The notes below the pieces were generated by a model. It was not told where the DNA came from and searched no databases. It saw only the letters and a program-made list of their open reading frames with translations. A stretch of 31,558 nt of DNA from a virus. The stretch is from positions 1 to 31,558 of IMG/VR virus record IMGVR_UViG_3300045988_122024, one strand, 5' to 3'. Positions 1 to 31,558 of the stretch are shown one piece after another (position 1 is the first letter of the stretch; the number at the start of each line of letters is the position of its first letter). The position numbers and the translations under genes are program-made.

Positions 1-75
1 ATGTTTGCGGCCGTTTCGTGGTTTATCGGTTGGATAATAAACGATTTCAAAGGGGGCAAGCGTGGCAAAAAAAAT
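1..75. repeat. 75-nt terminal direct repeat, identical to 31484..31558 (circular-assembly overlap)
   Basis: Read directly: atgtttgcggccgtttcgtggtttatcggttggataataaacgatttcaaagggggcaagcgtggcaaaaaaaat occurs at both ends of the window. Confidence 0.95.
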
Positions 76-96
76 AATAGAAATAATAAAGAATAG
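1..96 (+). CDS. 3' portion (duplicate copy) of a small transmembrane protein ORF that starts at 31451 and crosses the circular junction
   Basis: In frame with ATG 31451. Joined product is MSDILWFVVFAMFAAVSWFIGWIINDFKGGKRGKKNNRNNKE (42 aa), one hydrophobic helix plus a basic tail. Stop TAG at 94..96. Confidence 0.5.
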   Translation: MFAAVSWFIGWIINDFKGGKRGKKNNRNNKE

Positions 97-697
97 CGGA
101 GCGTTTGCGCCTATCGTTTACACGGTGGTTCAGTTTTTGCAAGTAACGTTCATTCCGATAAACTCAACGCCGGTGACGGTTGCCGGAAGTCTTTTATTCG
201 ACTGGTGGCTTTGTTTGATTCTGACTTTGGTCGGGCAAATCGGCGGTTCGGTTTTGGCTTTTTGGATAGGTCGAAAGTTCGGTCTGAAAGCCGTTTACAA
301 GTTCGCAAAGCCGCAGACGGTCGAAAAGTGGCGAGTAAAAATGAAAGGCCGAGAAAAAACAACGTTGATGTTTATGTTTGTATTGCCAGTTTTCCCCGAC
401 GACTTGCTCTGTCTTTTGGCAGGGCTGACGGATATGCGGTATTCGACTTTTTTCGGAGTGCAAGTTTTGAGTCGAACAATGGCCGCACTTTGGACGATAT
501 TCGGAACGAAGCTCGTCGCTTTGCTTGCGAAGTTGGGCATTTCGTGGTACTGGTGGCTTTCAATAGGGGTTGCGGCAGGCGTGGCAATGACTTTAATTGT
601 TGTTTATCAAGATAAAATCAGCGAATGGTTTTTGAAAATTTTTAATAAAAGAGAGGTAAAAAATGGAATTAAAGAAGATGAAACTATCGGAGATTAA
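62..697 (+). CDS. DedA / TVP38-TMEM64 (SNARE-associated) family integral membrane protein
   Basis: 211-aa ORF with GTG start and an AAGGGGG RBS 5 nt upstream. Several hydrophobic helices. The LPVFPDDLLCLLAGLT segment and the G-rich helix (GQIGGSVLAFWIGRKFG) resemble the family signature. Confidence 0.7.
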   Translation: MAKKIIEIIKNSGAFAPIVYTVVQFLQVTFIPINSTPVTVAGSLLFDWWLCLILTLVGQIGGSVLAFWIGRKFGLKAVYKFAKPQTVEKWRVKMKGREKTTLMFMFVLPVFPDDLLCLLAGLTDMRYSTFFGVQVLSRTMAALWTIFGTKLVALLAKLGISWYWWLSIGVAAGVAMTLIVVYQDKISEWFLKIFNKREVKNGIKEDETIGD

Positions 698-1199
698 GCC
701 TTACGGGAAAAATCCGAGGAAGAACGACGGAGCGGTTGACGCGGTCGCTGAAAGCATTAAGCAATGCGGTTATTGTTCGCCGATTGTCGTCGATGAAAAC
801 AACGTCGTTTTGGCAGGGCATACGCGTTTGAAAGCTCTGAAAAAGTTAGGCAGGGAAGAATGCGAGGTTGTCGTAAAAGAGGGCTTGACGGAAGAACAAA
901 AACAAAAATATCGCATTTTGGACAATAAGACAGGCGAGTTTGCCGAGTGGGATTTGGATATTTTACAAGAACAGCTAAAAGACCTCGACTTTGAGGGTTT
1001 TGATTTCGGGTTTGATTTTTCATCTTTTGAAGAACCGTTGTTAATCATCGAAGACGAGATTCCAGAAGTTGACGAAGAAAACAATCCGATTTGCAAATGC
1101 GGCGATATATGGCAGTTAGGCAAGCATAGGCTCATGTGTGGAGACAGTACAAAAAAATCAGATGTCGATACCCTTATAGGGGGGGGGGAGAGAGGATAA
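663..1199 (+). CDS. ParB-like nuclease domain protein, the N-terminal part of a ParB-DNA methyltransferase fusion truncated by a frameshift at a G10 tract
   Basis: RBS agagaggt. Has a ParBc-like motif (KPYGKNPRKN...VVLAGHTRLKALKKLG). Ends ...LMCGDSTKKSDVDTLIGGGERG*, immediately after the poly-G, where homologous fusions continue into the DPPY motif. Confidence 0.85.
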   Translation: MELKKMKLSEIKPYGKNPRKNDGAVDAVAESIKQCGYCSPIVVDENNVVLAGHTRLKALKKLGREECEVVVKEGLTEEQKQKYRILDNKTGEFAEWDLDILQEQLKDLDFEGFDFGFDFSSFEEPLLIIEDEIPEVDEENNPICKCGDIWQLGKHRLMCGDSTKKSDVDTLIGGGERG

Positions 1200-1834
1200 A
1201 GCTGTTCCTAACAGACCCACCTTATAACGTCAACTATATTGACGGCGCAAAAACGGAAAGAAAAATAAAAAACGACAATTTCGATTCCGATGAGGAATGT
1301 GGTCAAAAACTTTGGCTTCCTGCTTTTAAGAACGCAAGAGTAGCCGCCGCCGACGATTGCTCTGTTTATTGCTTTATGCCGCAAGGCGGCACTCACATGA
1401 TGATGATGATGATGATGAGGGACGCGGGCTGGCAAGTCAAACATGAGCTTATATGGCTTAAACAATCAATCGTTTTGAACAGAGCGGATTATAACTACAG
1501 GCACGAGCCTTTTATGTTTGGGTGGAACAAAACGCATAAATTTTATGGAAAGGGAAAATTCAAAAACACGAGCGTTTGGGAGTTCGACCGTCCGACAAAA
1601 AGCAAGGAACACCCGACGATGAAGCCCATAGGGCTTTTTGTGGAAATTTTGGAAAATTCTACAAGGTCGGGGGATATGGTTTTAGATTTGTTCGGCGGAA
1701 GCGGAACAACGATTATTGCTTGCGAACAAACCGGAAGACAATGTTTCACAATGGAGATTGAACCGAAATATTGCGATGTTATTATAAAGCGTTGGGAAAA
1801 GCTGACAGGCGAAAAAGCGCAAAAAATAAAGTAA
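1136..1834 (+). CDS. N6-adenine/N4-cytosine DNA methyltransferase catalytic part (beta-class, DPPY then FGGSG), in the +2 frame relative to 663..1199
   Basis: Motif IV is TDPPYNV. Motif I is VLDLFGGSGTTIIACE, near the C-terminus. The first ATG in this frame (1136) lies upstream of the poly-G, so the biological N-terminus is probably the ParB part. Confidence 0.85.
   Translation: MWRQYKKIRCRYPYRGGGERIKLFLTDPPYNVNYIDGAKTERKIKNDNFDSDEECGQKLWLPAFKNARVAAADDCSVYCFMPQGGTHMMMMMMMRDAGWQVKHELIWLKQSIVLNRADYNYRHEPFMFGWNKTHKFYGKGKFKNTSVWEFDRPTKSKEHPTMKPIGLFVEILENSTRSGDMVLDLFGGSGTTIIACEQTGRQCFTMEIEPKYCDVIIKRWEKLTGEKAQKIK
1179..1188. repeat. G10 homopolymer tract inside the ParB-methyltransferase gene
   Basis: Counted directly: cccttata-GGGGGGGGGG-agagagg. 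With 11 or 8 G the two ORFs fuse in frame (…LIGGGGERIKLFLTDPPYNV…). Confidence 0.95.
1397..1417. repeat. (ATG)7 trinucleotide repeat encoding a Met7 run inside the methyltransferase
   Basis: Read directly: cac-atgatgatgatgatgatgatg-agg, translated as H-MMMMMMM-R. Confidence 0.95.
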
Positions 1835-1848
1835 AAAAGGAGAACGGA

Positions 1849-2652
1849 ATGTTTGAAAAAGTAAACCCTTGCCACCCTGATAAAGTGGCAGACAGAATAG
1901 CAGGAGCGTTGGTTGACCTTGCTTATCAGAAAGAAACAAATCCAAGAATAGCCGTCGAGGTTCTAATCGGCCACGGCGATTGTGCAATTATTGCAGAAAC
2001 GAGCGTGTCTTTGGATAAACAAGATGTTTGTGCGGCGGTAAAAAGAATTTCGGGAATTGAATATGTTACATACAAAGAGGTTTCGCAAGATTGCATTTTG
2101 TCAGCAAATCAGGCGGCAGAAATTCGTTGCGGCGATAACGGCATATTCAAGGGCGTTCCGACGAACGACGAAGAAAAGGAACTTTTAGAGGTTGCGAAGT
2201 TTATATTCGGACTAAACAAAAGTGACGGAAAGTATATTATAAACGGCGAAGAACTGATAGTTTGTCAGAGCAACACCGACAGCGATATTCTGCGGCGTGT
2301 TTTGGAACAATATGGCTATACAAAAACGAAGATAAATCCGCTGGGCTACTGGACAGGCGGAACCGACGTTGACAGCGGAGCGACGAACAGAAAGCTCGGA
2401 AGCGATATGGGCAGAGCGGTTACAGGCGGCGGCCTGCACGGAAAAGACCTGTCAAAAGCTGACGTTTCGGTCAATATCTATGCGTTTTTGAAAGCACAGA
2501 GAACAGGCGAAGAAGCCAACCTTTGTTGTGCAATCGGCGACACCACCATTGACGGCAAGCCTTATTCGGAAATCGTCAAAATTGCCCGAGATTACATCGA
2601 CAAAATCGGCGGCTTTGAAAAGTTCGCAGAATGGGGGTTAATAAATGTCTGA
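1849..2652 (+). CDS. metK: Compact S-adenosylmethionine synthetase (MetK-like), about 267 aa
   Basis: RBS aaaaggagaacggaATG. Matches MetK blocks: CHPDKVADRIAGALVD (cf. EGHPDKIADQISDAVLD), CGDNGIFKG (cf. GAGDQGLMFG), INPLGYW.GG and TGGGLHGKDLSKADVS (cf. HGGGAFSGKDPSKVDRS). Shorter than the canonical enzyme of roughly 385 aa. Confidence 0.75.
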   Translation: MFEKVNPCHPDKVADRIAGALVDLAYQKETNPRIAVEVLIGHGDCAIIAETSVSLDKQDVCAAVKRISGIEYVTYKEVSQDCILSANQAAEIRCGDNGIFKGVPTNDEEKELLEVAKFIFGLNKSDGKYIINGEELIVCQSNTDSDILRRVLEQYGYTKTKINPLGYWTGGTDVDSGATNRKLGSDMGRAVTGGGLHGKDLSKADVSVNIYAFLKAQRTGEEANLCCAIGDTTIDGKPYSEIVKIARDYIDKIGGFEKFAEWGLINV

Positions 2653-3217
2653 AATGAACTGGCGACAATTCAAGGCAATCGAAGCTGCGAACAAAAACAG
2701 GATTCAGCTTCTTTGCCCTGCGGCGGTTGACTGTCCAGGCATATACGTTTTTTACCGAGAAGAAAACGGCATAAAATACGCCTATGTCGGTCAGGCGAAA
2801 AAGGTTCTGACGAGGCTTGCGGAACATCTGACTGGTTACGAACAACACATCGACAAGTCTATTCGGAAACACGGTTTGTTTGACAAAAGCCCGAACGGTT
2901 ATAAAATCACGGTCGAATATTGCCTTTCGGAAGAGTTGGACGAGGCGGAACGAAAAGCGATAAAAGACTGGGCGAGCCGTGGTTATCAGTTGCGGAATAA
3001 GACGGTCGGCGGTCAGGATAGCGGAAAGGTCGGAATGAACGAAAACGCTCCGTCGAAAGGATATCGGGACGGCCTCAAACAGGGCTACAAAAACGCTCAA
3101 AGGGACGTCGCAAAACTGTTCGAAAAAAACCTCGTCGTTGACATCAACGGGAAACCGAACAAAAACAAAGAAAAGGCTTTGCAAAAGTTTTTTGATTTCA
3201 TAGAAAAGCAGTCATAA
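2645..3217 (+). CDS. GIY-YIG domain nuclease (homing-endonuclease-like)
   Basis: N-terminal GIYVFYREENGIKYAYVGQAKKVLTRLAEH... matches the GIY-YIG core. Start overlaps the metK-like stop by 8 nt. Confidence 0.75.
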   Translation: MSEMNWRQFKAIEAANKNRIQLLCPAAVDCPGIYVFYREENGIKYAYVGQAKKVLTRLAEHLTGYEQHIDKSIRKHGLFDKSPNGYKITVEYCLSEELDEAERKAIKDWASRGYQLRNKTVGGQDSGKVGMNENAPSKGYRDGLKQGYKNAQRDVAKLFEKNLVVDINGKPNKNKEKALQKFFDFIEKQS

Positions 3218-3241
3218 ACGGCCGTTTTTTCTTCTCTGAAA

Positions 3242-3280
3242 AATAGTAAAAAAAGATTGGTTTTTACTATTAAAAATAGT
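3242..3280. promoter_or_regulatory. Operator cluster: inverted repeat AATAGTAAAAA/TTTTTACTATT plus palindrome ACTATTAAAAATAGT abutting the -35
   Basis: AATAGT/ACTATT half-sites at 3242-3247, 3266-3271 and 3275-3280. The 15-nt palindrome 3266..3280 recurs at 26310..26324 and 28975..28989. Confidence 0.5.
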
Positions 3281-3308
3281 TGACTTTTGACTAAAAATAG
3301 CGTATAAT
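3280..3308 (+). promoter_or_regulatory. Sigma-A/sigma-70 type promoter TTGACT-17-TATAAT
   Basis: -35 at 3280-3285 and -10 at 3303-3308 with a 17-nt spacer. Sits in a 138-nt intergenic gap upstream of the 3356 gene. Confidence 0.7.
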
Positions 3309-3355
3309 TAAAGTATAAAAAGAATAAGGCCGTTAAGGCCTGAAAGGAGAACAAA

Positions 3356-3622
3356 ATGAAATTCTATCACAAGGACGGCCGAGTGCTTGAAGTAAAGGAG
3401 CGGACAAAAAAGCAAATCTGGAAGGTGTTGAAAAGATACCTCCATCCAGAGGAGTTGCAGAGCCTCGAATATATCGGCAATCAACATATCTCGGTGAACA
3501 ACGGCAATATTTATGCTGATTTTTACGACCACCGCTACAAGGCGGCAGACGGCACACCGCACAAAACAACACTTTATATCGCAGATTATAGCGATTATAT
3601 AGGAGAAATAAAAAATGGCTAA
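3356..3622 (+). CDS. Hypothetical protein (88 aa)
   Basis: RBS gaaaggag 6 nt upstream. Stop overlaps the next start. Confidence 0.7.
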   Translation: MKFYHKDGRVLEVKERTKKQIWKVLKRYLHPEELQSLEYIGNQHISVNNGNIYADFYDHRYKAADGTPHKTTLYIADYSDYIGEIKNG

Positions 3623-3821
3623 GTTCAAAGTAGGAGATATTATTATTGCGAACGAAAAGAGCAATAATGAGTATGTTATAACAACTCAAAAGATGGGTTG
3701 GTTAGGAAAAGTGGTATCAATGGGAGAAGACGGGTATGTCTCCGCAAAAACGCTCGCTCCTGCAGACTACTATGGGGAGGTATTTACTCTTGAAGAAGAC
3801 TATTTCGACCTTGATGAATAA
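3615..3821 (+). CDS. Hypothetical protein (68 aa)
   Basis: RBS ataggaga. Overlaps the upstream gene by 8 nt. AT-richer codon usage. Confidence 0.65.
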   Translation: MAKFKVGDIIIANEKSNNEYVITTQKMGWLGKVVSMGEDGYVSAKTLAPADYYGEVFTLEEDYFDLDE

Positions 3822-3982
3822 ACAGGAGGCTAAACTGCTTGGAGACCGTATGGCGAACATTATACGGCTTCACTGTCGATAGAGACCGCTTTGTGGGAAG
3901 TATGCGGAAATCGTAAATTTGGGATTAAACGGTCAAGTCAAGTTGAACTTCTTTAACTGTAAAGATTTAGAGGATTTAACCA

Positions 3983-4007
3983 ATACCTATTCGTTTGATA
4001 TAGGTAT
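3983..4007. repeat. 8-bp perfect inverted repeat ATACCTAT-N9-ATAGGTAT in a 235-nt non-coding gap
   Basis: Read directly. Overlaps a weak candidate promoter (TTGATA 3995-4000, 18-nt spacer, TATAAA). Confidence 0.6.
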
Positions 4008-4056
4008 GATAGAAAAAGTATAAATAATTAAGTATAGATTTATAGGAGATAATATT

Positions 4057-4650
4057 ATGACAACTTACACAGCAACTATTGAACAAACAAGTTTTTTGCC
4101 AGTCAGGCAATATGAAGTGAGCACTCTTGACAGCCTTATGCACATTATTCGAGTTGAAAAAAGGAGTGCGTTATACGACCTGACGGTAACGCTGTCCAAA
4201 ATCGAACGCGACGACGAAATGCCAATTAAAGGCGAAATCGTGGACGAAGTGCAGTTCAGCATAAACAAAAACAATTCTGCTTCGCAGGCCGAAATCAACA
4301 AGCTTAACACCGAAGTCGCGTATCGTGACAGAAAAATAGAACAGCTGGAACGGCAAGTCAGAGGACTTGAAGGCCAGTTTGACGAAGCAAAAGAACAAAT
4401 CAGACAGCTGAAAAATTTGCAATCTTGGCAACAAGCCGAAATTGAGCGATTGAACGACGAAAATTGCGAACTGGCCAAGAAACTTGAAGCGAGATTGACT
4501 TGTGATTTTGTAAAAACAGCACAAAAACACGCTAAAATTGATGTGCTTAAAGAGTTGAAAGAGAAACTAAATAGCGCACCGAATGGTTGGGCATATACCG
4601 GTTATATAGATAACCTCATCGAGGAGGTAGAAAATGAAAAAGAAAATTAA
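4057..4650 (+). CDS. Hypothetical coiled-coil protein (197 aa)
   Basis: RBS ataggaga. Central heptad-like E/Q/K/L-rich segment (EINKLNTEVAYRDRKIEQLERQVRGLEGQFDEAKEQIRQLK...). Confidence 0.75.
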   Translation: MTTYTATIEQTSFLPVRQYEVSTLDSLMHIIRVEKRSALYDLTVTLSKIERDDEMPIKGEIVDEVQFSINKNNSASQAEINKLNTEVAYRDRKIEQLERQVRGLEGQFDEAKEQIRQLKNLQSWQQAEIERLNDENCELAKKLEARLTCDFVKTAQKHAKIDVLKELKEKLNSAPNGWAYTGYIDNLIEEVENEKEN

Positions 4651-5173
4651 AGACGTTGAAATCGGAAGCAAATTCAAATTCGGCAAGATAGAATTTATAA
4701 AACTCGCCGCCACCCACAACGGCAGTTTGTGCCTTGCGGCAGACGTATTGCCTAACGAACAACGCTTTGACGATGTTGAGGATAACCGAAACAACTGGGC
4801 AACTTCAACGCTCCGACAAACGCTCCCAAGCGTTATTAGAAAGTATATCGACACAAGCGCATTAGCTCTGTTCGACCGCGACCTGACAACCGACGACGGA
4901 ATGACCGAATATGGACACTGTATGGACACGGTATCGCTCTTGACTTGCGACGAATACCGCAAATACAGAAAGCTCATTCCAAACTGCTATAATCCAAACT
5001 CAAAAAACGACGAGTGGTACTGGATAATCACTGCGGACAGTTTGGAAAACTCGTTCTTGACTCGCACTGTCTGGAAGGACGCCACTTTACACTTAGCCGA
5101 AACCTTTACTCCCGGCGGCGTGCGCCCGCTTTGTGTTCTGAAAGTTAACACTATTGTGGAGGTAGAAGAATGA
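4634..5173 (+). CDS. Hypothetical protein (179 aa) with WYW...GVRP C-terminal pattern
   Basis: RBS gaggaggt. The WYWIITADS...GGVRPLCVL pattern recalls uncharacterised Firmicutes surface-protein-associated domains. This is recalled from memory, not searched. Confidence 0.7.
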   Translation: MKKKIKDVEIGSKFKFGKIEFIKLAATHNGSLCLAADVLPNEQRFDDVEDNRNNWATSTLRQTLPSVIRKYIDTSALALFDRDLTTDDGMTEYGHCMDTVSLLTCDEYRKYRKLIPNCYNPNSKNDEWYWIITADSLENSFLTRTVWKDATLHLAETFTPGGVRPLCVLKVNTIVEVEE

Positions 5174-5316
5174 GAGTAAAAGAAATTACGACAGAGCCGA
5201 AAGACATTGCAAACGTTATAAATTCAATCGGGTATGAAAATGTGCTGAACATTATTCCTTGCCCGTGTTATGACGGCTGTTTGGTGGTTATTCTATACAA
5301 GGAGAAAGACGAATGA
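5170..5316 (+). CDS. Small hypothetical protein (48 aa)
   Basis: ATGA overlap with the upstream stop and with the downstream start (5313). Below the ORF-track size cut-off; translated by hand. Confidence 0.5.
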   Translation: MRVKEITTEPKDIANVINSIGYENVLNIIPCPCYDGCLVVILYKEKDE

Positions 5317-5768
5317 AAAGTGTTTTAATCAGTATTCGCCCGAAATGGTGTGAAGCAATAGCGGCAGGAGAAAAAACAATAGAAGTAAGAAAAACGCGTC
5401 CTAAAATCGAGCCGCCTTTTAGATGTTATATTTATGAAACAAACAGCACAAAAGGAGTACACGGTTTTTCCGTACTTGGGCGTTACAGAATAGGTCAAGT
5501 AATTGGTGAGTTTATCTGCGATAAGGTTATGTTTTTAACGCCGTTAGGGTTACGCGGATTTGAAATGCGCGAGGAAATTCTAAAATTGAGTTGTTTAACG
5601 AACGATGACTTAAACGCTTATGGCGGATTAAAAACCCTTTACGGCTGGCATATATCCGACTTAAAGATTTACGACAGGCCGAGAGAGTTAAGCGAGTTTG
5701 GCAGGTTTGACGGCACAGTGCCTATGAAACGCCCGTGTGCGCCGTGGTGCTATGTTAAGGAGCGGTAA
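5313..5768 (+). CDS. ASCH (PUA-like fold) domain protein
   Basis: N-terminus LISIRPKWCEAIAAGEKTIEVRKTRP is typical of ASCH domains. RBS caaggaga. Confidence 0.65.
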   Translation: MKSVLISIRPKWCEAIAAGEKTIEVRKTRPKIEPPFRCYIYETNSTKGVHGFSVLGRYRIGQVIGEFICDKVMFLTPLGLRGFEMREEILKLSCLTNDDLNAYGGLKTLYGWHISDLKIYDRPRELSEFGRFDGTVPMKRPCAPWCYVKER

Positions 5769-5770
5769 AA

Positions 5771-5923
5771 ATGAACCTTGAAAGACTTTTGAATAGTCGC
5801 GGAATGTCGGCAGACGATATAGAAACAAAAAACTGGATATGTCGGCGTTATGAACTTTGGTTAGGCTCGGAAAGGCGTAACTGTTATGTAAGGCGAAAAC
5901 ACAAAAAACGCAATAGGAGATAG
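5771..5923 (+). CDS. Small basic hypothetical protein (50 aa)
   Basis: ATG 2 nt after the upstream stop. It fills the gap exactly up to the RBS of the next gene. Translated by hand. Confidence 0.45.
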   Translation: MNLERLLNSRGMSADDIETKNWICRRYELWLGSERRNCYVRRKHKKRNRR

Positions 5924-5928
5924 AAAAA

Positions 5929-6309
5929 ATGGCAAGAAAACTTTACAATATGATATTTATCATAATCGTGCTTTTGGCGATAATGGCGTTCGGCGTATGG
6001 TTCGCCGTGGAGCTTATTCCGGAATTCCACTTTGCATGGCCGACGGTTGTCTTAACGCTCACGTATTCAATAGCCCTTGTTTCGGGAACGGTGCTCGCAC
6101 TTTTTGCGATTGCCGACTATCAAAACGAGCGGTGGAAAGCCGAACAACGGGAAAAAGCAAAGGCAGAAAAGGGCTGGCAGAATTACACGGATACTTGGAA
6201 AGAAGTCGAAACAATGTGCAAAGACTGCCCTGCGTGGTCGGGGACGGACTGCACGCAAAATCCATTCACGGACGGTTGTCTGAAAGATAAAGGGGGAAAG
6301 AAAGAATGA
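5929..6309 (+). CDS. Membrane protein (2 TM helices) with Cys-rich C-terminus
   Basis: RBS aataggaga. Hydrophobic helices IFIIIVLLAIMAFGVWFAV and LTLTYSIALVSGTVLALFAI. C-terminal CKDCPAWSGTDCTQNPFTDGC. Confidence 0.7.
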   Translation: MARKLYNMIFIIIVLLAIMAFGVWFAVELIPEFHFAWPTVVLTLTYSIALVSGTVLALFAIADYQNERWKAEQREKAKAEKGWQNYTDTWKEVETMCKDCPAWSGTDCTQNPFTDGCLKDKGGKKE

Positions 6310-6629
6310 AAAAAAGGACAAAAACACTCATAGCACTGGCAATAGTCGTTGCGTTATTGCTTTTAGCAATAAGCGGAGTAAAAAACGTAGAAAAGAACAA
6401 AGCCGTTGAGATATGGAAAAGCAACAGAGAGATAAACGGAACAATCAATGCGGAACGAATCTGTTTCTGGAAAAGCTCAACAGACGGAACGAGGGTTTCG
6501 GCCTATAAACTAACGGTCATTTATACGGCAAAGAAAAGCAATGGATATTTCGCTTTTAGCGAAGAATACACGGTAGTTTTGATTTACAGCGGTTTTTCGC
6601 TTGTCGGCTATCAAACTATCAACGGATAA
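6306..6629 (+). CDS. Secreted or membrane-anchored hypothetical protein (107 aa)
   Basis: N-terminal KKRTKTLIALAIVVALLLLAISG signal/anchor. ATGA overlap with the upstream gene. Confidence 0.7.
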   Translation: MKKRTKTLIALAIVVALLLLAISGVKNVEKNKAVEIWKSNREINGTINAERICFWKSSTDGTRVSAYKLTVIYTAKKSNGYFAFSEEYTVVLIYSGFSLVGYQTING

Positions 6630-6647
6630 AAAATTTGTCATAAAGGG

Positions 6648-6676
6648 TTGACAAACGGCAAAACCGAATATATAAT
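6648..6676 (+). promoter_or_regulatory. Consensus promoter TTGACA-17-TATAAT at the head of the packaging/structural operon
   Basis: -35 at 6648-6653 and -10 at 6671-6676. Shares the 14-mer gggttgacaaacgg with the promoter at 17590. The -35 is the right arm of an inverted repeat TTTGTCA(6634-6640)/TGACAAA(6649-6655). Confidence 0.7.
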
Positions 6677-6691
6677 AAAGAGAGGTGGAGT

Positions 6692-6829
6692 ATGACACGC
6701 ATTAAGATTGACAAAAAGGAAGACAGCGAACAGCTCGCGCTTTTACTGATTAAAAACGGCTATAAGGTCAAAATCGTAAAGGAAAAGGTTACGGGCTCAA
6801 AACTGGCTTACTTTGTCGAATACGAATAA
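6692..6829 (+). CDS. Small hypothetical protein (45 aa)
   Basis: RBS agaggtggag 2 nt upstream of the ATG. First ORF after the promoter. Translated by hand. Confidence 0.5.
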   Translation: MTRIKIDKKEDSEQLALLLIKNGYKVKIVKEKVTGSKLAYFVEYE

Positions 6830-6843
6830 AGAGGGGTTCGGAC

Positions 6844-7245
6844 GTGGGCAAAAACAAAGACACATTTTTTGATAAACAACAAACTGGCGGTCGTCCCTTG
6901 CTTGTACTCAATCAGGCAGGGATTGACCTCGTTCAGGCTTTGGGCAGACTTCAATGCACAAATGATGAAATAGCAAGCTGTTTAGGAACTACCGACACAA
7001 CCTTGCTCAACGCTCAAAATAAAGAGGTCTTTTTGGGAGCACTCGAAAAAGGCAAGGCCGAGGGAAGAATGTCCCTGCGAAGAATCCAGATGAAGCTTGC
7101 GGAAACTTCCGCCACAATGGCTATCTTTTTAGGCAAGCAGATTTTAGGCCAAAGGGAGAATGTCGAACCGCAAAGGCTTGTTCTTGAGAACGACAACGTC
7201 AAGGCCGTTCTTACCGAGCTAAAGAAAGATGCTGAAGCCGAATAA
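6844..7245 (+). CDS. terS: Terminase small subunit
   Basis: GTG start with RBS agagggg. HTH-like segment (CTNDEIASCLGTTDTTL) and ...TMAIFLGKQILGQRE, typical of small terminases. Lies immediately upstream of and overlaps TerL. Confidence 0.7.
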   Translation: MGKNKDTFFDKQQTGGRPLLVLNQAGIDLVQALGRLQCTNDEIASCLGTTDTTLLNAQNKEVFLGALEKGKAEGRMSLRRIQMKLAETSATMAIFLGKQILGQRENVEPQRLVLENDNVKAVLTELKKDAEAE

Positions 7246-8551
7246 AAAGCTCATTGACACGCTCCGAATCGGTTTAAGACCAACGACAAGGCTGTTTGTT
7301 TTTGAGGGGACGATAAGGTCGTCAAAAACGGTTATAGCGAAACAGCTGTTCTTTTACAAGGTTTACGACAGCGACGCTCCGTTACACCTCATTGCAGGCA
7401 AAGACCTTGACACGATAAAAAACAACATACTCGAGGACGAACTCGGGCTTTTGACGTTATATCCCGAATACTGCTCACTGGAAAAGGACAGAGTGGGGCG
7501 GTCTTATGTCAGAATGGAAACGCCGAAAGGGGTTAAAAAAATCCTTTTGGCAGGGTATGCGGACAAATCGAAGTGGACGAACATCGTCGGCTTGTCGATA
7601 GAAAACATTTTTGTTGACGAGGTAAACGTTGCGAACAAACAGTTTATAGACGAATGCTTCGCAAGGCAAGTTTCGTTTGACAATCCGCTTACGGTTTGGA
7701 CTTTGAACGGCGACGCTCCGACGCATTACATTTACACCGACTACATCAACAGGTGCGAAACGGTGGGCGATGTCCCTGCCTCAATAAGAGCAGACATGGA
7801 CAGAACGCCGAAAACGAAAGGCTGGTTATACGAGCATTTCACAATGGCCGACAATCCTATAATGACGCCTGAAAAGATAGCCGCCGCCGAAAGGATTTAT
7901 CCGAAAGGGAGCTATTACTACACGATAAAGATTTTAGGCGAAAGAGGAACGCCGAACGACAACATCTTCATTGAGTATATGTCGGACGACCTATTCGAGG
8001 ACGTGGACACGCTCGAATATTCAGAGTGGGGTGTTGGAGTTGACATAGGCGCAACGAGGGCGAAGAACTCCGTTTGTTTGATTGGCTGGAAACCTGACTA
8101 TTCAAAGGTTTGTATCTGCGACCTTGTGGAGTTTCAACAGTGCGGTTATGCGGCGAAGACGGAAAAGCTGATTGCGGCTATACAGAGGTGGGGACAGATT
8201 GTCCCTATAAGCTATGTTGCGGTTGACAGTGCGGAACAGAACTACATTGAGGACTTGAAAACACGCTTCAAAAAAGAACATTTACCGCCGGTCATCGGTT
8301 CCTATAAGGCTACAATCAAAGAGCGAATAGATATGCTTATAATCGGGTTTGCAACTGGCAGGATAGTGTTTAACAAAAACGAGGGCGGCCGCAAAGCCTA
8401 TAACGCTTACAGAATGGCGAAGTGGGCAGAGGGGCAGAAAGGGCAAAAACGTGAGGACTTGAACGAACCGCAGAACGACATAATGGACAGTGCGGAGTAC
8501 GGCTTGACAAGGCACATGCGAGCATTTTTGAGGTCAAACAATGAGAATTAG
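7229..8551 (+). CDS. terL: Terminase large subunit (PBSX/Terminase_3-like)
   Basis: Walker A-like FEGTIRSSKT and Walker B-like IFVDEVN. 440 aa. C-terminal nuclease-like region with acidic residues (VGVDIG..., AVDSAE...). Confidence 0.88.
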   Translation: MLKPNKKLIDTLRIGLRPTTRLFVFEGTIRSSKTVIAKQLFFYKVYDSDAPLHLIAGKDLDTIKNNILEDELGLLTLYPEYCSLEKDRVGRSYVRMETPKGVKKILLAGYADKSKWTNIVGLSIENIFVDEVNVANKQFIDECFARQVSFDNPLTVWTLNGDAPTHYIYTDYINRCETVGDVPASIRADMDRTPKTKGWLYEHFTMADNPIMTPEKIAAAERIYPKGSYYYTIKILGERGTPNDNIFIEYMSDDLFEDVDTLEYSEWGVGVDIGATRAKNSVCLIGWKPDYSKVCICDLVEFQQCGYAAKTEKLIAAIQRWGQIVPISYVAVDSAEQNYIEDLKTRFKKEHLPPVIGSYKATIKERIDMLIIGFATGRIVFNKNEGGRKAYNAYRMAKWAEGQKGQKREDLNEPQNDIMDSAEYGLTRHMRAFLRSNNEN

Positions 8552-10193
8552 AGATTACTTCAGAAACAGGCGATACAAGAGGTTTAACGAGGATATGGAA
8601 AGATACAGAAAAGAGTTTGAGTTTAATCCAGCGTTGACGGCGAGGTTAGGGATAAGCGAAGAACAGGACTTTTCACAAACCATACAGGAGTATAAGATTT
8701 GGGCGCAAGGAAATCCTTACGCCTTACGGCTTTTGTATCATACTTGGATTATCGGGACAAACTCGTTCTTCTGGCGCAGAGTTCCGGACGGAAACCGAAT
8801 GATACACAGCGGATTGCCGAGCAGGATTTCAAACGCTATGGCGAACATTCTTTTCGGCAATCCTTTAATCATAAAGGCGACTGTTTTCAATGAGGGCGAA
8901 ATAGACGAAAAAAAGACAAAGGCGGCCACGGACGTTCTGAAAGAGGTTTTTGACGAGATAGGTTTCAGCAAAGAGCTTATCAAGGGCGCAGTTTCGGAAA
9001 GTGTAACAGGGCACGTTTTTTACAAATTCAGCGTGGACACCGACCTTTCACCGCTTCCGATTCTCGAATGTTGCGACGTTACGCAAGCGAGGGTAGAAAA
9101 GGAAAGAGGAAAGACGATTGCAATCGTTTTCAAATCTTACCTCGAACACAAGGGCGACAAGTATTGTTTGCACGAAAGATACGGCAGGGACGAAAAGGGC
9201 GACGCTACAATCGAGTATTCGCTTTGGCGAGCCGATAAAGAGGTTCCGTTGACGGCAATTCCGCAGACTTACGATTTGGCAGAAAACCCGAAAGTAACGT
9301 TTGAGGGAATTCAAGGGCTGTTGGCTTTCGAGAAGCCGAACAAAACGCCGTCGTTGAGGTTCCCGAACTCGCCTTATGGTGCTTCCGACTATGAGGGTGC
9401 AATTCCGAGCTTTGACGGACTGGACGAAATCGTTTCGGAGCTGTCGGAAGAAACAAGGACGAACAAAACAAAGGTTTATATCCCTGACAATATGATTCCG
9501 AAAAAAGAGGTAAAACTCGCAAACGGAAAAACCGTATTAAAGGACGACCTACGGGACGACTTCACACAAAAGTTTGTCAAGGTTATATCAGACCCCGACC
9601 AAAAGAGCACCGACCAAATGACGTGGACGCAAATTCCCGACAAGTATCAGTCCCTTATGGAAAAATTGCGTTTCTACCTTACGAACGCAATAAACGTTGC
9701 AGGGCTATCTCCGTTCGCTTTGGGCATAACGGGACTTGAAAGCGTTTCGGCTTCTGCGGAAAGTCAGCAGGAAAGAAACAAGACCACAATCGACACAAGG
9801 AAAATGAAAGTCCAGCTTTGGACGCCGTTTTTGGAAAATATGTTGACGAGGTGTTTGGAGCTTACGTCGTGGATAAAACAACACGCAGACGTTGGACTTC
9901 CGTTTGACATCGACCAGCTCGATTACGAGAACACCGCCGTTTCGGTTGACTTTGGCGATTACGTCCAAGACACGCAAAAAGAGCTTTTGACCGATTGGGG
10001 CAACGCTTATATGCAAAAGATTGTTTCTTTGGAAAACGTCGTGCGACATGTCAACAAGAATATGTCCGAGGACGAACTCCAAAACGAACTCAACCTTATA
10101 AAGATTGAACAGGGAATGAGTGTTGACAACCCGAACGCTCTTCCCGAGCTTGACAGTCTGATAAACGAGGTCGGAGATGTTGGCGAAAGATAA
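8541..10193 (+). CDS. Portal protein (SPP1 gp6-like by size and position)
   Basis: 550 aa. Directly follows and overlaps TerL, and is followed by a MuF/gp7-like gene. Confidence 0.8.
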   Translation: MRIRDYFRNRRYKRFNEDMERYRKEFEFNPALTARLGISEEQDFSQTIQEYKIWAQGNPYALRLLYHTWIIGTNSFFWRRVPDGNRMIHSGLPSRISNAMANILFGNPLIIKATVFNEGEIDEKKTKAATDVLKEVFDEIGFSKELIKGAVSESVTGHVFYKFSVDTDLSPLPILECCDVTQARVEKERGKTIAIVFKSYLEHKGDKYCLHERYGRDEKGDATIEYSLWRADKEVPLTAIPQTYDLAENPKVTFEGIQGLLAFEKPNKTPSLRFPNSPYGASDYEGAIPSFDGLDEIVSELSEETRTNKTKVYIPDNMIPKKEVKLANGKTVLKDDLRDDFTQKFVKVISDPDQKSTDQMTWTQIPDKYQSLMEKLRFYLTNAINVAGLSPFALGITGLESVSASAESQQERNKTTIDTRKMKVQLWTPFLENMLTRCLELTSWIKQHADVGLPFDIDQLDYENTAVSVDFGDYVQDTQKELLTDWGNAYMQKIVSLENVVRHVNKNMSEDELQNELNLIKIEQGMSVDNPNALPELDSLINEVGDVGER

Positions 10194-11163
10194 GGCGCAG
10201 GCTTCTTTGCTTGCTCTCAATAAAGTCATAGCGGATATTAAAACCGAGATAGCGAAGTCGAACGCAGAGGGGCGGCCGCAAGCAGAGCTGTCGAAAAGCC
10301 TTGCAAAACTCATTTCGGATTATTGCAAAACGATTGAAAACCCAAAGGAAAGAGAGGTTACGAAAAAGGCACTTGTCGCTTCCGCAAAAAAGTGGAACTG
10401 GTATCTCGCTTATACTTACAATATTTTGAACAACAATCTTGCTAACAGCGATTACGGACAGGCGAAAGGTTCACAGCTTTTGGGCGAGGTCAGGCGGTAT
10501 CTCAACGACGGAAAGAGCTTCGGTGTTCCTATCATTGCGGACTATCAAAGGAAACTTCAAATTGCTTTGGAAGCGTTGGCGGCAGAACCGCCGATTGCAG
10601 GCGATATTCGAAACGGAGAAAGCTATGTCGTTTCTCTCCGCAACAGAGCGGAAATGGCGGTCAGGTTTGAGGCGAATATGGAAGACCTCGCCGCACTCAA
10701 AGCAAAGGGCGTTCGGTTAGTCTGGACGACTTCTCATCCAAACTGCTCGCCGAGGTGTGCAAAGTGGCAAGGGCGGTTATATAGTTTAGACGGCACATAC
10801 GGCGTGGAAAACGGCAATCGTTACGAACCTATCGAAAACGCTATGCGAGGGGTAAATAACGACGGAAACGGCATTTTAAGCGGTTTCAACTGCCGACACA
10901 GAGTTATCGCTTACATAGGGCAGAAAGCTCCGCAGGAATATTCAGAAGCGGAAATCAAACGGGAATATGCGGTTGACCGAATGCAAAGAACTTACGAAAC
11001 GGAAATTTACAAAGTGAAACAACAGGCGGCGGTTATGAGGGCGAGCGGCGGAGAAAAGGAAGCCGACAGGCTCTCGGCCAAAGCTGAAAGGTTAGAACGG
11101 ATTTATCGGAAAAAATCGTTAATGAACGGGCGGCCGATTTATCCTTACAGATACACTATATAA
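10177..11163 (+). CDS. Head morphogenesis / minor capsid protein (Mu F, SPP1 gp7-like)
   Basis: Conserved C-terminal pattern TSHPNCSPRC...GFNCRHRV, typical of the Phage_Mu_F family. Position is directly after the portal gene. Confidence 0.8.
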   Translation: MLAKDKAQASLLALNKVIADIKTEIAKSNAEGRPQAELSKSLAKLISDYCKTIENPKEREVTKKALVASAKKWNWYLAYTYNILNNNLANSDYGQAKGSQLLGEVRRYLNDGKSFGVPIIADYQRKLQIALEALAAEPPIAGDIRNGESYVVSLRNRAEMAVRFEANMEDLAALKAKGVRLVWTTSHPNCSPRCAKWQGRLYSLDGTYGVENGNRYEPIENAMRGVNNDGNGILSGFNCRHRVIAYIGQKAPQEYSEAEIKREYAVDRMQRTYETEIYKVKQQAAVMRASGGEKEADRLSAKAERLERIYRKKSLMNGRPIYPYRYTI

Positions 11164-11249
11164 AAACGAATGGCTGGCGAAAACAGCTATTTGACATAAA
11201 AGAAACTCAATCGTCGGCGACGACGTAAAACACCGTAGAGGAGGCTTAT

Positions 11250-11810
11250 ATGGCAAATTTTGAACAACTCAAAGGCAAACTGACCGAGGACATCTACAAT
11301 TCTTTGTCTGAACAGCTGAAAGACGAAAAAGACCTTTTCGTCGGGTTCGGGAACTTTATACCTCACAGCAGACTGAAAGAGGAAAGCGACAAGGTAAAAG
11401 AGCTTCAAACCCAACTGGCCGAAAGGGATAAACAATTGACGGAGCTTGCGGACAGCAACAAGTCGAACGCTGAACTCAAGGCGCAAATCGAAAAGCTCAC
11501 GGCTGAAAATCAAAAGGCGGCCGAGAACTACGAAAAGAACTTAACGGAAATCAAAGTGAAACACTCCGTTTTTGACGGCCTGAAAGAAGCAGGAGCGAAA
11601 CATCCTGAACTCTTGCAAGGTTTTGTTGAAAGGGACAAACTCACGTTTGAGGGCGAAAAGCTCAACGGTTTTGAAGAACAGCTCAAAGGCTTGAAAGAGA
11701 AATATCCCGATTTATTCGCAGAGAAAGAACCTATCAAGGCAGGCAAGAAAATCTCTCCGCCGCCAGATGGGGACGACGCAAAAATGCGAACCGCTTTCGG
11801 GCTTAAGTAA
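11250..11810 (+). CDS. Scaffolding protein (GP20-like)
   Basis: Strong RBS gaggaggc. Highly charged helical 186-aa protein immediately upstream of the capsid gene. Confidence 0.7.
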   Translation: MANFEQLKGKLTEDIYNSLSEQLKDEKDLFVGFGNFIPHSRLKEESDKVKELQTQLAERDKQLTELADSNKSNAELKAQIEKLTAENQKAAENYEKNLTEIKVKHSVFDGLKEAGAKHPELLQGFVERDKLTFEGEKLNGFEEQLKGLKEKYPDLFAEKEPIKAGKKISPPPDGDDAKMRTAFGLK

Positions 11811-11839
11811 AAACTAAAAAATTATAGGAGATTAAAATT

Positions 11840-12730
11840 ATGGCAAACTCTATTGCACTTGCGGAAAAATATCAACCGCTTTTGGACGAAGTGTATAAAA
11901 CCGCTTCTAAAACCGTCGACCTCGAGAGCGCTCCTGTTCTGTTCGACGGCGCACAAACCGTTAAGGTTTTGAAAGTCGCACTTGACCCGCTTTCGAACTA
12001 TTCGAGAAACAGCGGCTTCACCGACGGCTCCGTTACCGCTAACTGGGAGAGCATGAATCTCACCCAAGACCGTGGCAAGGAATTTAACCTTGACGTTATG
12101 GACAACGAGGAAACCCTCGACGTTATGGCCGGCAACCTTTTGGGAACCTTTATCCGTCAGAAAGTCGTTCCTGAAATCGACGCTTACCGTTTCGCCACTT
12201 TGGCACAGAAAGCCGGCATTTCCAAAGCTACCGCTGGCACTTTGACCGACGCAACCGTTGGCGCGGCAATCGACGACGCAATGGCAAAACTCACCAACGA
12301 CGAAGTTCCGCTCGAAGATAGAATCCTCTATCTCACTCCTGCGGTTTATCAGATGTTGAAGAGAGCTCAGCCTTACCGTTTCGCAAACGGCGACACCAAC
12401 CTTAACAGAAACTTTGACGTGTTCGACGGAATGAAAGTGGTTCAGGTTCCTGAAAGCCGCTTCTACACCAAGATTGACGTCAAAGCAGGCAACACCACGG
12501 GCGACACTGGCGGTTTCGCAAAAGCTGACGACGGCGCTCAAATCAACTTTATGATTGTCGCAAAATCTGCGGTTATCGCTGTTGCAAAACACGTTCGTTT
12601 GAGAATTTTCACTCCTGACGAAAACCAAGAAATGGACGCGTACAAATTCCAGTACAGGATTTATCACGACGAGTTCGTCTATGACAACAAAGTCGCAGGT
12701 ATTTATCTGCACGCACAAGCTGCGGCTTAA
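11840..12730 (+). CDS. Major capsid protein
   Basis: 296 aa. Position after the scaffold, strongly biased codon use, and followed by a strong stem-loop terminator. Confidence 0.75.
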   Translation: MANSIALAEKYQPLLDEVYKTASKTVDLESAPVLFDGAQTVKVLKVALDPLSNYSRNSGFTDGSVTANWESMNLTQDRGKEFNLDVMDNEETLDVMAGNLLGTFIRQKVVPEIDAYRFATLAQKAGISKATAGTLTDATVGAAIDDAMAKLTNDEVPLEDRILYLTPAVYQMLKRAQPYRFANGDTNLNRNFDVFDGMKVVQVPESRFYTKIDVKAGNTTGDTGGFAKADDGAQINFMIVAKSAVIAVAKHVRLRIFTPDENQEMDAYKFQYRIYHDEFVYDNKVAGIYLHAQAAA

Positions 12731-12744
12731 AAACCTAAACAAAA

Positions 12745-12779
12745 GGGGGTGGGGGAATTCCCCTGCCCCTGACTTTTTA
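12745..12779 (+). terminator. Intrinsic terminator after the capsid gene
   Basis: GGGGGTGGGGG-aatt-CCCCTGCCCC stem (about 10 bp including G-U pairs), then gaCTTTTT. Confidence 0.7.
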
Positions 12780-12794
12780 TAAGAGGTGGCAAAA

Positions 12795-13211
12795 ATGACA
12801 ATAACGGAAGCTCAAAAGTTTTTGGACGATTACGAAAGCCGATTCGGCGAGAACCTGTCTGACGTTCTGAAAGCAATGCCCGAACCTATGCAGGACGTGG
12901 CGTTTGTCAACAGAGTGGATAGGCATATAACGCTCTATGTCAAAAGAACGAATCCGACGTTCCGTGAGGAAAGACTGGCCGAAGAGCAGAAAGAAGCGTT
13001 TTACAATGCGAAGCTCGAGCAAGCGTTTTACTGGACGAAGGTGGGCGACTTCACAACGATTGTCGGCATAAACTTTGACACGAACGCAACGATAAGCGAA
13101 GACGAGCTTTTGCGGCGTTATCTCGCACCTATGGCGAGGTTGGAACTGTCTGTCGGCGGCCTTTTATACAGAGGCGGAAGAACAACGTGGGGTGATTTGA
13201 GTGATTTTTAG
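12795..13211 (+). CDS. Head-tail connector/completion protein (by position)
   Basis: ATG 12795 follows RBS aagaggtgg. The ORF-track GTG 12786 lies inside the RBS. Confidence 0.6.
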   Translation: MTITEAQKFLDDYESRFGENLSDVLKAMPEPMQDVAFVNRVDRHITLYVKRTNPTFREERLAEEQKEAFYNAKLEQAFYWTKVGDFTTIVGINFDTNATISEDELLRRYLAPMARLELSVGGLLYRGGRTTWGDLSDF

Positions 13212-13506
13212 AACGGCATATCTTAAAAGGCGCGTTTTGGACGGAGAAACGAACATTGAGGAATACAAGGTTCAGCCTTTCAAAGCGTGGGAAAAAGACC
13301 GCAGAGAAGAGCAAATTTCGCCAACGGTTGGACTTCTGTCCCCTCGTCGTTCCGTTACGCTTTTCTCCGAAAGCAAAGTCCTTGAGGGGGTTTTGGCTGA
13401 TGATGTGGTAGAGTGGAACGGACACGATTACTCGGTCGAGAGCGTTTATGTGCGGCCGTCCTCACGTTCGGCAAACAGCAAGGTTTTCACCTTAACGCTT
13501 GTATGA
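13201..13506 (+). CDS. Head-tail adaptor-like hypothetical protein (101 aa)
   Basis: GTG start, 11-nt overlap with the upstream gene. No internal Met is available as an alternative start. Confidence 0.55.
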   Translation: MIFRTAYLKRRVLDGETNIEEYKVQPFKAWEKDRREEQISPTVGLLSPRRSVTLFSESKVLEGVLADDVVEWNGHDYSVESVYVRPSSRSANSKVFTLTLV

Positions 13507-13886
13507 TACGGGATAGGCTATTCCTTGCGGCGGACTTTTTGTGTTCGGCTCTCAAAGCAATATGCCCTTACGACACGGGCAACCTTTGCAACTCGATAAG
13601 GGTTTACGAAACGGAGCAGGGTGTTTTTGTCGGCATAGGCGACGAAACCACGCCTTATGAAAACAAAGATACGACCGTCAACTATGTGGCGATTAAAACA
13701 AACGAACCGTGGAAGCACGGGAACAATCCGAATGAGGGTTGGATAGAAAGGGGGATAAACTCCGCACTGGAAACAATGCGGCAAATCCTCGGCGGCGACC
13801 TTACCGACGAAGAGGCGAGGGAGCTTATAATGGAAAACGAACAGCGTCTTTATGAAAGACAGCAAGACAAGGCGGCAGAGCTATGA
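13503..13886 (+). CDS. Neck/tail-completion hypothetical protein (127 aa)
   Basis: In-frame ATG 13503 forms an ATGA overlap with the upstream stop. The ORF-track start 13413 would overlap the upstream gene by 94 nt. Confidence 0.6.
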   Translation: MIRDRLFLAADFLCSALKAICPYDTGNLCNSIRVYETEQGVFVGIGDETTPYENKDTTVNYVAIKTNEPWKHGNNPNEGWIERGINSALETMRQILGGDLTDEEARELIMENEQRLYERQQDKAAEL

Positions 13887-14719
13887 CTTTTCAAACATTT
13901 TTTACAAACTATATCGCAGAATGTCTGCACGCGAAACTTGACAAAGTTTACACCGTGGGCGCCGAAACAATGACCGAACCGCAGGAGATTATCGTTCGGG
14001 AAGATGTCGGAACGGACGCACTTTTTCTCAAGCCCGATTCCATTTTCCTTTTGTCGAAAGTCGGAGGGGCGGAACGTTCGGTTATCCCGAGCGTTGAAAA
14101 AACAAAGTGTCCGTTTCTGTTTACGCTCGTTTTCGACGTAAACAAGATTGACGAAGTGCGAAAAGCGATTGCGGAAATCTCGGAAGAGCAAACGGGGTTT
14201 TTGCAATTCACGATTGACGGGCAAAAAATTTACACAAAGCTATCGTTCGGCATTTACTCTTTCGCAACTCCGTTTGATATTTACACAAAGGGGGCAACGC
14301 CGAAAGCGGTGGTTTGTTCGTGGTATGTTTCGGCGGAATACTCGCCAAACGCTTATTTGGGCGGAATAATAGGAACGCTCAAAATCGGCGACACTTCCTA
14401 TCCGTTGAAGTATTGTTTTCAACAGCAAAACGGCTCGAATCCGAACTTTGCTCAAAGGCTACCTATGGGGAAGAAAGACCTCGAGTTTTCCAAAGTCAAC
14501 AACTCAAAGACCTGCACGCTGTCCATAGTGGCGGCGGCGGACGACAATCTGCAAAAGATTTTCCTCAAAGAGCTTTACGACGACAAGAACGGTGAGGGAC
14601 TGGCAGGGAAGAGTATTGTTTACACCGCCGAGGGGGAAACTTTTACGGCGCAATCGTACTCTCTGACAAAAGTCAATGCGCAGGACGGCGGCTATTATCT
14701 TTTAACTTTGACGAGGTGA
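13883..14719 (+). CDS. Tail structural protein (possible tail tube/major tail protein)
   Basis: 278 aa, ATGA overlap. Assigned by position only. Confidence 0.55.
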   Translation: MTFQTFFTNYIAECLHAKLDKVYTVGAETMTEPQEIIVREDVGTDALFLKPDSIFLLSKVGGAERSVIPSVEKTKCPFLFTLVFDVNKIDEVRKAIAEISEEQTGFLQFTIDGQKIYTKLSFGIYSFATPFDIYTKGATPKAVVCSWYVSAEYSPNAYLGGIIGTLKIGDTSYPLKYCFQQQNGSNPNFAQRLPMGKKDLEFSKVNNSKTCTLSIVAAADDNLQKIFLKELYDDKNGEGLAGKSIVYTAEGETFTAQSYSLTKVNAQDGGYYLLTLTR

Positions 14720-14723
14720 TTTT

Positions 14724-15128
14724 ATGCAAAAAAACGCGTATGTTATACCGATTAAAGCCGTTTACGAAACCGAGGTGAAAGACACGGAAAGTCCGTCCAC
14801 CACTCAAACTCCGAAAGAGAAAGAAAAAGAGGATAAGAGCGTGGGCAGAGTGATTGCCGTACAGTTTGCAAAAAAGGCGGCCACTTGGGCGGTTTCAGGC
14901 TATGGCGATTTGACAGGCGATTACTTGCGGCAGACGACCATAAACGAAGCGATTTCGGCGGCAACGCTCGTTGGGCAGGCGTTTTCTTCTCCGTTGGGCG
15001 CGGCAATGACTGTTGCGGCTTTGGGCATTACGGCGGCGAATAAAGCTGTCGAGTTAAGGAAGAACGAACAAGAGGTTGCGTTTTTGCGTGAAAGACTGGG
15101 CGACATTTCACAGAGGGGCGGTAGATGA
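14724..15128 (+). CDS. Structural hypothetical protein with Ala/Gly-rich hydrophobic segment (134 aa)
   Basis: RBS gaggtga. AISAATLVGQAFSSPLGAAMTVAALGITAANKAV resembles the hydrophobic segments of tape-measure or ejection proteins. Confidence 0.6.
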   Translation: MQKNAYVIPIKAVYETEVKDTESPSTTQTPKEKEKEDKSVGRVIAVQFAKKAATWAVSGYGDLTGDYLRQTTINEAISAATLVGQAFSSPLGAAMTVAALGITAANKAVELRKNEQEVAFLRERLGDISQRGGR

Positions 15129-17596
15129 TAAAGGTTTTAATAAACAACGTAGAACAACAGGCGGAGCAGGGCTTCACCGTTACACAGGCGGCCGACGGCA
15201 TAACTTTGGCCACGGCGACCGTTGTCGTTTACTCAAACAGCGGAGCGGCGATAAAGCCGTTTACAAAAGTAAGAATAGCGTTTATTCAACTCGGGGTGAA
15301 CTACCTCGATTTTTGCGTTGGAGCGGATAACGTAACACCAGCGGATAAACAAGGATTATGGAAACATACGCTTGTTTTAGTGGAGCAGACAAAGATTTTG
15401 GAAAAGTTTGTTTTACAAGCCGCAATTCTGACGAACACGAAAGACACAATGCAACAGCAAGTCAACAAGCTATTGCAGAACGTCGAAATGGCTGTTTTCG
15501 GCGAAACAAAAGCCGTCGAGTTTTCCGTCGCCACGGCCACAGCGGAAGTTTTGGCAAAGTACGAAGCGGAAGAAGTCAAAATGTCGGGAACGCTCCGAGA
15601 GGTTTTGGACGCTATTTTTTCTGCATTCGATAGCAGGGCAAAGGCAACAATCACAGAGTGGGGCGACACGCTTAAAATCGAAATCGGCCATTTTTCTTTG
15701 ACGGAATATTCCGATATCGAAACAATCGAACCGATAACGATTGCACGGAGCAATAACGTTGACGACTTTTGCGGAAGTATTTATTCCGACGTGAAAAACG
15801 CAGTCGGAGCGCGAGAGGTTACAGAAGTCAACACCTTAAAGGCAAGGACGGCCTCGGCCTCGACAAACGACGCAGAGTTTCTTTTTGCGTTCCCTGTTGA
15901 GTACATAACAAAGGCCGCCTTTACCTTGTCAAAAAACGTTGCGTTCGGAAAGTATATTGCGCAATCTTGGGTTCCGTCGCTCGTTATAGAAAATATGTCG
16001 GACTTCCAAATCGACTTCACGGAATGGTTCGTTGACAGCGAATACTATCAAACTTTAACCGAAACGGAAAAGAACAACTATATGGCGTACACAAGGGGAC
16101 AAACGGAGCAGTCCGTTGTTTCAACCTATAAGTTTTTCCTTTTCACTATGACGAACTACGAAAACGTTTTGAAACAGGCGTTGAAAGCGTGGGCGAAAGT
16201 GAAATATCCGACGACCGACATTGACAGCCTTGACGTTCGGTATTCGAACACGACTGCACTTTGGAGCGAGAGCTATTCCGACCTATACGGCATACTCTGG
16301 ACGATTACTTACGTTCCGACGATTGACACGACCGTCGAGCTTTTGAAACCCGAAGCAACGGCGGCAGAAAAACGCTTGCAAATCATTTCGAACCAACAAA
16401 CCGCAACGCCTGACCTTTACAGATACGGAAACAATCTCTCGGGTAAACTTTTAAGGACGGGAAACACGGAGCTTGTTTATGACGACACTGTTCCGAACTT
16501 TGCAGGGATGTGGCCGCTTTTGGGAAGAATAAACGGCTTTATCGTTTGGAAGCGTGAGTTTTCAGCGTTCGACGATTATATAGACGTTCGCTATTACCTG
16601 ACCGAAAACTACAACAACATCAATCAAAAAATCGGAATAAACAGGGAAATAAGACTTTTCACGATTCCACAGACTGGGCTTGAAACGATTTTGACAATGC
16701 GAGCAACGGTTGGAATCGGCACGGCTCTGGAATGGGAAGCGAAGAAAAAGGCCTCGCCTATCGTTAGTCATTATGCGTTGACGAAACTTATAAGAGGGTT
16801 GTTCGGGGAAGATGTTTCGGACGCGAAAGTCGGCTATGCTTCGATTGACACTTACGGCACAGACCTTGCAAAAAACTTTTTACTCCCGACGGCGAACTAC
16901 GGAGCAGGACAAACGAGCGTGTTTCAGTCGAAATTCTACGACAATTACACGGCAGGGTTTTCGGTCACGGAGAATAAAAAAATCTTTGACTGGATAGGCG
17001 GCAAAAAGGTTGCTTATTGTCCATACGTTGACGACAACGGCGAGTTTACAAGAATCGGAATTCGGCTCGGCACGGCGATTGACTTTTCAACAATGACGGT
17101 TGAGGGGAAAACCGAAGTTATTAAAAAGCTCCCTGCGGCCTCTTCTGCGACTGGATTTGTCAAAAACATTACAACGAGGCGTGCGCTTTACTACAACAAA
17201 GACAGGGAACAGGCCATAACGGCAAAGTATTGTTTAGACTTTGAAAGCACGAATAACGCTCATATCATAGGCACAGGCTTTGCGGCAAACAACGCTCTTG
17301 TCGGAACAGAACCGGCGAGGCTCACGGCGTGGATTTCCAAAACGAAATATTCCCGAATGGATATAACGAGGGTAAAAGGCACAAACTATTTCAATGCGAC
17401 AGAACTGGCGGTTTCGGATATTTTCGAATACGAATTTAACGAAACGGCAAAGAGGGTTGTTTTGAAAGTCAAAGTCAACGACCTGACAAACTCCATAATT
17501 GCGGCAGGATATATGGCTTTCGCAATCGGCGACGGAGAGGAAAACTTATTCGTCGCAATCAATAACCGTTCCGAAAATATGTATGTTTGGGGTTGA
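15125..17596 (+). CDS. Large tail/baseplate structural protein (823 aa)
   Basis: ATGA overlap. Largest ORF, upstream of the fibre genes. No recognisable enzymatic motif. Confidence 0.7.
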   Translation: MIKVLINNVEQQAEQGFTVTQAADGITLATATVVVYSNSGAAIKPFTKVRIAFIQLGVNYLDFCVGADNVTPADKQGLWKHTLVLVEQTKILEKFVLQAAILTNTKDTMQQQVNKLLQNVEMAVFGETKAVEFSVATATAEVLAKYEAEEVKMSGTLREVLDAIFSAFDSRAKATITEWGDTLKIEIGHFSLTEYSDIETIEPITIARSNNVDDFCGSIYSDVKNAVGAREVTEVNTLKARTASASTNDAEFLFAFPVEYITKAAFTLSKNVAFGKYIAQSWVPSLVIENMSDFQIDFTEWFVDSEYYQTLTETEKNNYMAYTRGQTEQSVVSTYKFFLFTMTNYENVLKQALKAWAKVKYPTTDIDSLDVRYSNTTALWSESYSDLYGILWTITYVPTIDTTVELLKPEATAAEKRLQIISNQQTATPDLYRYGNNLSGKLLRTGNTELVYDDTVPNFAGMWPLLGRINGFIVWKREFSAFDDYIDVRYYLTENYNNINQKIGINREIRLFTIPQTGLETILTMRATVGIGTALEWEAKKKASPIVSHYALTKLIRGLFGEDVSDAKVGYASIDTYGTDLAKNFLLPTANYGAGQTSVFQSKFYDNYTAGFSVTENKKIFDWIGGKKVAYCPYVDDNGEFTRIGIRLGTAIDFSTMTVEGKTEVIKKLPAASSATGFVKNITTRRALYYNKDREQAITAKYCLDFESTNNAHIIGTGFAANNALVGTEPARLTAWISKTKYSRMDITRVKGTNYFNATELAVSDIFEYEFNETAKRVVLKVKVNDLTNSIIAAGYMAFAIGDGEENLFVAINNRSENMYVWG

Positions 17597-17621
17597 CAAA
17601 CGGTTTTTCGGGTGTTACAAT
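17593..17621 (+). promoter_or_regulatory. Candidate internal promoter TTGACA-17-TACAAT upstream of the fibre/DGR cluster
   Basis: -35 at 17593-17598 overlaps the stop of the 823-aa gene. -10 at 17616-17621. The 14-mer gggttgacaaacgg is shared with 6645..6658. Confidence 0.55.
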
Positions 17622-17638
17622 AAAAACGAGGTAAACTT

Positions 17639-19078
17639 ATGAAAATTTATATCTATAAAAGCAACGGCAATATTTACAAGGTAGAAGATAACCGCTTTGT
17701 CCAAAACGGAAGCGGCGAACTTGCCGTCAATCAAATCAAATTCAGTTTTGTGGACGACACAGGAGCCGTCATTGCGTGGCCAGAGGTAAAGTGGGTGAAG
17801 CTCGCCTGCAAAAGGCAGGACGGCCTTACTATCCGACCGCTCAACATCGGTTACAACTCCACCGAGAAAGCGTGGATTTACACAATCACCGATACGAGCG
17901 GCATTTTGGGATTGCAGGGTTCTTTGGAAATCTCGGCTTTATTCGTTGCGGCTGACTTGGTCACTTCTGACACGGGGACGGTTTGGAAGAACGAAAGAGT
18001 GCTTGCTTCGGTTGCGGTTTTGGGAAAGGTTCTGCGAAACGTAAACTATGACGGCGAAACGTGGTCGGATGATATACAAAGGCTCGAAGAGGGAATAGAC
18101 GGCCTACAAGGTCAAATCGTACAAACGAACGCCGAACTCGACAAGGCAAACAAAAAGATAGCTGACAACACCGTCGGCCTTTCACAGGCGCAAACCGACA
18201 TTGACGCTTTAGAAAACCGAACCGACACGCTCGAACAAGACGTTGCGGACTTGAAACGCGATATAACAGGCGTTTATCAATTCAAAGGCTCTGTTGACAC
18301 TTACGCAGACCTTTTGACGAAATCGGACACGGCAGAAATCGGCGACGTTTGGGAAGTTATCCATCCCGACGGAATCAACTATGCGTGGGTTGGAAAAAGC
18401 TTAACACATCCAGACGGTTGGGACAGTTTAGGTCAGGTTTTCAAACTTTCCCCTGCGACTTACTCTTCTCTCGGCGGCGTTATTCCAGACGGCAACACTA
18501 TGGAAGTCAACGAAAAGGGCGTTATCAAACCGAGGGCGGCGACAAACTATAAGGCAGGCATAATTCTTCCCGACGGCGTTTCGACGAAGATAAAAGACGG
18601 AAAGCTCGTGGCCGTTCCGAGCGGTGCGGCGGTGGCTTATACCGACGAACAAATCGACCTTATCTTAAAATCTATCGACTACAACTTTGACGGAACGCTT
18701 CCGAACATCAATCAGCTTGTCGAGCCTGTTTATTTACCTCTGACGACCGACGCGGCAAATCCGCAAACGAAAGAGCTTAACTATGCGATAGGCATAAAAG
18801 ACACAAAGAGCTATCTTGTGAAATGGCTCTACAACGGAGCGGAACAAGAATTGACCGCGATTGCGGCCTTTACTCCGACGGCAGAGGGGGTAGCAATTCC
18901 GACGCTTGTCGTGGAAACTGGAAGCGTGGGCGAATCGTTCGTTATCTATGACGGAGCGGTTGGAGCTTATGTTGACGGCGTGTTTACGTTCACGGCCGTT
19001 GGAGATATGGCTATAATTATCAACGAGGGCAAGGCGTTTGACCTTGTCGAAATCAAAGAAGTGGAGGCGACTGAATAA
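17639..19078 (+). CDS. Tail fibre protein with central coiled coil
   Basis: 479 aa. Coiled-coil stretch (LEEGIDGLQGQIVQTNAELDKANKKIADNTVGLSQAQTDIDALENRTDTLEQDVADLKRD), then YQFKGSVDTYADL...GDVWEV...YAWVG, a pattern common in Gram-positive phage fibres. Confidence 0.7.
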   Translation: MKIYIYKSNGNIYKVEDNRFVQNGSGELAVNQIKFSFVDDTGAVIAWPEVKWVKLACKRQDGLTIRPLNIGYNSTEKAWIYTITDTSGILGLQGSLEISALFVAADLVTSDTGTVWKNERVLASVAVLGKVLRNVNYDGETWSDDIQRLEEGIDGLQGQIVQTNAELDKANKKIADNTVGLSQAQTDIDALENRTDTLEQDVADLKRDITGVYQFKGSVDTYADLLTKSDTAEIGDVWEVIHPDGINYAWVGKSLTHPDGWDSLGQVFKLSPATYSSLGGVIPDGNTMEVNEKGVIKPRAATNYKAGIILPDGVSTKIKDGKLVAVPSGAAVAYTDEQIDLILKSIDYNFDGTLPNINQLVEPVYLPLTTDAANPQTKELNYAIGIKDTKSYLVKWLYNGAEQELTAIAAFTPTAEGVAIPTLVVETGSVGESFVIYDGAVGAYVDGVFTFTAVGDMAIIINEGKAFDLVEIKEVEATE

Positions 19079-20325
19079 TGGCTACTTGGGAACAAGTCGA
19101 CAAAAGGATAAGAAAGATAAAAACGGCGATTGGCGAGGGCGGCGGAGCGACTTTTTTAACGGCCGCAAACGAAGTGTTTAAGGGGATTGTTCCACCGAAA
19201 CCAGGAGGCAAGTATGTTTTCAGCTACACGATTGACAGCACGAAGTCAAGTCCGACGGAAGCGGTAACCTATACAGGCGATTGTGCAGGCTTTACTCCTG
19301 CGACAATGGGCGACAGTTTCAACTGGGGTTCGTGGGCAGACAAGTGGCCGTTCAACGAGATTAAGCCTTGTTTGGTAAAAAACAGAGCGGTTGTCGGTTA
19401 TCTCAATCCGAACAACTATTTAGAGTTTGAGGACGGCACTCCTGCGGACATCGTAAGCGGCGACGCTGGCGATTGTATGGTAGAGTTTCCGAAAATGTAT
19501 TTAGGAATGTCCACCGACGCGCAAGGCTTAACCACTGTTACGATTACAAACGACGCAACGGTTGAGGGCGTTTACGACGACGCTTTTGTCTATAAAGGCA
19601 AGTCTTATTCGAAGTTCTATGTCGGAGCGTTCAAAGGTTATGTTCTCAACGGCAAATTGCGGTCTTTAAGCGGAAAATCACCGTCGGTTTCAAACACAAT
19701 CGGAACGTTCAGAACCTATGCGCAGGCGAACGGCGAGGGCTACGAACAAACTCAGTGGTATCAGCTTATGTTGAGGCAAGCCCTTTACATATTGCTGTTC
19801 AAGAACCTCAACTCGCAATCGGCTTTGGGTGCAGGCGTTACGAACAGCAGCTCAAAGAAGAACACAGGCGGAGCGAACTCAAACGGCGTAAACTACGGCT
19901 CGACCTCTGCTTCTGTTCAGGTCAAGTGTTTGGGCATAGAAGACTTTTGGGGTAACATTTACGAATGGGTTGACGGCATAGCCACAAAGAACTACACGGC
20001 ATACACGGCGAACGGAAACTATAACGACAACTGCGACGGTTACACGGCCGCAAAAACGATTGAGAGCTCATTATCGGGCTATATGTCGAAAGCACAAGGC
20101 TCTCGCAGACTGGGCTTTGCTCCGCTTCAAACATCAGGTTCACAGAGCACATATTATTGCGACTATGCTTACCTTAACGTAGGTAGCTCGGTCTATGTCG
20201 CTGATTTCGGGGGCTATTGGAGTAGTGGCGCGAGGGCTGGCGCGTTTCGTTTGAGTGTGGATTATTCGGCCTCGTCTTCGGGTGGTACTATCGGGGCGCG
20301 TTTATCTTGCGTTTCTCAATCTTAA
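19078..20325 (+). CDS. DGR target protein: tail fibre/receptor-binding protein with C-type-lectin (FGE-sulfatase-like) C-terminal domain
   Basis: 415 aa. Contains GIEDFWGNIYEWVDG (cf. the GNVWEW hallmark). C-terminus GGYWSSGARAGAFRLSVDYSASSSGGTIGARLSCV matches the CLec-type VR scaffold. The VR lies in the last ~42 codons. Confidence 0.85.
   Translation: MATWEQVDKRIRKIKTAIGEGGGATFLTAANEVFKGIVPPKPGGKYVFSYTIDSTKSSPTEAVTYTGDCAGFTPATMGDSFNWGSWADKWPFNEIKPCLVKNRAVVGYLNPNNYLEFEDGTPADIVSGDAGDCMVEFPKMYLGMSTDAQGLTTVTITNDATVEGVYDDAFVYKGKSYSKFYVGAFKGYVLNGKLRSLSGKSPSVSNTIGTFRTYAQANGEGYEQTQWYQLMLRQALYILLFKNLNSQSALGAGVTNSSSKKNTGGANSNGVNYGSTSASVQVKCLGIEDFWGNIYEWVDGIATKNYTAYTANGNYNDNCDGYTAAKTIESSLSGYMSKAQGSRRLGFAPLQTSGSQSTYYCDYAYLNVGSSVYVADFGGYWSSGARAGAFRLSVDYSASSSGGTIGARLSCVSQS
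20192..20315 (+). repeat. DGR variable repeat (VR)
   Basis: Aligns to 20393..20515 at a constant offset of 201 nt. Differences are almost exclusively where TR has A. The 5' limit is uncertain (20192-20198). Confidence 0.88.
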
Positions 20326-20392
20326 CTATTAAAACTATTAAGAATTATATAAATCTGCAGAAATATAATTAGGGTTGTCGTTCCGTTTTTAT

Positions 20393-20515
20393 AAAAAGTC
20401 GCTTATTTCGGAGACAATTGGAATAATGACACGAATGCTGACACGTTTCAATTGAATGTGAATAATTCGACCTCGAATTCGAATAATAATATCGGGACAC
20501 GTTTAACTTTGTTTC
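20393..20515 (+). repeat. DGR template repeat (TR), non-coding
   Basis: Intergenic. Read in the VR frame it gives VAYFGDNWNNDTNADTFQLNVNNSTSNSNNNIGTRL, rich in AAY codons. The 5' limit is uncertain (20393-20399). Confidence 0.88.
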
Positions 20516-20618
20516 AAAAGTACAAGATTTGGAACGGCAGTCCTTGCCTCTTGGCAAAACATAAAAATTCCTAACGCCGTGTTAGTAAGTGATTGAAAGT
20601 GCGGCAGGAGAAACAAAG

Positions 20619-21647
20619 ATGAAAAGATACGGAAATTTGTGGACAAAAGTCGTTGACATCGACAATATACTTTTAGCGATAAACAACGCTCAACGGGGCA
20701 AAATTGCGAAGTATAAAAGGGTGAAGAACTGGCGAAAGGTTCGGGAAATCGAAAGGGTTTTAGCGAACAAAGAGTTTTACGCCTTAAAGATACAACGGCT
20801 GTTGAAAACGAAGAAGTATCGGACATCACGCTATTTTGAGTTTACAATCAACGATAACGGAAAAGAGCGGACAATATGCGACTTGCCGTTTTATCCAGAC
20901 AGGATAGTCCACTGGGCGTTGATACAAGTTTTAGAGCCGTGTTTTATGAAGCAGTTTATCAGTCAGACCTATGCGGCTTTACCTGACAGGGGAACGCATA
21001 AGGCGTTGAAAAAGCTCCGTGAGTATCTGTCCGAAAAACCGAAGTATTGTGCGAAGTTAGACGTAAGAAAGTTTTTTCCGAGCATAGACAAAGAGGTTCT
21101 GAAAAGGCTATTGCGGAAGAAGTTTAAGGACGAGGGCGTGCTATGGCTTTTGGACGAGGTTATCGACAGCTATCCGAAAGGGCTTCCGATTGGGAACTAT
21201 ACAAGTCAGTTTTTGGGGAACTTCTACCTCAACGAATTTGACCACTGGATAAAGGAAGAAAAGGGCGTGCAGTTTTACTTGCGATATATGGACGACATCA
21301 TTATTCTGTCGGACGATAAAGGGGAGCTACACGGCCTTATAGAGGAAATCGACGGTTATCTCAAAACAAACTTAAAACTCGAAATAAAGGCGAATGTGCA
21401 GGTTTTTCCGATAGCGGCGAGGGGTGTTGACTTCGTGGGATATAGAAGCTTTGAAAAGTTTACTCTTCTTCGTCGCAGAACAAAAGAAAAGTTAAAAAAG
21501 GTAACAAAAAGGGCATTGAGAGGAAAGGTCAAAAACCTTGAAAACGTGCTCGGCTCATATAACGGCATTTTGAAATGGGGCGATTGTTTCAGATTAAGAG
21601 CCGCAACTATTGAAAAAATTAAAGGAGGCTTAAATGGCTTACGATGA
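20619..21647 (+). CDS. DGR-type reverse transcriptase
   Basis: RBS gcaggaga, ATG at 20619 (the ORF track starts at GTG 20589). Motifs LPIGNYTSQFLGNFYLNEFD (the DGR-specific IGxxxSQ) and YLRYMDDIIILS (YMDD). Confidence 0.9.
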   Translation: MKRYGNLWTKVVDIDNILLAINNAQRGKIAKYKRVKNWRKVREIERVLANKEFYALKIQRLLKTKKYRTSRYFEFTINDNGKERTICDLPFYPDRIVHWALIQVLEPCFMKQFISQTYAALPDRGTHKALKKLREYLSEKPKYCAKLDVRKFFPSIDKEVLKRLLRKKFKDEGVLWLLDEVIDSYPKGLPIGNYTSQFLGNFYLNEFDHWIKEEKGVQFYLRYMDDIIILSDDKGELHGLIEEIDGYLKTNLKLEIKANVQVFPIAARGVDFVGYRSFEKFTLLRRRTKEKLKKVTKRALRGKVKNLENVLGSYNGILKWGDCFRLRAATIEKIKGGLNGLR

Positions 21648-23736
21648 TTTCAAAGAGGGTTGTTCGGTCATAAAGGACTACGCTGACAACCTAAACAAGG
21701 AAACAACTGGGAAAATCCCTACAAAGGTTTCCGAACTAACAAACGATAAAAACTATGCGACGGAGAGCTATGTCAATACGGCGATTGAGAATATTGCACA
21801 GCCTTCCTCTCTCCCTCAAACCTACAAGAAAAAGGCGGTAACACTGGCGACGAGTGGGTGGGGTAATATGACTACTATTGACTGGAATAACGGAAAAGAA
21901 AGGACAGAAACGAGCGGCACTGAAAGCACGTGGAAAATTCCGTTTTCTTTTTCTCCTCAAGATGTTGTTAAATTAAAATTAACCAACGGCGATTATGCAT
22001 CGTATACATTGACAGGCAGTGGGGGTGGCGTAATTTCCGGATTTATAAAAGCCGAAAATGCAAGCGGCACTGAAAGCACGTGGAATACTTTTACAATAAA
22101 CTGGAACGTAAATCCAGGATATGCTTCCGCTTGGCTTGAAATTAAAGGCCTCGCTATTCCTGTTGTTAAAATTTTTACCGAAATAATAATACAACGGGTA
22201 GACGCCACTATTTATCAATACACCGACGCCGACGTCAAAGTCAACAGCGAGGTTCGTTTCACTTTGGACGAGGCAAACGGCAAACTTGCAGGACAGTTCG
22301 GCCTTAAAAAGACTATCGACAAAGAGGCGGGCAAACTCACGTTTACGGCTGATACGCTTCCTACAAGCGCAATCACCGCCACTTTGGAAATCGGGGAAAC
22401 TTCGACAGAGGGCGCGGCGTTCGTTGAGGGGATAACCTCGGATATCACAGGCTTTGTTAAGGCTACGGAAGAGAACACTTTTACTAAAACGCAGACCTTT
22501 AACGGAACTGAAAGTCAGGCAGGGATAAAAACTAACGCAATAGATAACGAAAACGGAAACAGGGTTGTCTATTTCAACGGTGAAAAACAGATGTTCGGTT
22601 CGGGTGCTATTCCTGCACAAGTCAGGTCGAGCGCACAAAGGCTATATTTTGAAAGGCCTGTCAGCGGCGGAACGGGAACGGAAATCGTCGAGATTGCGAA
22701 CTTGTCAGATGTTGGAACTGGTGGCGGAGTAAAAGGGAAACGGTTTATTTTTACAGAAAATAACATCGTCAAACTTGGAAACGATGTGAACTTTTCAATG
22801 ACTACGTCGCAAAACTATGCCGTAGGTTCTACAAGTTCTCGCACGGCAGTTGCGGCAGACAACAGAGGAATGTTGCAGTTTGAAGTCGGCAAATCCTATA
22901 AACTTCAATACGGAGCCTCAGTGGAAGCACCAACGGCAGTTTATGCAGTGGCTTCTTCTATGACCTTGTCGGACGGCACAACCGTTGCAAAAGCAGAATT
23001 TGCCGTAAACGGAAAAACACTTGTTGTTGTTGATAGAGCAACGGCAACGGCGAATATAACTTCCGAAGCTTCGTTGACATATAGCCTGAACGGAGCAGTT
23101 GCGTATTTTTCCGATTTTTCAACCGTCGCAGAATACCTGCCGATTCATGTGTTTACGATTCCGAAAGAATATTATGTGCGAATTCCGTTTGACGAAACGA
23201 TTTTAAGCACGGATATTGTTGCCATTTTCACGGACAAAATTGCTCCAACAAGTGTTAAACATACGACCTCTTATATAGAACTGAACTATGGCGTTTCTTC
23301 TTCAGTTTACTATTTAAGCGATTCGGCAGGCGACCTCATACACGACAATGCAAAATTCTTAATAGGAACAGATTATTATCTGGCTGTCGTGGGAAGTTCA
23401 ACAACAGGAGGGGCTTATGTTGTTTCTGCCAAACAAGAAAACATATCCGAACACAGCACGACAGTTTTGGTTAGTGAGTGGGTGCCTGAAACGGACGGAA
23501 CATTCAAATGGACTGACAGCGGTTCGGCAAGCAGCAGCCTTATCGAATATGGGGTTGTTTGGAACAGCGAAGTCAAATTGTCGTTTGCTACGGAAACAGA
23601 CAAAGAAACGTTCGAAGCGGCAGGGTGTAAAATCGTAAGCGGAAAAACCTTTGCAACGCCATTATCAATAACGTGCACGACCAAACCGACAAAACCTATC
23701 TTTTTCACCTATACGGTCAGAAACAACGCAAGATAA
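21634..23736 (+). CDS. Tail fibre protein (700 aa)
   Basis: RBS aaaggaggc. N-terminal KVSELTNDKNYATESYVNTAIENI is a widespread phage-fibre N-terminal motif. Overlaps the RT stop by 14 nt. Confidence 0.7.
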   Translation: MAYDDFKEGCSVIKDYADNLNKETTGKIPTKVSELTNDKNYATESYVNTAIENIAQPSSLPQTYKKKAVTLATSGWGNMTTIDWNNGKERTETSGTESTWKIPFSFSPQDVVKLKLTNGDYASYTLTGSGGGVISGFIKAENASGTESTWNTFTINWNVNPGYASAWLEIKGLAIPVVKIFTEIIIQRVDATIYQYTDADVKVNSEVRFTLDEANGKLAGQFGLKKTIDKEAGKLTFTADTLPTSAITATLEIGETSTEGAAFVEGITSDITGFVKATEENTFTKTQTFNGTESQAGIKTNAIDNENGNRVVYFNGEKQMFGSGAIPAQVRSSAQRLYFERPVSGGTGTEIVEIANLSDVGTGGGVKGKRFIFTENNIVKLGNDVNFSMTTSQNYAVGSTSSRTAVAADNRGMLQFEVGKSYKLQYGASVEAPTAVYAVASSMTLSDGTTVAKAEFAVNGKTLVVVDRATATANITSEASLTYSLNGAVAYFSDFSTVAEYLPIHVFTIPKEYYVRIPFDETILSTDIVAIFTDKIAPTSVKHTTSYIELNYGVSSSVYYLSDSAGDLIHDNAKFLIGTDYYLAVVGSSTTGGAYVVSAKQENISEHSTTVLVSEWVPETDGTFKWTDSGSASSSLIEYGVVWNSEVKLSFATETDKETFEAAGCKIVSGKTFATPLSITCTTKPTKPIFFTYTVRNNAR
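21913..21935. repeat. 23-nt perfect direct repeat, copy 1 (agcggcactgaaagcacgtggaa)
   Basis: Identical to 22063..22085, 150 nt apart. Encodes SGTESTW in both copies. Confidence 0.9.
22063..22085. repeat. 23-nt perfect direct repeat, copy 2
   Basis: Identical to 21913..21935. Confidence 0.9.
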
Positions 23737-23746
23737 GGAGCGACTT

Positions 23747-23998
23747 ATGGAAAAAAACATTGTTTATAACATTATCAACCTAAATGAGCCTATTCCTAAC
23801 CACGTTATCGTGGTTGGGAAAGGGCAAAGATACGAGTGCGTTCCTCTCGAAATGGTTATATTCAGAGGGCAACGGTTCTGCGACTATATCGACGGACTTG
23901 AAAGGTCGATAAGGGCAGAATTTGAGAGCAAACTTCAAGAACTGGAAAACCGCATTGAAAAGTGCGAAAAAAGACAAGACGGAAACGAGGTGTTATGA
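23747..23998 (+). CDS. Hypothetical protein (83 aa)
   Basis: RBS taaggagc. C-terminal helical segment. Confidence 0.65.
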   Translation: MEKNIVYNIINLNEPIPNHVIVVGKGQRYECVPLEMVIFRGQRFCDYIDGLERSIRAEFESKLQELENRIEKCEKRQDGNEVL

Positions 23999-24747
23999 TG
24001 AAAAAAACTATCAAACTTATGGCGATTCTCTTTGCGCTCGTGCTTATGGTTGGACTTTTGGCAAGTCCAGTCGTATGTTATGCCGAAGAAGAGGTCGTCG
24101 AGCAAGAGCAACAGAATGACGAAAAAATCGACGCGGACAAAGTGGCGGACATCGTTATCGAAAAGCTCAACGAACAAGAAAAGACGAAAAACCTTGCCGA
24201 ATGGATTGAGAAGTACAAGGCGGAAATCCTGACCGTTGTCAGCGGTTTAATCGGTTTAGCCTCGGCGGCGATTGCTTCTGCTGTTAAGGCGAAAGTAACG
24301 CAAAATATCAACAATCAAGAGGGTGTTTTCAAACGAACCTCTGACGCGATTATAGCGAACGAAAAGGCTGTTGATAAGCTAAACGGCTATGCGGAGCAGT
24401 TTGACCGAATAGACGGCGAAATTGCTGCTTTGGTGGGGGCTGTCAACGAAAGGGACGAGGCACAGGCGAAACAGCAGGCCGAATTGAAAGCAATCCTCAT
24501 TGCGTGCGTGAATATGCTCCATACGGCCTACGCTCACTCGAACCTCACGGAAGAAACGAAGTCGGTCATTGAGGGGTTTTTCGGCGACGCTATCCACTAC
24601 AACCAAAAAATGGCGGATATGAAGATTTCGCTCGAAAGCCTTGTTGAGAAGTTCAACGAGCTGAAAACCAAAGTTGAGGACGCTAAAAAGCAATCCGAGG
24701 ACATCAAGGTCGAACAACCTAAAAAACCTACCGAGTGGGAGGGATAG
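23995..24747 (+). CDS. Secreted/membrane-anchored coiled-coil protein (250 aa)
   Basis: In-frame ATG 23995 forms an ATGA overlap with the upstream stop. N-terminus MMKKTIKLMAILFALVLMVGLLASPVVCYA looks like a signal peptide. A second hydrophobic helix is ILTVVSGLIGLASAAIASAV. Confidence 0.7.
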   Translation: MMKKTIKLMAILFALVLMVGLLASPVVCYAEEEVVEQEQQNDEKIDADKVADIVIEKLNEQEKTKNLAEWIEKYKAEILTVVSGLIGLASAAIASAVKAKVTQNINNQEGVFKRTSDAIIANEKAVDKLNGYAEQFDRIDGEIAALVGAVNERDEAQAKQQAELKAILIACVNMLHTAYAHSNLTEETKSVIEGFFGDAIHYNQKMADMKISLESLVEKFNELKTKVEDAKKQSEDIKVEQPKKPTEWEG

Positions 24748-24750
24748 TTT

Positions 24751-25182
24751 ATGAAAAGAGCGACGAAAGGCAAGGCGGTCAACGTTTCGGCGAAAGTCCT
24801 TGCCATAACCGCTCCGATTGTTGCGGCCGCTACTCAATTTCCGATTTGGGTTGAAAAGGGCGGCGACACTACGGCGAGCGGAATAGCCTTGTCGGGCGGC
24901 TTTTTGGCAATAGCGATTATATCGTTCGTTCCTGCGCTCAAAGGCTTAAAAGAAAAGATGAAGAATCCAGGCGCGTTCGTCCTTTGGGGGCTGCTTTTCG
25001 CAATTATATGGGGACTTTACCCTATAATGGACGAATTGAGGGTTATCACGGCCGTTGGGTTCGCTTCAAACGGCGGCTCTTTCGTCCTCGGAAAAGTGGG
25101 TAACTACCTTTTGGACAAGGGCGACAAAGAGGGCGCGGACATCATCGGAGAGTATCTGAAAAAACAAAAACAAGAGGGGTAA
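24751..25182 (+). CDS. Multi-pass membrane protein (143 aa, about 4 TM), holin candidate
   Basis: RBS gggaggga. Four hydrophobic segments and a charged C-terminal tail (DKGDKEGADIIGEYLKKQKQEG). No family recognised. Confidence 0.65.
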   Translation: MKRATKGKAVNVSAKVLAITAPIVAAATQFPIWVEKGGDTTASGIALSGGFLAIAIISFVPALKGLKEKMKNPGAFVLWGLLFAIIWGLYPIMDELRVITAVGFASNGGSFVLGKVGNYLLDKGDKEGADIIGEYLKKQKQEG

Positions 25183-25185
25183 AAA

Positions 25186-26103
25186 ATGGATAGGGAAAAA
25201 CTGGGCAACGAGTTTCGAAAGTATATGTTTGACTTGCTAACGTTCGTTTTGCTTTTGGGCATTTTGGCGATAAACTTTTTCGTCATCGAAACGAACGACA
25301 TTCGGTCTAAATCGTTTTGGGTAAACTTTGCGGCGAACGGAGCTTTGACAATGCTTATATGGACGTCGCGTTATCTCGGAGCGGTTTCGCAACGGAAGCA
25401 AGGGAAGAGGGCAAAGGCCGCAAGAAACGCCGTAAATCAGCTCATCGGACATATAATAGACAGCAAAAAGGTTGACGGACTGGACGAGTTTTGCGTTCAG
25501 TTCGCCGACAACGACTTAAAAGGCCGCAGAAAAAGGCTACTTGGGCGTGTGGGCGTTGATTATGCCGACTTTGATGAAATATACCAAAATATGGATATTG
25601 CCCAAATAAGGCGAATTTCGCCGCCGTCCGTGGACTATAAAAAGCTATCGGACGAAGAAAAAAAGTATCAGCTAACAAAGAAAAAGAAAAAGGCCATTAT
25701 AAAGGCCTACAAAATGAAAGAACCAAAGGTCAATGCGGATATGCTTTTGACCGAGCAGGACGACGGAAAAGAAAAAGCCTTTTCTCTCGGCCGGTCAGAA
25801 GCGGCACAAAAACGACACGACATCAGCCTTAAAGGCGTTAAGTATATCCTGACTGCGGTCATTACGTCGTACTTCACAATGAAGCTCGTGCAAAATCCGT
25901 CGTGGGAAACGGTGGCAAACATCATTAAAGACCTTATCCCTATGACAACCTCGGCCGTTATGGCGACCAAATCAGGCATTGAAGCGGTTGACAACAACAT
26001 CGTTACTCGCTATCAGAAACGCCGTCGCTTGCTTATTCAGTTTTGCGACAAAAACGCCATTCCGACCGACATCAACAGCGAACTCGGCGAAAGCCAGTTA
26101 TAA
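25186..26103 (+). CDS. Membrane protein (305 aa) with large basic cytoplasmic region
   Basis: RBS agagggg. N-terminal TM pair plus a later hydrophobic helix (YILTAVITSYFTMKLV). Last gene of the late operon. Confidence 0.7.
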   Translation: MDREKLGNEFRKYMFDLLTFVLLLGILAINFFVIETNDIRSKSFWVNFAANGALTMLIWTSRYLGAVSQRKQGKRAKAARNAVNQLIGHIIDSKKVDGLDEFCVQFADNDLKGRRKRLLGRVGVDYADFDEIYQNMDIAQIRRISPPSVDYKKLSDEEKKYQLTKKKKKAIIKAYKMKEPKVNADMLLTEQDDGKEKAFSLGRSEAAQKRHDISLKGVKYILTAVITSYFTMKLVQNPSWETVANIIKDLIPMTTSAVMATKSGIEAVDNNIVTRYQKRRRLLIQFCDKNAIPTDINSELGESQL

Positions 26104-26117
26104 TCCCTCTCGGCAAG

Positions 26118-26150
26118 TCCTCACTTTTTTTGTGGGGATTTGCTTTTTTT
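26118..26150 (+). terminator. Candidate intrinsic terminator at the end of the late operon
   Basis: TCCTCAC-ttttttt-GTGGGGA (7 bp with one G-U) followed by tttgcttttttt. Confidence 0.5.
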
Positions 26151-26161
26151 CGATTTACCTA

Positions 26162-26190
26162 TTGACAACACAAGAAAAACGGAATATAAT
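26162..26190 (+). promoter_or_regulatory. Consensus promoter TTGACA-17-TATAAT driving a short non-coding unit
   Basis: -35 at 26162-26167 and -10 at 26185-26190. Confidence 0.65.
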
Positions 26191-26196
26191 GAAAAG

Positions 26197-26279
26197 AGAT
26201 GTAAGTTACATTGAACTTTTCGCAAAGGTTCTCATTTCTCCTCCTTAAAAAGCCGCTCTCAACAGGGTGGCTTTTTTTT
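26197..26279 (+). ncRNA. Candidate small RNA of about 80 nt with anti-Shine-Dalgarno motif
   Basis: Bounded by a consensus promoter and a strong terminator. There is no ORF downstream of the predicted TSS. A single-stranded UCUCCUCCUU (26237..26246) sits just 5' of the terminator stem. Confidence 0.4.
26247..26279 (+). terminator. Intrinsic terminator
   Basis: AAAAAGCCGCTC-tcaaca-GGGTGGCTTTTT (12 bp including 2 G-U), running into a T8 tract. Confidence 0.7.
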
Positions 26280-26309
26280 GCAAAAATATTTCAAAATGTT
26301 GTATATTTT

Positions 26310-26324
26310 ACTATTAAAAATAGT
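26310..26324. promoter_or_regulatory. Palindromic operator ACTATTAAAAATAGT (copy 2 of 3)
   Basis: Identical 15-mer. Its last T is the first base of the -35 hexamer, as in the other two copies. Confidence 0.5.
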
Positions 26325-26352
26325 TGACTTTTTACAAAAAAGGGCGTATAAT
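26324..26352 (+). promoter_or_regulatory. Promoter TTGACT-17-TATAAT (early operon)
   Basis: -35 at 26324-26329 and -10 at 26347-26352. About 80 nt upstream of the 26432 gene. Confidence 0.7.
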
Positions 26353-26431
26353 ATAATTGTAAAGAGGTTGAGGGAAACCTCGGAACGCAAAACTGGTTGT
26401 CGCCAAACAAACCAAAAAAGGAGAAATCAAA

Positions 26432-26782
26432 ATGTATAAATGCCATTCTTACATCAACGCAGGCACGAACGAGTTTTACCGCTATGGAAGAAAAGCGCAA
26501 GAAAAGCTCGCTTTTTATCTTACCGCAAACGAGAACGGTTTTATCAGCGTTCCTGCCGACGGCGGCGATTACTGGACTTTCGGAACGTCTGACGGCAAGT
26601 TCGGCGAATTTGCAAAGTACAAAGACACGTTCTTCTCTGTCAACAAAATGGGCAGAATTTGGGCGAAAGAAGGCACGGAAAAAGCCGCAAAGTTGGTCGA
26701 AATGATAAACGACCTCATCGCAAAAATGAAAGAAACAAACAAAGAGCATTCTATGGCCGGTTGCAACACCGACGAAGAATAA
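26432..26782 (+). CDS. Hypothetical early protein (116 aa)
   Basis: RBS aaaggaga. First gene after the early promoter. Confidence 0.7.
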   Translation: MYKCHSYINAGTNEFYRYGRKAQEKLAFYLTANENGFISVPADGGDYWTFGTSDGKFGEFAKYKDTFFSVNKMGRIWAKEGTEKAAKLVEMINDLIAKMKETNKEHSMAGCNTDEE

Positions 26783-26792
26783 AGGAGATAAA

Positions 26793-27005
26793 ATGGAAAT
26801 GAGCAAAGAAAGCAGAGACCTTTTGGCGGAGTTTGAAATTTTTGAAATGCCGAAAGGGTGGAAGATTACGAAAGGCACAATGACGCAGCCTGTCGGCTAT
26901 GTTTGGATAAACAACGGGCAGTCGCTTTTTGCGAAAGACGAGAACGGCAACCGACTGTTCAGGCAGGCATTGATTAAAGAAGAATTAGCGAAAAAAGGAG
27001 AATAA
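26793..27005 (+). CDS. Hypothetical protein (70 aa)
   Basis: RBS aaaggaga. Confidence 0.65.
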   Translation: MEMSKESRDLLAEFEIFEMPKGWKITKGTMTQPVGYVWINNGQSLFAKDENGNRLFRQALIKEELAKKGE

Positions 27006-27008
27006 ACT

Positions 27009-27278
27009 ATGTACGTTTACAGAGAACTGACCACCGAAGAAAAACATTTACTCAAAAAGTATGCAAGGGAGCATTGCAAGAGCGATGTCGTTCATCTTGA
27101 AGAGCTTATCAGGACGGGCGACGCAAGCATTTTCCCGACGAGGGCGACCTCGTGGGCAGGGGTAGCAAAAAGTCTTACTTATCAGACAGGCTATAAATGG
27201 ACGGCCGAAGAAGCGAAAGAAGGCGACGGCGACGGAATCGAATGGGGAAACGGTTATATTGTGGAGAGGTGCTTATAA
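27009..27278 (+). CDS. Hypothetical protein (89 aa)
   Basis: RBS aaaggaga. Confidence 0.65.
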   Translation: MYVYRELTTEEKHLLKKYAREHCKSDVVHLEELIRTGDASIFPTRATSWAGVAKSLTYQTGYKWTAEEAKEGDGDGIEWGNGYIVERCL

Positions 27279-27508
27279 TGGAAAAGTTTCAACACGAATA
27301 TGAGGTCATAATGGCCGACATCGCAAAGACGGAGCGGAACGCCGAAAGGTTCGAGCTTCTGACGATGGCTATAAAAAATCAAAAGTTCTTTTTGAGGCAA
27401 AGAGCGAAAACCGCAAGCCGTGAGGAGCTTGAAAAGATTGACTTTGCTTATGGCATTTTGGAAAAAGTCCTGCAACAGGGGGTTGACAAAAATGGTTGCA
27501 CCTTGTAA
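27278..27508 (+). CDS. Hypothetical protein (76 aa)
   Basis: In-frame ATG 27278 overlaps the upstream TAA by 1 nt. The ORF-track start 27197 would overlap the upstream gene by 82 nt. Confidence 0.6.
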   Translation: MEKFQHEYEVIMADIAKTERNAERFELLTMAIKNQKFFLRQRAKTASREELEKIDFAYGILEKVLQQGVDKNGCTL

Positions 27509-27668
27509 AGACTGCCCGAATCGGAGCTTATATTGCCATTGCGATTGCGAGGAGTATAAAGAGTTTCTGAAGTATCGGGAGCTGTTAAAGAAGAAAAAAG
27601 AACACGACCGCTACATTTCTATCGTAAAATTTGGCCGCAACGGTTATAATTATCGGAAAAAGCATTGA
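27492..27668 (+). CDS. Small Cys-rich protein (58 aa, CKDCP...CHCDC)
   Basis: In-frame ATG 27492. Six Cys in the first 21 residues. The start is uncertain (27420 or 27450 are also possible). Confidence 0.55.
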   Translation: MVAPCKDCPNRSLYCHCDCEEYKEFLKYRELLKKKKEHDRYISIVKFGRNGYNYRKKH

Positions 27669-27693
27669 CAATCGGCGGCGGTTGTGGTATAAT
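27665..27693 (+). promoter_or_regulatory. Promoter TTGACA-17-TGgTATAAT (extended -10)
   Basis: -35 at 27665-27670 overlaps the upstream stop. -10 at 27688-27693 is preceded by TGg. Followed by a leader of about 115 nt before the 27814 gene. Confidence 0.65.
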
Positions 27694-27813
27694 CAAAGGG
27701 TAGTTGTGGCAGCGGCTATCGGAAAAATCAATAAATAGTTAATATTTCCCTTCTGCGAAATCGGCTGCCACCGTGAGTAGCAGAGGGGTTTATTATATAA
27801 AAAGGAGCTAAAA

Positions 27814-28548
27814 ATGTCAAAAGTTTTAGACAATAACTACTTTCAAATAACAGGGTGGATGTTGAATCGATTGAAACTAAAAGGAACAGCCCTTAATGTC
27901 TATGCTATAATTTATGGATTTTCGCAAGACGGAGAAAGTTCTTTTAATGGGAGCAGGCAATACTTATGCGACTTTACAGGGGCAACAAAGCCTACAATTG
28001 ACAAAGCACTTGCCGAATTGCAAGCGATGGATTTAATAATTAAAACGAGCAAAAAAATAAACGACGTTATTCATAATGAATATAGGGCAAATCTTGAAGC
28101 ATTAAGAGATTTTACCACCAGTAAAGAAACTTTACCACCCAGTAAAGAAACTTTACAGGGGGGTAGTAAAGAAACTTTACCCTATAATAAAGATATAAAT
28201 AATAAAGAAGATAATAAAAAAATTATAAAAAAAGAAGAAGAGAAGAAAACATCAAATCTGCCAGTCGGAAAGGCGAAAGAAAAATCGCTTGACGATGTTA
28301 TTGAAAATCAACCTCTATCTATTCAACAGCCGTTGAGGGAATTCGTCAAAATGCGTAAGGCAATTAAAAAGCCGATAACCACTCACGGACTGGAGCTTGC
28401 GGTGAAGAAGCTACACGAACTCGCAAAGACGGAGAGCGAGGCGGTGGCCGTCATCGAACAGTCGGTGATGAACAGTTGGCAAGGGTTCTTTGCCCTGAAG
28501 AAAGGCAGGTCGGAAACGGACTGGCTGTCAGACTTGAAAGACTTATGA
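27814..28548 (+). CDS. Replication initiator (N-terminal winged-helix, C-terminal DnaD-like domain)
   Basis: N-terminus YFQITGWMLNRLKLKGTALNVYAIIYGFSQDG...YLCDFTGATKPTIDKAL is typical of phage replication HTH proteins. C-terminus ...AVIEQSVMNSWQGFF is DnaD-like. Direct repeats lie inside the gene. Confidence 0.7.
   Translation: MSKVLDNNYFQITGWMLNRLKLKGTALNVYAIIYGFSQDGESSFNGSRQYLCDFTGATKPTIDKALAELQAMDLIIKTSKKINDVIHNEYRANLEALRDFTTSKETLPPSKETLQGGSKETLPYNKDINNKEDNKKIIKKEEEKKTSNLPVGKAKEKSLDDVIENQPLSIQQPLREFVKMRKAIKKPITTHGLELAVKKLHELAKTESEAVAVIEQSVMNSWQGFFALKKGRSETDWLSDLKDL
28118..28180. repeat. Three 16-nt direct repeats AGTAAAGAAACTTTAC (iteron-like), followed by an AT-rich tract
   Basis: Copies at 28120-28135, 28141-28156 and 28165-28180. 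Downstream, 28181 to about 28250 is almost entirely A/T. Confidence 0.6.
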
Positions 28549-28556
28549 GGTGAGCT

Positions 28557-28982
28557 ATGAACGAATTGACGACTTTTTACGGACAGATTGCGGAGCAGAA
28601 CGAGGCGAGGGACAAGGCGAGAGCTGTTTATGCGCTTTGCCGATTTATCACGCCGCAATTTTACAGCAAGCAAACAAGGGACGAGGCGGCGGCAACGGTG
28701 AGTTCGATTCAGGTTCTCACGGCCGACATCGACGGAGCGGTTATGGCGAAAATGTGCGAAATGGCCGCAAAAGACTATCCGAAAGCACGCTCGGAAAATC
28801 CGAAAGTCTTTTTTGACATCAATTATATATTGACGTTCTATAAAAAGGCGGCGGAAAGCCTACGGCCAGAGTGGGCGGAAGTGTATCTCGGCGAAGAAAA
28901 CGGTGTGAAGCTTTGGGGCGATGCAGACGAATGGAACTGGGACGAACCTTATAAGGGCAAAACTTATAAACAAAACTATTAA
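28557..28982 (+). CDS. Hypothetical protein (141 aa), replication-module associated
   Basis: RBS gaggtgagc. No motif recognised. Confidence 0.7.
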   Translation: MNELTTFYGQIAEQNEARDKARAVYALCRFITPQFYSKQTRDEAAATVSSIQVLTADIDGAVMAKMCEMAAKDYPKARSENPKVFFDINYILTFYKKAAESLRPEWAEVYLGEENGVKLWGDADEWNWDEPYKGKTYKQNY

Positions 28983-28989
28983 AAATAGT
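28975..28989. promoter_or_regulatory. Palindromic operator ACTATTAAAAATAGT (copy 3 of 3)
   Basis: Identical 15-mer abutting the -35. Overlaps the stop codon of the upstream gene. Confidence 0.5.
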
Positions 28990-29017
28990 TGACAATAAAC
29001 GGGAAATGGTATATAAT
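28989..29017 (+). promoter_or_regulatory. Promoter TTGACA-17-TATAAT
   Basis: -35 at 28989-28994 and -10 at 29012-29017. Confidence 0.7.
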
Positions 29018-29050
29018 AAAAGGGAAGTAAAGAAAAAAGGGGGTGAACCT

Positions 29051-29212
29051 ATGGTCAAAACGGTTGCGGTGCAAGTTACAAAGTCAGGGCAGGCGACTAT
29101 CACGATTCCGAAAGCAATCTTCAAAGAGATTGACGGAAAGAAAGGCGAGGTCTGGGCAATAGAAACGAACGGCAAAAATAAACTGGAATTGAGGAGAATA
29201 GTTAAGAAATGA
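29051..29212 (+). CDS. AbrB/MazE/SpoVT-family DNA-binding protein (53 aa)
   Basis: ATG 29051 with RBS aaagggggtga. The ORF-track ATG 29006 lies upstream of the -10. VQVTKSGQATITIPKAIFKEIDGKKGEVWAIE fits the swapped-hairpin AbrB-like fold pattern. Confidence 0.65.
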   Translation: MVKTVAVQVTKSGQATITIPKAIFKEIDGKKGEVWAIETNGKNKLELRRIVKK

Positions 29213-29709
29213 AGCTTTACGAAATAAACGAGGCTCTTGAGGAGCTTTTGGTGAAAGGTTACAATGCGGAGTGTATCGACGAAGAAACGGGCGAAATCGA
29301 CGAGGAAAAGGCGAAACAGCTTTTAGACGACTTGTCAATTGCGTTTGACGATAAAGTCGAAAATATCGGCTGCTACGTCAAATCTTTGACGGCCGAGATT
29401 GCGGCCTTAAAGGCTGAAAGCGACAACCTTAAAAAGAGAGCGGAGCAGAAGCAAAAAAAGGTGGACAGCTTAAAGCGTTATCTAACGTCGGTTCTGAACG
29501 GCAAAAGTTTTGAGAGCGCAAGAGTTACGGTCGGCTTCAGAAAGTCGGTGGCGGTCAAAGTGATAAACGAGGAGCTTATCCCTGACTGCTATATCGACGA
29601 AAAGGTCGTTAAAAAACCGAACCTTGCGGAAATCAAAACGTCGCTCAAAATGGGAGTGGCTGTCGAGGGTTGCGAACTCGAAGAAAGAACAAACATAAAC
29701 TTAAAATAA
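29209..29709 (+). CDS. Siphovirus Gp157-like protein
   Basis: 166 aa, ATGA overlap. N-terminal MKLYEINEALEEL... and a coiled-coil middle. Typically sits next to a single-strand annealing protein gene. Confidence 0.6.
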   Translation: MKLYEINEALEELLVKGYNAECIDEETGEIDEEKAKQLLDDLSIAFDDKVENIGCYVKSLTAEIAALKAESDNLKKRAEQKQKKVDSLKRYLTSVLNGKSFESARVTVGFRKSVAVKVINEELIPDCYIDEKVVKKPNLAEIKTSLKMGVAVEGCELEERTNINLK

Positions 29710-29723
29710 AAGGAGAACGAAAA

Positions 29724-30536
29724 ATGGGAACTATCAGAAAGTTGAGGGCGGACGAAATCGAAGTGCGTGTTTCGGAAATCAAACAGCCTTACAAAGAGGG
29801 CGAAAACGGAACGGCAATGCTTTTGCTTTATAAGACGGCAAGAGTGGATATGGACATTTTGGACGAAGTGTTCGGTGCGGAAAACTGGTCGGATAAATAC
29901 GAAAGAATCGGCGAACAGCTGTTCTGCACAATCACGGTTTACATCGACGGCAGAAACGTTGCAAAAACCGACTGCGGAATTGAAAGCCAGCAAACCGATG
30001 ACAACAAGTACAAGGCCGAGGCTTCCGACGCATTCAAACGAGCTGGCTTTAAGTGGGGAATCGGTCGTGAGCTTTATACTGCTCCAAGAATAGGGATTTC
30101 CGTCCCTGTTAAACGGACGAAGACAGCGGCAGGCAAAGAAAAGTGGACAATGGCCGAGCCGTGGAAAAAGTATCGCGTTTGGGAAATCGGCTACAACGAA
30201 TCGGGCAAAATCTCGCTTTTGAAGATTGCCGACGAAAAAAACGCAATCGTTTTCAGCTATCCGAAAGACGGTGCGGTCGCCAAAACGGAGAAAAAAGCCG
30301 AACCGAAAGCAGAGCCGAAAGTCGAAAATGCGGACTTTGTGGAAGTAACGGCGAACGGTGAAGAAAAGCCGCAAGAAGAATACAGGAAAGGATTTTGCGC
30401 TGACTGCGACGAAAACATCTCCCCTGCGGTTTACAATTATTCGTTGAAAAGATACGGCAGGCCGCTTTGCATGAAGTGTCAAAAGGCGGAAAGCTTGCCG
30501 AAAGTGGAAGTCAGGGCGGAAGATTGTCCGTTTTAG
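29724..30536 (+). CDS. Rad52/Sak-like single-strand annealing protein with C-terminal CxxC...CxxC zinc-ribbon
   Basis: ATG 29724 with RBS aaaggaga. KAEASDAFKRAGFKWGIGRELY is the Rad52-family signature. C-terminus is CADC-N23-CMKC. Confidence 0.7.
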   Translation: MGTIRKLRADEIEVRVSEIKQPYKEGENGTAMLLLYKTARVDMDILDEVFGAENWSDKYERIGEQLFCTITVYIDGRNVAKTDCGIESQQTDDNKYKAEASDAFKRAGFKWGIGRELYTAPRIGISVPVKRTKTAAGKEKWTMAEPWKKYRVWEIGYNESGKISLLKIADEKNAIVFSYPKDGAVAKTEKKAEPKAEPKVENADFVEVTANGEEKPQEEYRKGFCADCDENISPAVYNYSLKRYGRPLCMKCQKAESLPKVEVRAEDCPF

Positions 30537-30539
30537 AGT

Positions 30540-30866
30540 ATGGATATAACACAAGAGCTTGAACAAAAAATGAAAGAGCTGACGGTGGCGGTGAAAGAGC
30601 TTCGCAAAAGCGGAACAGCGTTTGCCGCCGCTGAACGCGATTATAAAGTCCTTTTGCGGCAGGAAGTTTTGAAGTTAAGGGACGAGGGGCAAGCCGTCGG
30701 AGTTATCGACAAAATCTGCTACGGAATCCCGAGCGTGGCCGAGAAACGTTTTCAAAGGGACGTTGCAAAGACGATATACGAGGCGAACCTTGAGTGCATA
30801 AACGCGACAAAACTCTATATAAAGATTTTGCAAGAGCAAATCAACAAGGAGTGGTCTAATGGATAG
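30540..30866 (+). CDS. Hypothetical helical protein (108 aa)
   Basis: Fills the gap. Weak RBS, so the start is uncertain. Confidence 0.55.
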   Translation: MDITQELEQKMKELTVAVKELRKSGTAFAAAERDYKVLLRQEVLKLRDEGQAVGVIDKICYGIPSVAEKRFQRDVAKTIYEANLECINATKLYIKILQEQINKEWSNG

Positions 30867-31116
30867 GTGCTATTTTTGCGGCCGTCTAGCCGAGTGCACT
30901 CACCACGTTTATTTTGGAACGGCAAAAAGGGCGATTTCGGAAAAATACGGCTTCACGGTTCGTTTGTGCAATTATCATCACAATATGGGCGGAAAAAACT
31001 CCGTCCACGGAAACCGTGAAATGGACTTGCGGTTGAAAGAGGAGTTTCAACGGCGATTCGAAAAAGAACACAGCAGGGAAGAGTTCCGAGCTTTAATCGG
31101 GAGAAGTTACTTATGA
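30859..31116 (+). CDS. Small Cys/His-rich protein (HNH/NinG-like zinc-binding pattern)
   Basis: RBS caaggag. CYFCG...CTHHV...LCNYHH...VHGN pattern, common in Firmicutes phage replication/recombination modules. Family name not verified. Confidence 0.55.
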   Translation: MDRCYFCGRLAECTHHVYFGTAKRAISEKYGFTVRLCNYHHNMGGKNSVHGNREMDLRLKEEFQRRFEKEHSREEFRALIGRSYL

Positions 31117-31454
31117 AGTGCGAAAAACCTATAACGGACAATATGAAAGAAAAGGTCAATGCTTTGTGGGCAGAAATGAGGGACGGCCGAACGCTTACCC
31201 TCGAAGAAGTCTGCGAAGTGTGCGGAGTAAAGAGCGAACGACAGGCGAGGGACATAATGAGCGTGCTTGCGACAAAAAAACCGATTATAAGCACGTCGGA
31301 CAGCAAAGGATACCGAATGGCGGTCAAACGGTCAGACCTCGAAGATGTCGAACATCAGTGGCGAGAGCTTGACAGTAGAATAAAGCAGCTACAAAAAAGA
31401 GTAACGCCGTTGATTGACTTCTATGAAAAAGCGAAATACGGAGAGCAAAAATGA
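31113..31454 (+). CDS. Hypothetical protein (113 aa), possible HTH
   Basis: ATGA overlap. LTLEEVCEVCGVKSERQARDIMSVL looks like a helix-turn-helix. Confidence 0.6.
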   Translation: MKCEKPITDNMKEKVNALWAEMRDGRTLTLEEVCEVCGVKSERQARDIMSVLATKKPIISTSDSKGYRMAVKRSDLEDVEHQWRELDSRIKQLQKRVTPLIDFYEKAKYGEQK

Positions 31455-31558
31455 GCGATATATTGTGGTTTGTTGTGTTTGCGATGTTTGCGGCCGTTTC
31501 GTGGTTTATCGGTTGGATAATAAACGATTTCAAAGGGGGCAAGCGTGGCAAAAAAAAT
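31451..31558 (+). CDS. 5' portion of the small transmembrane protein ORF that crosses the circular junction (completed at 76..96)
   Basis: ATGA overlap with the upstream stop, RBS ggagag. Runs off the window end inside the terminal repeat. Confidence 0.5.
   Translation, partial: MSDILWFVVFAMFAAVSWFIGWIINDFKGGKRGKKN
31484..31558. repeat. 75-nt terminal direct repeat, identical to 1..75
   Basis: Read directly. Confidence 0.95.

Follow-up and report, generated by a model that had tools for sequence, protein, structure and literature searches.

The locus considered here raises the question of whether a gut phage that carries two similar repeats, one at the 3' end of a tail-fibre-like gene and one in the intergenic space before a reverse transcriptase (RT) gene, possesses a working diversity-generating retroelement (DGR), and which protein such an element would diversify. 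The window, that is the whole stretch of 31,558 nucleotides that was analysed, represents a complete 31.5-kb phage genome. An earlier note, made from the sequence alone, had proposed a DGR that mutagenises the C-terminus of a tail fibre, and each testable element of this proposal (adenine-specific mismatches, RT and target fold) was found. We consider it probable, at roughly 0.85, that the locus is a functional DGR free of accessory genes, with the layout target-VR / TR / spacer RNA / RT, in which VR is the variable copy of the repeat and TR its template. The observations bearing on this are of the anatomy of the repeats and their adenine specificity, of the family of the RT and the fold of the target, of the spacer RNA, and of the conservation of TR and its concerted evolution with VR. 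The features are located as follows:

19078 to 20325, plus strand: target gene, a tail-fibre-like variable protein of 415 aa with a predicted C-type-lectin-type C-terminal domain (PHROG, NCBI, Foldseek)
20197 to 20308, plus strand: VR, codons 374-410 of the target, from the ungapped repeat comparison
20293 to 20325, plus strand: candidate IMH-like 3' end of VR, GGGGCGCGTTTATCTTGCGTTTC...TAA, invariant, with a GC-rich start and fixed differences from TR
20398 to 20509, plus strand: TR, non-coding, 37 adenines, with an IMH*-like end at 20494-20515
20540 to 20625, plus strand: structured spacer RNA, Rfam RT-17 (RF03020), 42.8 bits against a gathering threshold of 40.4
20619 to 21647, plus strand: DGR-type RT, 342 aa from the ATG at 20619 (RVT_1, PHROG 1423, PDB 8ub7)
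20334 to 21617, no strand assigned: TR-RT cassette, a discrete 1.28-kb indel with imperfect direct repeats at 20324-20342 and 21605-21624

Repeats, reverse transcriptase and spacer RNA

In an ungapped comparison, VR and TR align without gaps over 112 nt at an offset of 201. They differ at 28 positions, 26 of which are adenines in TR (A to G 19, A to T 5, A to C 2), a concentration on the 37 template adenines with a hypergeometric p of 1.2e-14; this adenine specificity is the hallmark of a DGR, and the count agrees with the hand count of the earlier note. The two substitutions at other bases that had been listed there, T to G at TR 20404 and 20436, were both recovered and are the only ones. The offset and the gap-free core also hold, but the extent of 123 nt that had been claimed (20393..20515 against 20192..20315) does not: the solid repeat is 112 nt, because an indel is needed past 20308/20509 and the first five nucleotides are uninformative, 20192-20196 lying opposite TR adenines only (20393-20397). 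The mismatches are distributed over codon positions 1, 2 and 3 as 12:12:4, and the TR read in the VR frame contains 11 AAT codons, which bears out the reported richness in AAY. An adenine-wildcard scan of both strands, within 8 kb, found this to be the sole TR/VR pair in the whole window, and a second TR was found neither for the hypervariable stretch just upstream of VR nor for variable patches elsewhere in the target.

Comparison with relatives divides the 26 adenine mismatches into 16 that are truly variable, seven at which every VR has G (TR 20412, 20414, 20429, 20431, 20441, 20443 and 20470) and three fixed differences of the IMH/IMH* type (TR 20497, 20499 and 20506); not all of the mismatches represent diversification. 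Among 68 unique homologous tails, the AAT-templated codons take 10-16 different residues each, while codons 406-411 (GARLSC) are invariant, and the diversified part of VR ends at about 20290. The IMH/IMH* differences (TR GGGACACGTTTAACTT versus VR GGGGCGCGTTTATCTT) are unchanged in 5/6 VRs, and 20293..20325 is 100% identical between the window and its sister genome, L019. The 3' end of VR is thus a candidate, by its sequence, for an IMH-like limit of mutagenesis. No GC-rich inverted repeat follows VR (the DNA of 20290-20400 folds at -5.4 kcal/mol, z 0.47 against shuffles); only an AT-rich 8-bp palindrome lies downstream of it. A scan for promoters and terminators returned nothing convincing or above chance.

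The RT gene has an AGGAG 7 nt upstream of its ATG, and an alternative GTG start at 20589 would give 352 aa. Its product matches RVT_1 (5e-17) and PHROG 1423 (5e-107), and its best match in the PDB is 8ub7, the bRT of Bordetella phage BPP-1 (E 1e-39, 140 bits, residues 2-326), followed by retron, group II and Drt RTs at 66 bits or less. Both motifs named in the earlier note are present, IGNYTSQ aligning to IGSLTSQ of bRT, together with YMDD, and bRT is the best solved relative, as expected from the DGR clade to which the motif had been ascribed. These sequence matches support an RT of DGR type that is nearest to the RT of the Bordetella phage DGR. In the public record the protein is labelled 'hypothetical protein'.

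Between TR and RT lies the RT-17 RNA, whose 3' end coincides with the start of the RT. The same family occupies the equivalent position in the sister genome and in three other relatives (L006, L023 and L024), as well as in 11/20 sampled members of the RT clade. An analogous motif, RT-10, was placed between TR and RT in BPP-1 by Weinberg et al. (PMC5737381). Pfam scans of 38 ORFs from the complete genome revealed no Avd, HRDC, MSL or CH1 accessory protein, a result from which a divergent Avd could have escaped; the VR-TR-RT interval leaves no room for an accessory ORF, and the same layout without space for avd is found in 65/80 RT relatives. Accessory genes are lacking in 29% of catalogued DGRs, and an Avd-independent variant of retrohoming has been suggested for an avd-less lineage (Wu et al. 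2018, PMC5758913). The arrangement of the elements is consistent with the accessory-free Architecture A1 of the same authors, and the RT probably works independently of Avd.

If the element operates as other DGRs do, TR and the RT-17-type spacer RNA would be transcribed with the RT gene or just upstream of it, and the RT would copy the TR RNA into cDNA, misreading its adenines, a step for which the spacer RNA, if BPP-1 is a guide, probably serves as primer. At the 3' end of the target gene, VR would then be overwritten by this cDNA between 20197 and about 20290. The GC-rich stretch from 20293 onward, which resembles an IMH, would tag VR as the recipient and would itself never be rewritten. Truly mutable in TR would be 26 adenines, in the 11 AAT codons plus TAT, CAA and ATC, which could recode up to 14 residues of a C-type-lectin-type ligand-binding domain and alter the binding of the fibre.

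Activity of the element and loss of the cassette

The sister genome, whose gene body has diverged by 9%, has a TR identical at 112/112 positions, although the non-coding DNA flanking TR is only 94-97% identical (differing by 3-6%). Its VR carries 24 mismatches to TR, all at TR adenines. Between the VRs of the two genomes there are 15 differences, of which 13 are at TR adenines and 2 at the 75 positions with other bases; since so few of the latter differ, VR evolves in concert with TR. A similar pattern is seen among more distant members of the clade, where one near-identical pair (L001 and L002) is alike over 1236 nt except for 21 TR-adenine sites in VR and one other site.

The cassette that carries TR and RT is a discrete indel. 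It is precisely absent at this position from several relatives (L017/L033, L018, L020 and L021/22) and partly deleted in another (L025), in which a half-deleted RT remains, and its GC content is 40.7% against 49% in the adjacent genes. Most close relatives lack it at this locus, so it is evidently dispensable, and all of them still carry adenine-patterned hypervariable VRs. Hypervariable tail-fibre tips can thus outlive their machinery, and an adenine-patterned VR is no proof of a resident DGR.

This history lends some weight to the reading in which the cassette was once active and has lost homing in this genome, the differences between TR and VR being historical. Apart from the repeated loss and decay among relatives, it draws on the small RT cluster of six sequences, set against target homologues of at least 78% identity (P0001-P0052) that occur in more than 50 clusters, on the two changes at non-adenine positions in the window VR, and on a TR that does not span the whole hypervariable region of relatives. 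A fossil would, however, be unlikely to combine what is seen here: an intact RT under constraint (dN/dS 0.11 against the sister genome), a TR conserved beyond its flanks, and VR positions other than adenines that are homogenised to TR, with 0-2/75 differing against a background divergence of about 9%. We regard loss of homing as improbable. The identity of TR with that of the sister genome, the adenine-only differences of VR and the dN/dS of the RT are the grounds on which the element is judged functional, and from these sequence comparisons we infer that it is probably still active in this particular genome. No near-identical genome with another VR was found, the only other copies being re-assemblies of the same sample, and a scan of JGI metagenome contigs with the adenine-wildcard VR/TR pattern gave 0 matches.

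The target and its predicted fold

The functional DGR would act on a protein that matches PHROG 5302, 'tail protein' (5e-61), and is identical to DAV28063.1, named 'tail collar fiber protein' at NCBI. An AF2 model of the target (pLDDT 74, pTM 0.79), in which the VR loop itself is of low confidence, finds TaqVP (5vf4) first in a Foldseek search of the PDB (E 7.6e-8), with Mtd and TvpA next as weak matches (E 0.2-0.3). In BFVD the top structural matches are phage tail collar fiber proteins (TMq 0.8), and sequence matches among solved structures are to TaqVP and the FGE-like PvdO. The C-type-lectin/FGE scaffold that the earlier note had read from the C-terminal residues agrees with this predicted fold, whose best match is a solved DGR variable protein. 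Relatives of the target exchange their N-terminus for collagen-like repeats, a habit of tail fibres.

An active DGR might nevertheless serve a protein other than a receptor-binding tail fibre, for instance a mucus or glycan adhesin, with a purpose other than host-range switching. The target has no Pfam match, the 'tail' label depends on PHROG, NCBI names and gene order, and the targets of phage DGRs are mostly of unknown function (Benler et al., PMC6199706). Against this stand the position of the gene among the late structural genes, with large genes of virion type on either side, the structural neighbours annotated as tail fibres, crAss-like ones included, the N-terminal swap in relatives, and the exchange of the module between unrelated phage backbones, and we therefore think such a role unlikely. 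With a tail fibre as the target, diversification of VR may serve host tropism switching, by analogy with BPP-1.

An ordinary diverged duplication, or a repeat that happens to lie beside an RT of another kind (from a retron, a group II intron or a defence system), is effectively refuted: ordinary divergence is incompatible with the mismatch spectrum (p 1e-14), Rfam reports neither an intron RNA nor an msr/msd family, and bRT clearly matches the RT best. The NCBIfam matches that could speak for it (group II, Drt3a and retron) are far under their cut-offs. No NCBIfam model of a group II, retron or Drt RT is matched above its cut-off; the collection lacks a DGR RT model and is usable only for excluding other RT families.

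Known systems, silent adenines and significance

The element resembles the BPP-1 DGR (mtd-avd-TR-brt) in its adenine-specific transfer from TR to VR into the C-type-lectin-type C-terminus of a tail fibre, in an RT that has bRT as its closest solved homologue and shares the [I/V/L]GxxxSQ motif, in a GC-rich IMH-like VR 3' end with fixed differences from TR, and in a structured RNA between TR and RT. It differs in having no recognised avd gene and no GC-rich inverted repeat after VR, a feature that is not universal in DGRs, as well as in its codons (AAT instead of AAC), its spacer RNA (RT-17 instead of RT-10) and the low identity of the RT (a bRT match of 140 bits). Architecture A1 of Wu et al. 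(PMC5758913) shares the order target-TR-RT and the absence of an accessory gene. Hankyphage (PMC6199706) and the crAss-like LMMB (PMC7290462) are likewise phages of the human or animal gut that diversify CLec-type tail proteins, but the backbone here has an SPP1-type portal (a weak Pfam match) in a 31.5-kb genome in which no integrase was recognised. TaqVP of Thermus aquaticus, the best structural and sequence match of the target among solved structures, is only 14-16% identical with a global TM of about 0.4, and is a bacterial rather than a phage protein. An INPHARED megablast with 15000-24000 gave no nucleotide match, the nearest match to the target in IMG/VR was distant (41% identical), and GTDB genomes contained relatives of at most 45% identity, in Christensenella and Clostridia MAGs.

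A further difference from BPP-1 lies in the seven TR adenines at which every VR has G. They count against a simple DGR reading and need a special explanation; faithful copying would put Asp or Thr where the scaffold invariably has Gly or Ala. Across the RT clade, a TR adenine that precedes G or C nearly always appears as G in VR: at synonymous four-fold-degenerate sites this holds for 51/51 adenines with a 3' G/C (46 independent TR clusters), against 3/12 with a 3' A/T, and 7/26 of the adenine mismatches in the window are of the always-G kind. A DGR group further removed does not show this pattern, nor is it what has been measured for the bRT of BPP-1. TadA-type A-to-I editing was rejected as a source of these sites, the contexts being unfit and UACG occurring at few of them, and so was template dislocation, by which CAC to CGC is impossible through neighbour copying. 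A possible explanation, to which we give tentative credence, is that the RTs of the Avd-less clade read A before G or C near-deterministically as G and randomise A before A or T. Such deterministic reading would allow 'silent adenines' to accumulate free of cost at scaffold positions (Gly, Ala, Arg).

The DGR itself belongs to a well-known kind of system and is a further unannotated example among the thousands known in gut phages; its comparative context is the more useful part. With it, the orphan Rfam motif RT-17 finds its place in the spacer between TR and RT of a large DGR clade that lacks Avd. Two features of the relatives are less ordinary, the loss of the cassette and the 3'-neighbour rule. 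The first offers a natural series of cassettes, from intact through half-deleted to cleanly excised, beside VRs that are still hypervariable. The second, if true, would mean that silent adenines lower the identity between TR and VR and concentrate real diversification on the AAT codons, and it would matter for estimating the size of DGR libraries and for designing synthetic templates.

A template and variable repeat pair at a tail-fibre-like gene

The earlier note had proposed that the C-terminus of a tail fibre is mutagenised by a diversity-generating retroelement (DGR), and both the observation and this interpretation proved essentially right. The variable repeat (VR) at the 3' end of the target gene and the template repeat (TR) align without gaps at a constant offset of 201 nt, and the target ORF is followed, after a gap of 293 nt, by that of a reverse transcriptase (RT).

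Features of the DGR and its target
19078-20325, + strand: target ORF, 415 aa
20197-20308: VR, ungapped match to the TR
20398-20509: TR, containing 37 adenines
20540-20625: Rfam RT-17 RNA between TR and RT, 42.8 bits (gathering score 40.4)
20619-21647: RT, starting with ATG and preceded by AGGAG

VR and TR differ at 28 positions, 26 of which are TR adenines (A to G, 19; A to T, 5; A to C, 2), a concentration with a chance probability of 1.2e-14. The two non-adenine differences, T20404 to G and T20436 to G in the TR, confirm an earlier hand count. The core of the repeat drawn there also stands, but its added edge bases do not: they are uninformative, lying opposite TR adenines only at the 5' edge and requiring an indel at the 3' edge. 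Translated in the VR frame, the TR contains 11 AAT codons, and an adenine-wildcard scan of the entire window on both strands recovered this single TR/VR pair.

The RT matches Pfam RVT_1 and PHROG 1423. Its top solved relative is the DGR RT of phage BPP-1 (8ub7; E 1e-39, 140 bits, almost full length), compared with at most 66 bits for retron and group II RTs; the motif IGNYTSQ aligns with IGSLTSQ of the BPP-1 enzyme (bRT), and YMDD is intact. A group II, retron or Drt identity was rejected, with scores far under every NCBIfam cut-off.

The target has no Pfam match. It matches PHROG 5302 'tail protein', is identical to DAV28063.1 'tail collar fiber protein', and resembles TaqVP and the FGE-like PvdO weakly in sequence. 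For its AlphaFold model (pLDDT 74, pTM 0.79), the sole significant solved structure is TaqVP (E 7.6e-8), with Mtd and TvpA as weak next hits; similar predicted viral structures include many tail collar fibre proteins (TMq up to 0.8). Three homologues of 541 aa in the target's 90% cluster (P0122, P0123, P0126) carry a collagen-like Gly-X-Y extension of ~145 residues instead of the 20-residue N-terminus (window 19078-19200); such swaps of the N-terminal anchor are typical of tail fibres.

At the 3' end, the difference between VR GGGGCGCGTTTATCTT and TR GGGACACGTTTAACTT is fixed in five of six VRs, and codons 406-411 of the target show no variation among 68 distinct homologous tails. Judged from these sequences, the end of the VR appears to behave like an IMH, with IMH* at the corresponding end of the TR; a GC-rich inverted repeat 3' of the VR was looked for, and none was found. 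Upstream, hypervariability among relatives reaches ~12 codons beyond the window VR. Over 20151-20196 (codons 359-373), where relatives often read 'DNT...', the window is only 76% identical to its sister genome L019 (gene body, 91%). This stretch is not covered by any TR in the window, which makes the present TR look truncated at its 5' end compared with the one that shaped the family.

The RT-17 RNA also occupies the TR-RT spacer in L019, in three further related loci (L006, L023, L024) and, among 20 sampled clade members (loci from L034-L077), in 11. This Rfam motif, whose function is undescribed, is consistently the occupant of the spacer in a DGR clade without the accessory protein Avd, which was not recognisable anywhere in the window genome. 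Weinberg et al. located an analogous motif, RT-10, in BPP-1, where it separates the TR from brt; their speculation was that further RT motifs play such a part in other DGRs (PMC5737381). RT-10 lies in the same spot as RT-17.

Signs of activity and the fate of template adenines

Other copies of the window genome are re-assemblies of the same sample, and L019, a Logan contig of the same layout with 91% identity in the gene body, served as a stand-in for a population comparison. Its TR is identical to that of the window (112/112), flanking non-coding DNA is 94-97% and the RT 95% identical, and all 24 differences between its VR and TR fall on adenines. Between the two VRs there are 15 differences, of which 13 lie at TR adenines; at non-adenine positions only 2 of 75 differ, against a background of 9%, so the VR stays in step with the TR in each lineage. 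The RT has a dN/dS of 0.11 between the two genomes. Another, more distant pair is L001 and L002: over 1236 nt they differ at 21 positions of the VR, each a TR adenine, and at a single further base.

At seven TR adenines (20412, 20414, 20429, 20431, 20441, 20443, 20470), all VRs known to use the window TR have G (21/21; other TR adenines, 36% G). A faithful copy of them would encode Asp or Thr where nearly all of the 68 tails have Gly or Ala. Protein-level selection cannot explain G at synonymous sites: TRs of the L001 type have always-G adenines as well, synonymous third positions included. Across the clade (L001-L007, L019, L024, L034-L113), adenines of CAG, GAG and TAG are G in 89-98%, whereas 49% of AAT adenines are still A. 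At four-fold-degenerate third positions, the VR has G for adenines that precede G in 60/60 and for those that precede C in 17/18, compared with A 24, G 5, T 5 and C 2 before A or T. When each of the 46 TR clusters is represented by a single VR, the counts are 51/51 G before G or C and 3/12 before A or T. Throughout this RT clade, a TR adenine with G or C as its 3' neighbour almost always appears as G in the VR, even at synonymous four-fold sites. The pattern is absent from DGRs whose RT is ~33% identical. In bRT, context acts mainly through the 3' base, but misincorporation averages ~31% (PMC12875486). Possible causes of the pattern are a context rule intrinsic to the RT, a need at the DNA level for GC tracts within the VR, or biased repair.

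Presence and absence of the TR-RT cassette

Target homologues at ≥78% identity (P0001-P0052) form over 50 clusters when grouped at 90%; the RT cluster holds six sequences only, the next RT being 59% identical. Several relatives (L017/L033, L018, L020, L021/L022) are collinear with the window at 88-93% identity and lack exactly 20334-21617, the target stop codon abutting the ribosome-binding site of the next gene. Neither RT nor TR was found in the 21 kb of L033 examined. L003, related to L001, likewise has no cassette. Imperfect direct repeats (20324-20342 and 21605-21624) bound the cassette in the window. The cassette-less VRs differ from the window TR at adenines in 22/24, 24/30, 20/27 and 24/30 mismatches. 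The TR-RT cassette is therefore a presence/absence polymorphism, and relatives without it keep adenine-patterned hypervariable VRs.

The simplest reading is that the cassette was lost after diversification. A half-deleted cassette is seen in L025, a 52.7-kb contig of a different, unrelated phage, whose portal is of P22 type (a weak match in Pfam). L025 shares the window's target module at 82-85% identity, and at 11251-11802 it is missing window 20359-21111. The deletion takes out the TR, the RT-17 RNA and half of the RT, from the N-terminus on, and leaves a 114-aa remnant whose first residues are the MDD of YMDD; the L025 VR differs from the window TR at 25 adenines and no other position. Diversification of the cassette-less VRs in trans is possible, as is acquisition of the cassette by the lineage of the window.

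The cassette region (20334-21647) has a GC content of 40.7%, compared with 49% in its neighbours. Between the window and L019, dS is 0.17 in the RT and 0.27-0.35 in flanking genes, which hints at a more recent common ancestor for the cassette than for the surrounding genes.

Genomic setting and distribution of the layout

An exact 75-nt terminal direct repeat (1-75 and 31484-31558) shows the window to be complete and circularly assembled, with a genome size of 31,483 bp. Its gene products include a terminase-like protein and a portal of SPP1 type (a weak match in Pfam), together with a scaffold protein and a major head protein. An earlier survey reportedly found DGRs in temperate phages only; Pfam recognised no integrase or recombinase in this genome, and a temperate lifestyle is thus not evident.

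The 700-aa gene 3' of the RT (21634-23736) is by far the most divergent among close relatives, with 55% identity to L019 over the aligned first 1.7 kb, compared with 91% in neighbouring genes. Its product and counterparts range from 381 to 747 aa, and it contains an exact 23-nt direct repeat (21913-21935 and 22063-22085). This gene may be a second receptor-binding module evolving by exchange.

Among 80 IMG/VR loci with RTs 42-53% identical to that of the window, 65 have a TR/VR pair. In nearly all of these, the VR lies 180-260 nt upstream of the TR and the TR ends 100-250 nt before the RT start, spacings which leave no space for avd; L023 and L024 share the layout with Mtd_N-type targets. The layout matches the accessory-free Architecture A1, to which 29% of catalogued DGRs belong (PMC5758913). 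The window element is of a kind already known and ordinary for gut phages, and the cassette loss and always-G adenines among its relatives raise its interest modestly.
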